Virus record (IMG/VR): IMGVR_UViG_3300005805_000085
Location: 1,963 to 65,962 of that record
DNA length: 64,000 bases
Direction: 5' to 3' (one strand)
DNA from: an uncultured virus (IMG/VR IMGVR_UViG_3300005805_000085)
Lineage: Duplodnaviria; Heunggongvirae; Uroviricota; Caudoviricetes
Shown here: positions 1-64,000 of the stretch, one piece after another
Layout of the letters: each line of letters opens with the position of its first letter
How positions within the stretch are numbered: the first letter of the stretch is position 1
Notes under the pieces: generated by a model
Databases searched by the model: none
The model's input: only the letters and a program-made list of their open reading frames with translations
Told to the model about the DNA's origin: nothing
Made by a program: the position numbers and the translations under genes

Positions 1-32
1 CTTAGCAAGAACTGTGCCAGGTGCTGGCGCCG

Positions 33-62
33 ATTTTATCATATAAAATCGGCCCGTGTCAA
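33..62 (-). promoter_or_regulatory. Leftward sigma-70 promoter
   Basis: TTGACA-N18-TAAAAT with extended TG, embedded in the palindrome CCGATTTTAT-CAT-ATAAAATCGG. Confidence 0.6.
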
Positions 63-128
63 GCGCAGAATTGTAACAATTTGTAACCGTGGCTTTTTCG
101 CCACAAAGCAAGATTCGTGCCAGGCGTA

Positions 129-147
129 GATGCGAATGATTCTCATT
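129..147. promoter_or_regulatory. Fur-box-like site
   Basis: Reverse complement AATGAGAATCATTCGCATC resembles the proteobacterial Fur box. Confidence 0.65.
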
Positions 148-212
148 CTCACCAAGCAAAATTCGTGCCACTAGCAAAATTCGTGCCACTAGCAAGATTC
201 GTGCCAGGCTAA

Positions 213-260
213 GTTAGTGAGCACTCACTAACCCCACCAAGTTAGTGAGCACTTACTAAC
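213..260. repeat. Two 20-bp operator-like palindromes
   Basis: GTTAGTGAGCACTCACTAAC (213-232) and GTTAGTGAGCACTTACTAAC (241-260). Confidence 0.8.
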
Positions 261-273
261 CTGCAAAGCAGGT

Positions 274-372
274 TGCGCCAGTGCAAAACCTTGTCAAGTG
301 CAAAATCTTGGCCGTGCGCCAGTGCAAAACCTTGCAAGCGCAAAAACTTGGTCTTCTTGCGCCAGTGCAAAA
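274..372. repeat. Three direct repeats TGCGCCAGTGCAAAA at 41-43 bp spacing
   Basis: Copies start at 274, 315 and 358. Confidence 0.85.
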
Positions 373-395
373 GTGGCAAACCGAAAAATCTAGTC

Positions 396-424
396 TTGCT
401 TGTGAGTGGTAAACCTTGTATAAT
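396..424 (+). promoter_or_regulatory. T5-type sigma-70 promoter
   Basis: TTGCTT-N17-TATAAT followed by an AT-rich ATTTAT. Confidence 0.8.
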
Positions 425-456
425 ATTTATATTGAGTCAGCGATTAAAGGAACAAC

Positions 457-525
457 ATGAACAAATTTGTGCCACCGGATACCGTAGGCGATTTACCTGA
501 CTGGTTGAAGCCTAAAAAATCCTGA
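457..525 (+). CDS. 22-aa micropeptide MNKFVPPDTVGDLPDWLKPKKS
   Basis: Own promoter (396-424), AAGGA RBS, ATG...TGA; below the ORF-track cutoff. Confidence 0.6.
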   Translation: MNKFVPPDTVGDLPDWLKPKKS

Positions 526-526
526 C

Positions 527-555
527 TTGATTCCTAAGCCTAATCCCTGTATAAT
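527..555 (+). promoter_or_regulatory. T5-type sigma-70 promoter
   Basis: TTGATT-N17-TATAAT. Confidence 0.8.
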
Positions 556-583
556 ATTTATATTGATTGATAAGGAAACCCAA

Positions 584-892
584 ATGACTGACAAAGTAAT
601 GAACTATACCCCTGAACAAGTTCAGGAACTGGTCCAGAAGTATCAGCAAGGCGTTAGCGTTGAGCAACTGGCTGAAACTCTTGGCAAGAGCGTGCGTAGT
701 GTGGTTGCTAAACTGAGCCGCGAGGGTGTGTACGTGGCGAAGACTCGGACCCAAAACTCGGCCCGAGTCACCAAAGCTGAGCTGGTCGAGCGCATCGCTC
801 GGGTATGCGATCGTAATAGTGAACAGTTTGAATCGCTGGAAAAAGCAAATCAGGATGTTCTGACCCGCCTGGTCGAAGTGCTCAAAGCCTGA
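584..892 (+). CDS. T5 A2/D3-like small HTH DNA-binding protein
   Basis: YTPEQVQELVQKY...LAETLGKSVRSVVAKLSREGVY; TAAGGA RBS before ATG 584. Confidence 0.65.
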   Translation: MTDKVMNYTPEQVQELVQKYQQGVSVEQLAETLGKSVRSVVAKLSREGVYVAKTRTQNSARVTKAELVERIARVCDRNSEQFESLEKANQDVLTRLVEVLKA

Positions 893-919
893 TCGTGTGG
901 GGGCTGCAAAAATTTACTC

Positions 920-948
920 TTGCAACCCCCGCTCAAACAGTGTATAAT
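920..948 (+). promoter_or_regulatory. Sigma-70 promoter driving the ncRNA cassette
   Basis: TTGCAA-N17-TATAAT; no long ORF before the terminator at 1337. Confidence 0.8.
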
Positions 949-954
949 ATTATT

Positions 955-1241
955 ATAGTTTGGGAAATGCGATAAAGCGCACAAACAGAGTCCACTTAGC
1001 CAACTACAAGTGTCGATAACCTAAGTACGAGACTCAAGTTTGATTCCCAAACTATCCCACTTCAGAAAAGCAGCAGTTAGTTACTGCTAGCAGATGGTAA
1101 TATTGGTCTGTAGTTTTATGATGTCTGGCTCTGACCGGTCCCTAATGTCAAGTACCTGTGGGCAGTAACTCCAGAGAACGCACTTACGGGAATCAACCAG
1201 ACCCTAAACCAAGGCAATCCCAACCATCGTTGCTGCTTTTC
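955..1241 (+). ncRNA. Two stem-closed structured RNA domains (955-1055, 1065-1241), unknown family
   Basis: ATAGTTTGGGAA/TTCCCAAACTAT (12 bp), GAAAAGCAGCA/TGCTGCTTTTC (11 bp), inner AGTTACTGCT/GGCAGTAACT. Confidence 0.6.
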
Positions 1242-1246
1242 ACCCT

Positions 1247-1334
1247 ATTCCTCTGATGAGCTCACCAAGAGCGAAACCCAAACCAGGAAAGCTAGTGCCC
1301 CATGCCTAGGTGAGTACGGTTTAGGGTCAGGAAT
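1247..1334 (+). ncRNA. Type I hammerhead ribozyme
   Basis: Stem I ATTCCT/AGGAAT; core CTGATGA; stem II GCTC-accaa-GAGC; GAAA; stem III CCCAAACC/GGTTTAGGG; GUC cleavage triplet (cut after C1328). Confidence 0.9.
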
Positions 1335-1336
1335 CG

Positions 1337-1370
1337 AGCTCCTACAGCGCAAGTTGTAGGAGCTTTTTTA
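1337..1370 (+). terminator. Rho-independent terminator
   Basis: AGCTCCTACAGC-GCAA-GTTGTAGGAGCT followed by a T-run. Confidence 0.85.
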
Positions 1371-1387
1371 TTTGCTCCGGCGCCAAT

Positions 1388-1417
1388 ATTATACAGTGGT
1401 AAACCTTTATGTGTCAA
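1388..1417 (-). promoter_or_regulatory. Leftward sigma-70 promoter antisense to the ncRNA cassette
   Basis: TTGACA-N18-TATAAT followed by ATTGGCGCC. Confidence 0.7.
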
Positions 1418-1482
1418 GAGCAAATTTGTTGGGGTTCTGACCCTAAGCCAGAGCAAGTCGGTACAATTTACGCCCGCAAAAC

Positions 1483-1521
1483 AAAAACCCCCAAAGCCGC
1501 ATAGGTTTTGGGGGTTTTTTC
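1483..1521 (-). terminator. Terminator (bidirectional-type)
   Basis: AAAAACCCCCAAAGCC...GGTTTTGGGGGTTTTT. Confidence 0.8.
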
Positions 1522-1534
1522 TGATTACTACGGT

Positions 1535-1846
1535 TTAGGGTCGGTTATTCTTGGATAATTCCCGTTCTATGACCTCGAGCACACCTTTATTGACCTTTTC
1601 TAGACTTTCTAGGAGTTCAAGGTTCATGTTGAGCAGTAGGGCGATCCGTTCGATGTACTCCGACTTCTTGCGTGGAACCTCACCACGTTTGTTTAGGTAC
1701 TGTTTTTTCTGGTACACCTCGAGCGAGCTGAGCTTGGCAATTATGCTACGTTGTGGCACTTGTAGCTCTTGAGCTAGTTGGTCCACTGAGACACCCTCTC
1801 GGTATCTTTGCACTAGACGGTCAGTAATTTCTTTAGTATATTTCAT
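1535..1846 (-). CDS. Second A2/D3-like HTH protein, paralogue of 584-892
   Basis: MKYTKEITDRLVQRYREGVSVDQLAQEL...RSIIAKLS...ESLEKVN aligns along its length with 584-892. Confidence 0.7.
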   Translation of the reverse strand: MKYTKEITDRLVQRYREGVSVDQLAQELQVPQRSIIAKLSSLEVYQKKQYLNKRGEVPRKKSEYIERIALLLNMNLELLESLEKVNKGVLEVIERELSKNNRP

Positions 1847-1850
1847 GTTG

Positions 1851-2633
1851 TTAGTCGTCCCATGGCATATCTGCGACTTTGACTTGTTTCGGACCCTCAA
1901 CCGCCGCAACCGAAAAAATCTCATCGGGTACTAGGGGTGTGGGCATCCTGTCCCACTGCCAGGGGTCTAAGATTAAGTAGGGTGTTCGTAGCTGTGGGTG
2001 GCAAACCCAGATTTGTGTAAGCATGGTGAGTACTAGTTTAGGCACTTCCCGCCAAGGTGAGTCTAAGCCTGTAAGTTGCCAAGTTGCTAGTGCTGATCTT
2101 TGTTGACCACTTCGTTGACCAGTTTTGATGGTTAAACCTCTGGTACGAACCTCTACGAGTTCATCCGACCCTAAACCGCTCCAGGTAGTATTTTCCTTAG
2201 CCCACCTCAAGCACTCGTAAAGATCTCGACTAATAATCCTGTCTAGGCCTTCCAGCGGCCACTGCTGGTAACCCACACCCCGATCTCGTTTTTGTGCTAG
2301 CATGATTGTGGGAGCTAGGGCGCTCCAATTTACACTCTGGGGGTCACTTTGACGACGAATCAATTTTGAACGGGGAACTCTACACACCAGTCTCCATAAA
2401 CCCAAATCCCAATCGCTGCAGATATTGATACGGAGCGTCTTGGGAATGTCTACCCTACCTTGGTCGTCTAAAATAAGATTCCACCGTTGGTAATGCCCCA
2501 CAATCTGAGGCCATAGCCAGCCTTCCTTAGTGATCAGTTGTTGTTCTGCAACCCAAGCCTCAAGCAGTTTAGGGTCAGTTTGGTTAGCGATTTCGTGGAG
2601 TGGAACTGCTTCCAGCTTATTTAGTTTTTGCAT
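1851..2633 (-). CDS. Hypothetical Trp-rich protein with acidic C-terminal tail (ADMPWDD)
   Basis: 260-aa ORF downstream of promoter 2871-2899. Confidence 0.75.
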   Translation of the reverse strand: MQKLNKLEAVPLHEIANQTDPKLLEAWVAEQQLITKEGWLWPQIVGHYQRWNLILDDQGRVDIPKTLRINICSDWDLGLWRLVCRVPRSKLIRRQSDPQSVNWSALAPTIMLAQKRDRGVGYQQWPLEGLDRIISRDLYECLRWAKENTTWSGLGSDELVEVRTRGLTIKTGQRSGQQRSALATWQLTGLDSPWREVPKLVLTMLTQIWVCHPQLRTPYLILDPWQWDRMPTPLVPDEIFSVAAVEGPKQVKVADMPWDD

Positions 2634-2715
2634 CGAGTTTTAGCGTAAAATAGGGGTATAAAAATTTATTATAATTTGTATAAAAGAAAACAATTCGCCA
2701 AATTATTTATTTGGA

Positions 2716-2840
2716 GTGATTAACACCTCTAGTTTTAAACACAACTGCACTAGGCTTACTGGGCCTCCGGGAACCCTCGTTGGAATCGTCCCAGGTCCTG
2801 CATAGCTTTGTGCAGTTGTTTTAAACTAGGGTTTAATCAC
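2716..2840 (-). ncRNA. Long imperfect hairpin in a 5' leader (ncRNA or DNA cruciform)
   Basis: GTGATTAA..CTAGTTT..ACAACTGCAC pairs with GTGCAGTTGT..AAACTAG..TTAATCAC. Confidence 0.5.
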
Positions 2841-2870
2841 CAATTGTTTAATCTCTTTAGATATAACAAT

Positions 2871-2899
2871 ATTATATCATACTTTTTTGTGTTTTGCAA
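2871..2899 (-). promoter_or_regulatory. T5-type sigma-70 promoter
   Basis: TTGCAA-N17-TATAAT on the minus strand. Confidence 0.8.
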
Positions 2900-2922
2900 G
2901 CGTATTTTTATCAGTGCTTAGG

Positions 2923-3117
2923 TTAATCTTCATGTTGGACCCTGACATAGCAATCTGTGTACATTGGGGTACTGGTGAATACGTAAACTTCTCGGTGGGG
3001 AAACATCTGGTTAAAATAAAGTTTAACCTGTTCGGTGTTGATGGGGGTGTGGTCTAGGTTCTTGACCCACCAGGTGTTGTGGTTAACGACTTCGATAAAC
3101 TGGGGAGGGTTATTCAT
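2923..3117 (-). CDS. Hypothetical protein
   Basis: Coupled ORF in the minus-strand early operon. Confidence 0.55.
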   Translation of the reverse strand: MNNPPQFIEVVNHNTWWVKNLDHTPINTEQVKLYFNQMFPHREVYVFTSTPMYTDCYVRVQHED

Positions 3118-3292
3118 GGCGGTCTTCCTGGAAGTCAAACCACTCATCTAGTTCACTCCATATCGCTTGATAAATTTCGGTATGGATTTGGAGTTCAGTA
3201 GGATTATCTTGGTGCTTATGTGCACGTTGCCAGCCAAGCTGAATGCCGGTTTCAATGCACTGGTCTAGTACGGGAATGGTTTTAGGAGTCAT
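3110..3292 (-). CDS. Hypothetical protein
   Basis: Overlapping start/stop with neighbours. Confidence 0.65.
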   Translation of the reverse strand: MTPKTIPVLDQCIETGIQLGWQRAHKHQDNPTELQIHTEIYQAIWSELDEWFDFQEDRHE

Positions 3293-3486
3293 TATGCGCT
3301 CAAATCAAAGTTAGAGGGATATACAATCTGGTAGAGTTGGTCATAGGCTTTACCGATCTGGCCACTCTCCATGAGTTGGAGAATTTTTTCTAGTTCGTGT
3401 TGTTGGACTGTGTAGATGGCTTCGGTGATTTGGGTTTGCCATAGATTGGTGTCGAAGTTGGGTTTTTTATAACTATCATCCCACAT
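3292..3486 (-). CDS. Hypothetical protein
   Basis: GGAGAGG RBS before ATG 3486. Confidence 0.6.
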   Translation of the reverse strand: MWDDSYKKPNFDTNLWQTQITEAIYTVQQHELEKILQLMESGQIGKAYDQLYQIVYPSNFDLSA

Positions 3487-3757
3487 AGTGGTACCTCTCC
3501 AAAATAGTACGGATACAATCGCTAATAGCATTTAGTTCTACAGTAGCTTGTGGTTCTTGTAGATGTTGCATAGGTAAGAGGGCCAGCTGGGTAGCACAGT
3601 CACGAGCGACCAGTTGTACTAGATGTTTAACACACTCCTGCTGGTACTGGTCTAGCTCATCCCAGCCGCCTTGGGCGATAAGTCCGCTGTTGTAAAGTAA
3701 GTCTTCAAAGGGATGGTGTGGAAAGTCTATAGGATTTGTGGTGTTTGTCTGGTGCAT
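3476..3757 (-). CDS. Hypothetical protein (start uncertain)
   Basis: ORF within the operon. Confidence 0.55.
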   Translation of the reverse strand: MHQTNTTNPIDFPHHPFEDLLYNSGLIAQGGWDELDQYQQECVKHLVQLVARDCATQLALLPMQHLQEPQATVELNAISDCIRTILERYHYVG

Positions 3758-3926
3758 CGTTTGCCTCGTCATCAGGTATTCGTTCGCCATAGGGGTCAAT
3801 AATATCAAATCGTTTACCGCACTGCTTACACCACCACCAAGACCAGCCTAGGCCGTTGTAGTGGAAAAGCTTTTGGCCGGTGTGGTTGTTAGGTGGACAT
3901 GGAGTTCTGTCTAAGTTTAGTTTCAT
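3705..3926 (-). CDS. Hypothetical small Zn-ribbon-like protein
   Basis: C..H and CKQC motifs; ATGA overlap. Confidence 0.55.
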   Translation of the reverse strand: MKLNLDRTPCPPNNHTGQKLFHYNGLGWSWWWCKQCGKRFDIIDPYGERIPDDEANDAPDKHHKSYRLSTPSL

Positions 3927-4234
3927 TTGTCAACTCCAAACTGGTCTTTAATGAGTTTAGCTAAAGTCCAACCCCTAATATCCGGATTACGAGCAGCTAT
4001 ACTAGCACATTCCAGAATAATCAACTCGGCGAACTTTTCTGAATAGTAATCAACCCACCTATTCATATCTTTTTCAAAATAATCGGTATCCAAGTTGGTT
4101 GTGATAGCGGCCTCAATAGCAAGTTCTCGAATCAATAGGTTCATTTGGGGTTTTACCTCAACCGGACCACACACGTGTGCATAGTCCCATGTAGGATCAA
4201 ATTGACCACATTTGTGGCATTGTATAAGCTGCAT
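3923..4234 (-). CDS. Hypothetical protein
   Basis: CHKC..HVC N-terminus; EKFAELIILEC motif common in aquatic phages. Confidence 0.65.
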   Translation of the reverse strand: MQLIQCHKCGQFDPTWDYAHVCGPVEVKPQMNLLIRELAIEAAITTNLDTDYFEKDMNRWVDYYSEKFAELIILECASIAARNPDIRGWTLAKLIKDQFGVDK

Positions 4235-4236
4235 AC

Positions 4237-4446
4237 CTACTCCTTGTAGTGTGCAAGCATATTAAGTGCCTCTAGCTGACCCCAAGTCAGAGCAAATCTC
4301 TGCCCGTCTAGTTCGCAGTCAAATCCCTCGCCGTTCTGCCATTCTGTCAGGTAGAGCTGCTTGTTCTCGCTTAGATAGCAGTACTTGTCTAGGTCTAGTT
4401 CACGTGTAGTAACTTGGTAGGTTTTAATCACAAAAATATGCCTCAA
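4237..4446 (-). CDS. Hypothetical protein
   Basis: ORF within the operon. Confidence 0.6.
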   Translation of the reverse strand: MRHIFVIKTYQVTTRELDLDKYCYLSENKQLYLTEWQNGEGFDCELDGQRFALTWGQLEALNMLAHYKE

Positions 4447-4648
4447 ATTGGTGTTTGTGGATTAGACATTTAAACCACACAGTATGTTCGTAGACGTTGG
4501 TCCACTCACGAATGTGCCACTGGTGTTGGGGAACATTTTCTCGTAACCAGTGTTTTACTGGTCTGAGCAAATCACTGTGGAATGGAGCTTGATACGCTTG
4601 GGGAATCCACCTCTGCTTATAGCTCCACTGTTCTTGCGGCGTCATCAT
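4424..4648 (-). CDS. Hypothetical protein
   Basis: AAGGA RBS, first gene after promoter 4674-4702. Confidence 0.65.
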   Translation of the reverse strand: MMTPQEQWSYKQRWIPQAYQAPFHSDLLRPVKHWLRENVPQHQWHIREWTNVYEHTVWFKCLIHKHQFEAYFCD

Positions 4649-4673
4649 ATGTCCTTTTCTCAAATTATATAAT

Positions 4674-4702
4674 ATTATAGCACAAACAAAAAGGGCATTC
4701 AA
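4674..4702 (-). promoter_or_regulatory. T5-type sigma-70 promoter
   Basis: TTGAAT-N17-TATAAT. Confidence 0.7.
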
Positions 4703-4737
4703 CACAAAAATAATTGTGGTGAATGCCCCAGTGGTAT

Positions 4738-5391
4738 TTATGATTTAATTTTTTGCCTGTAGTATTGAGTACAAGCTAGTTGTACAGCAACTAGGACAGG
4801 CAGTATCCCAACAACCCAACGATCTAGTGCTTGCAGCCAGTTAGCTAAGATTGGCTCATCAAGGATCATTTTGGTAGCTACTAGGTATAACACACCAGCT
4901 CCCCAATATACTAGCCACGGTCTATGCTCTAGGTGTTCTTGAATCCAAGTGGCCCCCCACACAATAATGGGTACACTAATTAGGAGACCTAGGATAATAA
5001 GTAGCCAACTGCCACCACTTGCCCCCGCAATAGCTAGGCTATTGTCTAGACCCATGGTAAAGTCAGCTAGTACAATGGTAGTAATGGCTCCGAACAGTGT
5101 AGTTTTACCCTCAACTGCAGCACTCTCTTGATGTTGGCCTAGCCGCCAAGCAATCCACACCAGTGCAAGTCCGCCTACCAGCCGTAAGCCTGGAATAAGG
5201 AGCAGCCATGCTAAGATAACTACACAGACGAATCGGGCTACCACCGCTCCTACTGTACCCCACAAAATAGCCTTACGCTTTAGGTCTAGTGGCAGGTTAC
5301 GACTAGCTAGTGCAATTACTAGTGCATTTTCACCGCCTAGTACAATGTCGATAAGGATGATGGTGACTAGTGCTAGGAAAAATTCCATCAT
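4738..5391 (-). CDS. TerC-family (YjbE-like) integral membrane protein
   Basis: IILIDIVLGGENALVIALASRNLP, ADFTMGLDNSLAIAGA, GLLISVPIIVWGA. Confidence 0.9.
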   Translation of the reverse strand: MMEFFLALVTIILIDIVLGGENALVIALASRNLPLDLKRKAILWGTVGAVVARFVCVVILAWLLLIPGLRLVGGLALVWIAWRLGQHQESAAVEGKTTLFGAITTIVLADFTMGLDNSLAIAGASGGSWLLIILGLLISVPIIVWGATWIQEHLEHRPWLVYWGAGVLYLVATKMILDEPILANWLQALDRWVVGILPVLVAVQLACTQYYRQKIKS

Positions 5392-5723
5392 AGCTGAATC
5401 CAGTCAATTTCGTCTTTGTACCAGACACACTCTAGTCCATCATACTCATGAATAAAAAACTTGCGATGCCGGTCGGTCCAGCAGACTTCAAGTTCTTGTA
5501 TGTCTTCTATGCTAATATTATCAAGAAGTACAGTACCCTCTTGGTTAGCAATCTCCGTTACAAGGTCTATGGCATCTTCCCAAACCCCCTCATCAACAGC
5601 CCTGCATAGTTCAGCATCCACACAAAGTCGCCAGATATAATGGTAGGTAAACCAGCCGGTACCATATCCTCGGGTGATTAGTACCCCAACCTGCCCCTGT
5701 TCGTTAGTATAGTAATTACCCAC
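5388..5723 (-). CDS. Hypothetical phage protein
   Basis: VLITRGYGTGW...EYDGLE pattern. Confidence 0.7.
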   Translation of the reverse strand: MGNYYTNEQGQVGVLITRGYGTGWFTYHYIWRLCVDAELCRAVDEGVWEDAIDLVTEIANQEGTVLLDNISIEDIQELEVCWTDRHRKFFIHEYDGLECVWYKDEIDWIQL

Positions 5724-5955
5724 GATATGCCCACTCCTTAATCTTGAGTCTAGCTAGTTCGAGCGCTTCCTCACACTGGGGAAGTGGTCCCGCATAACTA
5801 TTAGCAATAATTTGATCAACTTGTTCTACCAGTTGGTTAACAAACCAGTCTACTGGGCTCATATTAATTGGGGCCGCTAGTTGAGATTTAACCCAGAGGT
5901 CCCAAACCCCTTCACTTATATGCTGAACTTGATTGCTCACTGCAATGCCATCCAT
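5716..5955 (-). CDS. Hypothetical protein (start uncertain)
   Basis: ORF within the operon. Confidence 0.55.
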   Translation of the reverse strand: MDGIAVSNQVQHISEGVWDLWVKSQLAAPINMSPVDWFVNQLVEQVDQIIANSYAGPLPQCEEALELARLKIKEWAYRG

Positions 5956-6106
5956 GTTGAGTTTTGATTACTACACCACCGCGGGTAAAGCAGTCTTGGT
6001 GTGGGTCTAGGTGATATTTAATGGTGTTAGCTACATATGCTAGTGTGACCAGCACAAACATACCAATTAGTGTCCAGTGTAGTATGGTTTTATTTTCTTC
6101 GTTCAT
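5912..6106 (-). CDS. Hypothetical membrane protein
   Basis: N-terminal TM helix, C..RGG...C. Confidence 0.6.
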   Translation of the reverse strand: MNEENKTILHWTLIGMFVLVTLAYVANTIKYHLDPHQDCFTRGGVVIKTQHGWHCSEQSSSAYK

Positions 6107-6321
6107 ACCGTTTCCATGTTGTGGTATTTGCCAAGACCCTTGAGCAGTTCAGGATTAATAATAGGCTGATAAGCACCTTTAGCAAGGGGAACTACGCAGT
6201 GTGTTTGCTGGCGTGCTTTACGCTCGCCGCACACTAAACACAGCTTGCTGATGTAGAGATACCGCTCACGAGGCACATCATCCTGACACTGTGGATTAAC
6301 GCAGAAAAACATTGTAGTCAT
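6103..6321 (-). CDS. Small Zn-finger protein (DksA/TraR-like C4 pattern)
   Basis: CVNPQC..DVPRERY...CLVCGE. Confidence 0.55.
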   Translation of the reverse strand: MTTMFFCVNPQCQDDVPRERYLYISKLCLVCGERKARQQTHCVVPLAKGAYQPIINPELLKGLGKYHNMETV

Positions 6322-6348
6322 TGCCTTTTTTAATTTTGCAAAGAATAT

Positions 6349-6377
6349 ATTATACACAGTTAATCACACACAATCAA
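6349..6377 (-). promoter_or_regulatory. T5-type sigma-70 promoter
   Basis: TTGATT-N17-TATAAT. Confidence 0.7.
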
Positions 6378-6580
6378 GTGCGAATTCCTAAGGTTTGTTC
6401 TACTAGGAGTTTGCCCTCATCCGGGTTCAGGAATCGGCCCAAGCTATGACCACCAGCTGTAGCAATCCAGTCCCTACTATGCACACCAGGTCGCATAACC
6501 TGTGCCTGAATACGGTTCATTGTGTCTACAAGAATCCAAGTATTACCAAGTAGGATCTTCCAAGTAAGTTTTTCAGTCAT
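6374..6580 (-). CDS. Hypothetical protein
   Basis: Coupled ORF. Confidence 0.6.
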   Translation of the reverse strand: MTEKLTWKILLGNTWILVDTMNRIQAQVMRPGVHSRDWIATAGGHSLGRFLNPDEGKLLVEQTLGIRT

Positions 6581-6944
6581 TGCGATTCATTGCCTTTTTA
6601 AGCATATAAACAAGGTTATTAATAGTTTGCTTGTAGTTGTTAATACTAGCACGCTGACCCGGTAACCAGTCAGGTCTAAGTGTAAGTGCTAGCTCGTCGT
6701 CTTGTGTAACAATAATAGGTTTTTGAGAGCCATCCGACCAGCGCAGCCTGTAACACTCTAGGACCACAGTTTTGGGTTGATGTGGGGTAGTGGGGTCTGC
6801 ATCAGTTATCCACTGGGTAGTTGGGGGTTCTTGTACCGCTACACGTACTCTGCCCTGCTTTTCCATTTGTTCGATTAACCAGACCGGCAAGTCAAGGATT
6901 GTGATAGGCTCAAAGTCTTTGGTATAAAGTACTATATTCACCAC
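6573..6944 (-). CDS. Hypothetical protein
   Basis: Coupled ORF of 123 aa. Confidence 0.7.
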   Translation of the reverse strand: MVNIVLYTKDFEPITILDLPVWLIEQMEKQGRVRVAVQEPPTTQWITDADPTTPHQPKTVVLECYRLRWSDGSQKPIIVTQDDELALTLRPDWLPGQRASINNYKQTINNLVYMLKKAMNRND

Positions 6945-7717
6945 AATCTCCTGTAGATGTCAACTACACGATGTAGCTGCTGCTTATCTTCAACTAGGTA
7001 GGCTACCTCTAGCCGGTTAAGCTTAGCAAGCATATGATCAACTCGAGCACGAGTAGCCTCGTCATAATCTTTATTTAGAATACCTAGACCCTTTTGACTT
7101 GCGGTCCACTCGGTCCAGCCAGTAACCTCGTAGGGATCAGGCCGGTTGGGGCGGGCTTCGGTCCACCATAGGTAGAGCTCTTTAAGCTCACGAGCGGCAT
7201 GAGACTGATCTGGGCTTTCGTCGCCGAGTTGGATCTCCCAGTCTAGGTAGTCTAGGCCTGCTTGCCTACACCGCCAGCCGCGGGGGTAAGGCCACCGAAA
7301 CATCCACCACGGAGTGTTATACTTGATACGGCTATCCTTATCCCAACGTACTTGATCTAGCGCTTTGTCAATCTCCACAAAGTCGACCAGCTCGCTCATT
7401 ACACACGGCAGAAGGCGGTCACAGAAATCCCAGCCTGTTCCGGGTCGAATGTGTTCTTTATGTGCGCGAAGCACGTGATTAGGTCTTTGCCAACGCGTGT
7501 ACACCCAGTATACTAGGTTATCAATCCGGTCCGGAACCCAATGGATAGCAGCTTGTACATTATCTAGAAGTGTTTCAGCAATCCAGTAGCGAAGGGGACG
7601 CTTGGCCTTAGCTTCCTCATGCCAGCTATCCCAAGCACCCCACTCTAGGGCTGTGGGCTTAGGTGTACCACGAATCCGATCCGCTAGTGTGGTACAAGAC
7701 CAGTAGTGGGCTCTCAT
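6938..7717 (-). CDS. Hypothetical Trp-rich phage protein
   Basis: 259-aa ORF; ELKELYLWWTEARPNRPDP. Confidence 0.8.
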   Translation of the reverse strand: MRAHYWSCTTLADRIRGTPKPTALEWGAWDSWHEEAKAKRPLRYWIAETLLDNVQAAIHWVPDRIDNLVYWVYTRWQRPNHVLRAHKEHIRPGTGWDFCDRLLPCVMSELVDFVEIDKALDQVRWDKDSRIKYNTPWWMFRWPYPRGWRCRQAGLDYLDWEIQLGDESPDQSHAARELKELYLWWTEARPNRPDPYEVTGWTEWTASQKGLGILNKDYDEATRARVDHMLAKLNRLEVAYLVEDKQQLHRVVDIYRRLW

Positions 7718-7917
7718 TATGCTTTACTCCAGGTATGTGCAATCTTAACAAAAACACCAGCAATACACAACAACCAAGCTCCCGTAAACTTTTGTGAATC
7801 CCAGTTTAAGATAATAGTATGGTCAAACATAATTAGTGTCCATAAGTCAACAATACCTATTAGTATGGGCAAGAAAAACAAAAAAGCTATTAAATTAAAT
7901 AGAACATTTTTTACCAC
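7717..7917 (-). CDS. Small membrane protein
   Basis: GTG overlapping the thyX stop; two hydrophobic segments. Confidence 0.5.
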   Translation of the reverse strand: MVKNVLFNLIAFLFFLPILIGIVDLWTLIMFDHTIILNWDSQKFTGAWLLCIAGVFVKIAHTWSKA

Positions 7918-8810
7918 TTTGCTTCTCCTGGAATAAGTTTGCGGTACTGAACCCAACCACAAAAGTTGCCAGACCATAATTGCCCATACCTGTCTTGATG
8001 CGATACACCGATACGTTCTAGAGTATCCCACTGCGTAATAGGAGTAGCCTGATGTTCAACTGGGCTAGCGTGTGCTGGTTTAGATTCTACTAATTGATCA
8101 TAGATACGAATAGCCTTGTCTAGTGAAGTGTCCTGACGGCGATAACTTACTTGTGCACAGCAACTAGCACTAATCTTGATAGCGTCGGCCAGCTTGATCT
8201 CTAGGCCTGTTTGCTCATCAATAAACATTTGAGTATGATTAGCTGCTCGAGTTGTACGAACATAAGGCAGATGCCATTCTTCTGGGTGAAGTGCTTGTGG
8301 CTGCGATTCCTTGTAGAGTATATGCATTTGGTGGGCAAGCTCCTTAAACTCAGGCTGTGCCATCTCATGATCTCGTAGCCAAAAAAAGTTTTCCCATTCT
8401 GTTGCAGTTACTACAGTTTTAACAATCTGAAACGGCTCTGTAAGCCGGTTAGTAATCTGCTTGTGTACATCAAAATCTGCTAGTAACCTACTGTAGCGAA
8501 TTGCGCTATCTCTAGCCTCCATCCAAGTTAACCTAGCATAGTTTTGCATATCTGGCAGTATTTCTTCATCTGCTTGCATCCCTGCTTTATTCTGACCCCA
8601 AACCGCAGGAACCGCAGTATTGTCACGAATATGTTCGTGCATTTTTTGTACAGGAATTGCTCGTGAACTAGCTGTATTGCGCGATAGCATACGGTGAGTA
8701 TTAAACTCAGCTAGGATGAATCTGGGATACTCAATTTCAAATGTAGTAATTCTGGACTTAGTGGGAGTATATACACTGTCCTTGATAATAGTAGCTTTTA
8801 TATTGCTCAT
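7911..8810 (-). CDS. thyX: Flavin-dependent thymidylate synthase
   Basis: AEFNTHRMLSRNTASSRAIP, phage-type ThyX motif; HASPVEHQATP. Confidence 0.9.
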   Translation of the reverse strand: MSNIKATIIKDSVYTPTKSRITTFEIEYPRFILAEFNTHRMLSRNTASSRAIPVQKMHEHIRDNTAVPAVWGQNKAGMQADEEILPDMQNYARLTWMEARDSAIRYSRLLADFDVHKQITNRLTEPFQIVKTVVTATEWENFFWLRDHEMAQPEFKELAHQMHILYKESQPQALHPEEWHLPYVRTTRAANHTQMFIDEQTGLEIKLADAIKISASCCAQVSYRRQDTSLDKAIRIYDQLVESKPAHASPVEHQATPITQWDTLERIGVSHQDRYGQLWSGNFCGWVQYRKLIPGEAKW

Positions 8811-8811
8811 T

Positions 8812-9237
8812 TTAGTGGTAAAATGTGTGCCGACCTATTGTAGCCAGCTTGCGATGTTGCCAGCGTGGGCGAACTGTATGATTGTGAAAGTATAGTGCAG
8901 GAAAGTGTCTGGCATACTCATGTGCAAACTCTTGTGCAATAAGTGCTACTAAGATGCTATCATTCCAAGCTATGGTATCAGTTATCCTAAGATGCTTGTT
9001 ACCAGTCCAGTGAAACTGTCCGGGTTGATAAACTACTTTACAAATAGTTTTAGGAAACTGCCAATGCTTAGTACGATTTATGGTAGTTATTGCTACTGCC
9101 ATTTTACCCTGCCAAGGTTCACCGCGGGCTTCGTGGTAAATATTACGAGCCAAGCACTGTGTTTCTGAATCCGTAGGCTTTGCCCAAGCACTGCCAATTA
9201 GCACTGCGCCACACAACACAACAAAAAACTTTTTCAT
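8812..9237 (-). CDS. Cell wall hydrolase, SleB/Hydrolase_2 family
   Basis: Signal peptide; CLARNIYHEARGE, VVYQPGQFHW, ALYFH, IGRHTFY. Confidence 0.9.
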   Translation of the reverse strand: MKKFFVVLCGAVLIGSAWAKPTDSETQCLARNIYHEARGEPWQGKMAVAITTINRTKHWQFPKTICKVVYQPGQFHWTGNKHLRITDTIAWNDSILVALIAQEFAHEYARHFPALYFHNHTVRPRWQHRKLATIGRHTFYH

Positions 9238-9276
9238 TTGAGCCCCCTTGGTGGATTGCTCAAATCACACACTAGT

Positions 9277-9423
9277 TTAGTCTACAATTTGCCATACTTG
9301 CCAGTTCTTTCGTTGAATTCGGTTAAGATCAATTCGATTCTTGTAACAATGCAGCCACGCGTCTAGATAGAATAGGAATTCGTTAGCTAGAAGCGGCACT
9401 TTGTCCATTTTTACGATTTGCAT
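9277..9423 (-). CDS. Small hypothetical protein (48 aa)
   Basis: MQIVKMDKVPLL...WQIVD downstream of promoter 9489-9517. Confidence 0.45.
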   Translation of the reverse strand: MQIVKMDKVPLLANEFLFYLDAWLHCYKNRIDLNRIQRKNWQVWQIVD

Positions 9424-9488
9424 TTTTGGTGTGATTTGGTAAAGGTTATTAATGGGTTCTAGCCTAAAAAGTAATGACTAGATTATAT

Positions 9489-9592
9489 ATTATACTCTAT
9501 CAACAAAAATAAATCAAGTCTGAAATATAACCAGGTCCTTGATGGGCAATAAAAATTTTGTGTTGCGCAAGGTTCTGCTAGAGTGCTATAAT
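9489..9592. promoter_or_regulatory. Divergent promoter pair at the strand switch
   Basis: Minus TTGATT-N17-TATAAT (9489-9517); plus TTGCGC-N18-TATAAT (9563-9592). Confidence 0.7.
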
Positions 9593-9616
9593 TATAAAAA
9601 TTGTGGAGGATTTACT

Positions 9617-9799
9617 ATGCAAACAGATTACACTAAAAATCTAGAACAGGTTATTAGACAAGAATTGCTTCCTACGTATTTAAAGTATAATAGAGAACAT
9701 ACCATAGAAACTAGTCCTAAAGTAAATGAACTTATAGAAACACTTGCGGTTCGTCGTGAACAGCAGGTTCCAGCACTGTTTAAACCACCAAAAAAGTAG
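9617..9799 (+). CDS. Hypothetical protein
   Basis: GGAGGA RBS before ATG 9617. Confidence 0.65.
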   Translation: MQTDYTKNLEQVIRQELLPTYLKYNREHTIETSPKVNELIETLAVRREQQVPALFKPPKK

Positions 9800-9801
9800 C
9801 G

Positions 9802-9830
9802 TTGACATAATCTTCCACAAATGCTATAAT
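9802..9830 (+). promoter_or_regulatory. Consensus sigma-70 promoter
   Basis: TTGACA-N17-TATAAT. Confidence 0.85.
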
Positions 9831-10037
9831 ATTACTTTGCGTGGTGTTCAAGGATTTGACCACGAACTGCTAGTTGCAAGAAACAACTCAAATGCCTTAA
9901 TCCACTATATAATCTGGGCCGTACACGGCTCAGAGGTACAAGTTGGATGCTACACTATAAGTCCTGTGTACAGGTAAGTGTGTTCCCGCGGCCAAGTTCT
10001 CCTACGAGACTTGGCCGCCTTTGTCTATACTATAACC

Positions 10038-10493
10038 ATGACAACTATAAATTTTACACAAACACCACTATATTCGCAAGAAGAAGTAGACAAAATGAAA
10101 CAGGCTATAGAAACAAATCAGTTTTTTGGGCCTGGCTGGAGTAAGCCTACTTGGAAAGAAGTCACACCAAAGCTACAAGGTACTGCATTAAAGTATGACA
10201 GCCATAAGGCCCCTATGAGCCTGCTGAGCAGTGAAGCACTACATCAAACTGCTATGGTACTAGCCTTCGGCAAAGACAAATACGCTGCACATAATTGGCG
10301 TGGCGGATTTGAGTGGTCCCGTCCCCTTAGTGCAGCACTACGCCACATCTTAGCGTTTCAAGACGGTGAAGATCGTGATCCTGAATCGGGACTAAGCCAC
10401 CTAGCTCACGCTATGTGTTGCATTATGTTCCTCCTAGAATTTGAAAAAACACACCGTGAACTCGATGACCGCTGGAAGCCTGAAACTAAGTGA
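10038..10493 (+). CDS. dATP/dGTP diphosphohydrolase-domain protein (DUF5664)
   Basis: KYDSHK..VLAFGKDKYAAHNWRGG..AALRH..DPESGLSHLAHA. Confidence 0.85.
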   Translation: MTTINFTQTPLYSQEEVDKMKQAIETNQFFGPGWSKPTWKEVTPKLQGTALKYDSHKAPMSLLSSEALHQTAMVLAFGKDKYAAHNWRGGFEWSRPLSAALRHILAFQDGEDRDPESGLSHLAHAMCCIMFLLEFEKTHRELDDRWKPETK

Positions 10494-10692
10494 GCTGGTT
10501 AAACGCCTAGAGCGTACCCGTGTGCCACTTAAAAAAGTATGCAATGAACTTGACTTAGACTACGAAAGTATACTAGAGATGGACATTGGCATAGAGCAAT
10601 GCACACACTGTTCAATCTGGTCTAAGCGCTTAATCCTAGACCTAGATCAAAATCCCATTTGTAGTGTATGCAGGGATATAGCTGGTATGTAA
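10465..10692 (+). CDS. Small Zn-finger protein
   Basis: CTHC...CSVC. Confidence 0.6.
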   Translation: MTAGSLKLSELVKRLERTRVPLKKVCNELDLDYESILEMDIGIEQCTHCSIWSKRLILDLDQNPICSVCRDIAGM

Positions 10693-10696
10693 AACA

Positions 10697-10771
10697 CTGG
10701 CCGTCGTTCAACGGATAGGACAGCATTCTTCTAAAGTGCGAATGGGGGTTCGATTCCCTCCGGCCGGGCCA
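10697..10771 (+). tRNA. tRNA-Arg(UCU)
   Basis: Cloverleaf, GCATT-ct-TCT-aa-AGTGC, encoded CCA. Confidence 0.9.
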
Positions 10772-10783
10772 TAAATTCCTATC

Positions 10784-10812
10784 TTGACCCTAAATCTCAA
10801 AAATTATATAAT
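10784..10812 (+). promoter_or_regulatory. T5-type promoter containing GACCCTAAA
   Basis: TTGACC-N17-TATAAT. Confidence 0.8.
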
Positions 10813-10841
10813 ATTTATTCAATAATCAAACTGAGACAATC

Positions 10842-11699
10842 ATGCGAGTTCATGTCGCTAGTGACCTACACATTAACTTTGATACCGGATACGACACACT
10901 AGTCTTGCCGGGCGGAGATCTCCTGCTCCTGTGCGGTGACCTCTTAGAGGCGGGACATATCAGACTGGCCCACAATGTGGGGCGTGGTATAAGTACACTA
11001 GATGCGTATCACAAGTTTTGTGATACTCAACTGCCCAAGTATGGGCAAGTTCTATACGTGTTCGGCAATCACGAGTATTACAACCATGATTTCTCAACTG
11101 CGCGTAAACGTATCGAGCCCCTCCTACCCCCTAACGTAACTATCCTACAAAACAGTTATGTTAAGATTGAAGATTACCTGATCTGGGGCGCTACGATGTG
11201 GACGGATAATGATCGTGGTAATCCTACAGTTGCCCATGCTATTGGTGGACTTATGAGCGATTACCAAGTAATCAAACATGAGCCAGCTAAACTTGTAGAG
11301 GGAGCTGGTGGTGGCTACTGGACTAACAGGTTTACTCCTAGCGATAGTGAACAAGAGCATCGGTATAGCCGTGCCCGCCTAGAAGAATTTCTCCTAGCCT
11401 ACCCCAGCCACAAAACTATTGTAATGACTCACCATGCTCCTAGCTACGAGTCAATTGCTAGTGAGTACCGGGAGCACGTGCATGGTTATATCAACCATGC
11501 ATACTACAGTGATCTTACTAGCATCATCTTAGACAATCCACAGATTAAACTGTGGGCACATGGTCATGTGCATTCGATGAACGACTACCAGATTGGTAGT
11601 TGCCGTGTGGTAAGTAATCCTCGTGGATATGCTGGTTATGAGCGGCAAGCCGAGCGGTTTGAACAGGCTAGTAGTAAAATCTGGATTGACTTGGAGTAG
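10842..11699 (+). CDS. Calcineurin-like metallophosphoesterase
   Basis: SDLH, GD, GNHE, THHAP, HGHVH, NPRGY. Confidence 0.9.
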   Translation: MRVHVASDLHINFDTGYDTLVLPGGDLLLLCGDLLEAGHIRLAHNVGRGISTLDAYHKFCDTQLPKYGQVLYVFGNHEYYNHDFSTARKRIEPLLPPNVTILQNSYVKIEDYLIWGATMWTDNDRGNPTVAHAIGGLMSDYQVIKHEPAKLVEGAGGGYWTNRFTPSDSEQEHRYSRARLEEFLLAYPSHKTIVMTHHAPSYESIASEYREHVHGYINHAYYSDLTSIILDNPQIKLWAHGHVHSMNDYQIGSCRVVSNPRGYAGYERQAERFEQASSKIWIDLE

Positions 11700-11801
11700 G
11701 CTATGAATATCCGACTACACAACTTTATACATTGTGGAAGTTTTACCGTAGTAGAGCGGCTAGTTATTGTTGTGGGGTGTGTAGTTGGGTTATTTTTAAT
11801 C

Positions 11802-11830
11802 TTGACTTAGTGGGTACAGTGTGCTATAAT
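11802..11830 (+). promoter_or_regulatory. T5-type promoter
   Basis: TTGACT-N17-TATAAT. Confidence 0.8.
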
Positions 11831-11853
11831 ATTCTTTCAACTGGAGAATAAAC

Positions 11854-12042
11854 ATGGCAGGTTATACCCGTGAATTTTTACTAGAATGTTTTGCGAGCAG
11901 ATATGAGCCACTGGGACTTGAAGCCACCGAAAAGCAGTACAAACTGGCTAGGGAATTCTACGACAAAGTTGGTAAAGACAAATTCAGAGTCTATGCTAGC
12001 TTGGACGCCGAAGCAATCCGTAACTATAAAAACAGACGATAA
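11854..12042 (+). CDS. Hypothetical protein
   Basis: GGAG RBS; stop overlaps the uvsE start. Confidence 0.7.
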   Translation: MAGYTREFLLECFASRYEPLGLEATEKQYKLAREFYDKVGKDKFRVYASLDAEAIRNYKNRR

Positions 12043-13043
12043 TGTTCAAACAACACCCACGAATTGGTTTTGCTTGCAAGATTCAAGAAAGCCATGACAA
12101 AGCAGCTCCTGGCTTAAACACCGGCACTACTACAATTACTTGGCTAAACAATCAGACCCGTGATGTAGCTGTGGCTAAACTGTGGGGTATTCTTGACAAG
12201 AATACAAACGCTATCCGTAAACAACTTGACTGGATAAGCAAACTACCACACAGTCAACGTATGTTTCGCCTAAGCAGCGACCTACTCCCAGCATATACTC
12301 ATGACGACTGGTCGTGGTTCTATTGGCAACCAGATGTTGTCAGTGAACTAGAAGCCCGGTTTGCACAGATCGGTGACCTTGCCAGACAACATGATATTCG
12401 CCTTAGCTTTCATCCGGGTCAATTTTGCGTGTTAGCTAGTGACAATCCTGAAATTGTGGAAAATAGTATTCAAGAGTTTGAGTATCACTGCGATCTTATT
12501 CGTTACATGGGATACGGTCGTGAGTTTCAAGACTTTAAATGCAACGTACATATTGCAGGTAAACAAGGTCCGGATGGCATTAAGCGGGCAATGACTAAGT
12601 TGAGCCGCGAAGCTCGTAATACACTCACCATTGAGAATGCCGAGTTTACATGGGGTATTGATGCCAGCCTAGAGCTAGTAGATACCTGTGCTCTTGTCTT
12701 AGACATTCACCACCACTGGATTATGAGTGGCGAGTATATTGAACCCCAAGACCCTCGTGTGCAGCGCTTATGGGAATCTTGGCGCGGTGTTAGACCAGTC
12801 ATCCACTACAGCCTAAGTCGTGAGAATGTGGTGGTAGAGCACGATGCTCAAACCAAGCCACAGCTGAGTGAACTGCTTCAACAAGGTTTTACCAAAGCCA
12901 AACTACGAGCACATAGTGATTACTACTGGAATGAAGAGTGTAATCGCTGGGCAGCAAGCTTTTCTCCCTATGCCGATATTATGCTAGAAGCTAAAGAAAA
13001 GAACCTTGCTCAACAGGCTTTTGTCAAGCAAATGAAAATTTAG
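12042..13043 (+). CDS. uvsE: UV-damage endonuclease
   Basis: RIGFACK, FRLSSDLLP, RLSFHPGQFCVLAS, TIEN, LDIHHH, AHSD, IMLEAK. Confidence 0.92.
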   Translation: MFKQHPRIGFACKIQESHDKAAPGLNTGTTTITWLNNQTRDVAVAKLWGILDKNTNAIRKQLDWISKLPHSQRMFRLSSDLLPAYTHDDWSWFYWQPDVVSELEARFAQIGDLARQHDIRLSFHPGQFCVLASDNPEIVENSIQEFEYHCDLIRYMGYGREFQDFKCNVHIAGKQGPDGIKRAMTKLSREARNTLTIENAEFTWGIDASLELVDTCALVLDIHHHWIMSGEYIEPQDPRVQRLWESWRGVRPVIHYSLSRENVVVEHDAQTKPQLSELLQQGFTKAKLRAHSDYYWNEECNRWAASFSPYADIMLEAKEKNLAQQAFVKQMKI

Positions 13044-13045
13044 AC

Positions 13046-13074
13046 TTGCTCTAGCCCAGTAGTTATGATATAAT
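13046..13074 (+). promoter_or_regulatory. Promoter of the tRNA/ncRNA cluster
   Basis: TTGCTC-N17-TATAAT. Confidence 0.8.
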
Positions 13075-13175
13075 ATTATTATAGTGTGAATGGGGCGGCA
13101 CAAACCGCAAAAGCTCAACAAGCGTCAGCTTGGGGTACATGAGCCACAACGATTAAAACCTTAGATCGTTACCAT

Positions 13176-13258
13176 GCCCAGGTGGTGAAATTGGTAGACA
13201 CGCTGGTCTTAGAAGCCAGTGCGCGAGCGTGACGGTTCGAGTCCGTCCCAGGGCACCA
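13176..13258 (+). tRNA. tRNA-Leu(UAG)
   Basis: CTGGT-ct-TAG-aa-GCCAG, long variable arm, CCA. Confidence 0.93.
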
Positions 13259-13441
13259 TAGTTAAGTATTTTGTTCGTCCTAGGTGAAATAAACAGGACA
13301 TTGCAGCCCAGAGAAATAAGGGTACCCGGCCGGTATATCCCTAAAGCGGGCTGAAGTTAATCGTAGCCGATTCTTAGCGGGATCATATGGCAGGAAGATT
13401 AACTCATGCGTAAGCAGGCAGTAAGCAAAATACTTTACTAT
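13258..13441 (+). ncRNA. ~180-nt multibranched RNA filling the tRNA-Leu/tRNA-Tyr spacer
   Basis: Closing stem ATAGTTAAGTATTTTG/CAAAATACTTTACTAT; inner GTCCT/AGGAC, CAGCCC/GGGCTG, AGTTAATC/GATTAACT. Confidence 0.6.
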
Positions 13442-13528
13442 GGATGCGTAGCCAAATGGTTGACGGCAGCGGGCTGTAAACTCGTGACACTAGAAACGCT
13501 GGTGGTTCGAATCCATCCGCATCCACCA
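13442..13528 (+). tRNA. tRNA-Tyr(GUA)
   Basis: GCGGG-ct-GTA-aa-CTCGT, CCA. Confidence 0.93.
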
Positions 13529-13531
13529 TAC

Positions 13532-14055
13532 TATAGCTAATTGACTAATAAGTAGGACACCCATATGTATAGTGTGGGCCAACCTCACCTGCAGTTAGCT
13601 ATACTATGGCTGTTGACTGGCCCGATATATGGCACTCTAAAGCCTGAAATGGGAAAACTTATTTCTAGTCAACATCCGTAACTGCGCTGCTCACGCTGAA
13701 CCTATAAACTCTAGGCTGGTGACTAGGCTGGGGTCGTACCCCGTAAAGATATTCGACTGTACAACGTGAACAGTGAAGTCTAGAGCAAGCAGGAATGAGC
13801 ACCTGCATATATAGTTCCCGCCACGCTTATATAATCAAATCCCTAGATTATATAGCGCAACAAGGCGAAAAAAGTTACGAGTGATGGTGGACTACGTAAC
13901 TGGACACTGGAGACCTGCGGGCCGTCGCCCAATAGTAAAAAGACACTATGAATCCACTTTAGGGAGTGGGGCCATAGTTCAATACATTAATGTAAGATGG
14001 AGTCGCTCTCCCATTATTCGGTCGCCCCGATAAAATCTAATGTATTGAACTATGG
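13532..14055 (+). ncRNA. Tandem run of stem-closed small RNAs
   Basis: Units 13532-13603, 13605-13680, 13688-13801, ~13811-13949 and 13972-14055 (perfect 18-bp closing stem). Confidence 0.55.
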
Positions 14056-14071
14056 TTTTTTGGAGATAACA

Positions 14072-14398
14072 ATGAGTCGTACTCTAAAAGATAAGCCGCA
14101 TAATGTAATATATCCAGAAGATAACTGGGATTTTGATTTCATTCTACTAGATAATGATCCAAAATCAAGAATTGGTTTTCGTTACATACAAGTTGCGGGC
14201 AAAAAAACTAAAAAGCGTAGAAACTACTGTCATTTTCGCTGGTATAGCACAACTCCTAGCTGGTGGACTCGTATTACAATGACTCGTCCACAACGTCGTC
14301 GTGGCCGTGTGTGGGAGCACACAGTGCTTAAAGCCACAGACTTAGAGCTAGTAGATCCTCCCACAGTAGGACGTAAACCGCACGTATATTATTATTAA
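14072..14398 (+). CDS. Basic hypothetical protein
   Basis: GGAG RBS; STTPSWWTR..RPQRRRGR..RKPHVYYY. Confidence 0.75.
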   Translation: MSRTLKDKPHNVIYPEDNWDFDFILLDNDPKSRIGFRYIQVAGKKTKKRRNYCHFRWYSTTPSWWTRITMTRPQRRRGRVWEHTVLKATDLELVDPPTVGRKPHVYYY

Positions 14399-14473
14399 GG
14401 GCTGCTAGTGATAATGGGAGCACGGTGCCTTTGCACGGCATAGGTCGGAGTTCGATCCTCCGGCGGTCCACCA
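14399..14473 (+). tRNA. tRNA-Ala(UGC)
   Basis: G3.U70 pair, GTGCC-tt-TGC-ac-GGCAT, CCA. Confidence 0.9.
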
Positions 14474-14479
14474 TCCAAT

Positions 14480-14556
14480 GCAGGGAATAGTGTTAGTGGC
14501 AAGCACGTCTGTCTGTGAAACAGAAAGTTAGGGATCGAAACCCGTTCACCTGCCCA
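14480..14556 (+). tRNA. tRNA-His(GUG), atypical acceptor/T arm
   Basis: TCTGT-ct-GTG-aa-ACAGA; T-loop ATCGAAA; bulged acceptor stem. Confidence 0.7.
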
Positions 14557-14624
14557 GCCAAATAAGATTTGGGAACCAACCCAAACAGCCCCCGTAAGGG
14601 GAATTTAAACACACGGAGATGTGT

Positions 14625-14822
14625 ATGATGGCATATAACGGATTAGACATTATTTCAGTCGATGTTCCGCTAATGCTTAGATTAATGGAATTTGCACGCG
14701 AAGATGCTAAACACGATAAAGATTTGCACTTTGTAGCAGAGCACTTAATCAGGCTAATGCAAACAAATACTCTCCTCACTATGAAACACTATGACACAAT
14801 AGTTGATAGAGGGGGTTTTTAA
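14625..14822 (+). CDS. Small helical hypothetical protein
   Basis: DVPLMLRLMEFAREDAK..DLHFVAE..LTMKHYD. Confidence 0.75.
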   Translation: MMAYNGLDIISVDVPLMLRLMEFAREDAKHDKDLHFVAEHLIRLMQTNTLLTMKHYDTIVDRGGF

Positions 14823-15025
14823 TGGGCGATAAATATTACAAGTTCGTAGAGATTGAGGTTAGCCCTAAACTCATGAAAAAGCTCTTGGAACATATCAAAG
14901 ACCCTAAGGTAACGCAAGATCATATAAACTATATGATGGAAAACTTGATGTGGTTAAGTAAACACGACGAGTGCCTTACCCTAGATGAATATGAAGTAAT
15001 CACAGAGAAACCCATAGTTAGTTAA
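14822..15025 (+). CDS. Small helical protein, probable paralogue of 14625-14822
   Basis: VSPKLMKKLLE..INYMMENL..LTLDEYE follows the same pattern. Confidence 0.7.
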   Translation: MGDKYYKFVEIEVSPKLMKKLLEHIKDPKVTQDHINYMMENLMWLSKHDECLTLDEYEVITEKPIVS

Positions 15026-15100
15026 CTATGGTCGGCAGCTAGGCTTGCCGGCCTAGTAGCCGTTTAACTCCACAAACAATAATAAAAAACGGAGAATAAA

Positions 15101-15859
15101 ATGGCAGAATCAATCACACCTGCAGGCATGATGATGAGTGGCGGCGACGGTCTTTTCGGAGGCGGTGGTCTTATTGGCGGTCTTATCTTAGGCTCGCTCC
15201 TACGCAACAATGGTAATCTCTTTGGAGGAGATGGCGCAGCTGCTGGAGCAACTCTACGTAGTCCGCCTGAGCAAGTTGACGCTAACATGAGCCTCATGCA
15301 AGCAATTGGCGATGTTAATCGTTCTGTTGCTCTAGGCACTGCAACCACAGAAACTAGCAATGCCACACAAACAGGCCAGCTAACAAATGCAATTAACTCA
15401 GCTACTAGCGCAAATCTAATTGCTATTCAAGGTGTCAAAGACAATGTTAGTCAAGGCACAATGATGCTTTCTCAGCAGTTAAATGGTGTTCAGCAGCAAG
15501 TAATGGAAAACCGTTACCAGCTAGCTCAAGACATTAACAATGACGGCGATAAGACTCGTGCTCTAATTACAGCACAATACGAAGCTACCCTAAACCGTCA
15601 GCTAAGCGATGCTAATGCACAAGTTATTGCACTACAAGCTCGTTTTGAAAACGCTGAACGCACTCGTGGTGTTGAGGTCAACACAACCAACAACATCACT
15701 CAGATGCAACAGCAAGCTCAACAGCAGCAACAGTACGGTCAGCTATACAATGCTCTCTGGGGTATTGCTCAGCAAATTCAGAGCACTAACTCAGCAATCA
15801 ATGTTGGTAGTGGAACACAAACCGCTAATCCATCAAACACAAATACAAATATTAGATAA
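15101..15859 (+). CDS. Gly-rich hydrophobic N-terminus plus Q/N-rich coiled-coil protein
   Basis: GLFGGGGLIGGLILGSLL; DGDKTRALI; poly-Q; GGAG RBS. Confidence 0.85.
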   Translation: MAESITPAGMMMSGGDGLFGGGGLIGGLILGSLLRNNGNLFGGDGAAAGATLRSPPEQVDANMSLMQAIGDVNRSVALGTATTETSNATQTGQLTNAINSATSANLIAIQGVKDNVSQGTMMLSQQLNGVQQQVMENRYQLAQDINNDGDKTRALITAQYEATLNRQLSDANAQVIALQARFENAERTRGVEVNTTNNITQMQQQAQQQQQYGQLYNALWGIAQQIQSTNSAINVGSGTQTANPSNTNTNIR

Positions 15860-15875
15860 TCTCTAATTAACGGTT

Positions 15876-15910
15876 GGCCCCCACGTTCAAAAGACTTGGG
15901 GGCGCTTTTA
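15876..15910 (+). terminator. Hairpin/weak terminator after 15101-15859
   Basis: GCCCCCA..TGGGGGC followed by GCTTTT. Confidence 0.5.
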
Positions 15911-15923
15911 CTAGGAGTTATCT

Positions 15924-16421
15924 ATGCTAAATCAAAGACAGCACTTATTGCCCATTATTGGTTGGTGTCCTGTAATACCTCCAGCACCACCAGCAGCTCC
16001 ATGTCCTCCGCCACCCCTACTCGAAGATAATGACCTTTTTATTAATTATAACGGCAGTGGCATGCCTGGTCCTCCGGGACCACCGGGTCCGCCAGGCCCA
16101 CAGGGACCAGAAGGTCCGCAAGGACCACCTGGCACAGTAGCTAATATACCAGTTACGCTTATAGATCAGAGTACATACTCGCCTACTATAGACGAATACT
16201 TTTTAGGCGTTATCTATGATGGCACAACTACCGTTACACTACCTGTAGGTGTGTTAGGCAAAGCCTATATCATCAAAGATAGTGTTGGCGATGCTGAAAC
16301 TAATCCTATTGTAGTTCAAGCTACTGGCTCTACTATAGATGGCGATACCAGCTATACAATTAATGTAAACTGGGCTAGTATTGGCCTAGTTTACAACGGC
16401 ATAGAATGGAATGTAATATGA
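15924..16421 (+). CDS. Collagen-like protein with C-terminal beta-sandwich fibre domain
   Basis: About 8 Gly-X-Y triplets; [18 protein letters not shown]. Confidence 0.85.
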
Positions 16422-16978
16422 GTTACAATCTACCACTAGCCACTAATACAACTTTTGGCGTAATGCAAGCTAGTACAGGTTTAAGTGCTACAACAGGTAT
16501 AGTAACTGCAACTGGTGGAGGCACCGGAGGAGATGTAGGTTACTTTTACGCTAATGTAACTCAGACCAATTTATTACCTATTAACACAGTTACTCTTACA
16601 AATACTACCCTATCACAAGGTATAACTCTTGTAGCTGGCAGTCAACTTACTGTAAGTAAATCCGCTAACTACCTACTACAAGTAACTATTCAATTTGCTA
16701 AAAGCACAAGTGCTGGCGGCGCAGCAACTGGTTTTTTCTGGTTGCGTAAGAATGGTATAGATGTAGCAGATAGTGCTACTGACGTAATAACTACGGCTGC
16801 AGGTGCTGGTGTAGTCCTAGCAGTAAATTACACACTACCACTTCTAGCTGGCGATTACCTAGAGATGGTATGGTCGGCTAATACCACAAATGCAGAACTA
16901 ATTAACATACCAGCACAGCCCGGGCCGCCTGTAATACCCGCTGCTCCTTGTGTTCGTATGACTCTTCTTGAAGTATGA
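16418..16978 (+). CDS. Fibre-repeat plus BclA-C/C1q-like beta-sandwich protein
   Basis: ATNTTFGVMQASTGL; FFWLRKNG..LLAGDYLEMVW. Confidence 0.7.
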   Translation: MSYNLPLATNTTFGVMQASTGLSATTGIVTATGGGTGGDVGYFYANVTQTNLLPINTVTLTNTTLSQGITLVAGSQLTVSKSANYLLQVTIQFAKSTSAGGAATGFFWLRKNGIDVADSATDVITTAAGAGVVLAVNYTLPLLAGDYLEMVWSANTTNAELINIPAQPGPPVIPAAPCVRMTLLEV

Positions 16979-17007
16979 TGCTATAATAAAAATAACAAGG
17001 AAACATC

Positions 17008-17412
17008 ATGGCTTATAATACCCCAGTAACCTCTACCACAAACTATGGTGTAGTTAAAGTTGGTAGTGGAATTAATGTAACTAACGGCGTTATTTCAGTA
17101 GTAGGAAATGAAACTGTAAATACGCATCTAGTAAACAATGCAGCAAGTCCATATACACTAGACAGCGCAGGAGCTACTCCAAACTACTACTTAGGCGTAG
17201 TTGGCACTGGCGCAGCGATTACCATTAACTTAACTGCTGGTACTGATGGCAGAACAGTAGTCATCAAAAGCGAAGCAGGACAAACAAGTGATATTACTAT
17301 AGTGCCTAATGGCGCAGAAACTATTGAAAATGTAGCAAGTTATACTATCCTTGCTGCTACAGACGGCAGTACAACTCTTATATTTCGCGGAACAAATTGG
17401 AACGTAGTCTAA
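17008..17412 (+). CDS. Fibre-repeat plus beta-sandwich protein (same C-domain type as 15924-16421)
   Basis: TSTTNYGVVKVGSGINVTNGVIS; TINL..GRTVVIK..ETIE..W. Confidence 0.75.
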   Translation: MAYNTPVTSTTNYGVVKVGSGINVTNGVISVVGNETVNTHLVNNAASPYTLDSAGATPNYYLGVVGTGAAITINLTAGTDGRTVVIKSEAGQTSDITIVPNGAETIENVASYTILAATDGSTTLIFRGTNWNVV

Positions 17413-17595
17413 GGAGATAACGGGTTAAATTAACTTTGACACAAACTTAGAGGTACCTGCTAGGTTATGTGGAGCACTATTATAGTGTGGTTTCTTCGGC
17501 CTAGGGTGTAACAGCTTCTAGAGGGCTTGGACGTAGCAATCTAAGACATAGTTAGATTTTAATTATAACCTTTAAAAACCTTATAAAGTAGTAAA

Positions 17596-17811
17596 ATGTC
17601 AGCTTTAAAGATTCACAAATACTGGTGTCAAAAACAAGAACAAGATTACAAAACCATAATGCAAGCTGTAGATGACTTGGGCGCAGCTAGCCTTGCTCTA
17701 GCAACTAACGGTGCTCAAGCCTATACACAGTTCCTACAAGCCCGTGACGATTTTCGAGAATGTTTTACAGAGATAAATAAACACTATCGTTATGTAGAAC
17801 AAGACAGTTAA
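17596..17811 (+). CDS. Hypothetical protein
   Basis: 71-aa helical ORF. Confidence 0.6.
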   Translation: MSALKIHKYWCQKQEQDYKTIMQAVDDLGAASLALATNGAQAYTQFLQARDDFRECFTEINKHYRYVEQDS

Positions 17812-17821
17812 AATTTTAATA

Positions 17822-17850
17822 TTGAATTATGCAGTCTAGTTTGTTATAAT
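17822..17850 (+). promoter_or_regulatory. T5-type promoter
   Basis: TTGAAT-N17-TATAAT. Confidence 0.75.
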
Positions 17851-17906
17851 ATTACTTTGGCGTTGATTGAAACTGCAAAGTAATTAATATTTAATTTAGG
17901 TGTACT

Positions 17907-18023
17907 ATGAAACTAAAGCCTCGCAATCCACTAGTTGTACTGGCCCGAAAGCGTAAGGCTGGTTCACATACCAAAACCCATAAGCAAGTTCGTGGTCAAC
18001 TAAATCGCAAACTAGATGCATAA
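17907..18023 (+). CDS. 38-aa basic peptide MKLKPRNPLVVLARKRKAGSH...
   Basis: AGGTG RBS, first ORF after the promoter. Confidence 0.65.
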   Translation: MKLKPRNPLVVLARKRKAGSHTKTHKQVRGQLNRKLDA

Positions 18024-18029
18024 GTTAAC

Positions 18030-18130
18030 GGAAGGGTTGCTAATATTGGCCTTAGGGCGAGCCTTATAAACTCGTAAGCACTGTCCAGATAAGGCAGTTA
18101 ATGTGGGTTCGATTCCCACCCCTTCTACCA
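18030..18130 (+). tRNA. Atypical tRNA with anticodon UAU and long variable arm
   Basis: GGAAGGG/CCCTTCT-A-CCA, loop CT-TAT-AA, extra arm ACTGTC..GGCAGT, canonical T arm. Confidence 0.75.
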
Positions 18131-18135
18131 TTAAT

Positions 18136-18228
18136 AGTGAGTTGGCTGAGCGGCTTAAGGCAGCGGTTTGCTAAACCGTCGATTCGGGTCAACCGGGTCC
18201 GTGGGTTCGAATCCCACACTCACTGCCA
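18136..18228 (+). tRNA. tRNA-Ser(GCU)
   Basis: GCGGT-tt-GCT-aa-ACCGT, long arm, G73, CCA. Confidence 0.93.
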
Positions 18229-18239
18229 CGGAGAATACT

Positions 18240-18545
18240 ATGAACTACTCTACAGAAACGCTTATAGCAGCACTAGATGCTATAATTACTAAAGCAAAAA
18301 ATGTTAAACGAGGCGATAGCGTTAGCTGGAATTCCAGTGGCGGTACTGCTCGTGGCAAAGTTACTAAAGTTATTACAAGCGGTGAGGAACAAGTCCCCGG
18401 TAGTAGCTTTAAAATTACTGGAACGCCTGATGATCCCGGCGCATTAATCAAGGTATACCGGGAACAGGATGGCAAATACAAGCCTACAGATACTATTGTA
18501 GGGCATAAAACAAAAACTCTAACAAAAATTCCTGCACTGGATTAA
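18240..18545 (+). CDS. DUF2945/Tudor-like (HVA1-like) protein
   Basis: GDSVSWNSSGGTARGKVTK...VGHK. Confidence 0.7.
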   Translation: MNYSTETLIAALDAIITKAKNVKRGDSVSWNSSGGTARGKVTKVITSGEEQVPGSSFKITGTPDDPGALIKVYREQDGKYKPTDTIVGHKTKTLTKIPALD

Positions 18546-18547
18546 TT

Positions 18548-18700
18548 ATGCCTTGCTATAAATGTTCAAACGGTAAATATAAATATGGTCAACGTGGCAA
18601 CTGTCAGTTTGACACACTAGAGGCTTGTAAGGCTGCTGAAGCAGCTATTCATGCTCGCGAGTCGAAAAAGCCTAAAAAAGAACAAAAACCTAAAAAATAA
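18548..18700 (+). CDS. 50-aa Cys/Lys-rich protein
   Basis: MPCYKCSNGKYKYGQRGNCQFDTLEAC... Confidence 0.65.
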   Translation: MPCYKCSNGKYKYGQRGNCQFDTLEACKAAEAAIHARESKKPKKEQKPKK

Positions 18701-18702
18701 AT

Positions 18703-18779
18703 GCACCTATCGTCTAGCGGCCTAGGACAACTCCCTTTCACGGAGTAGATCGCGGGTTCGAATCCCGCTAGGTGTGCCA
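18703..18779 (+). tRNA. tRNA-Glu(UUC)
   Basis: ACTCC-ct-TTC-ac-GGAGT, CCA. Confidence 0.93.
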
Positions 18780-18783
18780 TATA

Positions 18784-18862
18784 CTGAGTGTATTGTCAGC
18801 CCGGTTAGACGGCCGAGCTTGGAACTCGGAGGTCGCAGGTTCAAATCCTGCCACTCAGACCA
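18784..18862 (+). tRNA. tRNA-Pro(UGG)
   Basis: CCGAG-ct-TGG-aa-CTCGG, CCA. Confidence 0.92.
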
Positions 18863-18867
18863 TATAC

Positions 18868-18943
18868 GCCGCTTTAGCTGATGTGGTCATAGCATGGGTC
18901 TGAAGAGCCCGGGAACCTGGTTCGATCCCAGGAGGCGGTACCA
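18868..18943 (+). tRNA. tRNA-Phe(GAA)
   Basis: TGGGT-ct-GAA-ga-GCCCG, CCA. Confidence 0.9.
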
Positions 18944-18975
18944 ATTCAGGTTAGCTATAGAACCTAAACCGCTAT

Positions 18976-19050
18976 AGCCGTTACTAGCTGCGGCAGTGCT
19001 AGCGTCATCCATAACAGACGATACGGGTTATGCCGGACAGGTAACCGGCT
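18976..19050 (+). ncRNA. Cloverleaf-like structured RNA followed by a U-run
   Basis: AGCCGTTAC/GTAACCGGCT closing; CTAGC/GCTAG, CGTC/GACG, CGG/CCG arms. Confidence 0.5.
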
Positions 19051-19086
19051 TTTTCTTTTTACACACACAACACACAAGGTTCTAAC

Positions 19087-19326
19087 ATGACAACTAAAAA
19101 TCCGTACGAAATCCGCACTGAGTTGCTGCAACTTGCTCAGGGCTATCTTCAACAACAGTTTGACGCTAATAAACAATTTGCAGAACAGGCCTTTCACCAG
19201 ATGGTAGATCTTGGCAAAGTTCAACCCGAAGATTGGGCTAAACATATGCCCAAGTTCTATGATTTTAAAGATATTCTAGAGAAAGCCAAGGAATTATACG
19301 GCTTTGTAAATAATGAAAGTCGCTGA
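19087..19326 (+). CDS. Hypothetical phage protein
   Basis: KNPYEIRTELLQLA...ILEKAKELYGFV. Confidence 0.75.
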   Translation: MTTKNPYEIRTELLQLAQGYLQQQFDANKQFAEQAFHQMVDLGKVQPEDWAKHMPKFYDFKDILEKAKELYGFVNNESR

Positions 19327-19327
19327 T

Positions 19328-19471
19328 ATGTGGCAGCGCATCCTGGAATTTGTTCGTCCGTACACTTTCGAGGATTACATCAAAGAATACGGCCCTAAAG
19401 ACCACAAAGAACTAGAAGATCTAGAAAAGCGTTGGCTTACCTCTAGTAACTGGTTCAATCGTTCACAATAA
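19328..19471 (+). CDS. 47-aa protein (DUF3563-like)
   Basis: MWQRILEF..EDYI..DHKELE..EKRW. Confidence 0.5.
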   Translation: MWQRILEFVRPYTFEDYIKEYGPKDHKELEDLEKRWLTSSNWFNRSQ

Positions 19472-19478
19472 CAATTTT

Positions 19479-19552
19479 CGCGGAATAGAGTAAAGGTAAC
19501 TCAGGAGTCTCATAAGCTCCAGATGGGGGTTCGATTCCCTCTTCCGCTACCA
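19479..19552 (+). tRNA. tRNA-Met(CAU), initiator-like
   Basis: C1xU72 mismatch, CGCGGAA acceptor, ct-CAT-aa. Confidence 0.88.
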
Positions 19553-19562
19553 AGGACCACAT

Positions 19563-20021
19563 ATGAGTGTAACACTTAAAAATCTAGAAAGTGCTCTAGC
19601 TGGTGAATCTATGGCACATATTAAATATCTATACTTTGCAAAACTTGCTGAAGAACAGGGCTTCTGGGAAGTAGCAGATCATTTCTACTGGACTGCAGAT
19701 CAGGAGATTAAACACGCTTGGGGTCACCTTGAGTTGCTAATAGGTAAACCTAGTGTAGTAGAGTCTCTTGAGATGGCAATTGCTGGCGAAACTTATGAGT
19801 ATACACAAATGTATCCTGAGTTTAAGCAAATTGCACAGGTTGAAAAAAATCTTAAAATTGCTGCCGAGTTTAAAGAGCAGGAAACAGAATCCAAAGACCA
19901 TGCTCAACGCTTTGCTGAAGTGCTACAAAAAGCCGAAAAGCGATTTGCAGCTCTTGCTAAGGTAGAACAAAAACACGCTGAAGCATATAAACAAATTCTT
20001 AAAGAGGTTGACCATGAGTGA
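19563..20021 (+). other. Rubrerythrin (ferritin-like domain only)
   Basis: NLESALAGESMAH..Y..FA..A, QEIKHA, AIAGETYEYTQMYP, ESKDHA. Confidence 0.92.
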
Positions 20022-20157
20022 AGAACACGTTTGTGTAGTTTGTGGCTGGGTTTATGAAGGCAGCGAACTTGATGAAGGCATTCACTGGAACGACCTTGAA
20101 CACGATTTTGAATGTCCAGAGTGCGGCGTAGGCAAAACCGACTTTGAGATAATTTAA
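20014..20157 (+). CDS. Rubredoxin
   Basis: CVVCGWVY...FECPECGVGKTDF; below the ORF-track cutoff. Confidence 0.9.
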   Translation: MSEEHVCVVCGWVYEGSELDEGIHWNDLEHDFECPECGVGKTDFEII

Positions 20158-20168
20158 GCCTACTAGTT

Positions 20169-20242
20169 CTCTCCATGGTGTAATGGCAGCATACCAGTCT
20201 CCAAAACTGTTGGTTGCGGTTCGAGTCCGTATGGGGAGGCCA
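20169..20242 (+). tRNA. tRNA-Trp(CCA)
   Basis: CAGT-ct-CCA-aa-ACTG, G73, CCA. Confidence 0.9.
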
Positions 20243-20256
20243 AGAAAATTTTTGTC

Positions 20257-20285
20257 TTGACCCTAAATCGCAGATTTGCTATAAT
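20257..20285 (+). promoter_or_regulatory. T5-type promoter containing GACCCTAAA
   Basis: TTGACC-N17-TATAAT. Confidence 0.8.
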
Positions 20286-20314
20286 ATTATTTCTGTGACA
20301 ATTTAGGAATCCAA

Positions 20315-20530
20315 ATGCAAGCATTAAATCAAGTTACTAGCCCCATGTTCTTGTTGCCTGCCTATGGTCGCCAGTATAAGACTCGTGAGCAAGTGCTCCG
20401 CGACTGGCAGATGGGCAAAGATTTTCAAATTGAGGGCGGCCCGTATTGTTCGATCCGCGACCTTGACCTAATGCACAAGCAGTTCCAAAATATCTATATT
20501 CTCTACGACAGGGGAACTGTAGAAGTCTGA
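20315..20530 (+). CDS. Hypothetical phage protein
   Basis: PAYGRQYKT..DWQMGKDF. Confidence 0.7.
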   Translation: MQALNQVTSPMFLLPAYGRQYKTREQVLRDWQMGKDFQIEGGPYCSIRDLDLMHKQFQNIYILYDRGTVEV

Positions 20531-20535
20531 TCTAA

Positions 20536-20621
20536 GCCCCGGTGGTGAAATCGGTAGACACAAGGGACTTAAAATCCCTCGCTGAAAATGCGTGCCGGTT
20601 CGAGTCCGGCTCGGGGCACCA
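20536..20621 (+). tRNA. tRNA-Leu(UAA)
   Basis: AGGGA-ct-TAA-aa-TCCCT, CCA. Confidence 0.94.
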
Positions 20622-20638
20622 TACACTTAGGAATCTGA

Positions 20639-20836
20639 ATGAAGTATCCATACGCTACACTTAATATGTGCTTAAAGAGTATGCTTGGTTCACAAGAGTT
20701 AGTAGACAAGTGGTACGAATCTCCTAATCGTGCATTTGGTATGCAGACTCCCTTACAAATGTTGGAGTCAGGAGATGAACCTCGTAAAACAGTTTACAAG
20801 TATATCTTAGCACAACTTAATTATATTCCACAGTAG
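20639..20836 (+). CDS. Xre/MbcA/ParS antitoxin C-terminal-domain-like protein (DUF2384)
   Basis: KWYESPNRAFGMQTPLQML. Confidence 0.7.
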   Translation: MKYPYATLNMCLKSMLGSQELVDKWYESPNRAFGMQTPLQMLESGDEPRKTVYKYILAQLNYIPQ

Positions 20837-20901
20837 CTCAGCGGTAGAGCAGTTGACTGTTAATCAATTGGTCGTTGGTTCGATCCCAGCCTGTGGAGCC
20901 A
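20827..20901 (+). tRNA. tRNA-Asn(GUU)
   Basis: GTTGA-ct-GTT-aa-TCAAT, CCA. Confidence 0.94.
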
Positions 20902-20903
20902 AG

Positions 20904-20977
20904 TGGGGTATAGTGAAACGGTATCACACAGGATTTTGATTCCCATATTCTTGGTTCGACTCCAAGTACCCCTGCCA
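20904..20977 (+). tRNA. tRNA-Gln(UUG)
   Basis: TGGGGTA acceptor, tt-TTG-at loop, weak anticodon stem, CCA. Confidence 0.85.
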
Positions 20978-20982
20978 TAATC

Positions 20983-21453
20983 ATGAAACAATTCGACCTA
21001 GACGAAATCAAACAATTTATTAGTGCTCAGAGCCCAGACACCAAGATATACTTGGGCGCAGACAGTGAGCGTGTAAGTGGTGGTGATTGCTGGATGGCTG
21101 AATACTACCTAGCTGTTGTAGTTCATCTAGAAGGTAAGCACGGCTGTAAAATATTTGGTCAGATTACTCGTGAGCGAGACTATGACCAACGCCGAGACAA
21201 GCCTGCGCTCAGGCTCATGGGCGAAGTTTACAAAGTAGCCCAGCTATTTAATGAGCTAAGCGACGTCCTACAAGATCGTCATGTAGAAGTACACCTAGAC
21301 ATTAATCCAGATGACCGCTATGCAAGTTCGCAAGTAATTTCTCAAGCTATTGGATATATTCGTGGTACTTGCAATATAGAAGCACAAGTTAAACCTCAAG
21401 CATTTGCAGCAAGTTACGCAGCAGACCGACTAAAATTTATTCTTTCAAACTAA
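20983..21453 (+). CDS. RNase H-like YkuK family protein (DUF458)
   Basis: IYLGADS, EVHLDIN, KPQAFAASYAADR. Confidence 0.85.
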   Translation: MKQFDLDEIKQFISAQSPDTKIYLGADSERVSGGDCWMAEYYLAVVVHLEGKHGCKIFGQITRERDYDQRRDKPALRLMGEVYKVAQLFNELSDVLQDRHVEVHLDINPDDRYASSQVISQAIGYIRGTCNIEAQVKPQAFAASYAADRLKFILSN

Positions 21454-21454
21454 A

Positions 21455-21676
21455 ATGACTAAAGACCGCTTTGACCTTGAACAAGAAATCCTAGATTGCT
21501 GGCATATCACCGATGATCTACAGACTATTATGGAAACAGATAGTCTTAATCTTAGTGATGATGTGCATAATCTCCTACTTGGGCTTAAGACTCTTTATCA
21601 CCTTAAGTTTGAGCGTACTTTTGCAACATTTGAACAGCTAGTTACCGAACGCAAACTAGATTCCCGAATTATGTGA
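21455..21676 (+). CDS. Hypothetical phage protein
   Basis: DRFDLEQEILDCW..LLGLKTLYHLKFE. Confidence 0.75.
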   Translation: MTKDRFDLEQEILDCWHITDDLQTIMETDSLNLSDDVHNLLLGLKTLYHLKFERTFATFEQLVTERKLDSRIM

Positions 21677-21749
21677 CGGTGTTGCTGAACGGCTAGGCTA
21701 CAGTCTGCAAAACTGTGTTATGTGGGTTCAAGTCCCACCCGTCACTCCA
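21673..21749 (+). tRNA. tRNA-Cys(GCA)
   Basis: ACAGT-ct-GCA-aa-ACTGT, U73, CCA. Confidence 0.88.
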
Positions 21750-21753
21750 CACC

Positions 21754-21828
<75 letters not shown>

Positions 21829-21840
21829 CTAGATATAATC

Positions 21841-22230
21841 ATGAACGAAGAACTTAAAGATTCACTAAGTGAAATTGGGGAAGCTTGGAATAAAGCTATG
21901 CTTGAAATTGAACAAGCTAGTGAGGACTACTGGAATAGTTTAACTAAAGAACAACAGCTTGATGCCTTCTGTGCAGTGTGTCGTCGCATCTACAAAGGTG
22001 ACATTGAAGACAAAGGCACTTATCGCTATGTTCTCTACAATGTGTTTGAGTTCGGGCCAGAAGCCTATGCTCCTGCACAAATGGCAGGTTATCTGACCAT
22101 ACATAACAGCATTTTTGATGCTGAACACGATGACAACTTGCTAACTAAATTTGCTGAGTTTTGTGGTCTTGACCAAGCAAAAGTTAGTGAATTCTGGAAT
22201 CAGCATTCTTGGGCACAAGATATAGGATAA
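21841..22230 (+). CDS. Hypothetical phage protein
   Basis: GTYRYVLYNVFEFGPEAY. Confidence 0.75.
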   Translation: MNEELKDSLSEIGEAWNKAMLEIEQASEDYWNSLTKEQQLDAFCAVCRRIYKGDIEDKGTYRYVLYNVFEFGPEAYAPAQMAGYLTIHNSIFDAEHDDNLLTKFAEFCGLDQAKVSEFWNQHSWAQDIG

Positions 22231-22235
22231 ATACT

Positions 22236-22415
22236 ATGGCTTGGGTATGGGTTATACTATTTTCTGTGTTAGGCACTGGCGGCGAGCACGGAACCAGAGG
22301 CGCATACTCTAGCAGAGCGGAGTGCGAACAAGCACTAATCAAACTTAAACTAGACTACGAAACTAAAGGTAAAACTCTAGTTGGTAGTTGTAGTGTTACG
22401 CAAAAGAAAATATAG
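22236..22415 (+). CDS. Small exported protein
   Basis: Hydrophobic N-terminus; YSSRAECEQA...C. Confidence 0.6.
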   Translation: MAWVWVILFSVLGTGGEHGTRGAYSSRAECEQALIKLKLDYETKGKTLVGSCSVTQKKI

Positions 22416-22758
22416 TTGTATGAAGTTAACCCAAAGGTGCTTTGGACGCGGGTTCGACTCCCGCCTGGTCCACCATAGATACATTACACCATTAACGCCA
22501 CGGGGTTATCTAGAGCTGCAGCTCGAAAAGCACACTGTGAGAAGTGCAGATAACGGTAGTGTATCTTTGATGGGCCAGTCATGGTTTCGACAGGGTGCAG
22601 AGTAGGAAAATGGACAACTCGACAATGCAGAAGTCGTAGGGCTGGGACTACCCGGCTAGAGAAGCAAACAAACTAAACGCAAACGATGAAACGTTCGCAT
22701 TAGCCGCCTAAACTCGGCTTAGGGTTCCAGGTTATCCTCGTAACAGAAAACCTGGACT
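22413..22758 (+). ncRNA. ssrA: Circularly permuted (two-piece) tmRNA
   Basis: Acceptor piece ends GGTTCGACTCCCGCCTGGTCCACCA (22475); coding piece starts GGGCCAG (22572) with G3.U70; tag 22679-22711 reads ANDETFALAA*. Confidence 0.92.
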
Positions 22759-22813
22759 TAAATGGCCATTTGGCATTTTTATTAACAATTCTTGCTCAAC
22801 TGAGGAGAATAAG

Positions 22814-23254
22814 ATGACACTAAAAGATATTAATAAATACTTTCTAGGCTTTGATGAAGCTCAGGATCGCCTTAACAAATTGCATACGCAAATGATTGCT
22901 AAGGCAAATGTTAACTATCCCCCATACAATGTTCGCAAAACAGAAGATCACAAGTATCTCCTAGAGCTAGCTGTTGCTGGTTTTAAGGAGAGTGAGATTA
23001 GTGTTGAAGTATCAAAAGGCGAACTTGTAATCACTGCTCAAAAGTCTGAACAAGACGATGACAAAGATTACGCAGGATGGATTCATCAAGGTATTGCCTA
23101 CAGAGGCTTTACTCGTAGCTTTTTCCTAGACAATCAGTATGAAGTCCTACATGCCGAGCTTAAAGACGGCTTGCTAAAGGTTTACCTAGGCTTGCAAGAA
23201 ACCCTGAAGCCTAAGCGTATTCCTATTGGTGGACAACAACAGCTTGATCTTTAG
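22814..23254 (+). CDS. Small heat-shock protein (Hsp20/IbpA-like)
   Basis: NYPPYN, LELAVAGF, HQGIAYRGFTRSF, LKDGLL. Confidence 0.93.
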   Translation: MTLKDINKYFLGFDEAQDRLNKLHTQMIAKANVNYPPYNVRKTEDHKYLLELAVAGFKESEISVEVSKGELVITAQKSEQDDDKDYAGWIHQGIAYRGFTRSFFLDNQYEVLHAELKDGLLKVYLGLQETLKPKRIPIGGQQQLDL

Positions 23255-23342
23255 AAGCGTGGTCGAGGGGTTTAAGGCACCGGTCTTGAAAACCGACGAT
23301 TCCGTAAGGGGTCCGTGAGTTCGAATCTCACCGCTTCTGCCA
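23253..23342 (+). tRNA. tRNA-Ser(UGA)
   Basis: CGGT-ct-TGA-aa-ACCG, long arm, CCA. Confidence 0.93.
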
Positions 23343-23510
23343 ACACAGAGGGTGCCCAGCACCCTCTACTTTTTAGATTTGCGCCAATGAACCAAACAAA
23401 AATTCCACCCAGTGCTGGCTACCTTATTCCACTACCAACTAAAATGTTCCTAAATTGGACTGTGGACGAGTGGGGATTCTGGAACGTAGAAGTGCTAGTT
23501 TTAGACTAAT

Positions 23511-23693
23511 ATGATTACCCCTTGTATTAAAGTGTGTAGGCTAGACCCTAAATTGGAGTATTGCACCGGATGTTGGCGATCTAGAGAAGAAATCCAAGAC
23601 TGGACTACATACACAAACGAACAGCGACAACAAATAGTAGATAATCTTACCCATCGATGGGCTAAGCTAGCGGGTATAGTGTTTAACGGTTAG
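23511..23693 (+). CDS. DUF1289 Fe-S-like protein
   Basis: TPCIKVC..YCTGCWRSREEI..W. Confidence 0.85.
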   Translation: MITPCIKVCRLDPKLEYCTGCWRSREEIQDWTTYTNEQRQQIVDNLTHRWAKLAGIVFNG

Positions 23694-23747
23694 CACGCCA
23701 GTCTTCCAAACTCGAAGTGAGGAGTTCGAATCTCCCTACCCGCTCCA
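23670..23747 (+). tRNA. tRNA-Gly(UCC)
   Basis: GCGGGTA acceptor, ct-TCC-aa, U73, CCA. Confidence 0.9.
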
Positions 23748-24316
23748 TGAAAAAAATTATACTTTCCCTGTTCGATTATAGTGGCAATTGGCCTAAATAC
23801 TACCGCGACAGCGGATTATATGACGTATATCAAGTAGACGTTAAACTTGGTCTTGATATACTTGATATAACTCCCGGCGACTTACCACATCCCATACACG
23901 GTATCCTAGCTGCTCCACCTTGCACAGACTTTGCTAGTAGCGGCGCTCAGTACTGGTCACAAAAAGATAGGGATGGTCGTACCCAACAGAGCTTACAACT
24001 AGTAGATAAAACCCTAGAAATTATAAGTTATCACGAACCCAAATGGTGGGTGCTTGAAAATCCTGTGGGTAGACTAGCAAAACTTAGACCAGAATTAGGC
24101 ACGCCTTGGTATTTTCAGCCGTGGTGGTTTGGTGACGCCTACACCAAGAAAACAGGACTGTGGGGCACGTTTAATCGTGACTTACCACAATCGCCAGTTG
24201 ATCCGGACCCTAAATCGCCAATAATGCAGTTGGGCGGTAAATCAGAACGAACTAAAGAATTGCGTAGTATGACTCCACTAGGCTTTGCCCTAGCATTTTA
24301 TCTAGCAAATCCCTAG
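23747..24316 (+). CDS. Short C5-cytosine DNA methyltransferase-like protein
   Basis: ILSLFD.SG, AAPPCTDF, VLENPVGRL, YTKKTGLWG. Confidence 0.8.
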   Translation: MKKIILSLFDYSGNWPKYYRDSGLYDVYQVDVKLGLDILDITPGDLPHPIHGILAAPPCTDFASSGAQYWSQKDRDGRTQQSLQLVDKTLEIISYHEPKWWVLENPVGRLAKLRPELGTPWYFQPWWFGDAYTKKTGLWGTFNRDLPQSPVDPDPKSPIMQLGGKSERTKELRSMTPLGFALAFYLANP

Positions 24317-24389
24317 TACCTTAGCTCAGTGGTAGAGCATCTCGTTTACACCGAGAGGGTCGTGGGTTCGAAACCCTCAGGTACTACCA
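24315..24389 (+). tRNA. tRNA-Val(UAC)
   Basis: TCTCG-tt-TAC-ac-CGAGA, CCA. Confidence 0.92.
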
Positions 24390-24399
24390 AAACTTAAAC

Positions 24400-24428
24400 T
24401 TGCACAGGCCCAGTCAGTGTGATATAAT
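24400..24428 (+). promoter_or_regulatory. T5-type promoter
   Basis: TTGCAC-N17-TATAAT. Confidence 0.75.
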
Positions 24429-24472
24429 ATAAAAATGTCACACAGGCTGGGCATTATTTTTAAGGTCTAAAA

Positions 24473-25009
24473 ATGAGCAATGTATTTTTTGCTAGTGACC
24501 ATCACTTTCATCACGAGAACATCTTAAAGTTTCTTAGAAGTGACGGCACACAACTACGTAGTTTTAATGGCATCAATCATATGCACGAGCACATTATTGC
24601 TCAACACAACAGTGTGGTCAAGCCTGATGACAAAGTATATTTTCTAGGCGATGTTTGCATGACTAAGAATGCAGCAGGCCTAGAAATTCTAGGTCGTCTT
24701 AACGGTATAAAAATATTGGTTCGAGGCAATCACGACGAGTGTAAGCTATCACAGTATGCACAATACTTTGATGACATTCGTGGTGTAACTCACAGGTATG
24801 GCGTAGTAATGACCCACGTGCCTATACATCCAGAGAGCTTGGATCGCTGGGGTACTAACTTACACGGACACCTGCACTACAAACGAGTGCTCTTACCAAA
24901 CGGCCACCCAGACCCACGTTACATAAATGTTAGCATGGAGTGTCTTGACAACTATACTCCAGTTAGTCTAGCAGAGATAAATAAAAGGATTGCAAAAAGT
25001 GCAAAATAA
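24473..25009 (+). CDS. Metallophosphoesterase
   Basis: SDHHF, LGDV, GNHD, THVP, HGHLH. Confidence 0.9.
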   Translation: MSNVFFASDHHFHHENILKFLRSDGTQLRSFNGINHMHEHIIAQHNSVVKPDDKVYFLGDVCMTKNAAGLEILGRLNGIKILVRGNHDECKLSQYAQYFDDIRGVTHRYGVVMTHVPIHPESLDRWGTNLHGHLHYKRVLLPNGHPDPRYINVSMECLDNYTPVSLAEINKRIAKSAK

Positions 25010-25193
25010 AAGTTGGCCTTGGCCTAAAAGCTCAGAAACCTTAACTAATACTAACACACAAAATACTGTGGAATATGCAGGGGTTCCACTAAGCAAACAA
25101 ACTGTACTTACACTCAAAGATCCAGGTTGGATTATTGCTGTATTTTTTGGTGCACTACTTTTTCTGCCCCTCCTATACGCAGCATTTATGTAA
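24990..25193 (+). CDS. Small membrane protein (start uncertain)
   Basis: C-terminal TM helix. Confidence 0.5.
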   Translation: MQKVQNKSWPWPKSSETLTNTNTQNTVEYAGVPLSKQTVLTLKDPGWIIAVFFGALLFLPLLYAAFM

Positions 25194-25200
25194 CCCATAC

Positions 25201-25278
25201 GGGCCTCTAGCTCACGGTGGTTAGAGCATCCGACTCATAATCGGCAGGTACTGGGTTCGACTCCCAGGGGGCCCACCA
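25201..25278 (+). tRNA. tRNA-Ile2-type (CAU)
   Basis: GGGCCTC acceptor, CCGA-ct-CAT-aa-TCGG, CCA; Met not excluded. Confidence 0.85.
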
Positions 25279-25283
25279 ATACT

Positions 25284-25529
25284 ATGAATAATATTCCACA
25301 ATTAGCACAAATTATTGAACTAGCACAAGAGGAAGAAGTTAACGATCCTATTGATTGGGGTATGCTAAGCATAGATGAAAACAGTGCTTATTTGCTAATA
25401 GCAAACGGACTAGTAGACCTGTTTGGCTATCCTGAAACTGAACGAGAAATGCTAATCTTAGCTACTCTAGTCAGAACAACAGTAGAAAACTTTACCCTAA
25501 ATCTTAAACTACTAGGAGATCCAAGTTGA
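25284..25529 (+). CDS. Conserved T5-like hypothetical protein
   Basis: DPIDWGML...LATLVRTTVENF. Confidence 0.7.
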   Translation: MNNIPQLAQIIELAQEEEVNDPIDWGMLSIDENSAYLLIANGLVDLFGYPETEREMLILATLVRTTVENFTLNLKLLGDPS

Positions 25530-25720
25530 GCAAATATATTGTAGCTAGCTACATGAATCATACCGGAACTGTAGATCAAAAGATCATACACGCGGATACG
25601 GATTTTGATGCTGTAGTTAACTACTTAGGCGCAAAACCACCCGGCATTGCTACACTAGACAAACTCTTAGAGTGGTGTATAGATCAAAATATCGCAATTA
25701 ACTTTATTGAAATTAACTAA
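25526..25720 (+). CDS. Hypothetical protein
   Basis: Coupled ORF. Confidence 0.55.
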   Translation: MSKYIVASYMNHTGTVDQKIIHADTDFDAVVNYLGAKPPGIATLDKLLEWCIDQNIAINFIEIN

Positions 25721-25730
25721 GGAAACACAA

Positions 25731-26042
25731 ATGAAAATCTTTTTTGGCGCAGTAGATTACAACCCCAGCGAACTTGATGCAGATGAGCTGTTTACTACTA
25801 CTGAAGCACCTACTAAATACTTTTATTACGAGCTTGAGTGGGGCACTAATAACGGCGGTATGGAAGACGTAATGCTGCGTGATACCTGTGATCGAGAAGT
25901 TCCAGTTAGCATTGACCATATTAATGAACTTATTGATGCACTAGTTCGTGTACGCGATATGAATGATGATATTAAACGAGGCAAAGAACTTGAAGAAAAG
26001 GTAGAAGGAGATAGTGAAGAAGTAATTGGCGATTGCTGGTAA
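25731..26042 (+). CDS. Acidic hypothetical protein
   Basis: TAAGGA RBS before ATG 25731. Confidence 0.7.
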   Translation: MKIFFGAVDYNPSELDADELFTTTEAPTKYFYYELEWGTNNGGMEDVMLRDTCDREVPVSIDHINELIDALVRVRDMNDDIKRGKELEEKVEGDSEEVIGDCW

Positions 26043-26045
26043 TTT

Positions 26046-26306
26046 ATGCATGAAATTATTATAGTATATTTTTCAATCGCACTAGCTACTAGCATTGTTA
26101 GTTGGTGGTTCATGTTTAGACCCTTAGTTAGAGAGGCTATTCAGGCAGGAGTAATCAACGATATTACTCGTAGTCCCAAGTTAAGCTCTGTAGTATTTAT
26201 TCTGCTAAACACACTAATGGCTCCTATCATACTTCCAATAGTATTTATTCCATCAATGTTTGAATCGGCTAGAGCAGGAATGCGTAAAGCAATTAACGAA
26301 GATTAA
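26046..26306 (+). CDS. Two-TM membrane protein
   Basis: Hydrophobic segments. Confidence 0.7.
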   Translation: MHEIIIVYFSIALATSIVSWWFMFRPLVREAIQAGVINDITRSPKLSSVVFILLNTLMAPIILPIVFIPSMFESARAGMRKAINED

Positions 26307-26316
26307 AAATTTAATC

Positions 26317-26345
26317 TTGAATTGTGTGCCATATATTGCTATAAT
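26317..26345 (+). promoter_or_regulatory. T5-type promoter
   Basis: TTGAAT-N17-TATAAT. Confidence 0.75.
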
Positions 26346-26374
26346 ATTATTTCTTCATTAGGAAAACACAGACT

Positions 26375-26647
26375 ATGAAACTTGTAGAATTCAATTACAC
26401 AAAACAAGATGGTTCTCAATCACAACGTGCTGTTATGATCCTGCAAGAACCTCAGCGTAATTACGCTGGTATTGATCTCACTCAACTTGATGAGTCTAGC
26501 TTTGCACTTTTCTTGGACGAGTATCGTCAAGTAAAGAACCGTCAACATGAAGAAATTATGCAGCTAATGGCTCGCCATGATCTTAAACACAATTATCGGC
26601 AGTTTGTTCCTGATCGGATGCAAATTACCGAAACTACTTTAGTATGA
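26375..26647 (+). CDS. Hypothetical protein (SH3/WYL-like N-terminus)
   Basis: FNYTKQDGSQSQR. Confidence 0.7.
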   Translation: MKLVEFNYTKQDGSQSQRAVMILQEPQRNYAGIDLTQLDESSFALFLDEYRQVKNRQHEEIMQLMARHDLKHNYRQFVPDRMQITETTLV

Positions 26648-26901
26648 CAGATAAACCATTCAGAATATGGGATGCCATAACACTTCAAGAAGCAGCTAAA
26701 ATCGCCATTCAATTAGGCGCAATTATTGACGAAACTTGCCGACAAAATAAAACTATTCCAGCTATGTTACCGCCTAGCTTAATACCAACAGAAAAACTCT
26801 ACATTTTAGCCGCAAGTTTTGATGCAGCATATAATAAACTAATTGAATACGAACTTACAAAAACCGGAAACTTACGCTCTGACAAAGACAATATACACTA
26901 A
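26644..26901 (+). CDS. Hypothetical protein
   Basis: ATGA overlap. Confidence 0.65.
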   Translation: MTDKPFRIWDAITLQEAAKIAIQLGAIIDETCRQNKTIPAMLPPSLIPTEKLYILAASFDAAYNKLIEYELTKTGNLRSDKDNIH

Positions 26902-26910
26902 GGATTAAAA

Positions 26911-27276
26911 ATGACTCAATGGACTCCTGAACTTAAAGAACAAGTTGTTAAAATGTATCAAGATGCTGATCCTACCCCTGAGAGCAGCACTGAGATTATC
27001 AAAGACATTGCTGACGAGATCGAAGCCTCACCTAACGGTGTTCGCATGGTTCTTGTTCAAGCTGGTGTCTATGTTAAGAAAGAAGCTAGTGCCAGCACTA
27101 GCAAGGGTGGCAGTACCGCCAAAACTGGCGAAGGCACTAAGCGTGTAAGCAAAGAAGCAGCTATTGCTGAGCTTACTAAAGCTATCGAGGCCAAGGGTGC
27201 TCCTATCGACGAGGATATTCTTGGCAAACTGACTGGTAAAGCTGCTGTTTACCTGTTGAGTGTTATCAAGGCTTAA
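26911..27276 (+). CDS. T5 D3-like DNA-binding protein
   Basis: WTPELKEQVV..Y..IKDIADE..SPNGVRMVL..AGVYVKK..KLTGKAA. Confidence 0.8.
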   Translation: MTQWTPELKEQVVKMYQDADPTPESSTEIIKDIADEIEASPNGVRMVLVQAGVYVKKEASASTSKGGSTAKTGEGTKRVSKEAAIAELTKAIEAKGAPIDEDILGKLTGKAAVYLLSVIKA

Positions 27277-27282
27277 TATTCC

Positions 27283-27308
27283 GGGCAGCCCTTGCTGCCC
27301 TTATTTTT
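27283..27308 (+). terminator. Terminator
   Basis: GGGCAGC-CCTT-GCTGCCC followed by a T-rich tail. Confidence 0.65.
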
Positions 27309-27322
27309 CGAGGTTATAGGCT

Positions 27323-27946
27323 ATGGCAAAGAAACGATCAGCTCTTGAACAAGAGCGTATGACTGACACTAATCTACAAAAGGTTATTGGTCTACTTGAG
27401 CCTAAAGATGCCAACACTAAGCCTATAACCAAAAAAGAAGCCTGCGCGATTCTAGGCATGAACTATAACACTTCACGTCTAGAAACCCTTCTTGAACAGT
27501 TCAAAGAGCGTCAACGTCGAGATGGTGAGCGTCGGGCAGCACTACGTGGAAAACCTGCAACCCAACAAGAAACCGGATTTATTATTCGTGAATATCTTGA
27601 GGGTAATACCATTGAGGGTATTTCTAGGTCTACGTATCGTGGTGGGGAATTCATTAAACGAATTCTAGAAGAAAACCACGTTCCAAAACGAAATAGTTCT
27701 CACGACTATTTTCATCCACAGCTTATTCCTGAAGGCGCAATGCAGGATAAGTTTGAAGTAGGAGAAACTGTATATAGCAGCAGATACGATTCTACTGCTA
27801 AGATTATTACAGAACAACCACATCCTACTTATGGCTGGGTTTACCGTGTATGGCTAACTAATGAAAAGTGGCTTCAGTATGCCTACCAACCAGCCTGTGA
27901 ATTAGCCTCTCTTAAGCACTTAAAAGAAGTTGGAGTTCAATTCTAA
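27323..27946 (+). CDS. Conserved T5-like HTH protein
   Basis: TKKEACAILG, EYLEG, YRVWL, ELASLKHL. Confidence 0.75.
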   Translation: MAKKRSALEQERMTDTNLQKVIGLLEPKDANTKPITKKEACAILGMNYNTSRLETLLEQFKERQRRDGERRAALRGKPATQQETGFIIREYLEGNTIEGISRSTYRGGEFIKRILEENHVPKRNSSHDYFHPQLIPEGAMQDKFEVGETVYSSRYDSTAKIITEQPHPTYGWVYRVWLTNEKWLQYAYQPACELASLKHLKEVGVQF

Positions 27947-28227
27947 TGGATAATAACATTATCTATGAAAAACTTATAGAAGAAAACTTGGAAAAAGGCT
28001 TTCAGATCAAACTGGTGGTCAACGACTTCAGGGAAACAATCTATATTCAACTCCGTAAATACTTTCTGAGCTATGAAGGCGAGTGGGTTGCCAGCCGAGA
28101 AGGTGTAAGTTTCCCAGCTAGTATGGAGAATATTTACAACCTTCTTGACGGCATGATGGAAATCTGCGCTGAAGCAGAGGGTGAGGAAATCATTGAGCAC
28201 TACCATAACCAGCTCAAGAAATCCTAA
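27946..28227 (+). CDS. PC4/p15-like ssDNA-binding protein
   Basis: VNDFRETIYIQLRKYFLSYEGEW..SREGVS; T5 synteny before the ligase. Confidence 0.8.
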   Translation: MDNNIIYEKLIEENLEKGFQIKLVVNDFRETIYIQLRKYFLSYEGEWVASREGVSFPASMENIYNLLDGMMEICAEAEGEEIIEHYHNQLKKS

Positions 28228-28228
28228 C

Positions 28229-28257
28229 TTGACCACACGACCCTAAACTGTTATAAT
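28229..28257 (+). promoter_or_regulatory. T5-type promoter with GACCCTAAA in the spacer
   Basis: TTGACC-N17-TATAAT. Confidence 0.8.
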
Positions 28258-28281
28258 ATTAAACTCTTGTGAAAGTTTAAC

Positions 28282-29238
28282 ATGACAAACAAACTCAAAG
28301 AATTTCTTGATCTCGCAAGCAAGCACTATTACGACGGCTGGCCTATTATTAGTGATAAGCAGTTTGATAGTCTTGCTGAGTTGATTGGCTACGGCGAAGT
28401 AGGTAGTGCTCCGCAGACCAACAAGGCTAAACACTTTAGGCAAATGTATAGCCTGCAAAAATTCTATGAGGATGAGGGTCAGCGTAATCCACTAGAAGGC
28501 GTTCGGGAAGTTAGCGTTACTCCCAAACTGGATGGCGCAGCCATCTCACTGCTTTACATCAACGGCGAGTTAGTTCAAGCGCTTACTCGTGGTGATGGAG
28601 TAGAGGGTCAACTGATTACTGACAAGCTATTGTCAACTAATCTGGTACCGCATAAAATTTCCTATACGCCTATTCTCCAAATTACCGGAGAAATTGTTGC
28701 TCCAAGCCATGTTGAAAATAGCCGAAACTATGCCGCTGGCTCGCTTAATCTAAAGGATCTAGATGAATTTAGAACGCGAGCCATTAGTTTCTTTGCCTAT
28801 GGCGTATTCCCTAGCTGGTCAGACTCATACTCGCAAGATATGAAATGGCTGCGTAAGCAGGGTTTTCAAACTGTCTTGGAAGCAGACTTAGATAAAATTT
28901 ATCCTTGTGATGGTGTAGTATTCCGGTGTGACTCAAACCAAGAGTTTGAAGCCTTGGGCTATACTAGCAAGCATCCCCGCGGTGCATACGCTAGAAAAGA
29001 ACGAGCTGAACACGTAGAAACTACACTCTTAGGCGTAGAATGGCAAGTAGGTAAAACTGGCAAAGTTACCCCTGTGGCTATTCTAGAACCTGTTATGATT
29101 GGCGATGCACAAGTGAGCCGAGCTACCCTAAACAATCCAGGCTTTATCGAAGCACTGGGCCTTGAAATTGGCGACAGGGTAGCTGTAATCAGGGCTGGAG
29201 AAATCATTCCCTGTGTGCTGCACAAAGTAGATGCCTAA
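28282..29238 (+). CDS. ligA: NAD-dependent DNA ligase, subunit A (adenylation + OB)
   Basis: KLDG, TRGDG, DGVV, WQVGKTG, RATLNN, RAGEIIP. Confidence 0.93.
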   Translation: MTNKLKEFLDLASKHYYDGWPIISDKQFDSLAELIGYGEVGSAPQTNKAKHFRQMYSLQKFYEDEGQRNPLEGVREVSVTPKLDGAAISLLYINGELVQALTRGDGVEGQLITDKLLSTNLVPHKISYTPILQITGEIVAPSHVENSRNYAAGSLNLKDLDEFRTRAISFFAYGVFPSWSDSYSQDMKWLRKQGFQTVLEADLDKIYPCDGVVFRCDSNQEFEALGYTSKHPRGAYARKERAEHVETTLLGVEWQVGKTGKVTPVAILEPVMIGDAQVSRATLNNPGFIEALGLEIGDRVAVIRAGEIIPCVLHKVDA

Positions 29239-29270
29239 ATTTATCAGGCTCGGGCAAGTAAAATTTAGAC

Positions 29271-29299
29271 TTGCTAAGCCTATACAATTAGTGTATAAT
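29271..29299 (+). promoter_or_regulatory. Promoter between ligase subunits
   Basis: TTGCTA-N17-TATAAT. Confidence 0.75.
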
Positions 29300-29325
29300 A
29301 TTTATATTCTGTTGGATAAAACCCC

Positions 29326-30087
29326 ATGAAAATCACGATTCCCACAAATTGTCCGTGTTGTGAATACCCACTTGAGTGGGTTAATGACCAGCTGTTTTGC
29401 CGGAATCAGGCTTGTAGTGCTCAGCTTGGTAAAAAGTTAGAACACTTCTGCAAAACCCTTGGTATCAAGGGCATGGGTTCTAAGACTATAGAAAAACTAG
29501 AACTGGCAGATATTACTGAACTCTACTACCTAGAGGAAAGTGAGATTGCTGAATGCTTGGGCAGTGAGCGTATGGCTGAGAAACTGATTGATGAAATCAA
29601 TCGCAGCCGTAGTGCAAGTCTAGCCGAAGTCCTAGCAAGTTTTAGTATTCCCCTAATTGGTAATACCGCATCACAGAAAGTTTCTAAAGTAGTTAGTCAT
29701 ATTGACGAACTTACCACAGAAAAGTGCCGTGAAGCTGGTTTAGGGGAAAAAGCCACTGAAAATCTTATGAATTGGATTCAAACAGATTTTCAAGAAATGA
29801 GAGAATTTCTGCCGTTCTCATTTCGCTCTAACCATGTAGTAGATGCCCTAGAAGATAGAAAAACTATTTGTATTACTGGTAAACTAAAAAGTTTCAAAAC
29901 AAAACAAGAAGCATACGATCAACTTGAACAGCTTGGATTTAAAATTTCCGAAACTGTAACCAAATCCCTAGACTTTCTAGTTGACGAATCTGACAAATCT
30001 AGTTCTAAGCGTAAACGTGCCGAAGAACTAAATATTAAAATTATCACAGACCTACAACAATTTTTGAAAGAAAATAAAGATGACTGA
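29326..30087 (+). CDS. ligB: NAD-dependent DNA ligase, subunit B (Zn finger, HhH, BRCT)
   Basis: CPCC..C..C, IKGMG, ICITGKL. Confidence 0.9.
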   Translation: MKITIPTNCPCCEYPLEWVNDQLFCRNQACSAQLGKKLEHFCKTLGIKGMGSKTIEKLELADITELYYLEESEIAECLGSERMAEKLIDEINRSRSASLAEVLASFSIPLIGNTASQKVSKVVSHIDELTTEKCREAGLGEKATENLMNWIQTDFQEMREFLPFSFRSNHVVDALEDRKTICITGKLKSFKTKQEAYDQLEQLGFKISETVTKSLDFLVDESDKSSSKRKRAEELNIKIITDLQQFLKENKDD

Positions 30088-30826
30088 AAAAGCTAAAAAA
30101 TGGAATGACGAGGTTGTTGACCAACTGCTTCAAATCGTTGGTAGCCAAAGCCCCGTTAGCGTAGCTAAAGTTGAAGAAGCCGCCGAAACCCTTGGATTCA
30201 CTACTCGTAGTATCGCTGCTAAACTACGCCAGCTAGACCGTGATGTTGCTAGCATGGCCAAAGAAAAGACCACTGCCTTCACCGAAGACGAGACCGATGA
30301 TCTTGCCAACTTTGTTGAGGATAATGTTGGTCGTTATACCTACAAAGAAATTGCAGAGAACTTTGCTGATGGCAAGTTTACTGCTAAACAAATTCAGGGT
30401 AAACTTCTTGCCCTAGAACTTACCGGCGCTGTAAAGCCTGCCGAGAAAGTTGAAGTTGCTCGTACTTACACAGAAGCTGAAGAAGCAAAATTTGTTCAAA
30501 TGGCTGAGCGCGGTGCCTTTATTGAGGATATTGCTGCTGCCCTTAACAAGACTGTTGCAAGTGTACGTGGCAAGGCTCTTAGCCTTACTCGTAAAGGTCA
30601 AATTGCTAAGATTCCCGCACAGCGCGAGTCCCATGCTAAAGATCAAGTTGATCCTATCGTTGCTCTTGGTAGTCGTATTGCTACTATGACTGTAGCAGAG
30701 ATTGCCAAAGAAGTTGATAAGACTGAGCGTGGTCTTCGTACCCTTCTTACCCGCCGCGGAATTAATGTTGCCGATTACAAAGGCGCAGACAAGAAAGCCA
30801 AGGCCGAGGCTAAAGCTGCTGCCTAA
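30080..30826 (+). CDS. T5 D5-like DNA-binding transcription regulator
   Basis: RSIAAKLR, KQIQGK.LALEL, SVRGKALSL, LTRRG; synteny. Confidence 0.88.
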   Translation: MTEKAKKWNDEVVDQLLQIVGSQSPVSVAKVEEAAETLGFTTRSIAAKLRQLDRDVASMAKEKTTAFTEDETDDLANFVEDNVGRYTYKEIAENFADGKFTAKQIQGKLLALELTGAVKPAEKVEVARTYTEAEEAKFVQMAERGAFIEDIAAALNKTVASVRGKALSLTRKGQIAKIPAQRESHAKDQVDPIVALGSRIATMTVAEIAKEVDKTERGLRTLLTRRGINVADYKGADKKAKAEAKAAA

Positions 30827-30846
30827 TCTAGATTAGGCATAACACT

Positions 30847-30880
30847 AGGCCGGGAGTCTAATCAACTCCCGGCCTTTTTA
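30847..30880 (+). terminator. Terminator
   Basis: AGGCCGGGAGT..ACTCCCGGCCT followed by TTTT. Confidence 0.85.
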
Positions 30881-30895
30881 CTTTGGATACTGTAA

Positions 30896-31195
30896 ATGAA
30901 AGTTACAATCACATATCACGATACAGAATCGTTTACTGTAGAAGAAGTAGTAAAGCAAGCAGTACATAACTATGGTCGCCAAGCTCAAGTAGAAGTCATG
31001 CCAGAATCTACAATGGCATACGACCATATATATTTTGGCTTACAACAGCTCGTAACACATGAACAGCTAAGTCTACTATTTGACAAAGGTAGTAGTTATC
31101 AGCAAGATATTAAAAAGTTACGAGAAAATATTGTTTATAAAGTTACAGAGATTATAGACCAAGTTATAGTAGACAATGAATCTAAGGTAGGTTAA
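30896..31195 (+). CDS. Hypothetical protein
   Basis: 99-aa ORF. Confidence 0.7.
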   Translation: MKVTITYHDTESFTVEEVVKQAVHNYGRQAQVEVMPESTMAYDHIYFGLQQLVTHEQLSLLFDKGSSYQQDIKKLRENIVYKVTEIIDQVIVDNESKVG

Positions 31196-31196
31196 T

Positions 31197-32573
31197 GTGG
31201 ATGTATCCGCCGTAGTCTTAAATAAATTGCTATCTGAGCAGAGCCTAGATATATGGGCAAAGCTTAAGCTGGTGTTTTTAGACCCGGCATACTCCTCTTT
31301 GTATAGTGTCATCAATAAACACTATGAACGGTATAATAAACTACCTAATTTTGATGACTTAGAACTTACTATTAGAGAAGGTCCGGCAGCTAAAACTCTA
31401 GCTACACTAAAGTTAACTGAGATACCAGATGTTAGTGCTGAAGTAGCACTTGATGCTCTTATAGATCAGTATACTCAGAATGAGACTGTAAAATTATTAG
31501 ATAAATTTGTAGACAAACTGCCACTTTACGACTCCAACGAAATAAAAGAAAACTTATCAACCATAGCACTAACTATAGAAGAAAAGACTCATACTAGTGA
31601 AAAAGTATACACAATGAGCGATATTCTTCTATTCCGCAACCCTCAAGAGTTAGAAAAAGAACGTGTTTATCTTGGACTTAATAATACTTTTGATGCTGTG
31701 CTTGGTGGCGTGGCTAGACAAGAACTCATACTCATCGGCGGTAAGCGAGGCAGCGGTAAGAGTATTACTAGTAGTAATATTTTTATCAATCAGTATGAGA
31801 GTGGTAATAGCTGCCTTTACTTTAGCATAGAGATGACAGCTATAGAAGTAATGGAGCGAAACTTGGCTATCTTAGCCAATGTTAATCATCAAAGCCTAAA
31901 ACAAAATAAATTAACTGATGAAGAAGTGCTCAAAGTAGTAAAAGCTAGAGCCGAGATGTTTGAAGATGCGGATCAACCAGTCCTAGAATTTATGCGTCAT
32001 AGAGATAGATTTAAATTTGAGGAAACACTAGTCAGAAACTATCGTTTAAAACAAACCAATCAGATGGTTATTGTTGATGATCGAGATTTGAGCATAGGTG
32101 CTATTGACTTGCATATTGGTAAAATGAAAGCTAGATTTGGCGATAAACTGGCCGTTGTAGTAGTAGACTACTTAAATCAAATTGTTGCCGACGGTATAGA
32201 TCAGTATGACTGGAAACCACAAATTGAGGTATCCAAAAAATTAAAGAATCTGGCTCGTAAGTATGAAATAGTACTAGTAAGTCCATATCAAATTGATGCT
32301 AGTGGTGAGGCAAGATTTTCAAAAGGTATTCTTGATGCTGCTGATATTGCATTAGTAATGGAAGCACACGATAAAGAAAAGCAAGCAATTACCTTTGAAA
32401 CTACTAAAATACGTGGCGGTAAAGAAATGCAGTTTACCTGTCCTATTGATTGGGATACACTACGTATTAGTCCTCAAACTATAGAAAAACCAGAGCACGA
32501 AGAAAAAGTAAAACGCGCAGGAAAAACTAAGAAAACACAAGAACCAGTAGACGATCTACCTTGGGACACATAA
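31197..32573 (+). CDS. Replicative DnaB-like helicase (T5 D6)
   Basis: GGKRGSGKS, FSIEM, VVVDYLN, SPYQID. Confidence 0.92.
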   Translation: MDVSAVVLNKLLSEQSLDIWAKLKLVFLDPAYSSLYSVINKHYERYNKLPNFDDLELTIREGPAAKTLATLKLTEIPDVSAEVALDALIDQYTQNETVKLLDKFVDKLPLYDSNEIKENLSTIALTIEEKTHTSEKVYTMSDILLFRNPQELEKERVYLGLNNTFDAVLGGVARQELILIGGKRGSGKSITSSNIFINQYESGNSCLYFSIEMTAIEVMERNLAILANVNHQSLKQNKLTDEEVLKVVKARAEMFEDADQPVLEFMRHRDRFKFEETLVRNYRLKQTNQMVIVDDRDLSIGAIDLHIGKMKARFGDKLAVVVVDYLNQIVADGIDQYDWKPQIEVSKKLKNLARKYEIVLVSPYQIDASGEARFSKGILDAADIALVMEAHDKEKQAITFETTKIRGGKEMQFTCPIDWDTLRISPQTIEKPEHEEKVKRAGKTKKTQEPVDDLPWDT

Positions 32574-33434
32574 ATGAGCGATCCAGTACTAGAACTATTG
32601 CAAAAACAGGGATTAAGTTATACCGTAAGTGGTAGGGATTATCTTGTAAAATGTATTAATCCAGAGCATGACGATTCAAATCCTAGTTTTAGAATAGATC
32701 GAGTAACTGGAGTCGCCCACTGCTTTAGCTGCGGATTTAAAACAAATGTATTTAAACATTTTAATGTTTTTACAAATCCAGTACCAATTAAAATAGCTAA
32801 ATTAAAGAAAAAATTACGTGATCTTATGGTTACAAATACTGGACTAGATATGCCTCTAGGAGCTACTCCTTACACAAAGCAATTTAGAGGTATTAGTCCA
32901 AAAACTTTAAAGAAATTTGAAGCATTTTATACAAATCAAGTAGAAAAGCTTCAGGATAGAATAGTGTTTCCTATTTGGGACATTACTAATAAAATCCAAG
33001 TATTTGTAGCCCGGCATACTATGAGCAATGGCAATCCTAGATATGTAAATTATCCTAGCGGTGTGCAGATTCCCTTATTCCCACCACATATGCCGTACGA
33101 GTCAACTAGCCTAGTGATGGTTGAAGGCATATTTGATTTACTAAATGTCTACGATAAAGGACTACACCCAGTAGTATGCACATTTGGTACAAACACACTT
33201 CAAAACGATACACAGCTTAAACTATTACCATACAAAGCCCAAGGTATAACAAAAATCTACTTGATGTTTGATGGCGACGAAGCAGGTCAAAATGCTATGC
33301 AAACACTAAAACCACTTGTTGAAGATTGTGGATTTCTAGTAGAAATTATAAATCTACCTGAAGATACAGACCCTGGCGAACTAGATCAAGAAACAGTAGA
33401 CAGCATAAAAAATTATATTGGATATAACACATGA
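32574..33434 (+). CDS. DNA primase
   Basis: C..H..CFSCG Zn finger; VEGIFD; FDGDEAG TOPRIM. Confidence 0.93.
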   Translation: MSDPVLELLQKQGLSYTVSGRDYLVKCINPEHDDSNPSFRIDRVTGVAHCFSCGFKTNVFKHFNVFTNPVPIKIAKLKKKLRDLMVTNTGLDMPLGATPYTKQFRGISPKTLKKFEAFYTNQVEKLQDRIVFPIWDITNKIQVFVARHTMSNGNPRYVNYPSGVQIPLFPPHMPYESTSLVMVEGIFDLLNVYDKGLHPVVCTFGTNTLQNDTQLKLLPYKAQGITKIYLMFDGDEAGQNAMQTLKPLVEDCGFLVEIINLPEDTDPGELDQETVDSIKNYIGYNT

Positions 33435-35713
33435 AGCGCGTAGCCTTAATTGACAAAGCACCAAATAGAACTAGATATTCTGACTACTTTCCTTTTGAGT
33501 TTGAACACTTTCATATGAGTAGTGTTCCTATTACTAAGTTGCTCAAAAAAGATGTTGATTTAGATTTTGATCATGAACTGTATGATCTAGTTATTCTAGT
33601 GGGGGCAGAAGCTGCTAAAGAATATGCTAAAGTTACCAGCGTTACTAACATGGCTGGGCAGCTAGTAGACGATAAGTTTGTTTGTATTACTAACCCGGCA
33701 ATGCTTGCGTTCAAGCCAGAGGGTAAACCTGATTTTGAACGTGCACTAGATAAAATTATCAAGATTTATAATGGTGAAGTTAAGCCCATACAGGCTGGCG
33801 ATTATAAGGGTATTGATGATACCGTAGAAGCTAAAGAATTCTTTAGGGAAATTTTAGCTAATGCCCAAGGCGTGGTGTGTATGGACACAGAAACTACCGC
33901 ACTATATCCTCGAGATGGCTATGTGCTTGGTCTTAGTGTAACCTACAAGTCAAAACATGGCAGATACATTCTTACAGATTGCCTAGATGAGGAATGTATT
34001 CAGCTTATTCAAGAAATTGCTGATACTTTTGACATTGTATTTCATAATCTAAAGTTTGACTTCAAGATGATTCGATACCATCTTGGAATTAACTTTAGAC
34101 CAGACCATGTTCATGACACTATGGTTATGCACTATGTACTTGATGAAACTGATAGTCATGGCTTAAAAGAACTAGCCCTAAAGTATACAGATTTTGGCGA
34201 CTATGACGCTGCTCTAGATACTTTCAAAAAAGAATACTGTAGATCAAAAGGTATTCTAGAAGAGCAGTTTACCTATGACCTAATTCCTTTTGATATTATC
34301 TCAGAATATGCAAGTATTGATACTGCTGTAACTTATGAGTTGTATCAAAAATTCTGGCCTATCATTCAAAAAAATGATAAGTTTTTGTGGGTATATAAAA
34401 ATCTGTTAATTGATGGCACCGTGTTTCTCATGAATATGGAAGAAGTAGGTATTCCTATTAGTGTAGAAAGAATGCAGGCAGCAAAACTTTATTTAGACGA
34501 TCAGATTGAAGAAGCAAAACAGGCTATATTTACCTACAAGGAGGTACAAGAATTTGAAAAAGATTCTGGTAAAATCTTTAACGCTAATTCTGTGTTTCAT
34601 CTACGTGAGGTACTATTCGACTATGTTGGACTACAGCCTACAGGTAAAAAAACTAGTACCGGAGCGGTTTCTACAGACGCCGAAGTACTAGAAAAACTTA
34701 GTGAAGAACATCCTCTGCCGGGCGCTATCCTAAAAGTTAGGCAATTAGGTAAAATTCAAAATACTTACATCAATAAAATCCTGCCGGAGTTAGACAAAGA
34801 TGGTAGAATTAGGACTAATTTTAATCTTATTTTCACAACAAGCGGTCGACTTAGTTCTAGTGGGAAGTTTAATGCACAACAAATACCGCGAGATGACCCA
34901 ATCATTAAAGGATGTATTAGAGCTCCCTTGGGTTATAAAATAGTTTCACAAGATTTGACTACTGCAGAAATGTACTACGCAGCTGTACTAAGTGCAGATA
35001 AAAACCTGCAACAAGTGTTTAGCAGCGGCGGGGACTTTCATAGTACAATTGCTAAAATGGTGTTTAATCTGCCTTGCGAAGTAGATCAGGTTAAGAAACT
35101 GTATCCAGAAATGCGACAAAGTGCTAAGGCTATTAGCTTTGGTATCTTATACGGATCTGGTGCTCAAAAAGTTTCTGTAACTGTTACAAAAGCTACTGGA
35201 AAGCCCTATCCTGTTAGACAGGCACAAGATGATATTGACGCATATTTTAACAAATTTAATAAACTAAAAAAGTGGCTGGATGGTCGCAAGAAGTTTATCG
35301 AAGAAAACGGGTTTACTTATAGCTTTTTTGGCAGAAAACGCCGGCTGCCTAACGTATTTTCTAGTGATAAAGGTATTGCAGCGCACGAAGTACGCAGCGG
35401 TATTAACAGCGAAGTACAATCTCTAGCCAGCGACATGAACTTGCTGGCTGCAATGGAAACTCAACAAGAAGTTAATAACCTTGGCCTAGATGCTAAAATA
35501 TTCATGTTAGTACATGACTCTATTGTTGCGCTAGTTAATGAAAAAGATGTTGATACTTATTGCAAAATTCTAAAAACTAGAACTCAAACGGATCGTGGGT
35601 GCAGTATTTCTGGCTCACCTATTGGTGTAGATCAAGATATTGGCAACGACTATAGTTTTGGATCTTTTGAGGAAACTTATGAATTTAGGGGAGATCGTCT
35701 GGCCCGTATTTAG
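33431..35713 (+). CDS. Family A DNA polymerase with 3'-5' exonuclease
   Basis: DTET, HNLKFD, TSGRLSS, DLTTAE, RQSAKAISFGILYG, VHDS. Confidence 0.96.
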   Translation: MKRVALIDKAPNRTRYSDYFPFEFEHFHMSSVPITKLLKKDVDLDFDHELYDLVILVGAEAAKEYAKVTSVTNMAGQLVDDKFVCITNPAMLAFKPEGKPDFERALDKIIKIYNGEVKPIQAGDYKGIDDTVEAKEFFREILANAQGVVCMDTETTALYPRDGYVLGLSVTYKSKHGRYILTDCLDEECIQLIQEIADTFDIVFHNLKFDFKMIRYHLGINFRPDHVHDTMVMHYVLDETDSHGLKELALKYTDFGDYDAALDTFKKEYCRSKGILEEQFTYDLIPFDIISEYASIDTAVTYELYQKFWPIIQKNDKFLWVYKNLLIDGTVFLMNMEEVGIPISVERMQAAKLYLDDQIEEAKQAIFTYKEVQEFEKDSGKIFNANSVFHLREVLFDYVGLQPTGKKTSTGAVSTDAEVLEKLSEEHPLPGAILKVRQLGKIQNTYINKILPELDKDGRIRTNFNLIFTTSGRLSSSGKFNAQQIPRDDPIIKGCIRAPLGYKIVSQDLTTAEMYYAAVLSADKNLQQVFSSGGDFHSTIAKMVFNLPCEVDQVKKLYPEMRQSAKAISFGILYGSGAQKVSVTVTKATGKPYPVRQAQDDIDAYFNKFNKLKKWLDGRKKFIEENGFTYSFFGRKRRLPNVFSSDKGIAAHEVRSGINSEVQSLASDMNLLAAMETQQEVNNLGLDAKIFMLVHDSIVALVNEKDVDTYCKILKTRTQTDRGCSISGSPIGVDQDIGNDYSFGSFEETYEFRGDRLARI

Positions 35714-36218
35714 ACTAGGAGAACACAAGCCCACTGTTGAAGATGGGGTTGTGTTCTACTCTAAAGAGTACGTAGACAAAGATTCTACAGATAGTTTTAT
35801 AGGTTTTCGTCTTGTAGATGATAAAACTATAGATGCACCGACCCTAGGGCTGAGACGATTGCAGTTAAAATATAAACTGGATCAATCAAAACTGTTTCCT
35901 ATTACCCGTGCAATATATTTTTTGGCGGATTTAATAAAATTAGCAAAGCCTACTACATGGTTTATAGACAACCATGGAAACTTATTTCAGTATAAAAAAT
36001 CCACACGCGCCAAGCTGACTTGCCGGAAGATTAAAAGAGTGTTACCTGCGACCAATCTAGGGTGTATTCTAGAAATTGAGGGTCTAGATCAAAGATTTAA
36101 GTCCCTTAGGCATCCACAAAATGGTGAACGCTATGCTGGTATCTTACAGTGGGGTTTAGGTTATATGTTATACGGCTTATACTTAGACTCGTTTAAAACT
36201 ACCTATAGGCTAATCTAA
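35679..36218 (+). CDS. Conserved T5-like hypothetical protein
   Basis: Between pol and D10 as in T5. Confidence 0.75.
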   Translation: MNLGEIVWPVFRLGEHKPTVEDGVVFYSKEYVDKDSTDSFIGFRLVDDKTIDAPTLGLRRLQLKYKLDQSKLFPITRAIYFLADLIKLAKPTTWFIDNHGNLFQYKKSTRAKLTCRKIKRVLPATNLGCILEIEGLDQRFKSLRHPQNGERYAGILQWGLGYMLYGLYLDSFKTTYRLI

Positions 36219-36349
36219 TGATACAGTTTATAGTTAAACTATTTTGGACTATAGTTAGCTTTATTTTGCTATTACCTATAATAGGTTTAATAATTGTAGG
36301 TGTGGCAATACTCTTTGGAGTATTAAAAAGTGCCATAGTTGGGACCTAA
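36218..36349 (+). CDS. 43-aa membrane peptide
   Basis: TAATG coupling; wholly hydrophobic. Confidence 0.5.
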   Translation: MIQFIVKLFWTIVSFILLLPIIGLIIVGVAILFGVLKSAIVGT

Positions 36350-36350
36350 A

Positions 36351-37643
36351 ATGAAAGCAGTCATAAGTAATAAAATATACTTAAATAATCCAGGTGCAGA
36401 ACTATCTAAAAAAATTATTGATACACTTACCTATAAATTTAAAAAAGATACTGGCAGTAAACATTTTAGTAGTATAGAAACTATTAGAAATTATAAAATA
36501 ATTGGTAATGGTATTATTAGTGTTCCACAAGGCCGTAAGGATTTAATTCCCCAAGGCTGGGAAATAGTAGATAAACGAGTACTTATTCCTGCCCCGTTTC
36601 CAGACCCTAAGTTTGAGCTACGCCCAGAACAGCAAGAAGTATGTGATGAAATTACTGATACCTGCTTTATTAATGCACTAGTAGGCTGGGGTAAAACATT
36701 TACCGCCCTACATCTTGCTAGAAAATTAGGTCAAAAAACACTGGTAATTACGCATACTACTGCGCTTAGAGATCAGTGGTCTGAAGAAATAGAAAACTTA
36801 TTTGGTATACCAGTAGGAATTATAGGTAGTGGTAAGCTAGACTGGGAAGATCATGCTATTACCGTAGCCAATGTACAAACTCTTGTAAAACATTGCAACA
36901 CACTAAGCAAAGAATTTGGAACAGTTATCCTAGATGAAGCACATCACTGTCCAGCAACAACATTTACACAAATTATTGACACCTTCCACAGTAGATTTCG
37001 TATTGCCTTATCAGGAACAATGCAACGTAAAGATGGAAAACACGTGTTGTTTCAAGACTATTTTGGAAATCATGTTATTAAACCTGCCCAAAGTAATACA
37101 TTAGCTCCAACTGTTAGAACGGTAAATACCGGAATTACACTTAAACATGGCGCTACATGGGTTGAAAAAGTAAATACACTAGCAAATGATACTAGCTATC
37201 AAGAGTTTATTGCTAGCATTGCCAAACAAGAAATTGGTGAAGGTCATCAGGTTCTTATAATTGCAGATAGAGTGGAGTTTTTAAGAAATGTCAAAGAATA
37301 CATCGGAGAAAATTGTGTGTTGGTTACTGGCGAAACCGGGTTTGACGAGCGTCAGGCAATTAAACAACAACTCCTCAACCGTGAAAAAATGTCGATTGCT
37401 GGTAGCAGACAGATCTTCTCAGAAGGAATTTCAATCAACTCACTCTCCTGTGTTATCCTAGCAATACCAATGAACAACGATAGCTTACTAGAACAAATTA
37501 TTGGTAGAATACAGCGACAATATCCTGATAAATTAGATCCACTAGTAATAGACTTACAGTTTGCTGGTTGGGCCGATAAAAAGCAAAACAGAAACCGCTT
37601 AGGCTTGTACCTTAGAAAGGGCTGGCACATTGAAACGGTTTAA
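36351..37643 (+). CDS. SF2 helicase (T5 D10/UvsW-like)
   Basis: GWGKT, DEAHH, LSGT, EQIIGRIQR. Confidence 0.92.
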   Translation: MKAVISNKIYLNNPGAELSKKIIDTLTYKFKKDTGSKHFSSIETIRNYKIIGNGIISVPQGRKDLIPQGWEIVDKRVLIPAPFPDPKFELRPEQQEVCDEITDTCFINALVGWGKTFTALHLARKLGQKTLVITHTTALRDQWSEEIENLFGIPVGIIGSGKLDWEDHAITVANVQTLVKHCNTLSKEFGTVILDEAHHCPATTFTQIIDTFHSRFRIALSGTMQRKDGKHVLFQDYFGNHVIKPAQSNTLAPTVRTVNTGITLKHGATWVEKVNTLANDTSYQEFIASIAKQEIGEGHQVLIIADRVEFLRNVKEYIGENCVLVTGETGFDERQAIKQQLLNREKMSIAGSRQIFSEGISINSLSCVILAIPMNNDSLLEQIIGRIQRQYPDKLDPLVIDLQFAGWADKKQNRNRLGLYLRKGWHIETV

Positions 37644-37654
37644 AAAATTTTGAC

Positions 37655-37683
37655 TTGCAAAATGTTCTACAAAGTGATATAAT
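37655..37683 (+). promoter_or_regulatory. T5-type promoter
   Basis: TTGCAA-N17-TATAAT. Confidence 0.75.
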
Positions 37684-37701
37684 ATTATTTTACTTCAAAG
37701 A

Positions 37702-38103
37702 ATGATCTTCTTTTTTAACCTAAACAAATTAGAGTTTGCTACAAACAACGACCCTGAATATTTAGTTGCAGCTCTACAAAAGTGTTTTCTTGGTATTCGG
37801 ATACCTAAAAATGCACGAGAAAAGTACAAACCTATTCCGGGGCTAGAAGCAGGCAGTAGTTATTTGTTAAATCCAAAAGCACTATTTGAAGATAAAATAA
37901 CAGATGCAATATTTAAGGCACAGTATATTAGGCTAGCTGGACGCAGAGATTATCTTTCCTATAAAACCATAAAACAAAAACATCTTGACTTAACCTTATA
38001 CCCAGACTTAAATATAGCTACAATTAAACACAATCCGCTATTAATAATTGAACACGCACATTTAAAATTTATATACGAGGAAACAAATGGCACTCTCATT
38101 TAA
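37702..38103 (+). CDS. Conserved T5-like hypothetical protein
   Basis: GSSYLLNP..QYIRLAGRRDY; synteny. Confidence 0.75.
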   Translation: MIFFFNLNKLEFATNNDPEYLVAALQKCFLGIRIPKNAREKYKPIPGLEAGSSYLLNPKALFEDKITDAIFKAQYIRLAGRRDYLSYKTIKQKHLDLTLYPDLNIATIKHNPLLIIEHAHLKFIYEETNGTLI

Positions 38104-38731
38104 ACAAACCAAAGGCAAAGCACAAACATCTAAAGTTGAATCTTACGAGTACAAAGACGGAGAAAACTCTGTTAGGCTTATTGGTGGGGTTCTTCCACGC
38201 TATGTATACTGGGTAAAAGGCACTAATAACAAAGATATTCCTATTGAATGTCTAGCTTTTAGTCGTGAAAAAGAAAAATTTGATAATCTAGAAAAAGATT
38301 GGGTACAAGATTCATATCCTGACTTAAAGTGTAGTTGGAGCTATGCAGTTAATTGTATTGATCCTAAAGATGGAAAAGTTAAAGTACTAAATCTTAAAAA
38401 GAAACTGTTTGAGCAAATCCTAACTGCTGCAGAAGACTTGGGCGATCCTACTGACTACGATACTGGTTGGGATGTTGTATTTAAACGAGTTAAAACTGGC
38501 CCACTAGCTTTTAATGTTGAATACACCTTGCAAGTTCTTCGCTGCAAGCCTCGCAGTCTTAACGATAACGAGCGTAAGCTAGCTGATACCGCAGTATCTA
38601 TTGATGAAAAGTATCCTCGCCCCACCAGCGACGAGGTAAAAGCTCTAATCGAGAAACTGCAAAAAGGTCAAGAAGAAGAACAAGAGAATCAAACAGATAG
38701 CGAACGTGAAGCTGTTAAAGATTTAGCTTAA
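38087..38731 (+). CDS. T5 D11-like ssDNA-binding protein
   Basis: GVLPRYVYW, LKKKLFEQI, GWDVVFKR.KTGP; acidic tail. Confidence 0.85.
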   Translation: MALSFKQTKGKAQTSKVESYEYKDGENSVRLIGGVLPRYVYWVKGTNNKDIPIECLAFSREKEKFDNLEKDWVQDSYPDLKCSWSYAVNCIDPKDGKVKVLNLKKKLFEQILTAAEDLGDPTDYDTGWDVVFKRVKTGPLAFNVEYTLQVLRCKPRSLNDNERKLADTAVSIDEKYPRPTSDEVKALIEKLQKGQEEEQENQTDSEREAVKDLA

Positions 38732-38737
38732 TAATCC

Positions 38738-38771
38738 AGCCTGCTAAGCCAAAAGTTTAGCAGGCTATTTT
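38738..38771 (+). terminator. Terminator
   Basis: AGCCTGCTAAGC..GTTTAGCAGGCT followed by ATTTT. Confidence 0.75.
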
Positions 38772-38781
38772 ATCTTATATT

Positions 38782-39744
38782 ATGAAATTACTTTTTACAG
38801 CCGACATTCACATTAAACTAGGTCAAAAGAATGTGCCCACAGAATGGGCTAAAAATAGATTTCAGCTATTTGTAGATCAATTTCATGAGATGCAAGATAA
38901 AGCTGATATGATTATTATAGGCGGTGATATATTTGACAGACTGCCTAATATGGATGAAGTCGAGCTATATTTTGACCTAGTAGCTAGCCTTCAAAAACCC
39001 AGTGTTATTTATAGTGGTAATCACGAAATGCTTAAAAAGGATACTACCTTTTTAACATATCTTAAACGTGCAACTAATCGACTAAATAAACTAGTAACTG
39101 TATGTGACGATTATAGGAGTGATTTACTTGGTGGAGACATTGATATTATTCCTTATAATAAATTACGGGATTTTCAAGATAATTACAGTACTTTAAATTT
39201 TCATGGTAGAGTACTAGTAACTCATGTTCGTGGAGATATTCCTCCACACGTTAAATCAGAAATTAATCTAGAACTACTAAATCGTTGGCAAGTAGTACTA
39301 GCAGGAGATCTACACAGTTATGAAAACTCTCAGCGTAATATTCTCTATCCCGGTAGTCCTTATACTACTAGTTTTCATCGTAACAGAGTTGAAACTGGAT
39401 GCATCTTACTTGACTTGGACAATTTGGAACATGAGTGGCTAAAGTTTGACCTACCACAGCTTATTAAGCGAACAGTAGGTGTGGACGACCCTAAACCGCA
39501 GACATACCCCGATCATACAATCTATGAGATTGAGGGTAACTTGCACGAATTAAGTCAACTAGAAGATAGTGACCTAATCGATAAAAAAGTAGTAAAACGA
39601 GCACAAGATACTCAGCTTATTCTAGACCCTAATATGACTATGGCTGAAGAAATCAGGGAATATTTAACATATATACTAGAACTTCCTGATAAAATAATTG
39701 AACAAGTAATTGAGGAGTTTTATAATAATGACCGAACAAAATAA
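38782..39744 (+). CDS. SbcD/Mre11-like nuclease (T5 D12)
   Basis: ADIH, GGDIFD, GNHE, GDLH, YPGSP. Confidence 0.92.
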   Translation: MKLLFTADIHIKLGQKNVPTEWAKNRFQLFVDQFHEMQDKADMIIIGGDIFDRLPNMDEVELYFDLVASLQKPSVIYSGNHEMLKKDTTFLTYLKRATNRLNKLVTVCDDYRSDLLGGDIDIIPYNKLRDFQDNYSTLNFHGRVLVTHVRGDIPPHVKSEINLELLNRWQVVLAGDLHSYENSQRNILYPGSPYTTSFHRNRVETGCILLDLDNLEHEWLKFDLPQLIKRTVGVDDPKPQTYPDHTIYEIEGNLHELSQLEDSDLIDKKVVKRAQDTQLILDPNMTMAEEIREYLTYILELPDKIIEQVIEEFYNNDRTK

Positions 39745-40027
39745 TACTCAAACAGATTCTCCAATTGAATTAAAAAATATTATACTATGGTCACAACCTA
39801 ATTGTATAGCTTGTGATATAGTTAAAGGAATTTTTGATAATATTTTAAAAGTTCCGTATACAGTAAAAATTATAAAAGACGATATTAGTAAAGAAGAATT
39901 TTATAAAATGTTTCCAAATGCAAGAACTGTTCCACAAATTGTAATTAATGGAAATATTATTGGAGGATTTTCAGAATTACAAGGAATGATTAGAAATGGT
40001 CTTATTAAAACAACTAACGTGGTCTAA
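39728..40027 (+). CDS. Glutaredoxin
   Basis: CIAC, ARTVPQI, IGGFSEL. Confidence 0.8.
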   Translation: MTEQNNTQTDSPIELKNIILWSQPNCIACDIVKGIFDNILKVPYTVKIIKDDISKEEFYKMFPNARTVPQIVINGNIIGGFSELQGMIRNGLIKTTNVV

Positions 40028-41792
40028 TTGTTTTAGCTATGGTAGTAATAATTCTATAAACTTTAATAAAAATCCATTAGTTCAATTAGTTGGTAAAAAC
40101 GGACACGGTAAAAGTTCTATAGCTCTTATACTTGAAGAAGTTTTATACAATAAGAATAGTAAAGGTATTAAAAAAGCAGATATTTTAAACCGATATGTAA
40201 AAGATAATTGGTATGGAATAGAGCTTGTACTAGCTAAAGATAACAATGAATATAAGATAGAAACAAAACGATCTGGTTCTCAGATTGTTAAGCTGTATAA
40301 GAATGGCAAAGATATAAGTGGACATACTGCTACTACTACCTATAAAATTATTGAAGATATTATAGGTATAGATCATAAAACTTTTACACAAGTAGTTTAT
40401 CAAAGCGGAGCAAATAGTCTAGAGTTTTTAACTAGTGCTGATACAGCTCGTAAAAAGTTTTTAATTGAGCTCCTAAACTTAACCAGATACACAGAAGCAG
40501 GTGATCAGTTTAAACGTTTACATCAAGATCTAGGGGTACTAGTAGCCGGTGCAGAATCTAAGTTACGAACAATTCAAGACTGGATTGATAAGTATAACAA
40601 ACAAAATTTAGAACAAAAACCACTCCTACCAGTTCCTCCCCAACCAGAAGATGATATAAGCCAATATGCTAGTATTCGAGAAACTATTAGTACTATAAGT
40701 GCTAAAAATAAAAAGATTTCTCAGAATAATACTTATAAAGAAATACAAAGTAAATTACAAATTTTACCCGTTCCAGAAAAGCCTACAGAAAATATAAATG
40801 AATATATAACTAAACGAGCAGAACATGATAAGGCTGCACAAGATGCTCAACAGTTTATTCGTAAACTTACTAATCTATCAGATTCTTGTCCTACTTGTTT
40901 ACAAGCAATTAATAAAGATAAAACTCAACAATTACTTAGTGAATATGAACAGATTGTTACAACTAGTAAAGAGTTTAGTAAACAAATAAATGCAAAAATT
41001 CAAGATGTTGAAAACAGATTAAAACTGTGGAAAAATGCCTTAGATGCTCAAATTGATTGGGAAAAATACTATCAATTAATTGATAATGATTTACCCAGTG
41101 AACTTCTAGATGAAAAAATTCTACAAAAACAGTTAGATGATTTGCAAAAGTCCATACAACAAGCTAAAACTGCAATTCAAACTATTGAACTAGAAAATCA
41201 AGCACGACAACAACATAACAGTAAAGCAGAACTTTTAAAGTCTCAACTTGCTGATATGCAAGAAGATCTAAATACTTGGCAAGCTAATCTTAATAGCTTA
41301 CAAAGCCGCTTAAATATATTAGCAATTCTAGTAAAAACATTTAGTACAACTGGCTTAGTAGCCTATAAAATAGAAAACTTAGTAAAAGATCTAGAAGTAC
41401 TAACTAATCAGTATTTAGCTGAATTAAGTGGTGGAAGATTTCAACTTGCATTTGAGATTAGTGGTAATGACAAACTTAATGTTATTATTGTAGACAATGG
41501 TAATAACATTGATATACAAGCACTAAGCGGTGGAGAGCGTGCTAGGGTTAATGTAGCTACACTGCTTGCTATTCGTAAGCTAATGCAGAGTCTCAGCCAA
41601 AACAGAGTAAACTTACTAATCTTAGATGAAACTGTAGAAGCTCTAGACTTAGACGGAAAAGAAAAACTAGTAGAAATTCTTTTACGCGAAGAAAATTTAA
41701 ATACACTACTAGTATCACACGGCTTTACCCATCCCCTGCTAGAAAAAATTACGGTTGTTAAAAAGCAAAATATTTCTAAGATAGAGGACTAA
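39996..41792 (+). CDS. SbcC/Rad50-like ATPase (T5 D13)
   Basis: GKNGHGKSS, CPTC hook, LSGGE, LILDE, SH. Confidence 0.93.
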   Translation: MVLLKQLTWSNCFSYGSNNSINFNKNPLVQLVGKNGHGKSSIALILEEVLYNKNSKGIKKADILNRYVKDNWYGIELVLAKDNNEYKIETKRSGSQIVKLYKNGKDISGHTATTTYKIIEDIIGIDHKTFTQVVYQSGANSLEFLTSADTARKKFLIELLNLTRYTEAGDQFKRLHQDLGVLVAGAESKLRTIQDWIDKYNKQNLEQKPLLPVPPQPEDDISQYASIRETISTISAKNKKISQNNTYKEIQSKLQILPVPEKPTENINEYITKRAEHDKAAQDAQQFIRKLTNLSDSCPTCLQAINKDKTQQLLSEYEQIVTTSKEFSKQINAKIQDVENRLKLWKNALDAQIDWEKYYQLIDNDLPSELLDEKILQKQLDDLQKSIQQAKTAIQTIELENQARQQHNSKAELLKSQLADMQEDLNTWQANLNSLQSRLNILAILVKTFSTTGLVAYKIENLVKDLEVLTNQYLAELSGGRFQLAFEISGNDKLNVIIVDNGNNIDIQALSGGERARVNVATLLAIRKLMQSLSQNRVNLLILDETVEALDLDGKEKLVEILLREENLNTLLVSHGFTHPLLEKITVVKKQNISKIED

Positions 41793-42440
41793 ATGTTAGA
41801 AACTATATGTGACATATTTCAAGAAGGGTATAGACGTGGCTGGGTAACTACTCGAGATGGAAATGCTAGTATTAGGTATCGTGAGCAAAAATACTTTTAT
41901 GTAACTCCTAGTGGTGTTCGTAAGCAAACACTTCAACCAGATCAATTTAAAAAACTAAATATTATTAGTGGAATACATAGTGGAATAGTAGGTCCAGATA
42001 TGTATTGGATAGACTGGAAAGAAGCTGAACATACACCTATAAGTAAAAACTTAAAGCCTAGTGGCGAAATTCCTATGCACTTTGCCTTGCAAAAGGAAAT
42101 TACTACAGATACCAGAGTTGTTTTACACTTACACCCTACTTATACAACTGCAGCTATGTATAAAGGAATTGATCTAACAACATTATCTGATGAATTTCCT
42201 GAGTTAAGTAGGTATACTAAAGTAGGTAAAACTGTTCCAGCATTTTTACCACTAACTCAAGAATTAGCTGATGCGTGTGTTCGAAATCTTGGACTTGAAC
42301 TAGACGGCTCATTAGAGTATAATATAGTAGGAATGGATAGGCATGGCGTTGTAGCTGTAGATACCAGTCCTTGGCGTGCTTTTGAACATATTGAAAGGTT
42401 AGAGCATATATGTAAAATTATTTTACATGGAGCTACATAG
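41793..42440 (+). CDS. Class II aldolase/adducin family protein
   Basis: DGNAS, VTPSG, PSGEIPMH, HLHP, HG. Confidence 0.88.
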   Translation: MLETICDIFQEGYRRGWVTTRDGNASIRYREQKYFYVTPSGVRKQTLQPDQFKKLNIISGIHSGIVGPDMYWIDWKEAEHTPISKNLKPSGEIPMHFALQKEITTDTRVVLHLHPTYTTAAMYKGIDLTTLSDEFPELSRYTKVGKTVPAFLPLTQELADACVRNLGLELDGSLEYNIVGMDRHGVVAVDTSPWRAFEHIERLEHICKIILHGAT

Positions 42441-42616
42441 TGAAGCCCAAACGCTCAAAGATTGTAAAAGGCAAGCATACCACATTTGTTTATCATGCTG
42501 GTGGTAAAGTAGATATGATAACTGATTGGGATGCCCTAGCCAAAGAAATAAATCAAGCAATAGAATCGTGGAAAAAGTCAAATAAGCCCGTAAAGACTAA
42601 ACCATTTCAAACTTAG
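42440..42616 (+). CDS. 58-aa hypothetical protein
   Basis: GTG-start ORF coupled on both sides (TAGTG). Confidence 0.55.
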   Translation: MKPKRSKIVKGKHTTFVYHAGGKVDMITDWDALAKEINQAIESWKKSNKPVKTKPFQT

Positions 42617-43071
42617 TGGTAGATAGCCGACAAAAAGGTGCCAGAACCGAAACCAAAGTAAAAGAATTTTTACGAGAACATACCCAGTTAAAGTGGGAAC
42701 GAGTTCCAGGCTCTGGTGCACTAAATGAAAAACATGGCTTAAAAGGTGACTTATATATTCCGGGCGAAAAGAATATATACTGTGTAGAAGTAAAAGGCTA
42801 TGCAGACGATCATCTTACTAGCCATATATTAACCAGTAAAAGTCCTACACTCTTAGACTGGTGGCAACAAACTATACGAGAAAGTGGTCAAGTTAGTAAA
42901 CAACCACTACTATTCTTTAAGTTTGATCGTAGTAAAATATTTGTAGCATTTCAAGATATACCTAATGATCTATATCCTTATGTGTATATAAACAGAGATG
43001 ATTATAAATTTTTTGTTGCACTAGCAGAAGATTGGGTAACCAGCGAAACTATAAAATTCATATATGAGTAA
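42616..43071 (+). CDS. T5 D14-like Holliday-junction resolvase/endonuclease
   Basis: SRQKGAR.E, RVPGSGA, GDL, VEVK. Confidence 0.88.
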   Translation: MVDSRQKGARTETKVKEFLREHTQLKWERVPGSGALNEKHGLKGDLYIPGEKNIYCVEVKGYADDHLTSHILTSKSPTLLDWWQQTIRESGQVSKQPLLFFKFDRSKIFVAFQDIPNDLYPYVYINRDDYKFFVALAEDWVTSETIKFIYE

Positions 43072-43906
43072 ATCATTTCAACAAGTAAGCGAACTAGAAA
43101 ATACCTTAATGGTAGTTGATGCCTTAAACTTAGCATTTCGCTGGAAGCATAATGGCAGTACAGACTTTTATGAAGATTACCTGCGTACAGTAGATAGTCT
43201 TAAAAAGAGTTATAAAGCTCGCTGGGTTATTATAGCTGCCGATCAAGGTTCAAGCAGCTATCGTAAACAGATTTATCCTGAGTATAAGCAAAACCGAAAA
43301 GATAAATTTGCTGAACAAACTGAAGCGGAACGTGCAGCTTTTGAGCGATTTTTTGAAGATTATCAGCACACACTAGACTGGATTCGTACTCAAACTACAT
43401 ATCCGGTTGTTCAGTTTCCACAAACTGAGGCTGATGATATAGCTGCCTATATTACTCAGCAAGTCAAAAACTATCCTATTACTCATACTTGGCTAATTAG
43501 CAGTGATAAAGACTGGGACTTGTTAGTGGGTGAAGATACTAGCAGATTTAGTTATGTAACACGCAAAGAAGTTACAGCTAATAATTGGCACACTCACTAC
43601 GACTTTACACAAGATCAATACATTAGTATTAAATGCCTAATGGGAGATACAGGAGATAATGTGCGCGGTGTAGAAGGCATTGGCCCTAAACGTGCTCATC
43701 AACTTGTGGAAGAATGGGGCACTGCTCTAGACATAGTTGCAAATCTACCTATCTCCAGCAAACTAAAATACGTTAAAACACTTAATGATAGTGCAGATAC
43801 TATCATGCTAAACTATCAGCTTATGGACTTAGTTACATACTGTGCAGATGCACTAGGTTCTAATACACAACAAATAGACACTATCCTACAAGAGTATATT
43901 AAATGA
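43064..43906 (+). CDS. Flap endonuclease / 5'-3' exonuclease (T5 D15)
   Basis: VDALNLAFR, YKQNR, EADD, SSDKD, GDTGDN, GIGPK. Confidence 0.94.
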   Translation: MSKSFQQVSELENTLMVVDALNLAFRWKHNGSTDFYEDYLRTVDSLKKSYKARWVIIAADQGSSSYRKQIYPEYKQNRKDKFAEQTEAERAAFERFFEDYQHTLDWIRTQTTYPVVQFPQTEADDIAAYITQQVKNYPITHTWLISSDKDWDLLVGEDTSRFSYVTRKEVTANNWHTHYDFTQDQYISIKCLMGDTGDNVRGVEGIGPKRAHQLVEEWGTALDIVANLPISSKLKYVKTLNDSADTIMLNYQLMDLVTYCADALGSNTQQIDTILQEYIK

Positions 43907-44382
43907 TAAACGGCGCAACATTAACAGGAACAACTAATATAGCAGGGTTTTATAGTAGTACACTTAATATTCAATGTTTACGACTAACGGCAGATGCAGA
44001 ATTACCTAAACGTCAGCATCCCACAGACGCAGGAGCAGATCTGTGCTGCATAGAAGATATAGATCTGTATCCTGAAGAAACCAAAGCTGTTGGTACAGGT
44101 ATAGCAGTCAAAATTCCAATGGGCTTTGTCGGGTTAATCTTTAACAGATCCAGTCAAGGAAAAAGGGGAATCATACTGCCTAATAGCGTAGGCGTTATAG
44201 ACAGTGATTACCGTGGCGAACTAAAAATTCTCTTAAAAAATATTTCAGGCGATAAGTATAAAATTTCACAAGGCGACAGAATTGCACAGCTAGTAATAGT
44301 ACCAATTCAATTAGCTACATTTACAGACTGCTGGAATGATACCCAACGAGGTACAGGCGGATTTGGCAGCACAGGAACATAG
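43903..44382 (+). CDS. dut: Trimeric dUTPase
   Basis: AGADL, RSS, GVIDSDYRGE, RIAQL, RGTGGFGSTG. Confidence 0.95.
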   Translation: MINGATLTGTTNIAGFYSSTLNIQCLRLTADAELPKRQHPTDAGADLCCIEDIDLYPEETKAVGTGIAVKIPMGFVGLIFNRSSQGKRGIILPNSVGVIDSDYRGELKILLKNISGDKYKISQGDRIAQLVIVPIQLATFTDCWNDTQRGTGGFGSTGT

Positions 44383-44391
44383 AGGAGTAAC

Positions 44392-46353
44392 ATGACAAGC
44401 ACACGAGCACAAGTAATTACCCGACGAACTTATAATAGGCCCATCAGTGATGATGGCAAACAATTTGAAACTTGGCAGGACACAGTTAGCCGAGTAATCT
44501 CACATCAAGCTTGGTTATGGGAGCGTGCCGCCGGTAGACAGCTCCTACCCAATGAGTACGCAGAACTAAATCGCCTAGAGCAGCTTATGCTTGAGCGTAA
44601 GGTTTCTATGAGTGGTCGTACCCTATGGCTAGGCGGCACACAGGTAGCTAAAAATCGTGAAGCATCACAGTTTAATTGTAGCTTTACAGAAGTAGAAACT
44701 GTATATGACGTAGTAGATGTACTATGGCTCCTACTACAAGGCTGCGGTGTAGGCTTTAAGCCTATTGTAGGCACATTAAACGGATTCTCAAAACCTATTC
44801 AAAATATTGAAGTGGTCCGATCACAGCGTACTGAAAAGGGCGGCTGTGAGCACAATGTAGAAACTTGGGACCCACAAACTAAAACTTGGCGTATTCAGGT
44901 TGGCGATAGTGCAGAAGCATGGGCTAAAAGTATTGGTAAATTAATGGCGGGAAAATATCCTGCTAATACTCTTGTCCTAGACTTCTCCCAACTACGTCCT
45001 GCTGGTGAAAGGTTAAAAGGCTATGGTTGGATTTCTAGTGGAGATAGTGCTATTTCTACTGCTTATGTTGCTATTGCCCGTATTCTTAATGGCCGTGCTG
45101 ATAGCCTTCTTACTCGCATGGACATCATGGATATTGTTAATTGGCTTGGCACTATCCTTTCAAGTCGTAGATCGGCTGAAATTGCTCTTTTCGACTATGG
45201 CCAACCGGAATGGCAAGAGTTTGCAGTAGCTAAAAAAGACTGGTGGTTGCATGACAATGCACACCGTCAGCAGTCGAACAATAGCTTAGTATTTAATGAA
45301 AAACCTACACACGAGCAGCTAAGCGAAATATTTGCAATTATGCAAGAAGCTGGCGGTAGTGAACCAGGTTTTATTAATGCACAAGAAGCACGTCGTCGTG
45401 CACCTTGGTACAAAGGAGCAAATCCTTGTGTTGAGATTTTACTCGGAAACAAGTCATTCTGTAATCTTACAGAAACAGATATTGGAAAATTTAAAGGCAA
45501 TACCGCAGGACTTCACGAAGCTATACGGCTTGCCGCTCGAGCTAACTATCGTCAAACCTGTGTTAACCTTAAAGATGGTATCCTCCAAGAAGCATGGCAT
45601 CTCAACAATTACTTCTTGCGACTGTGTGGTGTAGGCCTAACTGGTATTGCTAAACGCCCAGATATGACTGGATATGACTACGAATACTTAAAGCGTACAG
45701 CTACTAGTGCTGCTATTGGTATGGCAGATGAGCTAGGGTTGCCCCGTCCTAAAAATATTACTTGCGTTAAGCCGTCAGGCACACTAAGTAAAATTATGGA
45801 TACAACTGAGGGTGTTCACAAGCCGCTAGGCAAGTACATTTTCAACAATGTGCAATTTAGCAAGTACGATCCAGTTGTAGATAAGCTACGTGAGGCAAAC
45901 TACAAAGTATTTAATCATCCTACTGATGATACCGGCGTGTTAGTAACCTTTCCAGTAGAATGGTCGGATGTTCCGTTCCATAAACAAGACGGTAAAGAAG
46001 TTAACCTAGAAACTGCTATTGATCAGCTAGAGCGTTACAAGTTAATTCAGACTAGTTGGACTCAGCAAAATACGTCAGTAACTATTAGCTACGAGCCACA
46101 TGAAGTTCCACAAATTGTGGATTGGTTAATGAATAATTGGGACTGCTATGTTGGCGTTTCATTTATTTATAGAAGTGATCCTACAAAAACAGCCAAAGAT
46201 CTTGGCTACTTATACTTACCACAAGAAGTTGTCGATGAATATACGTTTCGCACATATGTTCAAGACCTAAAAGCCGTCAATATAGATAGTGCCAATAGTT
46301 TTGATGCAATCTTAGATGACGAATGTTTAACCGGCGCATGCCCAGTGAAATAA
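44392..46353 (+). CDS. nrdJ: Class II (B12-dependent) monomeric ribonucleotide reductase
   Basis: RRTY.R, FNCS, G.GVGF, NPCVEI, KPSGT, C-terminal CLTGACP. Confidence 0.92.
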   Translation: MTSTRAQVITRRTYNRPISDDGKQFETWQDTVSRVISHQAWLWERAAGRQLLPNEYAELNRLEQLMLERKVSMSGRTLWLGGTQVAKNREASQFNCSFTEVETVYDVVDVLWLLLQGCGVGFKPIVGTLNGFSKPIQNIEVVRSQRTEKGGCEHNVETWDPQTKTWRIQVGDSAEAWAKSIGKLMAGKYPANTLVLDFSQLRPAGERLKGYGWISSGDSAISTAYVAIARILNGRADSLLTRMDIMDIVNWLGTILSSRRSAEIALFDYGQPEWQEFAVAKKDWWLHDNAHRQQSNNSLVFNEKPTHEQLSEIFAIMQEAGGSEPGFINAQEARRRAPWYKGANPCVEILLGNKSFCNLTETDIGKFKGNTAGLHEAIRLAARANYRQTCVNLKDGILQEAWHLNNYFLRLCGVGLTGIAKRPDMTGYDYEYLKRTATSAAIGMADELGLPRPKNITCVKPSGTLSKIMDTTEGVHKPLGKYIFNNVQFSKYDPVVDKLREANYKVFNHPTDDTGVLVTFPVEWSDVPFHKQDGKEVNLETAIDQLERYKLIQTSWTQQNTSVTISYEPHEVPQIVDWLMNNWDCYVGVSFIYRSDPTKTAKDLGYLYLPQEVVDEYTFRTYVQDLKAVNIDSANSFDAILDDECLTGACPVK

Positions 46354-46355
46354 TT

Positions 46356-46529
46356 ATGAACGAACCTACACTAACTTTTACAGACCTTACTATTCAAGAA
46401 GCTAATGCAATACTAGCAGGCCTACAAGAACTACCTGCTAAAGTATGTAACCCATTAACTCAAAAACTTCAGCAACAGGCGCAACAACAGCTACAGCCTC
46501 CTGCCGAAGCTCCAGCAGCAGCTGAATAA
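46356..46529 (+). CDS. Small hypothetical protein
   Basis: EANAILAGLQELP..KLQQQAQQQL. Confidence 0.65.
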   Translation: MNEPTLTFTDLTIQEANAILAGLQELPAKVCNPLTQKLQQQAQQQLQPPAEAPAAAE

Positions 46530-46564
46530 AAAAGCCCCGTTACTTTACAGTAACGGGGCTTTTT
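46528..46564. terminator. Bidirectional terminator at the early/late convergence
   Basis: AAAAAAGCCCCGTTACT-TTAC-AGTAACGGGGCTTTTT. Confidence 0.92.
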
Positions 46565-46565
46565 G

Positions 46566-47216
46566 TTATCGGGGCGAGTCGTCAGTGTCTTCGTCACTAT
46601 CCTCGTCGTCCATGTCCTCCGAATCGTCTTCATCACTATCATATAGTGTACTAACTATTTCTATTAGTATGTCGCGATAAGGTTGGTCTACGTCTGGCAA
46701 GTCTTGTAAGTATACATCAACATGACCATTACGTAATAATTCTGCATGATACATAAATTGACCAAAAGCCTCTTGTTCTTCTGAGATACTTTCGTTAGCA
46801 TAGTCTTCAATTGCTTGGGCAACAATGTCTAAGTATTCTTGTTTTACGTATGCTTTTACTGTTAGGCTTAGTAATTTAAGAGCCTTGCCTTCGCGTTCGC
46901 GCATTATCTGATTACGTTTAGCCTTGCTCCAAGAATAACCGCCATCGCCACCCCACAGATCCCAAGCTACACGACCCTTACTAGGAAAACCTTCTTCGCC
47001 ACTACGAAAGCCAGTTGCTTGACGATCTACTTCATGACGAGAAAAAAAGCTGTACATTCGTAGGACAGTTGAAGCGCTTAGTGGATCACGATCCTTTAAT
47101 TGATTAGCTCTGGCTAAACCTACTAGGGTACCACCAGGCTTACCTTCGTCTTTCCACTTTAGGGCACGACGAGCTGCTGATGCCATGCCACTAGTGGGTT
47201 TGTAAGTTTTTGCCAT
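46566..47216 (-). CDS. Conserved phage protein with acidic tail
   Basis: GGT.VG.ARA.QL, RMYSFFSRHE, AWDLWGGD.G.SW. Confidence 0.75.
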   Translation of the reverse strand: MAKTYKPTSGMASAARRALKWKDEGKPGGTLVGLARANQLKDRDPLSASTVLRMYSFFSRHEVDRQATGFRSGEEGFPSKGRVAWDLWGGDGGYSWSKAKRNQIMREREGKALKLLSLTVKAYVKQEYLDIVAQAIEDYANESISEEQEAFGQFMYHAELLRNGHVDVYLQDLPDVDQPYRDILIEIVSTLYDSDEDDSEDMDDEDSDEDTDDSPR

Positions 47217-47217
47217 T

Positions 47218-47907
47218 TTAATCCTTATATGCTAAAATTATTTGTTTACACATTTTGCTACGTACTATATCTTGATCTAAAAATCTAATTACTTCAATAC
47301 CTTCAATACCTTCTAGCCGTTTTATAGCGTCCTCTAGTCCTGAATTATTTAAGTCTCGTTGGTCTGGATCACCGCTTAAAATTACTTTACAATTTTTACC
47401 TATGCGTGATAAGAGCATTTTCAGTTCAGTTTTAGTTAAGTTTTGCGCTTCATCGACTAAAACTATTGCATTATCAAATGTTGCTCCACGCATAAATCCT
47501 ATAGGTCGGGGTTCTATATCCTTGTTTTTAAGTGCATACTCATAGAATCCTTTACCTAAAGATCGTTGAAACACGTTGTCAAATGGTTCTAAGTATGGGG
47601 CATACTTTTCCTCTAATTCACCTGGTAAAAATCCTAAACCGCGGCCAGTTTCTACATTTGGACGGGTTAGTATAATTTTATTTATGCGTCTATGAAAAAG
47701 CTCTCCTGCAGCATAGCTAGCAGCTACAAATGTTTTACCTGTACCTGCACTGCCTACTCCAAAAACTACCTCATTTTGTTTTATAGCATTTAAATATTGT
47801 TCTTGTATAAAATTAAGAGGTTTTACATCTCTAAATCCATACTCAATTGGGTTTGATTGAGTATTGGTTTGTTGTTTACGAGCTTTTTTACCTGATCTAG
47901 TTGCCAT
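47218..47907 (-). CDS. phoH: PhoH-family ATPase
   Basis: GSAGTGKT, LGFLPG, MRGATF, DEAQN, GD..Q.D. Confidence 0.95.
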   Translation of the reverse strand: MATRSGKKARKQQTNTQSNPIEYGFRDVKPLNFIQEQYLNAIKQNEVVFGVGSAGTGKTFVAASYAAGELFHRRINKIILTRPNVETGRGLGFLPGELEEKYAPYLEPFDNVFQRSLGKGFYEYALKNKDIEPRPIGFMRGATFDNAIVLVDEAQNLTKTELKMLLSRIGKNCKVILSGDPDQRDLNNSGLEDAIKRLEGIEGIEVIRFLDQDIVRSKMCKQIILAYKD

Positions 47908-47947
47908 TGATTCGACCCTGTTAAGAAGTTAAGGTTAAACACTTAGA

Positions 47948-48145
47948 TTACTTTTTTGTGTCTGGTTTTACCTCACTAGGCTTTTGGGCACCTTCTAGTT
48001 TCTTATGGATCTTTATAGTTTTACAAACTTCTTTTTCCTTGCCTTGACTATCCTTTTGGATCTCACAGACTCGTTTTGTTTCGGGTTCAGCTGCTACATA
48101 GCCTGTAGCAAACAAGGAAATTAACGCGGCTAAAATATATTTCAT
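47948..48145 (-). CDS. Small exported protein
   Basis: Signal peptide; C...C, KIHKKLEG. Confidence 0.7.
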   Translation of the reverse strand: MKYILAALISLFATGYVAAEPETKRVCEIQKDSQGKEKEVCKTIKIHKKLEGAQKPSEVKPDTKK

Positions 48146-48147
48146 AG

Positions 48148-48366
48148 CTAGTCCTTTTTGTGTGGGCTAAACTTTTCAGTAACAATTACACCTAAACCTA
48201 CTAATACTATATACATCATACTATCGTATAGTGTTCCGTCTACTTTATAACCAAAAAATAAATTAGCTACAAAACCTAGGCTACATAGCATAAAAGCTAA
48301 AAATGTTATTACACGTTTGCTGCTTAGGCTGCCGTCTACTCCATCTTGTAGTAGTGATTTAAGCAT
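48148..48366 (-). CDS. Two-TM holin-like protein
   Basis: SSKRV plus two TM helices in the lysis cassette. Confidence 0.55.
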   Translation of the reverse strand: MLKSLLQDGVDGSLSSKRVITFLAFMLCSLGFVANLFFGYKVDGTLYDSMMYIVLVGLGVIVTEKFSPHKKD

Positions 48367-48810
48367 TTAAATCTCCGGATGTGGTGCTTGTGGAGGCTTA
48401 GGTTTTCCGCCGTATCCTGCTTCTGGTTGACCACTAGCAAATAGTACTGGCTCTTGTCTAACGTGCTGCGGTTTAGGTTCTGGTGTACGTATAGCTTCAA
48501 TAGTAGTTTTAAATCCTTCTTGCTGCTGTTTTTGTGCTTGAAGCATTATTTCTTGATCTTCTTTTTTAGCTCCTGCAAGCATAATACCACTAAGTGTACC
48601 CGTTAAGAATGTTGCTATAGGTACAATAAGTTCAAAGAACTTTTGATCAATTGGACTCATAGCATTAAGTGGTTGTGTAACAAATATTATACTGTATAAA
48701 ACTACAAATACAATGCCTGTTAGTGTAAGTGCTAGACAAACCCCTATAAAGAATTTAAGTCTAGCCATTAGTTGTTCTTCGGTATAAATTAGAGTCTCCT
48801 TATTTTGCAC
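48367..48810 (-). CDS. Two-TM membrane protein
   Basis: TM helices; PIATFLTGTLSGIML. Confidence 0.7.
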   Translation of the reverse strand: MQNKETLIYTEEQLMARLKFFIGVCLALTLTGIVFVVLYSIIFVTQPLNAMSPIDQKFFELIVPIATFLTGTLSGIMLAGAKKEDQEIMLQAQKQQQEGFKTTIEAIRTPEPKPQHVRQEPVLFASGQPEAGYGGKPKPPQAPHPEI

Positions 48811-49093
48811 CTTTAGCTCCTCCTTTATCTGGTTGGCACTGTTGACAAGTTTGACCTATCGGTTCAACTCTAGTCTCTGGTGGGCCTAGTCTAGGATCAC
48901 GTTGTCCTTTAAATATGTGTTCAGGACAAGTACGAGTAACGTCGCATAATGGTTTCTGACACTGCTTAGTTTCCCAGTTTTGAGGATCTTGACAAGGATA
49001 TCTAAACCTATCGCTACCAAAAGCAGCTAGTGCAACAGGTAGTGCAAGTAAAATTAACAAGAATAGAAATAGTTTTTTATCACTAATCACCAT
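48800..49093 (-). CDS. Cys-rich periplasmic membrane-anchored protein
   Basis: TM then RYPCQDP.NW...C..P.C....TCPE. Confidence 0.7.
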   Translation of the reverse strand: MVISDKKLFLFLLILLALPVALAAFGSDRFRYPCQDPQNWETKQCQKPLCDVTRTCPEHIFKGQRDPRLGPPETRVEPIGQTCQQCQPDKGGAKGAK

Positions 49094-49716
49094 TAGCCTC
49101 CTAGTATGTGTAAGGCGTGCTCGTAGTGTTTTTTACGATCTTCTATGCCTATTGTACCACCATTAATTCGTTTTGTCAAGGTTAAAATATCCCCTTGGTC
49201 TGCCCAACGATTTAAGCTATTAGTTTCCCAAAACCAGCATGCACTTTGAGCAGCTCCTTCAAAGGTTTCTAGGTAATCTGCTGCTTCTTCTGGTTTGATT
49301 TCTATGCTGTGAGCAAACCAAGTATAATTGTCTTTACCAGTTAGCTGAATAAGTCCACGACCCCGGTATCGCCAACCATCGCCTGAAGCCTCATCACCAT
49401 TACCCATACGATTAGCATATACTCGGTTAGCTATTGCTTCTTGCTTATTAGGTTTACCAGCATATTGTTGCGCTAGTTCATCTGTAGGAAAGTATTTTGG
49501 AAATACCTTGCGTAGGCTTTGCCAACGATAGTTAAGATTTTCTTGTAGGACTGTAAACTCAGCCGACTCATGTGCACACTGTGCAATCCAAGCTGCTTGA
49601 CGTAGTGGAGTGTTAATCTCGTAATCTGGAAATAGTTGATTGATAACTTGTAACCAATAACTTGTATACTTATTTCGTGGTATTAATTTTTGTAATTGTT
49701 CTAGGGTTAGGGTCAT
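49093..49716 (-). CDS. Endolysin, glycoside hydrolase family 19
   Basis: AQCAHES, ENLNY, YRGRGLIQLTG, RINGG..G..DR. Confidence 0.93.
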   Translation of the reverse strand: MTLTLEQLQKLIPRNKYTSYWLQVINQLFPDYEINTPLRQAAWIAQCAHESAEFTVLQENLNYRWQSLRKVFPKYFPTDELAQQYAGKPNKQEAIANRVYANRMGNGDEASGDGWRYRGRGLIQLTGKDNYTWFAHSIEIKPEEAADYLETFEGAAQSACWFWETNSLNRWADQGDILTLTKRINGGTIGIEDRKKHYEHALHILGG

Positions 49717-49976
49717 TTTATGTCCTCAAATAATTTACGTTGAGTTTTGTACCACTCCTGCCACATACTAGATTTTAAGCTACAATCATGGTAAAGATGA
49801 TAATTTTCTGTAACCGTTTTAGCTACATCACTAAGTTTAGCATTTTGTTCTAGTGGTTTTAAGGATTTGCAAGGCTCTAGTAATACTTGTGGAGCTTCTG
49901 GGAATTTGGGTTTTAGTGGAACAGGAGTGCTACAGCCTACTAACGCTAGTGATAATACTATTACTATCGATTTCAT
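49713..49976 (-). CDS. o-spanin (Rz1-like lipoprotein)
   Basis: Lipobox LVGC, Pro-rich, C...C. Confidence 0.8.
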   Translation of the reverse strand: MKSIVIVLSLALVGCSTPVPLKPKFPEAPQVLLEPCKSLKPLEQNAKLSDVAKTVTENYHLYHDCSLKSSMWQEWYKTQRKLFEDIK

Positions 49977-50422
49977 TGTATTTTTTCCGCCGCACGATTA
50001 TGTGCGTCTACAAATGGTTTAGGAATTTCACACTTAGTGTCATACTTAACTACTTCTCTGTCAACATACTGTACTATATTTTGACCGCGTTCGCGTACTA
50101 TTTTCTGTTGCACAACGACTTTTTCTACTATTTTAATATTTTCTTTTGCTGCCTCAGCCTCAGCTTGTGCTAGTTTAACTTCTAGCTCTTTTATCCTAGC
50201 CTGCCAAGCACGTTCATTAGCTATAGATCCTAACATATAGACTCCAATAACTACAAGTATAATTGACCCAACTTGTAGTGGAGTTTTGTATACATGAATT
50301 ATGGGTAGTGGAATAAACTTAAGTAGATAAGTTACTCCCAATCCAACTAATCCTAGGGCTAGTACCACATAAAATAGCCACCAAGGCAGCCATTGAAGAA
50401 TCCACATTGCATCTCCTACCAT
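49973..50422 (-). CDS. i-spanin (Rz-like)
   Basis: TM helices then coiled coil, C.IP. Confidence 0.75.
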   Translation of the reverse strand: MVGDAMWILQWLPWWLFYVVLALGLVGLGVTYLLKFIPLPIIHVYKTPLQVGSIILVVIGVYMLGSIANERAWQARIKELEVKLAQAEAEAAKENIKIVEKVVVQQKIVRERGQNIVQYVDREVVKYDTKCEIPKPFVDAHNRAAEKIQ

Positions 50423-50934
50423 CGGCCTGCTTCGCGGCCAATATCAAATAACCATACAAAAAATCTAATTGCAATAGTAAGTGTTATAACTAGTAAGGTT
50501 CCCCAGAATAGGTTTTCAATAAATCGTTTTCTGCGACGAGCTTGATCACGAATCATACGCTCACGGCGCTCACGAATTTCACGACGTAGTTGATTAAACT
50601 GACTATAACCCTCTGCTCCTAAGTGTTGAAGTTCACCATAGTAAAACATATGATATATTTCAGCTTCCATTTCTCGCAATTTTTGCTGTGCTATAATTAT
50701 ATCAAAAGCCTCTGCTGTTGCGGTTTTACCAAATCCTATTTTTTCAAATAAACCAGGCTTCTGTTCACCGGTATCAGTTTTATTATCATTAATTAGCTGT
50801 TGAAGCTGACCAGCAGCATCCGCCCACTTACTTAATTGACGGTATACTCCCTCTACTTCCTGACCTACTTTTACAGCAGCTTTTAGGCCATTAAATGCAG
50901 CTGTTACCGTACCCATTAGCGTTAGCGGATCCAT
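50416..50934 (-). CDS. Helical protein with C-terminal TM
   Basis: MDPLTL..AAFNGLK; Arg-rich helix; TM. Confidence 0.75.
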   Translation of the reverse strand: MDPLTLMGTVTAAFNGLKAAVKVGQEVEGVYRQLSKWADAAGQLQQLINDNKTDTGEQKPGLFEKIGFGKTATAEAFDIIIAQQKLREMEAEIYHMFYYGELQHLGAEGYSQFNQLRREIRERRERMIRDQARRRKRFIENLFWGTLLVITLTIAIRFFVWLFDIGREAGRW

Positions 50935-50942
50935 TAGGTCTC

Positions 50943-51614
50943 CTAGTTAGCAAGGGGATTATCTAGTGCCTTTTTAATCTTGTCATCTACTTCACGACGA
51001 ATTACTCGTAGTTCTGCATTAGTATCACGTTCAATTCGGTTTACGCGCTCATTTACGGTTTGTACTGTACTATCAACTTGCTTTTGCATTTCGCGTACAC
51101 TAGATTCCGCACTACGACGTATTTCTTTTATTTCTGTATCTACTTGTCGTCGTATTTCTTTAACATCGTCATCAACCTGTCTACGAATACTAGCCACTTC
51201 TTTTTCGGTTTCACGTTGAGCAACTTTACTACCACGCTCTACGCCTTCTAGAACAGTTTCTGTGCGACGAATATCGCCTTTTAGATTTTGATTAATGTCT
51301 CGTGTATATCCCAACATCTTTTCATTATCTGCTTCTAGTTTAATTATACGGGCTTCATATTCGCTAAAGTCAGGCGCAACATAGTTTGCAATTTTTTTCT
51401 TCATATTTTCATAGTCTTTGTAGGCTTCAAAAACTCCGTACATACCCCCAACCACGGACGATACAATACCTGCAGCAATCATTAGTTTTGCAGGTGTAAA
51501 ACTATAACCACCAATACTAATAACAGTATCTTTACTAGCATACTTTTTCATGGCAGCTTCTGCAGCTTCTACCTTTTTGTTAATGTCAACATTATCTTCT
51601 GTATTGCTCATCAA
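50943..51614 (-). CDS. Membrane-anchored coiled-coil protein
   Basis: TM; 11-aa repeats IRRQVDxxxKE; KALDNPLAN. Confidence 0.75.
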   Translation of the reverse strand: MMSNTEDNVDINKKVEAAEAAMKKYASKDTVISIGGYSFTPAKLMIAAGIVSSVVGGMYGVFEAYKDYENMKKKIANYVAPDFSEYEARIIKLEADNEKMLGYTRDINQNLKGDIRRTETVLEGVERGSKVAQRETEKEVASIRRQVDDDVKEIRRQVDTEIKEIRRSAESSVREMQKQVDSTVQTVNERVNRIERDTNAELRVIRREVDDKIKKALDNPLAN

Positions 51615-53040
51615 TCATCTCCTGGTGAAGCCGGTCGCTACGCTGTGAAAGTGCGCGTTGAGCACGTGGATTATCTGGTAGGGTACGATTACGATAAATT
51701 TCCTTGCTAGTATAAAATACAGCGTCTGGTAGGTTAACTTGTTGATACTGATCAAACCCCGGTACTGTACCCATTTGTGCAACTTGCTGTGCTTGTTGCT
51801 GCTGCTGTGGATCTTGCCGAGCGCGCTCCGCGCGCTGGGCTTGAGCGGCTTGGGCTCGACGTTGCTGTTGTGCTGTAGGTTGAGGTGTAATACCGGATAC
51901 AGTTAGGCCTGTACCAAGTTGTGGGCTAGTATTAATTTGAGAAGTAGGACTGGTGGTACTAGTAATACTTGGCACAGTAATTGCTTGCTGCGCTTGAGGG
52001 TTTGCTATTAATACAGTTTCTGCTAGGTTACTACTATCAGTTAAAAAATTTGATTGACTAGGGCTAGAATTAGGAGAAACATAACCGGCACACTGTGGAC
52101 TACTCTGCGAATTAAATTTACACGCATCTGTTACCTGTTTTTCTTTAAAAGCGTTTGCATATCCTGAACAACCAGAATTGTATAGAGGATTTGCTGTGCA
52201 TTGTTGATTGAAATATGCCTGTTGGTACAGTGGACAGGCTGTAGAAAAAAGGGGGTTAGAAGAACATTGTTGATTTAGATATGCTGATTCGTATCCGGGA
52301 CATTCAGGAGAAAACAAAACATTTACCGAGCATTGTTGACTACGATATGCTTGTGCGTATCCCTGACAATTTGGACTGTATAGAAAATTAATATTGCATT
52401 GAGATTGAAAATACGCTTGTTGATAGTTTGGACAGGTTGATGCATAAAGTGGATTCACAGCGCACTCATCAACCACATACATTGCATTTAAAGAAACATT
52501 TCTAACTTGTGGTCCATAATAGCCGGCCCAATACCTATCATCTTTTCCATTAAAACTTACATCAAACCTATCAACAAAATCTAAATTAAATGGACTACCA
52601 TAATTTCTTTTGCCACTTACAGTTTCCCATCCATTTGTTTGATTAAGTGTATAACTATCTTTTTGTTTACTGAATCCAAATTGATCTTTTAAATCAACAG
52701 AAAAAGAAACAAATCCTCTATTAAATTCACTATTCATGTATTGAAAAGAATAGTTGTATCCATAGAGTCTTAGATGACTACCTTGTAGAGTTTCGCGTAA
52801 TCGTATTTCTTGGTTAACAATTTGCTGCGTATAACCAAATAAGATTGTTTGTGTTTGAGGATTGTAAGCTGCGCGATTTCCTCCAGATGTTCCTCCTGGA
52901 GTATAATTACCTGTAACAGTATTTGCCCAATTATTTTGTATTAAATTGGATGTTGTTTGTATATCCTGAGCATTACAAAAGAATGAGAAGAATAGCCAGG
53001 ACGCCAAGCCCAGCACTAACTTTTTGCCAGAAACTTGCAT
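51592..53040 (-). CDS. Secreted protein with ~22-aa Cys repeats
   Basis: Signal peptide; C.xNPL(Y/F)S..C.GY..AY..QQ about six times. Confidence 0.8.
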   Translation of the reverse strand: MQVSGKKLVLGLASWLFFSFFCNAQDIQTTSNLIQNNWANTVTGNYTPGGTSGGNRAAYNPQTQTILFGYTQQIVNQEIRLRETLQGSHLRLYGYNYSFQYMNSEFNRGFVSFSVDLKDQFGFSKQKDSYTLNQTNGWETVSGKRNYGSPFNLDFVDRFDVSFNGKDDRYWAGYYGPQVRNVSLNAMYVVDECAVNPLYASTCPNYQQAYFQSQCNINFLYSPNCQGYAQAYRSQQCSVNVLFSPECPGYESAYLNQQCSSNPLFSTACPLYQQAYFNQQCTANPLYNSGCSGYANAFKEKQVTDACKFNSQSSPQCAGYVSPNSSPSQSNFLTDSSNLAETVLIANPQAQQAITVPSITSTTSPTSQINTSPQLGTGLTVSGITPQPTAQQQRRAQAAQAQRAERARQDPQQQQQAQQVAQMGTVPGFDQYQQVNLPDAVFYTSKEIYRNRTLPDNPRAQRALSQRSDRLHQEMIDEQYRR

Positions 53041-53518
53041 TGTTACTTTCCTTTATGGATTCAGGTTTTCGTTCTGGATTGTTATCCCATATTCTCTTGG
53101 CTTCTTCGCCGATCTTACCGTCTACAGGACAAGGTGTTCCAGCATTCATCATAGCAGTAAATACTCGATCATCTTGGCATAGTGTAGATACGGCTGCAAC
53201 CTTCATGCCCATGTCGTATAAGTTTTTTGCTAGTTTAATACGTTCACAGTTCATATCCCGAACAGTACTACCACCACTAATACCTAGGATTTGAGTTTGT
53301 ACTGCTCCTGACACACCAACAGTACAAAGATCATTGTTAATTACAGTAATACCTGGACTAATAGCACTAGGTGGTGGAGATTTAACTGTAGTTTCATTTA
53401 CACTAGTACTAGTCGAATTAGATTGACTATTACTTGTTGATTCTGAGATAATCCTGTCTGTTGTTTGTGCAAAGGAAAGGGTTGAGATCAATAATAATAG
53501 CCAAACTAATTGTCGCAT
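52973..53518 (-). CDS. Secreted/anchored Cys-containing protein
   Basis: Signal peptide; PPSAISP, CTVGVSGAVQTQ, D.NCER, GTPCP; C-terminal TM. Confidence 0.8.
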   Translation of the reverse strand: MRQLVWLLLLISTLSFAQTTDRIISESTSNSQSNSTSTSVNETTVKSPPPSAISPGITVINNDLCTVGVSGAVQTQILGISGGSTVRDMNCERIKLAKNLYDMGMKVAAVSTLCQDDRVFTAMMNAGTPCPVDGKIGEEAKRIWDNNPERKPESIKESNNASFWQKVSAGLGVLAILLILL

Positions 53519-53531
53519 AGTAATTCCTAAA

Positions 53532-53891
53532 TTATGTGCTAGAAGTAACCTCTGGTGCGGGAACAGGTTCTGGTACCCAAGGCATTTGAGTTTCGTTTAA
53601 GGCTTTTTTCTCTAGTTCACGATTTACTACTAACTCTATGTGTGCTTTAATTGCTGGTAAGTTTAATTCTTGTGCTTCTATCCACTCTACAACATTTTGT
53701 TCAGTTATTTCACTAAGTGGAACAAATGTTTGTTGAGTAGGATCAGCAAGTGTAGTTGTATTTGGTAGTGAAAAACTTACTGAATCTGCTGAGCCAGTAA
53801 TAGTCCAATCTACTTGTTTAATTACATTAGTTAGTCCATCTAGTGTATGAGTATAAAGTTTTTCTGGTTTAATTATATAAGTAATTGTCAT
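53532..53891 (-). CDS. Tail-associated hypothetical protein
   Basis: DGLTNVIKQVDW..FVPLSEITEQNVVEW..PW. Confidence 0.7.
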   Translation of the reverse strand: MTITYIIKPEKLYTHTLDGLTNVIKQVDWTITGSADSVSFSLPNTTTLADPTQQTFVPLSEITEQNVVEWIEAQELNLPAIKAHIELVVNRELEKKALNETQMPWVPEPVPAPEVTSST

Positions 53892-53900
53892 AATTAACTC

Positions 53901-54161
53901 CTATTGTGGAGGTTGTGGCCAAACTATGTTATATGGATAGTTAGTTTGTTTAGTAATATCTCGTAGTGCTTGCCTGTATATAGCCCATGCTTCACGATCA
54001 ACTGGAGCGTCGGGTAGTTGAGTCCAATCTGATTCTTTAAGACGATAATTTCTAATACTTTTTATCATCTCTTCATTTGATAGTGCAACTGATGAATTAT
54101 CAATGCGCTTACTATTAAGAAGCGTTTGTATTTCCATTTGTTCTTTATATGTTAATTTCAT
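53901..54161 (-). CDS. Tail fibre assembly chaperone
   Basis: RN..L..SDWTQLPD..W..YRQALRDI..WP..P. Confidence 0.85.
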   Translation of the reverse strand: MKLTYKEQMEIQTLLNSKRIDNSSVALSNEEMIKSIRNYRLKESDWTQLPDAPVDREAWAIYRQALRDITKQTNYPYNIVWPQPPQ

Positions 54162-54169
54162 ATAGTTCC

Positions 54170-55081
54170 TTATACTGAAATATATGGATAAAAAGTAATT
54201 CCATTAGATGTTATAATATTATCAAGTTTAGGCAATACTCTTAAAATTGGATCAGCCGTAAAAGGAATTCCTTGAAGTCCTATAGTTTTTATATTTCCCA
54301 CATTACCAGTAAAAGAAGTCATATAAAATCTATAGTGTGTATATTCTACAAGATTATTTACGGTCTGTATAATTCCATTTTGAGCAGAACTACTGTAGCC
54401 TGAATATGTTTGAATTGTTGTATAAGTTATACCGTCTATAGAGCCTTGAAACTCAAAAGCATCAAGAAAGTTATTACTTATACATAATATAGCAAATTTA
54501 TTAATTACTACAGGATATGGAAATTTATATCCCCATATCCAGGGAGGCGCATAATAAGCTCCGGAATCCCAATTTTGACCATAAGTTAATACTGGAATTA
54601 TTGCTCCAGTGCCTTTTGGATAAGTTCTACCACCAAATGTATAAGCTGTAGTACCAAACATACTATCAGTTGAAGCAAAAGTTTCGCCTGGGCCATAACC
54701 AAAATCTGGTAAATCTGCGGGATCCGCCCCAGTCATTGTTGAAAATATTCCTATTCCTCCACTAAACGAGTTAACAGTTGGTAATTCATCTAAATTGGGA
54801 TAAGTGACGCTTGATACAATAGATCCATTACATGCTAACATTCCGGCTGGAGGAGTTGATTGTACATACCATTGAACTCGTTTTAATAGTCCACTCGATG
54901 TTCCAGAACTACCAGTTGGTCCAAGAAAAGCAGAACTCAAATTACTCCATGTTTGATTTTGTCCACCTATTCGTACAACTTTTGTTGTAGTGTCATACCC
55001 AATTTCACCAGAAGCTAATGTTGGATTTGTAGCACTCCATTGTGCTGTAGTTCCTTTTCTTAAGTATAATAATGTTGGCAT
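54170..55081 (-). CDS. Tail fibre/RBP: Mtd-N domain + collar + discoidin-like insert (copy 3)
   Basis: LRKGTTAQWSATNPTLASGEIGY; P.GMLACNG; FEFQGS.DG. Confidence 0.75.
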   Translation of the reverse strand: MPTLLYLRKGTTAQWSATNPTLASGEIGYDTTTKVVRIGGQNQTWSNLSSAFLGPTGSSGTSSGLLKRVQWYVQSTPPAGMLACNGSIVSSVTYPNLDELPTVNSFSGGIGIFSTMTGADPADLPDFGYGPGETFASTDSMFGTTAYTFGGRTYPKGTGAIIPVLTYGQNWDSGAYYAPPWIWGYKFPYPVVINKFAILCISNNFLDAFEFQGSIDGITYTTIQTYSGYSSSAQNGIIQTVNNLVEYTHYRFYMTSFTGNVGNIKTIGLQGIPFTADPILRVLPKLDNIITSNGITFYPYISV

Positions 55082-55082
55082 A

Positions 55083-55940
55083 TTAAGTCTTTATATATGG
55101 ATATAATATTTGATTTAAAGGAGAAACTGTTATAGAAGATAAAATAGGTAAAAATTTAAATCCACTTGTTGCATTAAGGGAGATTTTAAATCCCATTCTG
55201 GCAATTCCTATATCAGTGGAGTAACCAACATCGTGTTTTACCTGTACTATATATGTATCTGCTACTACAGATGTACTAAAACTATACCAATTAGGAGTAA
55301 CACCACTATTATAGCCACCTATCTGTGCCCATGTACCTGCTGCACCAGCAACAACAGTACCTCCAATAGATCTTATTTCCCATGCTGAAGGTGGCGCACC
55401 AAAACCAACACTAAGCATAGTTATGGCGCTTAATATAACAGGTTGACTAAATGTTATAGAAAAAGCATCTATAAATTGTCCGGAAGAAACATAATTACTT
55501 AAATATGCTCCATCATTATAATAATTTCCAACAGTTGTATAATCAAAAATACCAGTTGTTGGAAGCCAAGTTGCTGGATAATATCCACTAGTCGATATAC
55601 TTGTTGGTGTAGTTATTGAAGTAATACTAGCCGGTAAAAATGCGGTTAAATCTGGATAAGAACTACTAGCTATTTCTAATCCATTTGCTGATAACCACCC
55701 ACTGGGTGCACTAGATGTTGGCATATATGATAAGGCACCAGTTGATGCTGAACTTATTCCCGTTGTACCAGTTGTTCCCTGAGTACCTCCATAGGTTAAT
55801 GAATTCCAAGGAGTAATACCATCACCAATTTTTATTTTATTAGTATCAGTTTCTACTGCAAGTTCCCCATTAGCTAAAATTGAATTAGCACTGGACCACT
55901 GAGATGCCGTTCCTCGTCTTAATTGAATTTTAACAGGCAT
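55083..55940 (-). CDS. Tail fibre/RBP: Mtd-N domain + collar + insert (copy 2)
   Basis: IQLRRGTASQW..KIKIGDG..WNSL; PSGWLSANG. Confidence 0.78.
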   Translation of the reverse strand: MPVKIQLRRGTASQWSSANSILANGELAVETDTNKIKIGDGITPWNSLTYGGTQGTTGTTGISSASTGALSYMPTSSAPSGWLSANGLEIASSSYPDLTAFLPASITSITTPTSISTSGYYPATWLPTTGIFDYTTVGNYYNDGAYLSNYVSSGQFIDAFSITFSQPVILSAITMLSVGFGAPPSAWEIRSIGGTVVAGAAGTWAQIGGYNSGVTPNWYSFSTSVVADTYIVQVKHDVGYSTDIGIARMGFKISLNATSGFKFLPILSSITVSPLNQILYPYIKT

Positions 55941-55943
55941 AAT

Positions 55944-56861
55944 TTAAACCTTTATATGTGCATAAAGCGATACACCACTAGTATTAATAGTTGGCAAATC
56001 TGGTAATACTAGAACAGAGGGATCTTCAGCTACAGCGGGCCCAACCATAGCTAATTCAGAAAGAGCAATATATCCATATCCAGCATTATTAGTATAAAAT
56101 ACTAGTCTATATTTTGTATATGGTGTTGAGTTACCAGAAGAATACGCTGACATCTCTGCAGTACTTAAACTAGTGCTGAAGCTATATGTTGGATACTGAC
56201 CATACAAAGCTTGTATAATTGTCCAATTAATACCATCATTCGATCCCTGAAACTCCCAACCTGTTGGTATCCAACTACCACTTCTTGCTGTCATAAAATA
56301 ACCAGTAATTACAACTGCAGTTGGAAAATTATATTGTACCCAAGTTCCAGGCATGTCCGAATTACTGTGCCATACTGGAGCATCATACCCGTGATTAGGG
56401 TCCCAAGATCCTTTGCCCTCTGTTAAGTTTTGTATACCAGTAGAATAAGCATATTGATCAGTCTCTAATGTTGAACTAACTGTAATATTTATTCCTAAAG
56501 AATTTGCAGTGCCAAATTGAGCACCAACACCTCCAGGAAATCCCGGTTTAGACGGTAATTTACCAACTAAGTTTGGATAAGAACTAGCAGGTATTTGTCC
56601 GCCATCACATCTGAGCCAACCTGAAGGTGCAGTAGATTGTCTACTATATTGTATAGATCCGGCAGTATCTGTACCTGTTCCATTGGCTCCAGTACCCCCT
56701 GGTATACCTGCATATGATAGAGAATTCCAAGTAGTACTACCATTTCCAATCTTAAATCTTCTAGTATTAAGTTCTATTCCGATTTCACCGGCTGCTAATA
56801 CGGGATTTGAGGAACTCCATTCAAGCGAAGAACCTCTTCTAAATTGTGTTATTGACGGCAT
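55944..56861 (-). CDS. Tail fibre/RBP: Mtd-N domain + collar + discoidin-like insert (copy 1)
   Basis: QFRRG..GEIG.E..KIGNG; PSGWLRCDG; WEFQGSNDG; LPDL. Confidence 0.78.
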   Translation of the reverse strand: MPSITQFRRGSSLEWSSSNPVLAAGEIGIELNTRRFKIGNGSTTWNSLSYAGIPGGTGANGTGTDTAGSIQYSRQSTAPSGWLRCDGGQIPASSYPNLVGKLPSKPGFPGGVGAQFGTANSLGINITVSSTLETDQYAYSTGIQNLTEGKGSWDPNHGYDAPVWHSNSDMPGTWVQYNFPTAVVITGYFMTARSGSWIPTGWEFQGSNDGINWTIIQALYGQYPTYSFSTSLSTAEMSAYSSGNSTPYTKYRLVFYTNNAGYGYIALSELAMVGPAVAEDPSVLVLPDLPTINTSGVSLYAHIKV

Positions 56862-57331
56862 TATGTAACTCCTCCACCATCTACTACCGGTGTACTAGTA
56901 TAATCACTACTTGGTGTTCCTCCATCTATATTTATATTACTACTAAGTAACGCACCATTATTATATATATTACCAGTAAAATTTATAGAACCACCAATAT
57001 TTAATTTATATGCTGAATTATCACTAATATTACCTATAACAACATTACCACTATATTGTGCAAGTTTAACCAGTCCGGTATCTAAGACCTCTATGCTGGG
57101 TATGCCCGACACGTCATTTACACTATAAATAGTTCCGGTTAGTGTATTAGTTACGCTAAATAACTGTCCAGCACTACCCTCAAGGCTAATAGTGCCGCTA
57201 CTAGTAGGATACACACGTAAGGTAATTGTTTGTGGGCCTAGGGTGCTGCTTGCTCCAACAAACTCAATTTTAGGGTCGGCAGTTTGACTCCGATTAGGGG
57301 TAATTAAAATATTCTTATCAGACAAGGCCAT
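56861..57331 (-). CDS. Tail-associated protein
   Basis: GSAGQLFSV..SVNDVSGIPSIEV. Confidence 0.7.
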   Translation of the reverse strand: MALSDKNILITPNRSQTADPKIEFVGASSTLGPQTITLRVYPTSSGTISLEGSAGQLFSVTNTLTGTIYSVNDVSGIPSIEVLDTGLVKLAQYSGNVVIGNISDNSAYKLNIGGSINFTGNIYNNGALLSSNINIDGGTPSSDYTSTPVVDGGGVT

Positions 57332-57349
57332 AATTAGTTCCTGTTAATA

Positions 57350-58600
57350 TTATATTCCATAACGGCCTCTTATAGCCGAAAAGTTTTGAAAAACTTCGTC
57401 GTCTGAGAGTACACGATCATATATTTGGCATAAGCCCATAGTAGCTAAATCTTGTGGATAGTATGGAAATAAGGTAACTCCAGCGTTTCCTGAAGTTTTT
57501 GGACTAGATACTCCAGCTGTTCCTACTTGAAGGCCATTAACATACATTTTTGCAGTACCACCATTTTTAGTAACTCCAATATAATACCAAGTATCTATGT
57601 TAAATGGATCGCCTGTTCCACCAGCGCTTTTTCCAAAGTCACAACCGCTGTTACCGGGATCATATCTCCAGTGTATAGATCTTTCTCCAGGCCATCTCCA
57701 TACTCCAGGACTTCTATCTGTGCCACTTGGAGCAAATTGAAATATCATATCCCAGCTACCACTATATCCATTACTACCATAACTGCTGGTAGTATTAAAT
57801 CTAATAGTAAAAAATATACTGTGTGTATCTGTATTTAAGATAGAACTGCTATCTGTACCCACTGTATTTTGACTTGCATAAGAAGTTAAGTAGGGATAGT
57901 TATCTTGAAATTTACCACTAGGAAAAGTTATATTGCTAGTTTGAGTAGTACGATTGTTTACTAGGTCTAGTACGGACTGTGCCGTGGTACGTGTGCCTTG
58001 TACAAGGGGACTTGCAAAACCTTTTTGTTCTAGTTGACCACCTGCATAGCACACTTTATCACCAACTTGTGCACCTATATAGTTACTTAAATATACCCCA
58101 TTTTCATTACTTGAAGTAGTAAAAGTTGCTTTAATTCTTATCCATTCATTTGTTGGCCAATTTGCTGGTTGGGTATCTCCTAACCAATCAAAACTTGCAT
58201 GCCAATTATTATTTACGTTCTGTCTTAAATACGGCCCATAAGAGCCCATATCTTGCCTATTCTTTCTATACCACAAGGACATAGTATATGTAGTACTAGG
58301 ATTAATATTAGTATACATATAACCACACTGCAATCCTTGTGCACTGGCTGTGGTAGTTGTACAACTTACTACTTGTAGTGGTGAGGTAAAAGTATGGGCA
58401 TTTGGTATATTAGGTAAAGATTCACTAGTATCATTATCGGTATAAACACCATTTCCACTATTTATCCAATTATAACCCGTAGCAGGAAATGCAGCTATAT
58501 TAGTAGTAGGAGCACCTATAAAAGATTTTTCCTGATTTCCGAAGTCTACATAGTATGTTAATCCAGATGTTATAGTTCTTGCATTAGTAAAGCTACCCAT
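57350..58600 (-). CDS. CBM-like + LamG/concanavalin-A domain protein
   Basis: W..I..T, MYVNG, IYDRVLS..EV.QNF...RGRYGI. Confidence 0.8.
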   Translation of the reverse strand: MGSFTNARTITSGLTYYVDFGNQEKSFIGAPTTNIAAFPATGYNWINSGNGVYTDNDTSESLPNIPNAHTFTSPLQVVSCTTTTASAQGLQCGYMYTNINPSTTYTMSLWYRKNRQDMGSYGPYLRQNVNNNWHASFDWLGDTQPANWPTNEWIRIKATFTTSSNENGVYLSNYIGAQVGDKVCYAGGQLEQKGFASPLVQGTRTTAQSVLDLVNNRTTQTSNITFPSGKFQDNYPYLTSYASQNTVGTDSSSILNTDTHSIFFTIRFNTTSSYGSNGYSGSWDMIFQFAPSGTDRSPGVWRWPGERSIHWRYDPGNSGCDFGKSAGGTGDPFNIDTWYYIGVTKNGGTAKMYVNGLQVGTAGVSSPKTSGNAGVTLFPYYPQDLATMGLCQIYDRVLSDDEVFQNFSAIRGRYGI

Positions 58601-58603
58601 GGT

Positions 58604-58810
58604 TTAAAACCTCCAACGATCTATTGGACACATAGCAACTTGATGTATAGGTAGTGTCAATTTTGTACAAGTAGGAACTCCCATAACTTCTTTTAAATAT
58701 TCACATAATGAGCACCCATTAATTTTTATTATGTCTACCTGACTAGGGATAGTTTCTACTATTATAGCAGGATTATCATTTATAGGTAAAATAGGTGCTG
58801 TATTACTCAT
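58604..58810 (-). CDS. Small Cys-motif protein
   Basis: CSLC..C..CPIDRW. Confidence 0.65.
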   Translation of the reverse strand: MSNTAPILPINDNPAIIVETIPSQVDIIKINGCSLCEYLKEVMGVPTCTKLTLPIHQVAMCPIDRWRF

Positions 58811-59949
58811 AATCCGTATACTCCTCGTTGAGCAGCAAAATTTTGTGTGACTTCGTTAGCAGATAGTGCTCTATTATAAATTTTTACATTATAAATATTT
58901 CCAGTAAAATAATCATATGTACTGCTAGCACCTCCTCTAGCCCCTATTTTTAATGTATCGCTGTAAACATTTCCTATAGCACCAGTTAATGATGCACTAT
59001 AAATTTCTAATCCATTTAAATACATTTTTTGATTGACTTGATCATAGGTAATTGTTACACAATAATTTTGATTTGTATTGAATGCTGTTGCACCAACCCA
59101 TGCCCAATTAGGTCGAAATGCGTATGTAATGTATCCGCCACCAGCAGAAATTTCATATTCGTTTTCTTTGTTTATAAGAATACTTCCATTTTGACTACCA
59201 GTTGCAGTAGCTTTAAACCAAATTTCAGTTGTTATGTACCCAGAAGATGGTTTAATTAATGCGTTATCTGGTATACTTAAATATTGACTACCATTAAAGC
59301 TAAAAGTACCGTCGGTATTATAAACTAAACTTTGTGCAGTAATTATATTTTGTCCAGTTAGGTCTACCACTGCTTGAGTATTAGACCTAGTTCCTTGAAC
59401 AAAACCTGTTGCAAAATTATTAGCTTCAATTTGTATGTCTGCTATTTGCCAAGTAGCTCCATTTGTACCCCATACATAAACTATATTTTTAGCAATATCT
59501 AGTGTAGCGGTATGAGAAAATCTTTGCCAAGTAGGTGTAATAGTTTGACCATGACTTAAGTTATTCTGATCTCCACTACCATTTTGATTACTAAACCAAA
59601 CGCTTATATTTCCATTTTCTAAAGTTCTAGCGTAATAACTAATAGTATAAGTTGTTCCTGCACTAAGACTAGGAGCTATCCAATAAAAACACTGCCCCCA
59701 ATCTGTAGTTGAGCATCTGACTTGAAGAACGTTTCTAGAGTTGCCGGGAGTAGTAGGTACTGAATCTATTTCTACTATTGTTGGTGGAAAGGGTCCATAT
59801 TGCCCATAGTTGGTGCTGCCGGATGCTAAACTAGGATTAACTTGTAAATTTGTAGTGGGTTTACCACGCCATGATTTTTTAGTATTCTGCATGTCGTAGT
59901 AGAATACTAAACCATCAGTAACTATTCGAGGAGAATGTATCAGTGCCAT
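58807..59949 (-). CDS. CBM-like + LamG domain protein (paralogue of 57350-58600)
   Basis: IVTDGLVFYYD, MYLNG, IYNRALSANEV.QNF. Confidence 0.82.
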   Translation of the reverse strand: MALIHSPRIVTDGLVFYYDMQNTKKSWRGKPTTNLQVNPSLASGSTNYGQYGPFPPTIVEIDSVPTTPGNSRNVLQVRCSTTDWGQCFYWIAPSLSAGTTYTISYYARTLENGNISVWFSNQNGSGDQNNLSHGQTITPTWQRFSHTATLDIAKNIVYVWGTNGATWQIADIQIEANNFATGFVQGTRSNTQAVVDLTGQNIITAQSLVYNTDGTFSFNGSQYLSIPDNALIKPSSGYITTEIWFKATATGSQNGSILINKENEYEISAGGGYITYAFRPNWAWVGATAFNTNQNYCVTITYDQVNQKMYLNGLEIYSASLTGAIGNVYSDTLKIGARGGASSTYDYFTGNIYNVKIYNRALSANEVTQNFAAQRGVYGL

Positions 59950-60498
59950 TTATCTAAACACCATTATTTGACTGATTATACAAGTTCCGCCGCCAGTACA
60001 AGCAAATCCTGCAGCAGGGCCAGCACTAAGAGTTCCATTTCGTCTACGAGTCATATTCCAGTGTCTAAACGATCCGGTTAAAAAGCTTCCGTGTGTAAAG
60101 TTATCTGGATTATTATCACAAGCATTCATTTTAAGAGTATACTGTGGTAGTTCCCAAGAATTTTTTGGCTTAGAAATACTATCTAAGGAACTATTCCAGC
60201 TTAGTATATTATGAGCACCGTTTCCGTAAACAAAATTATTATTTGCAAAATCCCAGCAACTAGAACCAAAATTAATCCAAGTTTTCCAACTAATTTTAGT
60301 CCACTCAAATGGGATAGTACCGTCACTTATTATTAAATTAAGTCCTGTACTACCACAACCTACATTTTGCATACTAAATGTCCAAGTTCCATAGCTACCT
60401 TCAAACCCACTAGAAGTAAGTGTAGAATTTGTTAAATTAATAGTACTTATATTACTAGGGCCTATTATATAGCCTGATTGACCATAATTAATTCCCAT
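59950..60498 (-). CDS. Hypothetical tail-associated protein
   Basis: 182-aa ORF among fibre genes. Confidence 0.7.
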   Translation of the reverse strand: MGINYGQSGYIIGPSNISTINLTNSTLTSSGFEGSYGTWTFSMQNVGCGSTGLNLIISDGTIPFEWTKISWKTWINFGSSCWDFANNNFVYGNGAHNILSWNSSLDSISKPKNSWELPQYTLKMNACDNNPDNFTHGSFLTGSFRHWNMTRRRNGTLSAGPAAGFACTGGGTCIISQIMVFR

Positions 60499-60502
60499 AT
60501 AT

Positions 60503-60685
60503 TCACCATTTATTTATAGGACATGTAATATTTAAGTAATAAACTCTTCGGCTTATTAAGCAAGAACACTCAGAACAAGAATCTGTTTGTTGAGTATAAT
60601 TTGGACAGCTATTACATATACTACGTCTTCTTTCTTGTAGTTCTTGGGGTGCTTTTTCTTCGTCGTCATGGTATATAATTTGCAT
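60503..60685 (-). CDS. Small Cys-motif protein (DUF6171-like)
   Basis: RRSICNSC..CSECSC..CPINKW. Confidence 0.7.
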   Translation of the reverse strand: MQIIYHDDEEKAPQELQERRRSICNSCPNYTQQTDSCSECSCLISRRVYYLNITCPINKW

Positions 60686-62613
60686 TATTCTTCTACCTGT
60701 AACTTGGCCACGTCCTTACGTTCTGCTTGTACAAAATAGTAACAATCTATATCTGTAGTCCAAGCTCCGTCTATGTCAACCCACACACAGTTGTCTCTAA
60801 TGTCTGTAACATATAGTTGCTGTGGTTTTCCACGACAAGTAAGTTGTACGGTTATACTATCTGGGTCTACTAGTTTAGTCCAATACTCGGGTAGTTGGAT
60901 ACAACCTGTGCCCTGTAACCTACCACGAACATATACGCCATTTTCTGGACCTTCCAAGCTGCCGTATCTGAGCTTTTTGCCGGGTTTAGTCGGGTGTGGA
61001 ATAAGGAATGATTTACTAGTAGCAGTAAGAGTACCATTAATTGTTAAACTACCGGTCATTGTATCGCCAGACTTTAACACATATATGCCAGTGTAGTTTG
61101 TATAATTAGCACTATCTAGGATAGTTGCTTGGGTTCCGCCTCCTGGGTTACCTTTATGAACATAGCCTGTTCCACCGCTCCACCAAAATTGCCAACCATA
61201 GCCATTACGATGAAAACCAACTTCACTACTGTTTGCCATCAGGCTTACACCTGAATCAAACTCTAAGCCATACCAACCATTACGAGTTCCAGCAATACGC
61301 CATGAACCATAAGTTGCATTATTTGGATAAAAATGTGCACCATTATTGTTGGGCGCATATAGTCCATAAGCACCATTAAGCTGTATCCAATTGTTTACTT
61401 GATAATAATTATTTCCATTATAACCAATATAATTAGAAGGGCTATAACCACCTAACTGCGAGGAATTGCTAGCAGTAGCAGCATTACCAGTTATACTTAT
61501 ACCCCAAGTACCCGACGCTCCACCGCCTGTTAGGGTTGGTGCGTAGCTATTATAGTTTGCAGCATTTAAAATTTTATCGCCAAAATGATAAGTGCTTGAC
61601 TTATCGTCGTTAACATAAGCTATATCTGCTGCACTAGGACTGTCATAAAAAACTGTATAACACCCACTGGTTCCATCCGTAGGATTTGTAGTTTGATAAC
61701 TATGACCATATGTTGTTGCTATTACACGAACTGTTGTGTAATAATCTATATCAATATAAATATCTTGATAGTACGTATTTTGACCACTATATTGCCAACC
61801 TGCATAAGTTACTGTACCTAAACTAACTCTAAAATAACTAGTATTTGCCCCGTCAGCATCTTTTAGTCGTAATATCCAACTATTTCCGTTACCCATTCCG
61901 TAGTAACCAAATAGGTTATAGTCTACGTATCCACTGCTCCAATCTTCTTGAAGTATTTTTATACGAATATTTTGCCAAGTGCCTATCCAATGATTTGGAG
62001 TACCGTACACTCTGGCAATTGTGTGTCGACGAGCTTGTGCTCCATTTGCAGCAACGGTCCACTGTCGAACTGAATCAGCACCGTCCGGCAGCCCTATGTC
62101 ACCTATATCCCAAGTAACGGCAGCACTACCGTTAACCGATCTACTAGTCTTTCCTATTGTTATATTTCTGCTAGTGCCCCAATTAGCTGTAGTAATATCA
62201 GCACTTCCATTAAAACTAGTACCATTAATATTTCTTGCTGTAGTTAGTGTTCCAGCACTTCCAGTAGTATTTTGATTTAGTGTTGGTATATCAGCAGCTA
62301 CTAGTGCTCTAAATGTAGGAACACCTGCGGCACCACTAGGAGCTGCAAGTACTGTATTAGCAGTTTGTGAAGCAAAATTAGAAGCTGCTACACTAAGAGT
62401 TCCACCAAGAGTTAAATTACCACTACCAGTTACAGTGCCAGTTAGAGTTAAACCACTAACAGTTCCAGTACCGCCTACACTAGTTACAGTTCCTGCTCCT
62501 AAATTTGTACGAGCTGCAGAAGCTGTAGTTGCTCCAGTACCACCATTTGCTATAGCAACAGTTCCAGATAAAGTACTTGCTGCTAATGTAACGGGAGAAA
62601 TTATAAGAGGCAT
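60685..62613 (-). CDS. Long tail fibre with C-terminal chaperone-like domain
   Basis: GGTGATTA..ARTNLG, ARNING..FNGSADIT, K.GDTMTG.L, KSF.I.HP..LEGPE.GVY.RG. Confidence 0.85.
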   Translation of the reverse strand: MPLIISPVTLAASTLSGTVAIANGGTGATTASAARTNLGAGTVTSVGGTGTVSGLTLTGTVTGSGNLTLGGTLSVAASNFASQTANTVLAAPSGAAGVPTFRALVAADIPTLNQNTTGSAGTLTTARNINGTSFNGSADITTANWGTSRNITIGKTSRSVNGSAAVTWDIGDIGLPDGADSVRQWTVAANGAQARRHTIARVYGTPNHWIGTWQNIRIKILQEDWSSGYVDYNLFGYYGMGNGNSWILRLKDADGANTSYFRVSLGTVTYAGWQYSGQNTYYQDIYIDIDYYTTVRVIATTYGHSYQTTNPTDGTSGCYTVFYDSPSAADIAYVNDDKSSTYHFGDKILNAANYNSYAPTLTGGGASGTWGISITGNAATASNSSQLGGYSPSNYIGYNGNNYYQVNNWIQLNGAYGLYAPNNNGAHFYPNNATYGSWRIAGTRNGWYGLEFDSGVSLMANSSEVGFHRNGYGWQFWWSGGTGYVHKGNPGGGTQATILDSANYTNYTGIYVLKSGDTMTGSLTINGTLTATSKSFLIPHPTKPGKKLRYGSLEGPENGVYVRGRLQGTGCIQLPEYWTKLVDPDSITVQLTCRGKPQQLYVTDIRDNCVWVDIDGAWTTDIDCYYFVQAERKDVAKLQVEE

Positions 62614-62622
62614 GTCATCTCC

Positions 62623-63999
62623 TTATACATATTGAACATCAAACCAACAATTAGCAGAACCAATCGTAAGTGTTGGTCCTGTTGTTGAGTTTGATACTAC
62701 AATACCAGCAGAGAAATAACGTCCATATGGATTTAAATCTAAGCTAAAATTAGAATCGGCGGGTACTTTAAATATAACTGTTGGCGCAACACCGTTTGCA
62801 GGTAAAGCCGTAGCATTATGCACTTGAATCCATTGTGCACTAGTATGAGAATTATATCCAGTTACTGCTAAAAGTTCGCCTGCGCTTGTTTTTACAACAA
62901 GTGATGATGCATATGCAGTAGTTGTTGCATTACTTACATTATTAGTTGCTGGCGAAGGAGGAGCTAATACAACATTACCAATAGTATTAGTACCTGCTGG
63001 TAGTGCGTTAACACTAACAGTACCACTTACGGGCTGAGTTGCTGGCCAAAAAGTACCTGTAACAGCTATAGTTTCTAATGCAGTAAGAGAAACGGTTCCT
63101 AGATCAACTGTACCAGGAACAGTAACACTAATATTTTCTAGAGCAGCTAAAGACGTTGCACCTAATTCTACTGTACCAGTAACTGTTGCATTTAAATTAG
63201 CTGCAGTTGCTTGAGCAATAGTTACAACATCATCTGTAGCAATAGTAACTCGTTGAGTACCAGCACTTCTGGTGCCAGAATTCATAGCAATTGCAGTACC
63301 ACCTAGCTGGCTTAGATTAGTTACAGTTGAAACTGTACCAATATTGCCTATTGAATTTGATCCTGCTGGTAGTGAACTAGCTATGCTGCCAATATTAAGC
63401 CTTCCACTAGTATCAGTAGCTATAGATCTAGCGTTAGCACCATCCCAGCCGCCTATTTGAACTAACATTGGTGCTTGTGATGGTGATCCTGATAGTATAG
63501 TAAATAGTTCAGGCCCTGCAATAGATTTTCCTGCATGTAAAGCAACAGTTATAGTACCACTTGTATAAGAGTTTATTCTTACTCTTATATGTGTAGCTCC
63601 TGCGCCTGCTACAAGTCCCCAAGACCCACCAGCAGCACTAATTGTTAATGCAGAAGTTCTAGTACCAGTAGGTGTAGTAAACCAGCCATAACCATTTTGC
63701 CAAGTTGTACCGCCATCATAAGATACATCGCATTGAACTTGAATACCTACAGGAGAAGAGACTGCTGTTACTGTAAATCCTACAGAAGAATTACCCCATA
63801 GTTGTACAGATTGCCATACGTTTAGTCCGGTTAAAGTACCTGTAGATTGATAGTCTGCATGTCTTATTAACCAAGGAGTTGTATTAGCAGTATTACCTGG
63901 CTGTACTGTCCAAGTACCACCTTGATTAGCTGTAATTGTACCACTTACTGGCTGAGTTGCTTGCCAAAAAGTACCTGTAACAGCTATACTAGCGTTATT
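62623..63999 (-). CDS. Tail fibre/structural protein, 5' end outside the window
   Basis: Frame stays open past 63468 to the window edge; repeated VTGTFW.ATQPVSG. Confidence 0.8.
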   Translation of the reverse strand, partial: NNASIAVTGTFWQATQPVSGTITANQGGTWTVQPGNTANTTPWLIRHADYQSTGTLTGLNVWQSVQLWGNSSVGFTVTAVSSPVGIQVQCDVSYDGGTTWQNGYGWFTTPTGTRTSALTISAAGGSWGLVAGAGATHIRVRINSYTSGTITVALHAGKSIAGPELFTILSGSPSQAPMLVQIGGWDGANARSIATDTSGRLNIGSIASSLPAGSNSIGNIGTVSTVTNLSQLGGTAIAMNSGTRSAGTQRVTIATDDVVTIAQATAANLNATVTGTVELGATSLAALENISVTVPGTVDLGTVSLTALETIAVTGTFWPATQPVSGTVSVNALPAGTNTIGNVVLAPPSPATNNVSNATTTAYASSLVVKTSAGELLAVTGYNSHTSAQWIQVHNATALPANGVAPTVIFKVPADSNFSLDLNPYGRYFSAGIVVSNSTTGPTLTIGSANCWFDVQYV

Positions 64000-64000
64000 A

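What the first reader, a model, noticed from the sequence alone, without database searches (positions are those of the whole stretch)
1..380. Dense array of host transcription-factor-like sites: possible DNA decoy or injection-control region
Seen in 380 non-coding bp: five exact sigma-54 motifs (three in 18-bp tandem, too close to be independent promoters), a Fur-like box, a TGTAAC direct repeat at 10-bp period (72-87, OmpR-family-like), a GTGGC-N6-GCCAC palindrome (89-104), two TetR-operator-like palindromes and three TGCGCCAGTGCAAAA repeats. Established: the T5 terminal repeat has a repeat/palindrome-rich non-coding tract tied to two-step injection, and sigma-54 holoenzyme forms stable closed complexes. 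Inference: the array titrates or anchors RpoN-RNAP, Fur and other regulators.
Basis: partly seen in the sequence, partly recalled or inferred. Interest (0 to 1): 0.85.

Follow-up and report, generated by a model that had tools for sequence, protein, structure and literature searches.

The report
Sigma-54 site cluster in phage control region
A T5-like freshwater phage carries a tight cluster of perfect binding sites for the host's alternative sigma factor sigma-54 in its early control region, and similar clusters turn up in many unrelated uncultivated phages, which suggests that phages use this host factor more often than is recognised.

Summary
Five exact TGGCAC-N5-TTGCW motifs lie at window 4-206, all on the minus strand, against 0.14 expected in the window. 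Two more lie just upstream of the window.

The window start is not a genome end: the contig runs 1,962 bp further left. The tract is the control region of a Demerecviridae-like phage. It sits between two GcrA-like HTH genes and also holds sigma-70 promoters and conserved palindromes.

The motif is under selection:
- 35 of 80 related loci carry it at the same place.
- The N5 spacing is always kept (83 hits with N5; 0 with N3, N4, N6 or N7).
- In the near-complete relatives it lies only at this locus, apart from two odd-spacer hits 3-4 kb away.

No phage-encoded activator or sigma-54 was found.

Tandem arrays of the same motif occur in at least 119 further viral stretches (69 clusters). They mostly face downstream genes, and the only nearby protein family shared by more than four clusters is terminase.

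Best reading: genuine host sigma-54 recognition sites, a promoter cluster of the kind known from phage YuA. The decoy and injection-stop readings are neither supported nor excluded. The Fur, OmpR and TetR labels are unverified.

The parts
1..19 (.). Convergent pair of sigma-54-type sites. The plus-strand copy starts 14 nt left of the window (contig 1948-1963). The minus-strand copy is at 4-19.
   Evidence: The 38-bp palindrome is found exactly inverted between near-identical relatives L003 and L006.
33..62 (-). Leftward sigma-70 promoter P_L (TTGACA-18-TAAAAT, 11 of 12).
   Evidence: Consensus scan. The GCGCC...TGTCAA signature was found by regular expression in most of the 80 related loci.
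71..87 (.). TTGTAAC direct repeat with a 10-bp period, just upstream of the -35 element of P_L.
   Evidence: Kept in 7 of 7 close sequences. Present as GTTACAA-N3-GTTACAA in more distant relatives.
89..104 (.). GTGGC-N6-GCCAC palindrome.
   Evidence: Kept only in the window and L001 among the 7 aligned sequences, so probably not functional.
107..122 (-). Sigma-54-type site TGGCACGAATCTTGCT.
   Evidence: It starts 45 nt from the -35 element of P_L, the same distance as the plus-strand copy in many distant relatives.
132..150 (.). Conserved 8-3-8 palindrome (the 'Fur-like' box).
   Evidence: 15/19 to the Fur consensus, the best site in the window. A box of this type is present in about 22 of 80 related loci.
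155..206 (-). Three sigma-54-type sites in 18-bp tandem.
   Evidence: Relatives L001-L007 have two copies here and L008 has one, so copy number varies.
213..260 (.). Two 20-nt palindromes, GTTAGTGAGCAC(T/C)(T/C)ACTAAC.
   Evidence: The core AGTGAGCACTCACT recurs in distant relatives next to P_L.
274..377 (+). Five repeats of the TGCGCCAGTGCAAAACCTTG family.
   Evidence: The family is also present in relatives that lack the sigma-54 motif. It resembles the spacer of the sigma-70 promoters (family D4).
396..424 (+). Rightward sigma-70 promoter (TTGCTT-17-TATAAT), first of three copies of a 52-nt promoter family (384-435, 515-566, 908-959).
   Evidence: The second and third copies were found by the consensus scan.
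584..892 (+). GcrA-like HTH protein B (102 aa). Paralogue A ends 76 nt left of the window. Paralogue C is at 1535-1924 (-).
   Evidence: Pfam GcrA, E 2.3e-6 and 5.4e-5. Sequences. RNA contigs of metatranscriptome runs cover this gene.

Best explanation
Window 1-380 is the non-coding control region of a T5-like (Demerecviridae-like) freshwater phage. It lies between a GcrA-like gene and the strong sigma-70 early promoters.

Its seven copies of the exact -24/-12 consensus (five of them in the window) are genuine recognition sites for the host sigma-54 (RpoN) RNA polymerase holoenzyme. They form a sigma-54-type promoter cluster of the kind shown by experiment in Pseudomonas phage YuA.

Proposed mechanism (inferred):
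- Host sigma-54 holoenzyme docks as closed complexes.
- Firing needs an ATPase activator that the phage does not encode in recognisable form. It would be a host enhancer-binding protein or an unknown phage factor.

In more distant relatives one or two copies face the early genes. In this clade the copies were multiplied by 18-bp slippage and flipped. Probably only one or two are productive: the plus-strand copy at the window's left edge, and the copy at 155-170 that fires across the palindrome at 132-150. The rest would be redundant docking sites.

The other palindromes and repeats are operators for regulators of the sigma-70 promoters.

What is shown: the motif, its selection, its distribution and the absence of a phage-encoded activator. 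What is inferred: binding by sigma-54 and any transcription.
For: 1. Excess in the window: 6 exact matches against 0.14 expected. Seven copies lie within 278 bp of the contig.

2. Selection in relatives:
- 35 of 80 related loci have exact copies within 1.3 kb upstream of the GcrA-like gene.
- 83 of the 97 N5 hits in 681 kb fall in those 102 kb of upstream sequence. N3, N4, N6 and N7 give 0 there.
- One-mismatch variants keep the GG and the GC.
- The spacer varies while the flanks follow YTGGCACGR.

3. One locus per genome: in 5 near-complete relatives of 98-112 kb the motif occurs at this locus; two odd-spacer hits lie 3-4 kb away in G001 and G004.

These make 69 nucleotide clusters.

5. Orientation in those arrays, of 81 usable:
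- Downstream 1.5 kb codes on the same strand in 44, on the opposite strand in 13, with 16 ties.
- Upstream 1.5 kb codes on the opposite strand in 46 and on the same strand in 9.

6. In G030 single or paired sites sit 9-56 nt upstream of helicase, exonuclease and 866-aa ORFs.

7. Apart from terminase (8 and 4 clusters), no protein family is shared by more than 3 clusters within 3.5 kb of the arrays. A conserved host factor is therefore the likeliest reader.

8. Five of 5 candidate host-lineage genomes (Comamonadaceae) encode sigma-54.

9. Precedent: YuA development depends on host sigma-54 (passages in PMC5053324, and in bioRxiv 10.1101/2023.10.13.562163). The YuA record annotates three active '-24/-12 consensus' promoters.
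Against: - Six of the seven copies in this phage point left, towards the 3' end of a plus-strand gene. As promoters they would make antisense RNA.
- Copies 18 bp apart, and convergent copies 5 bp apart, cannot all be occupied or fired at once.
- No enhancer-binding protein (PF00158) was found in the contig or in 5 near-complete relatives. None scored over the cut-off in 50 other array-bearing contigs. No upstream activator site was identified.
- No RNA evidence. The RNA contigs that were laid do not cover the array, and contigs cannot show transcript starts.
- None of 29 distinct instances has the A after TTGC that I recall as the commonest base in bacterial promoters.
- In most genomes there is a single array. 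That also fits a unique cis site such as a packaging signal or origin.
- 36 of 119 arrays lie upstream of a terminase gene.
Confidence: 0.45

Rival explanations
1. Non-productive sigma-54 docking array (decoy, sponge or roadblock). The sites hold sigma-54 or its holoenzyme as stable closed complexes and are never fired. As the phage replicates they would either titrate sigma-54, or act as insulators or roadblocks between the divergent sigma-70 promoters. This is.
For: - Orientation is not kept between clades. Copies are flipped in place and a 38-bp palindrome occurs inverted between near-identical relatives.
- No activator is encoded.
- The seven sites compare with 30-41 exact sites in each 3.9-4.7 Mb candidate-host genome. 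About 100 phage copies would therefore outnumber the host sites.
- One copy sits directly after a stop codon and abuts a terminator, both here and in the distant relative L080.
- Array spacings in other phages peak at 26 and 36-37 bp. By my arithmetic that is about 2.5 and 3.5 helical turns, which would put neighbours on opposite faces.
- Stable inactive binding by the sigma-54 holoenzyme is established (abstract of PMC4591121 in the listing).
Against: - The motif is absent from 45 of 80 relatives.
- Most distant relatives have only one or two copies, too few for titration.
- Arrays in other phages are biased towards the coding strand downstream (44 against 13), which a pure decoy does not need.
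- No benefit has been shown.
Confidence: 0.2
2. Binding sites for a phage-encoded DNA-binding protein whose specificity happens to match the sigma-54 consensus. Candidates are an early repressor or activator such as the flanking GcrA-like HTH proteins, or a small terminase or initiator in other phages.
For: - The convergent pairs form 34-36-bp palindromes of four blocks, as expected for a dimer or tetramer.
- There is usually one array per genome.
- The arrays lie upstream of the terminase module in 36 of 36 loci that have a TerL homologue.
- In the L157 group the array lies 154 nt upstream of an ORF that I read as a Nu1-like small terminase (read by eye, not by a family scan).
- GcrA-like genes flank the array here.
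Against: - The same 10 specified bases and the same exact spacing recur in 69 nucleotide clusters. The only protein families shared nearby by more than three clusters are terminases.
- GcrA-like proteins occur in only 3 of 50 other array-bearing contigs, yet in all 80 T5-like loci, of which 45 lack the motif.
- No ORF family within 5 kb tracks the motif beyond one clade.
- The half-site is asymmetric, and the spacer positions of the palindromes are not complementary.
- No Sigma54_DBD-like protein was found.
Confidence: 0.2
3. Unique cis-acting site for the DNA transactions of the phage: a packaging signal, a replication origin, or the T5-type injection stop or anchor.
For: - One locus per genome.
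- The position is between the late module and the early genes, as for the T5 terminal repeat. A dmp homologue lies nearby.
- The T5 repeat regions carry arrays of host DnaA boxes, which have been proposed to stop injection (Davison, bioRxiv 10.1101/866236, abstract and section 3.3 read).
- Some arrays lie within 18-330 nt of contig ends.
Against: - Absent from 45 of 80 relatives, which share the rest of the region.
- Copy number varies between 1 and 7.
- No DnaA box lies in the array.
- T5 A1 and A2 were not detected by tblastn.
- The first 12 kb of T5 has no such motif.
- In G029, G030 and G039 the sites are dispersed over the genome.
Confidence: 0.1

Closest known systems
Sigma-54-dependent promoters of Pseudomonas phage YuA (Yuavirus)
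   Same: - A phage without its own RNA polymerase uses host sigma-54.
- -24/-12 promoters are annotated in the record.
- Dependence on host sigma-54 is stated in passages of two papers.
   Different: - YuA has single promoters spread through the structural and lysis region.
- They are not exact-consensus: a relaxed pattern found 1 hit in 33.7 kb, and that hit lies outside the annotated promoter features.
- Here there are 7 perfect sites in 278 bp, in the early control region of a T5-like phage, mostly antisense to the neighbouring gene.
- The YuA paper itself was not held, so its details are recalled.
Untranslated repeat regions of the T5 left terminal repeat, with paired DnaA boxes (proposed injection stop signal)
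   Same: - A repeat- and palindrome-rich non-coding tract.
- It lies among divergent strong early promoters of a Demerecviridae genome.
- It carries consensus sites for a host DNA-binding protein.
   Different: - The host factor differs: sigma-54 here, DnaA in T5.
- There are no DnaA boxes here and no sigma-54 motif in the first 12 kb of T5.
- The T5 repeats are kept in nearly all T5-like phages. This motif is present in 35 of 80 relatives.
- The genome termini are unknown here.
Non-productive and intragenic sigma-54 holoenzyme binding sites in bacterial chromosomes
   Same: Consensus sites that may bind the holoenzyme in an inactive state, whatever the orientation of the genes around them (abstract of PMC4591121 as shown).
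   Different: The bacterial sites are scattered single sites. Here they form a dense array in a phage. Only the abstract was seen.
Tandem early promoters of lytic phages (T7 A1-A3; the T5 early promoters)
   Same: Several closely spaced promoters for host polymerase at the head of the early region. The window itself has three copies of a 52-nt sigma-70 promoter family.
   Different: Those promoters are sigma-70 dependent and need no activator. The T7 example is recalled and comes from no call.

Membership tests
Sigma-54 (RpoN)-dependent promoter | GG at -24 and GC at -12 with fixed spacing (TGGCAC-N5-TTGCW) | tested here: met
   Five exact copies in the window and two more just upstream. In relatives there are 83 hits with N5 and 0 with N3, N4, N6 or N7.
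Sigma-54 (RpoN)-dependent promoter | Extended consensus YTGGCACGR...TTGCW (recalled from the literature) | tested here: met
   Of 29 distinct instances: Y in 28, G in 23, R in 28. The base after TTGC is T 15, G 8, C 6, A 0. All five window copies have T.
Sigma-54 (RpoN)-dependent promoter | The host encodes sigma-54 | tested here: inconclusive
   The host is unknown. A betaproteobacterial-type tmRNA and TerC relatives point to Comamonadaceae. Five of 5 such genomes have Sigma54_DBD.
Sigma-54 (RpoN)-dependent promoter | An enhancer-binding AAA+ activator and its upstream binding site | tested here: not met
   PF00158 gave no match in the contig or in 5 near-complete relatives. No upstream site was identified. 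A host activator cannot be excluded.
Sigma-54 (RpoN)-dependent promoter | Faces a downstream gene or RNA | tested here: inconclusive
   In this phage 6 of 7 copies point towards the 3' end of a plus-strand gene. The plus-strand copies in distant relatives face the early genes.
Sigma-54 (RpoN)-dependent promoter | rpoN-dependent transcripts that start about 12 nt after the GC | not testable with these tools
   Only assembled contigs of the runs were available, and none covers the array in the three metatranscriptome runs.
T5-type injection stop / first-step-transfer repeat region | Lies in the terminal repeat, at the boundary of the first-transferred DNA | not testable with these tools
   Termini are unknown. 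The runs are kept as contigs only, and the 126-bp end repeat of G002 is an assembly overlap. Only the relative position and a dmp homologue agree.
T5-type injection stop / first-step-transfer repeat region | Paired DnaA boxes in conserved inverted repeats | tested here: not met
   No TTATCCACA with up to 1 mismatch between window -1839 and 1011.
T5-type injection stop / first-step-transfer repeat region | Kept in nearly all relatives | tested here: not met
   The motif is present in 35 of 80 loci. Other cassettes occupy the same place in the rest.
   15/19, the best site in the window. However, the conserved form is GCGAATGA-N3-TCATTCGC, whose outer arms are not Fur-like. Binding cannot be tested here.

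The most novel reading that the evidence does not exclude
Many phage lineages, this T5-like family among them, carry one array of perfect sigma-54 sites but no canonical enhancer-binding protein.

On this reading the arrays load several host sigma-54 holoenzymes at once. They are then fired by an unrecognised phage factor, or by a host activator that infection itself switches on (for example the phage-shock activator). This would be a sigma-54-driven early transcription strategy that has not been described.

In this phage the neighbouring Fur-like and direct-repeat boxes would make the region a sensor of the host's nutrient state.
Probability: 0.2. Interest if true: 0.85.

Novelty: new variant of a known kind. 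Interest (0 to 1): 0.62.

Why it matters
Use of host sigma-54 by phages is called rare in the literature, with YuA as the example (passage in PMC5053324).

If these arrays are functional, sigma-54 is used by many uncultivated phage lineages, including relatives of the model phage T5. It would be used in a form (dense tandem or convergent perfect sites, no phage-encoded activator) that does not fit the textbook arrangement of one promoter, one enhancer and one activator.

That raises testable questions:
- What opens these complexes?
- Are several holoenzymes loaded side by side?
- Do phages tie their early programme to host stress or nutrient signals?

The arrays would also be a simple sequence marker for predicting hosts that carry rpoN.

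Tried and rejected
1. GcrA and GANTC-methylation link.
- Several motif spacers and the palindrome contain GANTC.
- GANTC is not enriched: 170 seen against 238 expected in the contig, and 3 in the tract.
- No PF01555 methyltransferase in 5 genomes.
- GcrA-like genes occur in only 3 of 50 other array-bearing contigs.

2. Phage-encoded activator or sigma-54. None was found. Weak sub-threshold hits were not followed up, except the one at L157, which I read as a Nu1-like small terminase.

3. A locally encoded partner protein. No ORF family tracks the motif.

4. DnaA boxes and IHF consensus. None in the array.

5. Transcription. Contigs of three metatranscriptome runs and one doubtful run were laid. 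None of the RNA runs covers the array, so no conclusion is drawn.

6. Genome ends. Only assembled contigs were on offer. The contig alignments gave no ends.

7. Cultured relatives. There were no nucleotide matches in the phage collection and no tblastn match for the GcrA-like protein.

8. Papers.
- Searches found no description of sigma-54 site arrays in phages.
- The YuA paper was not held.
- Supplementary files were not consulted.

10. Fold of the 149-nt stretch at 1076-1224. There is no structure signal: z-scores 1.58 and 0.18.

11. A fixed helical phase between the motif and P_L. Gaps of 34 and 45 nt dominate, but 41, 44, 48 and 49 also occur, so this is not claimed.

Full report
**What the window is**

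The window is positions 1963-65962 of a 65,962-bp linear viral contig that CheckV estimates at 62% complete. It encodes:
- 20 tRNAs and a two-piece betaproteobacterial-type tmRNA;
- a family-A DNA polymerase, an SbcC-like nuclease, helicases, a ribonucleotide reductase and tail-fibre-like proteins.

The polymerase is closest, at 48.5% identity, to Vibrio phage Thalassa, which is a member of Demerecviridae. No cultured phage matches at the nucleotide level.

Window position 1 is therefore not a genome end. The 1,962 bp to the left hold four plus-strand ORFs, the last of which is a GcrA-like HTH protein.

**The observation**

- The sigma-54 consensus TGGCAC-N5-TTGCW occurs five times on the minus strand between 4 and 206. 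The whole window has 6 matches against 0.14 expected, and no shuffle out of 100 reached 6.
- Two more exact copies lie just left of the window, at contig 1891-1905 (minus) and 1948-1963 (plus). That makes seven copies in 278 bp.
- The plus-strand copy and the copy at 4-19 form a convergent palindrome.
- The 'Fur-like' site at 132-150 scores 15/19 against the Fur consensus, the best site in the window.

**Anatomy of the tract**

A consensus scan finds several sigma-70 promoters:
- a leftward promoter at 62-33 (P_L);
- a second copy of that module 615 bp further left;
- a leftward promoter at 1417-1388;
- rightward promoters at 527-555 and 920-948.

A further rightward promoter (TTGCTT-17-TATAAT) at 396-424 belongs to the same 52-nt family.

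From left to right the tract holds:
1. the stop codon and terminator of GcrA-like gene A;
2. one sigma-54 site abutting that terminator;
3. the convergent pair of sigma-54 sites;
4. P_L;
5. the TTGTAAC repeat;
6. a sigma-54 site;
7. the 8-3-8 palindrome;
8. three tandem sigma-54 sites;
9. two 20-nt palindromes;
10. five copies of a 20-nt repeat that resembles the promoter spacer;
11. the first rightward promoter;
12. a 22-codon ORF (read by eye);
13. the second rightward promoter;
14. GcrA-like gene B (Pfam E 2.3e-6).

**Relatives**

More than 593 viral stretches encode a relative of GcrA-like protein B. The best 80 were fetched.
- 35 of the 80 have exact sigma-54 motifs within 1.3 kb upstream of the gene, and 45 have none.
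- Eight close relatives (94-97% protein identity) share the minus-strand arrangement, with 2 to 6 exact copies.
- The other 27 have one or two plus-strand copies, mostly the invariant TGGCACGATTCTTGC. Pairs are 25-27 bp apart and lie 480-590 bp upstream of the gene (1,225 bp in L014), facing the early genes.
- The spacing is never altered. Of the 97 N5 hits in the 681 kb of these loci, 83 fall in the 102 kb upstream. N3, N4, N6 and N7 give none there.
- One-mismatch variants keep the GG and the GC.
- Relatives without the motif have other short repeat cassettes at the same place, but share P_L, the 20-nt repeats and the rightward promoters.
- In five near-complete relatives (98-112 kb) the motif lies at this locus; two odd-spacer hits lie 3-4 kb away in G001 and G004.

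Close relatives differ in two ways:
- the number of 18-bp units varies;
- the 38-bp convergent palindrome is exactly inverted between otherwise near-identical sequences.

A wastewater run holds variants that skip contig 1880-2013 and 2028-2199.

**What could read the motif**

No candidate reader was found on the phage side:
- no enhancer-binding protein (PF00158) and no Sigma54_DBD in the contig or in the relatives searched (5 for PF00158, 4 for Sigma54_DBD);
- no ORF family within 5 kb tracks the motif beyond one clade.

The candidate host lineage does have sigma-54. TerC relatives at about 50% identity lie in Rhodoferax, Curvibacter and other Comamonadaceae.
- Five of 5 of these genomes encode sigma-54.
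- Each holds 30-41 exact motifs in 3.9-4.7 Mb.

**The same motif in other phages**

I scanned the viral collection for two motifs on one strand with 0-30 nt between them.
- The 119 new stretches form 69 nucleotide-level clusters.
- Start-to-start spacings peak at 26, 36-37 and 41-43 bp.
- There are up to 10 copies in 290 bp.
- Many units are convergent pairs like the one at the window's left edge.
- A few hits are coding repeats.

By a crude ORF call, 87 of 119 arrays are intergenic. Of 81 usable one-directional arrays:
- the downstream 1.5 kb codes on the same strand in 44 and on the opposite strand in 13, with 16 ties;
- the upstream 1.5 kb codes on the opposite strand in 46 and on the same strand in 9.

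In the 36 stretches with a TerL homologue the array always lies upstream of the terminase gene, usually 0.9-1.6 kb away. By my reading, it mostly points away from the terminase gene, into an operon that in L138 includes a thymidylate synthase.

Twenty-two of the larger, more complete contigs were scanned. In most, all hits lie in one locus. In G029, G030 and G039 they are dispersed. In G030 they sit 9-56 nt upstream of helicase, exonuclease and 866-aa ORFs.

Across 50 array-bearing contigs:
- none has PF00158 or Sigma54_DBD over the cut-off;
- 3 have a GcrA-like gene.

Terminase aside (8 and 4 clusters), no protein family within 3.5 kb of the arrays occurs in more than three clusters.

**Interpretation**

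The same ten bases with the same spacing recur in dozens of unrelated phages that share no nearby protein. This points to a conserved host reader, and the sequence is the sigma-54 consensus. The orientation bias, and the dispersed gene-proximal sites in some genomes, fit promoters.

Use of host sigma-54 by a phage is documented for YuA:
- passages in PMC5053324 and in bioRxiv 10.1101/2023.10.13.562163;
- three '-24/-12 consensus' promoters annotated in the YuA record.

I therefore read the window's sites as genuine sigma-54 holoenzyme sites and, most likely, a promoter cluster.

Several points weigh against a simple promoter reading in this particular phage:
- six of seven copies point towards the end of a plus-strand gene;
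- copies 18 bp apart and face-to-face copies cannot all be used;
- no activator is known;
- there is no RNA evidence.

A non-productive docking array and a phage protein with the same specificity therefore remain serious rivals.

The injection-stop idea rests only on position and on the analogy with the DnaA boxes of T5. It is weakened by the patchy distribution.

**The other boxes**
- The palindrome at 132-150 is conserved as GCGAATGA-N3-TCATTCGC in about 22 of 80 loci.
- By my counting, it lies at or just downstream of the predicted start point of the neighbouring sigma-54 site, both here and in L009. That would suit an operator.
- The 20-nt palindromes and the 20-nt repeats recur in relatives in various places and are probably operators of phage regulators.
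- None of the Fur, OmpR or TetR assignments could be tested.

**Limits**
- The ORF calls in my scripts are crude.
- Counts over related contigs are not independent.
- The host is not known.
- The termini are not known.
- I searched papers by words only and saw no supplements.

Noticed in passing
viral stretches L120-L238 (for example L215:1964-2251, L199:3661-3779, L214:55-227): Tandem or convergent arrays of the exact sigma-54 consensus occur in at least 119 other viral stretches (69 clusters). There is usually one array per genome, often upstream of the terminase module, and no enhancer-binding protein is recognisable.
   Followed up: partly
contig 1939-1984 (window -23 to 22); L003 against L006 at about 4383-4430: The 38-bp convergent palindrome is exactly inverted between otherwise near-identical relatives, so both orientations exist in nature.
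   Followed up: partly
window 1076-1218: A riverine metatranscriptome contig (depth 40) covers exactly this stretch and has sequencing adapters at both ends, which suggests a discrete RNA of about 145 nt. It lies between a rightward promoter (920-948) and a leftward one (1417-1388). It has no Rfam match and no fold signal.
   Followed up: partly
contig 1560-1886 (+), window 584-892 (+), window 1535-1924 (-): Three paralogous GcrA-like HTH proteins flank the control region. More than 593 viral stretches encode relatives.
   Followed up: partly
contig 1321-1364 (window -641 to -598): Two perfect 20-nt palindromes, TGTGATGTTATAACATCACA, lie just downstream of a second copy of the leftward promoter module and before a bidirectional terminator. 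They could be an operator pair or a short hairpin RNA.
   Followed up: no
window 22355-22802: The phage encodes a permuted (two-piece) betaproteobacterial-type tmRNA with tag ANDETFALAA, inside the tRNA cluster.
   Followed up: no
window 4738-5391 (-) and 7911-8810 (-): TerC-family membrane protein and ThyX-like protein genes lie among the leftward early genes. The TerC relatives are in Comamonadaceae, at about 50% identity.
   Followed up: partly
L110:1879-2014 and 2027-2200 (window -83 to 52 and 65 to 238): Contigs of a wastewater run join across these stretches, so variants exist that lack parts of the array.
   Followed up: no
window 51970-51985 (+): One isolated exact sigma-54 motif lies inside a minus-strand 482-aa ORF. 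It is probably a chance match.
   Followed up: no
G001:C1:72996-73244 and G002:C1:80258-80548: A homologue of the T5 pre-early 5'-deoxyribonucleotidase (dmp; 32-37% identity over about 90 aa) lies about 2.5 kb upstream of the array in two relatives. T5 A1 and A2 were not detected.
   Followed up: partly

What the first reader, a model, noticed from the sequence alone, without database searches (positions are those of the whole stretch)
920..1417. Promoter-to-terminator ncRNA cassette ending in a hammerhead ribozyme with a built-in alternative fold
Seen: a promoter (920-948), two stem-closed domains, a complete type I hammerhead (1247-1334) and a terminator, with no long ORF. GACCCTAAACC at 1200-1210 is perfectly complementary to 1318-1328 and this pairing stops exactly at the scissile C1328; GCTCACC (1260-1266) can also pair with GGTGAGT (1309-1315). 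The two helices nest and would replace stems II and III. Established: hammerheads leave a 2',3'-cyclic phosphate. Inference: either a conformationally switched ribozyme, or a ~370-nt RNA whose cleaved 3' end refolds onto an internal loop.
Basis: partly seen in the sequence, partly recalled or inferred. Interest (0 to 1): 0.9.

Follow-up and report, generated by a model that had tools for sequence, protein, structure and literature searches.

The report
Phage hammerhead RNA built on a repeated motif
A real self-cleaving hammerhead ribozyme sits at the end of a conserved non-coding RNA gene of a freshwater T5-like phage, but its supposed built-in switch is just pairing between two copies of a short motif repeated all over these phage genomes.

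Summary
The sequence features are all there: sigma-70 promoter (920-948), two stem-closed domains, a complete type I hammerhead (1247-1334, cleavage after C1328), a terminator, and no ORF over 54 aa. Rfam misses the hammerhead at gathering score (HH9, 20.1 bits against 52). A model built here finds 24 distinct relatives at one syntenic position in T5-like phage contigs. They all keep the catalytic core, and 17 of 23 pairs show compensatory changes.

The switch reading is not supported.
- GACCCTAAACC is a phage-wide motif: 17 copies in the window against 0.9 expected, clustered at this locus and otherwise co-oriented with genes.
- The hammerhead's substrate strand is an inverted copy of it, and 1200-1210 is another copy.
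- The 11-bp helix is kept in 9 of 9 close relatives, with no compensatory change.
- None of 14 more distant hammerhead loci has an upstream partner.
- The helix competes with a covarying helix (1123-1128/1197-1202) and is not favoured energetically in the window.
- Three of the seven pairs of the second helix exist only in the window.

Most relatives carry the hammerhead in the middle of a roughly 0.8-1.4 kb non-coding unit.

Most likely role: constitutive self-cleavage that processes the RNA.

The parts
527..892 (+). Upstream gene for a small HTH protein (GcrA-like / 'D5-like transcriptional regulator')
   Evidence: Pfam GcrA, E 3.9e-06, 27.8 bits against cut-off 26.9. PHROG 323 'transcriptional regulator, D5-like', E 1.4e-08. 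A homologue lies upstream of the hammerhead in 12 of the 13 hammerhead loci examined; L024's paralogue matches lie about 2 kb or more away.
920..948 (+). Sigma-70-type promoter of the non-coding unit (P+). The transcript start is inferred to be near 955.
   Evidence: TTGCAA-17-TATAAT, 10 of 12. The -10 block is conserved in the close relatives.
955..1055 (+). Domain 1, a stem-closed hairpin domain found only in the closest relatives
   Evidence: Perfect 12-bp closing repeat 955-966/1044-1055, present in the minimum-energy folds. Replaced by another 5' domain in L003, L040 and L043. nhmmer finds no hit in 14 more distant loci.
1065..1241 (+). Domain 2, a stem-closed multi-helix domain that carries the sense motif copy
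   Evidence: Perfect 11-bp closing repeat 1065-1075/1231-1241. RNAalifold and pair counts on 9 sequences cover domain 2 and the hammerhead together: 95.6% paired, 16 of 69 pairs compensatory, 0 of 500 shuffles reach the observed score.
1123..1128 (+). 5' strand of domain-2 helix 4 (GTCTGG). It pairs with CCAGAC 1197-1202 and so ties up the first three bases of the 1200 motif.
   Evidence: Helix 4: 96.3% of cells paired, one pair changes UA to GC in 2 sequences. It is mutually exclusive with the proposed alternative helix.
1200..1210 (+). Sense copy of the phage-wide motif GACCCTAAACC (the proposed alternative partner)
   Evidence: GACCCTAAA is invariant in 9 of 9 close relatives; the last two bases vary C/T.
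1247..1334 (+). Type I hammerhead ribozyme. Predicted cleavage is 3' of C1328. Stem III carries a 33-nt distal extension that includes a small hairpin, 1292-1295/1306-1309.
   Evidence: Sequence. Rfam HH9 20.1 bits, E 0.032, below the gathering score of 52. Own model R1 scores 114.6 bits. Family of 24 sequences, 17 of 23 pairs compensatory. Core CUGANGA in 24 of 24.
1318..1328 (-). Inverted copy of the motif. It equals the 3' strand of stem III plus the cleavage-site GUC.
   Evidence: TTAGGGTC is present in 20 of 24 family members. With the next three bases it reads as the reverse complement of CCTGACCCTAA.
1336..1371 (+). Intrinsic terminator of the unit
   Evidence: 13-bp stem, 6 GC pairs, T run. 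The hairpin covaries between the window and its relatives.
1388..1417 (-). Convergent consensus sigma-70 promoter (P-) pointing into the cassette. It would give an RNA antisense to the terminator and hammerhead.
   Evidence: TTGACA-18-TATAAT, 12 of 12. An 11- or 12-of-12 equivalent lies downstream of the hammerhead in 21 of 22 loci; the 22nd has only 348 nt of flank.
1439..1449 (+). Further sense motif copy (GACCCTAAGCC). 1439-1456 resembles 1200-1217.
   Evidence: family D1, 83% identity.
1483..1519 (.). Bidirectional terminator hairpin that ends the leftward operon
   Evidence: 16-nt arms, 94% complementary (I2). T runs on both strands.
1529..1542 (-). Second inverted motif copy. TACGGTTTAGGGTC is identical to 1315-1328 and overlaps the stop codon of the leftward gene.
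   Evidence: family D2, 14 of 14 identical.
1535..1924 (-). Convergent paralogue of the upstream HTH gene
   Evidence: Pfam GcrA, E 5.4e-05, 24.1 bits, below the cut-off. PHROG 323, E 3.7e-04. Conserved beyond the hammerhead in 12 of the 13 loci examined; L024's matches lie 2 kb or more away.

Best explanation
What it is. Positions 920-1371 are a conserved non-coding RNA gene of a freshwater T5-like phage. A host-type promoter drives an RNA of about 415 nt made of two structured domains, a type I hammerhead and an intrinsic terminator.

What the hammerhead does (inferred). It most likely cleaves itself constitutively after C1328, during or soon after transcription. This would leave a 5' RNA of about 374 nt ending in ...GGGUC with a 2',3'-cyclic phosphate, and a terminator fragment of about 40 nt with a 5'-OH. 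In most related phages the same hammerhead lies in the middle of a non-coding unit of roughly 0.8-1.4 kb, in three lineages directly after a tRNA-Glu. Its conserved job therefore appears to be cutting a composite primary transcript into separate RNAs. The window's lineage has lost the 3' half, so only the terminator is cut off.

What the 'alternative fold' is. It is a by-product of how the ribozyme is built.
- The substrate strand (UUAGGGUC|AGG) is an inverted copy of a short motif, (CCT)GACCCTAA.... The motif is strongly over-represented in these phages, clustered around this locus in both orientations, and elsewhere always co-oriented with genes.
- The 5' strand of stem III (GAAACCC-AAACC) looks like a degenerate direct copy of the motif.
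- 1200-1210 is simply another direct copy.

What the motif does is not settled. The most economical guess (inference) is that it is a binding site for the D5/GcrA-like regulators encoded on both sides.

Shown here: the sequence features, the family, the covariation, the synteny, the motif statistics and the convergent promoter. Inferred: catalytic activity, constitutive cleavage and the role of the motif.
For: The hammerhead itself
- The core and three stems are read.
- It has the only canonical core in the genome.
- Model R1 finds 24 distinct sequences.
- Over those, 88.3% of cells pair and 17 of 23 pairs have compensatory changes. None of 500 shuffles reaches the observed score. The covariation score is 0.344, against at most 0.101 for slid partners.
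- CUGANGA and G10.1 are present in 24 of 24.

Conserved context
- The order HTH gene(+), hammerhead RNA(+), then HTH paralogue(-) and ORF260(-) holds in 12 of the 13 loci examined. That includes L018, L027 and L033, which were reached through an unrelated 16-mer match.
- Larger units: in L062 the promoters lie at 3312-3620, the hammerhead at 4272-4389, the terminator at 4985-5021 and P- at 5110-5081. L062 has no Rfam hit at E<=1 and no ORF over 86 aa.
- P- lies 542-795 nt beyond the hammerhead in 13 distant loci, against 77 nt in the window.
- The 3' halves share conserved blocks.
- tRNA-Glu abuts the hammerhead in L062, L059 and L067, and lies 87 nt upstream of it in L066.

The motif
- 17 copies against 0.92 expected in the window.
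- 17, 21, 12 and 6 copies against control counts of 1, 0, 0 and 1 in four relatives.
- The 8-mer occurs 17-26 times against 4-6 in five more genomes.
- None of 53 dispersed 8-mer copies in four genomes lies antisense in a called ORF; 44 lie inside a same-strand ORF.
- TTAGGGTC is in 20 of 24 hammerheads.

Against: - No cleavage was observed. The only expression data are contigs of four metatranscriptomes. They cover 802-1271 and say nothing about an end at 1328.
- The hammerhead scores far below Rfam's gathering cut-off.
- Stem I is short: 5-6 bp in the window's group and only 3-4 bp in distant members. No stem I / loop II tertiary contact was identified, so activity at physiological Mg2+ is not assured.
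- Hammerhead and alternative folds lie within 0.2-10 kcal/mol of each other. The alternative is the minimum-energy fold in 3 of 9 sequences, so competition between them is physically possible.
- The 1200 copy is invariant over GACCCTAAA in all 9 close relatives. That is what a functional partner would also show.
- The 24 sequences come from related phages and were aligned to the model, which leans the pair counts towards the structure.
- The related genome pairs G000/G001 and G005/G006 share some motif sites, so the orientation counts are not independent.
Confidence: 0.65

Rival explanations
1. Conformational switch. The 1200-1210/1318-1328 helix competes with stem III and turns the ribozyme off until some factor frees it, for example a protein that binds the single-stranded CCUAAACC.
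For: - The perfect 11-bp helix is kept in 9 of 9 close relatives. The only changes are C-to-U, which keep G-U pairs.
- The two folds are nearly isoenergetic, and the alternative is the minimum-energy fold in L002, L010 and L043.
- CCTAAACC is left unpaired in the consensus fold, so it could be a ligand or protein site.
Against: - There is no compensatory change.
- None of 14 distant hammerhead loci has an upstream partner.
- Three of the seven pairs of helix 2 are specific to the window.
- G1200-C1202 are used by a covarying helix.
- The arms are copies of a motif that is conserved wherever it occurs.
- The forced alternative is less stable than the forced hammerhead in 6 of 9 sequences, the window included.
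Confidence: 0.1
2. Ribozyme-matured antisense end. Cleavage exposes ...UUAGGGUC>p. This end then pairs with sense motif copies: in cis (1200-1210 here, copies in the 3' half in other lineages) or in trans on phage mRNAs and tRNA precursors. The RNA would act as a guide or sponge.
For: - The conserved 8 nt of the hammerhead tail are the exact complement of the conserved 8 nt of the motif, in 20 of 24 members.
- Dispersed copies are all in the sense orientation on transcripts.
- 7 of 14 distant loci have a sense copy matching 10 or more of 11 (G-U allowed) 150-280 nt downstream of the hammerhead.
- The 3' halves carry sense copies and a further invariant TTTAGGGTC.
Against: - The tail is paired in stem III.
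- In L027, L067 and L072 the tail departs from the motif while their genomes keep GACCCTAA (9, 14 and 20 copies), so tail and motif do not co-evolve.
- Beyond position 12 the motif consensus (GCAG) is not complementary to the window's tail.
- The local density of motif copies alone predicts a nearby partner.
- There is no expression or interaction data.
Confidence: 0.1
3. DNA-level hub. The locus is mainly an array of protein-binding sites (regulatory or replication-related) between convergent strong promoters. The RNA and its hammerhead would be incidental or decaying.
For: - 6 of the genome's 18 exact 8-mer copies lie within 1.4 kb here, in both orientations. Similar clusters occur in G005-G013.
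- L024 has arrays of GACCCTAAACCGYAGC on both sides of a terminator.
- HTH regulator paralogues flank the locus.
- There are tandem repeats just upstream.
Against: - The intact catalytic core in 24 of 24 members, and compensatory changes in all three stems, are not expected of an incidental sequence.
- The many G-U pairs in domain 2 and stem III only work on the plus-strand RNA.
- The promoter and terminator are conserved.
Confidence: 0.1

Closest known systems
Hammerhead ribozymes of bacteriophages and prophages (Perreault et al. 2011, PMC3088659; passages read)
   Same: Same catalytic core and three-stem junction, phage context and unknown biological role. The proposed job is also the same: cutting long phage transcripts into pieces.
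   Different: - Those examples mostly flank protein genes in polycistronic mRNAs, and many lie near integrases.
- This one is inside a dedicated non-coding unit of a lytic-type T5-like phage and faces a convergent consensus promoter.
- Its substrate strand coincides with a genome-wide motif.
- Their supplementary figures and tables could not be opened, so an overlap with their hit list cannot be excluded.
Rfam Hammerhead_HH9 (RF02275), a type I family
   Same: It is the best Rfam match. The core and stem II align almost letter for letter: CUGAUGAGCUC...GAGCGAAACC.
   Different: - 20.1 bits against a gathering score of 52.
- Only model positions 14-59 of 77 align, so the distal part of stem I is absent.
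- Stem III carries a 44-nt insert.
- The distant relative L062 gets no hammerhead hit at all at E<=1.
Theta (HDV-like) ribozymes next to phage tRNAs (PMC10879173; search listing and start of the abstract only)
   Same: A small self-cleaving ribozyme placed beside a phage tRNA. Here tRNA-Glu abuts the hammerhead in L062, L059 and L067.
   Different: - It is a different ribozyme class.
- A type I hammerhead cuts about 95 nt downstream of the tRNA, so it does not make the tRNA's end.
- The window itself has no tRNA in the unit.
Viroid and satellite hammerheads whose activity is governed by alternative folds (recalled, from no call)
   Same: A competing helix that sequesters one strand of a hammerhead stem is an established way of controlling cleavage.
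   Different: There the alternative folds are part of a rolling-circle cycle. Here the competitor is subgroup-specific, does not covary and is a copy of a dispersed motif.
Large structured phage RNAs such as GOLLD and ROOL (names recalled; their presence among the Rfam models searched was not checked by name)
   Same: Long, conserved, non-coding, promoter-to-terminator units in tRNA-rich phage genomes.
   Different: No Rfam family matches the window unit or the 1.4-kb unit of L062, apart from the weak HH9 hit.

Membership tests
Hammerhead ribozyme (class) | Conserved core: C3 U4 G5 A6 N7 G8 A9, G12 A13 A14, the A15.1-U16.1 pair, and H17 at the cleavage site | tested here: met
   Window: CTGATGA 1253-1259, GAAA 1273-1276, A1276-U1327, C1328. 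CUGANGA in 24 of 24 relatives. A15.1-U16.1 in 24 of 24 (pair 49-163). Cleavage triplet GUC, except GUA in L072.
Hammerhead ribozyme (class) | Three helices around the core, kept by compensatory changes | tested here: met
   compensatory pairs in stem I 5 of 6, stem II 3 of 4, stem III 6 of 9. None of 500 shuffles reaches the score. The alignment was fitted to the model, which favours the structure.
Hammerhead ribozyme (class) | Type I topology (stem I open, stems II and III closed) | tested here: met
Hammerhead ribozyme (class) | Tertiary contact between stem I and loop II, needed for fast cleavage at low Mg2+ | tested here: inconclusive
   Stem I is only 3-6 bp. Inspection by eye found no conserved loop-loop or pseudoknot complementarity.
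Hammerhead ribozyme (class) | Site-specific self-cleavage giving a 2',3'-cyclic phosphate and a 5'-OH | not testable with these tools
   Metatranscriptome contigs give no information on an end at 1328.
Rfam Hammerhead_HH9 (RF02275) | Score at or above the curated gathering threshold over the whole model | tested here: not met
   20.1 bits against 52, model positions 14-59 of 77. Not listed at gathering threshold.
Conformationally switched ribozyme or riboswitch-like element | Two mutually exclusive helices, both conserved and both supported by covariation across homologues | tested here: not met
   Helix 1: 9 of 9 paired but 0 compensatory changes, and no upstream partner in any of 14 distant hammerhead loci. 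Helix 2: three of its seven pairs form in 1 of 9 sequences.
Trans-acting antisense small RNA | An accessible seed complementary to sites on target transcripts, with seed and targets evolving together | tested here: inconclusive
   Complementary sense copies exist on transcripts. However, the seed is in stem III, and three lineages change the tail without changing the genome-wide motif.
Known large phage RNAs and other Rfam families | A match to the covariance model | tested here: not met
   No family other than the weak HH9 match over 850-1600 or over L062 3300-5150.

The most novel reading that the evidence does not exclude
The hammerhead's substrate strand is deliberately kept as the inverted copy of a phage-wide, transcription-co-oriented signal (CCTGACCCTAA...). 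Self-cleavage would then mature an abundant phage RNA whose 3' end, ...UUAGGGUC>p, is the exact antisense of that signal. The end could pair with the RNA's own internal copy (window lineage), with copies in the detached 3' half (other lineages), or with the dozen or so copies on phage mRNAs and tRNA precursors. Alternatively, the motif/anti-motif RNA duplex could mimic the DNA site of the flanking D5/GcrA-like regulators. Either way a ribozyme would be coupled to a genome-wide regulatory code.
Probability: 0.12. Interest if true: 0.85.

Novelty: new variant of a known kind. Interest (0 to 1): 0.55.

Why it matters
Hammerheads are common in phage DNA, yet hardly any has an assigned role. This one offers a well-defined system:
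- a clade of at least 24 sequences that Rfam does not call;
- a fixed place in the genome, between two regulator paralogues and opposite a perfect convergent promoter;
- a position inside a dedicated non-coding RNA whose size ranges from 0.4 to about 1.4 kb.

Its cleavage-site strand coincides with a short motif that marks these genomes in a strictly gene-co-oriented way. That link is unexpected. It can be tested with simple cleavage, binding and end-mapping experiments.

It also shows how a tempting 'switch' can arise trivially from repeated motifs.

Tried and rejected
Searches that found nothing
- Rfam at gathering threshold gave no hammerhead.
- Megablast of window 1-6000 against isolated phages gave no match. 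ORF260 by tblastn gave none either. No cultured relative or host was identified.
- L062 3600-5120 against phages matched only the embedded tRNA-Glu.
- Seven regulator-linked loci without a hammerhead at E<=0.01 showed no other ribozyme, only tRNAs. They look like other paralogue contexts.
- nhmmer with domains 1 and 2 against 14 distant loci recovered only the motif itself.
- Papers: no listed paper combined hammerhead with T5-like or Demerecviridae. 'CCCTAAACC' retrieved mainly plant-telomere papers and nothing on phages.

Expression data
- In four metatranscriptome contig sets, contigs cover 802-1271.
- One contig ends at 1229 followed by adapter sequence.
- Nothing covers 1272-1700.
- This is no evidence on transcript ends or on cleavage.

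Ideas about the motif that did not hold
- Promoter: a few copies lie in a -35 position (window 10786, 20259) or directly before a TATAAT-like hexamer (window 28239, and G005 86381 with G006 30241). By eye, most contexts printed have no -10 element at a fixed distance.
- Codon or dipeptide artefact: rejected by a rough estimate of my own (about one copy per genome expected; not computed in a call).
- Co-evolution of hammerhead tail and genome-wide motif: not seen.
- Trans-cleavage of the second TACGGTTTAGGGTC (1529-1542): the bases after GUC do not match stem I (by eye).

- exceeded the pattern's gap limit. I used my own scan instead.
- One search stopped on a coordinate error, corrected.
- In one search I set the distal stem III hairpin one column off, corrected.
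Full report
**1. The observation**

- A sigma-70-like promoter, TTGCAA-17-TATAAT, lies at 920-948.
- Domain 1 is closed by a perfect 12-bp inverted repeat, 955-966/1044-1055. Domain 2 is closed by a perfect 11-bp one, 1065-1075/1231-1241.
- The hammerhead has stem I ATTCCT 1247-1252 with AGGAAT 1329-1334, core CTGATGA 1253-1259, and stem II GCTC/GAGC 1260-1272. GAAA lies at 1273-1276. Stem III is 1276-1284 with 1318-1327, with A1323 bulged, and the cleavage site is U1327-C1328.
- A terminator hairpin lies at 1336-1365 and is followed by a T run.
- No ORF longer than 54 aa lies between 949 and 1417.
- The 11-mer 1200-1210 is perfectly complementary to 1318-1328, and 1260-1266 can pair with 1309-1315.

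**2. Is the hammerhead real?**

Rfam does not call it at gathering score. A permissive run gives Hammerhead_HH9 at 20.1 bits (cut-off 52, E 0.032), with a 44-nt insert in stem III. It has the only canonical CUGANGA...GAAA core in the 65,962-b genome.

Pattern scans of viral and metagenome contigs found homologous cassettes.
- Eight viral loci turned up first, then L040 and L043.
- Duplicates were L004=L005=L012, L009=L044 and L013=L046 over the core.
- L045 was a chance hit.
- Five further loci carry an unrelated type I hammerhead.

A search with the upstream protein gave 33 loci. A covariance model built from 9 hammerheads then found the ribozyme in many of them. It also found it in L018, L027 and L033, which I had fetched for an unrelated reason. 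That makes 24 distinct sequences.
- 88.3% of cells pair.
- 17 of 23 pairs show compensatory changes.
- None of 500 shuffles reaches the observed score.
- Slid controls score at most 0.101 against 0.344.
- The core is CUGANGA in 24 of 24.

The alignment was fitted to the model and the phages are related, so these figures lean towards the structure. Even so, stem II alone appears as GCUC/GAGC, GUCC/GGAC, GCCC/GGGC, GCUGA/UCAGC, GCACA/UGUGC and GCCAG/CUGGC. I take the ribozyme as real. Its activity was not tested.

**3. The RNA around it**

On 9 close relatives, RNAalifold recovers the hammerhead and a multi-helix domain 2.
- 95.6% of cells pair and 16 of 69 pairs are compensatory.
- None of 500 shuffles reaches the score.
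- The many G-U pairs place the structure on the plus strand.

Domain 1 exists only in the closest relatives. L003, L040 and L043 have a different 5' domain, and they have 72 to about 290 nt inserted between the hammerhead and the terminator. Domains 1 and 2 have no counterpart in 14 more distant loci.

In the distant loci the unit is much larger. In L062 the promoters lie at 3312-3620, the hammerhead at 4272-4389, the terminator at 4985-5021 and the convergent promoter at 5110-5081. L062 has no Rfam hit at E<=1 and no ORF over 86 aa. The stretches 3' of the hammerhead share conserved blocks across 10 loci.

ARAGORN finds a tRNA-Glu directly in front of the hammerhead in L062, L059 and L067, and 87 nt upstream in L066. 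It finds none in the window's unit.

The ancestral picture is therefore a composite non-coding transcript with the hammerhead in its middle. The window's lineage has kept only the 5' part.

**4. Context**

The genome is a fragment of a phage of about 98 kb. Related records are 97.5-104 kb, some with terminal repeats.
- It has a family A DNA polymerase 48.5% identical to that of T5-like Vibrio phages.
- It carries 21 tRNA matches and a permuted tmRNA.
- The runs that hold the stretch are mostly lake, river and other freshwater metagenomes, with two wastewater and two marine runs holding part of it.

The unit lies between two convergent paralogous HTH genes. They match Pfam GcrA near threshold and PHROG 323 'transcriptional regulator, D5-like'. 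This order, followed by a conserved 260-aa ORF, holds in 12 of the 13 loci examined. In L024 the paralogues lie 2 kb or more from the hammerhead and ORF260 has no match.

A perfect sigma-70 promoter on the minus strand (1417->1388, TTGACA-18-TATAAT) points into the cassette. An equivalent with 11 or 12 of 12 matches is present in 21 of 22 loci; the remaining locus has too little flank. Its transcript would be antisense to the terminator and the hammerhead. The terminator hairpin has no T run on that strand.

**5. The 'alternative partner' is a genome-wide motif**

GACCCTAAACC with at most one mismatch occurs 17 times in the window, against 0.92 expected. In four relatives the counts are 17, 21, 12 and 6, against control counts of 1, 0, 0 and 1. 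The 8-mer GACCCTAA occurs 17-26 times, against 4-6 for the control, in five more genomes. In four further records the degenerate pattern GACCCYRA gave 11-27 matches against controls of 2-9, mostly as GACCCTAA.

Copies pile up around this locus in both orientations. In the window they lie at 1200, 1318, 1439, 1532, 2167 and 2566. Elsewhere they follow the gene blocks.
- None of 53 dispersed copies in four genomes lies antisense in a called ORF, and 44 lie in a same-strand ORF.
- Of those 44, 34 are in frame GAC-CCT-AAx and 10 in the other frame that avoids a stop.
- The genome pairs share some sites, so these are not 53 independent events.

The hammerhead's substrate strand, UUAGGGUC|AGG, is the reverse complement of the hot-spot form CCTGACCCTAA. 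It is kept in 20 of 24 hammerheads, although stems I and II change freely. The 5' strand of stem III (GAAACCC-AAACC here, GAAACUCUAAGG elsewhere) reads like a degenerate direct copy. Stem III thus looks like an inverted pair of motif copies, and 1200-1210 is one more direct copy. A second pair, 1439-1456 and 1529-1542, flanks the next terminator.

**6. Testing the switch**

- Helix 1 pairs in 9 of 9 close relatives without any compensatory change.
- Three of the seven pairs of helix 2 form only in the window. All 8 relatives read GCAGACT instead of GGTGAGT.
- None of the 14 distant hammerhead loci has an upstream complement of 10 or more of 11 at a comparable place. Seven have a sense copy 150-280 nt downstream, as the local density of copies would predict.
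- G1200-C1202 are already used: CCAGAC 1197-1202 pairs with GTCTGG 1123-1128 in a helix that covaries.
- Forced-fold energies for the full RNA favour the hammerhead over the alternative in 6 of 9 sequences. In the window they are -109.7 against -105.2 kcal/mol. The alternative is the minimum-energy fold in L002, L010 and L043.
- The cleaved 5' product gives the same 6:3 split. In the window the values are -106.7 against -101.9 kcal/mol.
- The window's own minimum-energy fold uses the window-specific helix 2 and is only 0.7 kcal/mol below the hammerhead fold.

These energies are model values. They do not exclude competition between the folds, but they give no support for a designed switch.

**7. 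What it most likely does**

The intact core, the covariation and the fixed position argue for selected self-cleavage. The position in the middle of larger units argues that the cut separates RNAs of one primary transcript. In the window it would release an RNA of about 374 nt ending in a cyclic phosphate from its terminator hairpin. All of this is inference. No end at 1328 could be seen or excluded in the metatranscriptome contigs.

The motif's own function is open. The strict co-orientation with genes, the cluster beside regulator genes and the arrays in L024 fit a regulator-binding site or an RNA-level signal. I found no consistent -10 element after it (contexts). Its genome-wide form does not follow the three hammerheads whose tails deviate.

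**8. Comparison and novelty**

Phage and prophage hammerheads are known, and their roles are largely unknown (PMC3088659, passages read). This one is a hammerhead by core and helices, but it is not a member of any Rfam family by score.

New here:
- the clade itself;
- its dedicated, size-variable non-coding unit;
- the convergent consensus promoter;
- the identity of the cleavage-site strand with a phage-wide oriented motif.

I found no paper that links hammerheads with T5-like phages, and none on this motif.

Noticed in passing
window 1388-1417 (minus strand): A perfect TTGACA-18-TATAAT promoter converges on the hammerhead RNA. Its -10 block is a 14-nt inverted repeat of the P+ -10 block (938-951 with 1385-1398). 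It is conserved in 21 of 22 related loci. What its antisense transcript does is unknown.
   Followed up: partly
window-wide, e.g. 2167, 10786, 20259, 28239, 39487; also records G001-G013: The motif GACCCTAA(RYYGCAG) is strongly over-represented. It is clustered at the hammerhead locus and otherwise always co-oriented with genes, mostly in frame GAC-CCT-AAx. Its function is unknown.
   Followed up: partly
L062 4206-4280, L059 2449-2523, L067 3911-3985, L066 3854-3928: A tRNA-Glu(UUC) called by ARAGORN lies inside the non-coding unit. In three loci its CCA end abuts stem I of the hammerhead. The Rfam tRNA model did not report the L062 copy at E<=1.
   Followed up: partly
L062 4390-5021 and the equivalent stretches of 9 other loci: A conserved non-coding 3' half of about 450-700 nt follows the hammerhead. 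It has shared sequence blocks, two or three sense motif copies and one invariant TTTAGGGTC. The window lacks it. It may be a new large phage RNA.
   Followed up: partly
L024 550-1150 (read on the minus strand): Arrays of GACCCTAAACCGYAGC and degenerate relatives lie on both sides of a terminator. There are also three repeats of GGTTTAGGGTCAGGAAAACATTGAAGATTTTCGACTTGACACTG. The hammerhead of this record (6052-6145) has an unrelated tail.
   Followed up: no
L001, L006, L007, L008, L011: A different type I hammerhead with the same core and stem II letters, but a short stem III, lies just upstream of a protein gene in other viral contigs.
   Followed up: no
window 22355-22781: A permuted (two-piece) tmRNA matches both tmRNA_permuted (116.1 bits) and beta_tmRNA (110 bits). 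It lies in a region with 21 tRNA matches (10.7-25.3 kb).
   Followed up: no
window 155-206 and 274-372: Tandem repeats (18 nt x 2.9 copies; 41 nt x 2.4 copies) lie just upstream of the first HTH gene.
   Followed up: no
L040, L018, L027, L033, L062 and others: There are three or four paralogues of the small GcrA/D5-like HTH protein per locus (tblastn).
   Followed up: no
window 1229 (run X17): One metatranscriptome contig covering 809-1229 runs straight into Illumina adapter sequence at 1229, inside the hairpin loop 1214-1236. It may mark a frequent fragment end. This is a single observation.
   Followed up: no
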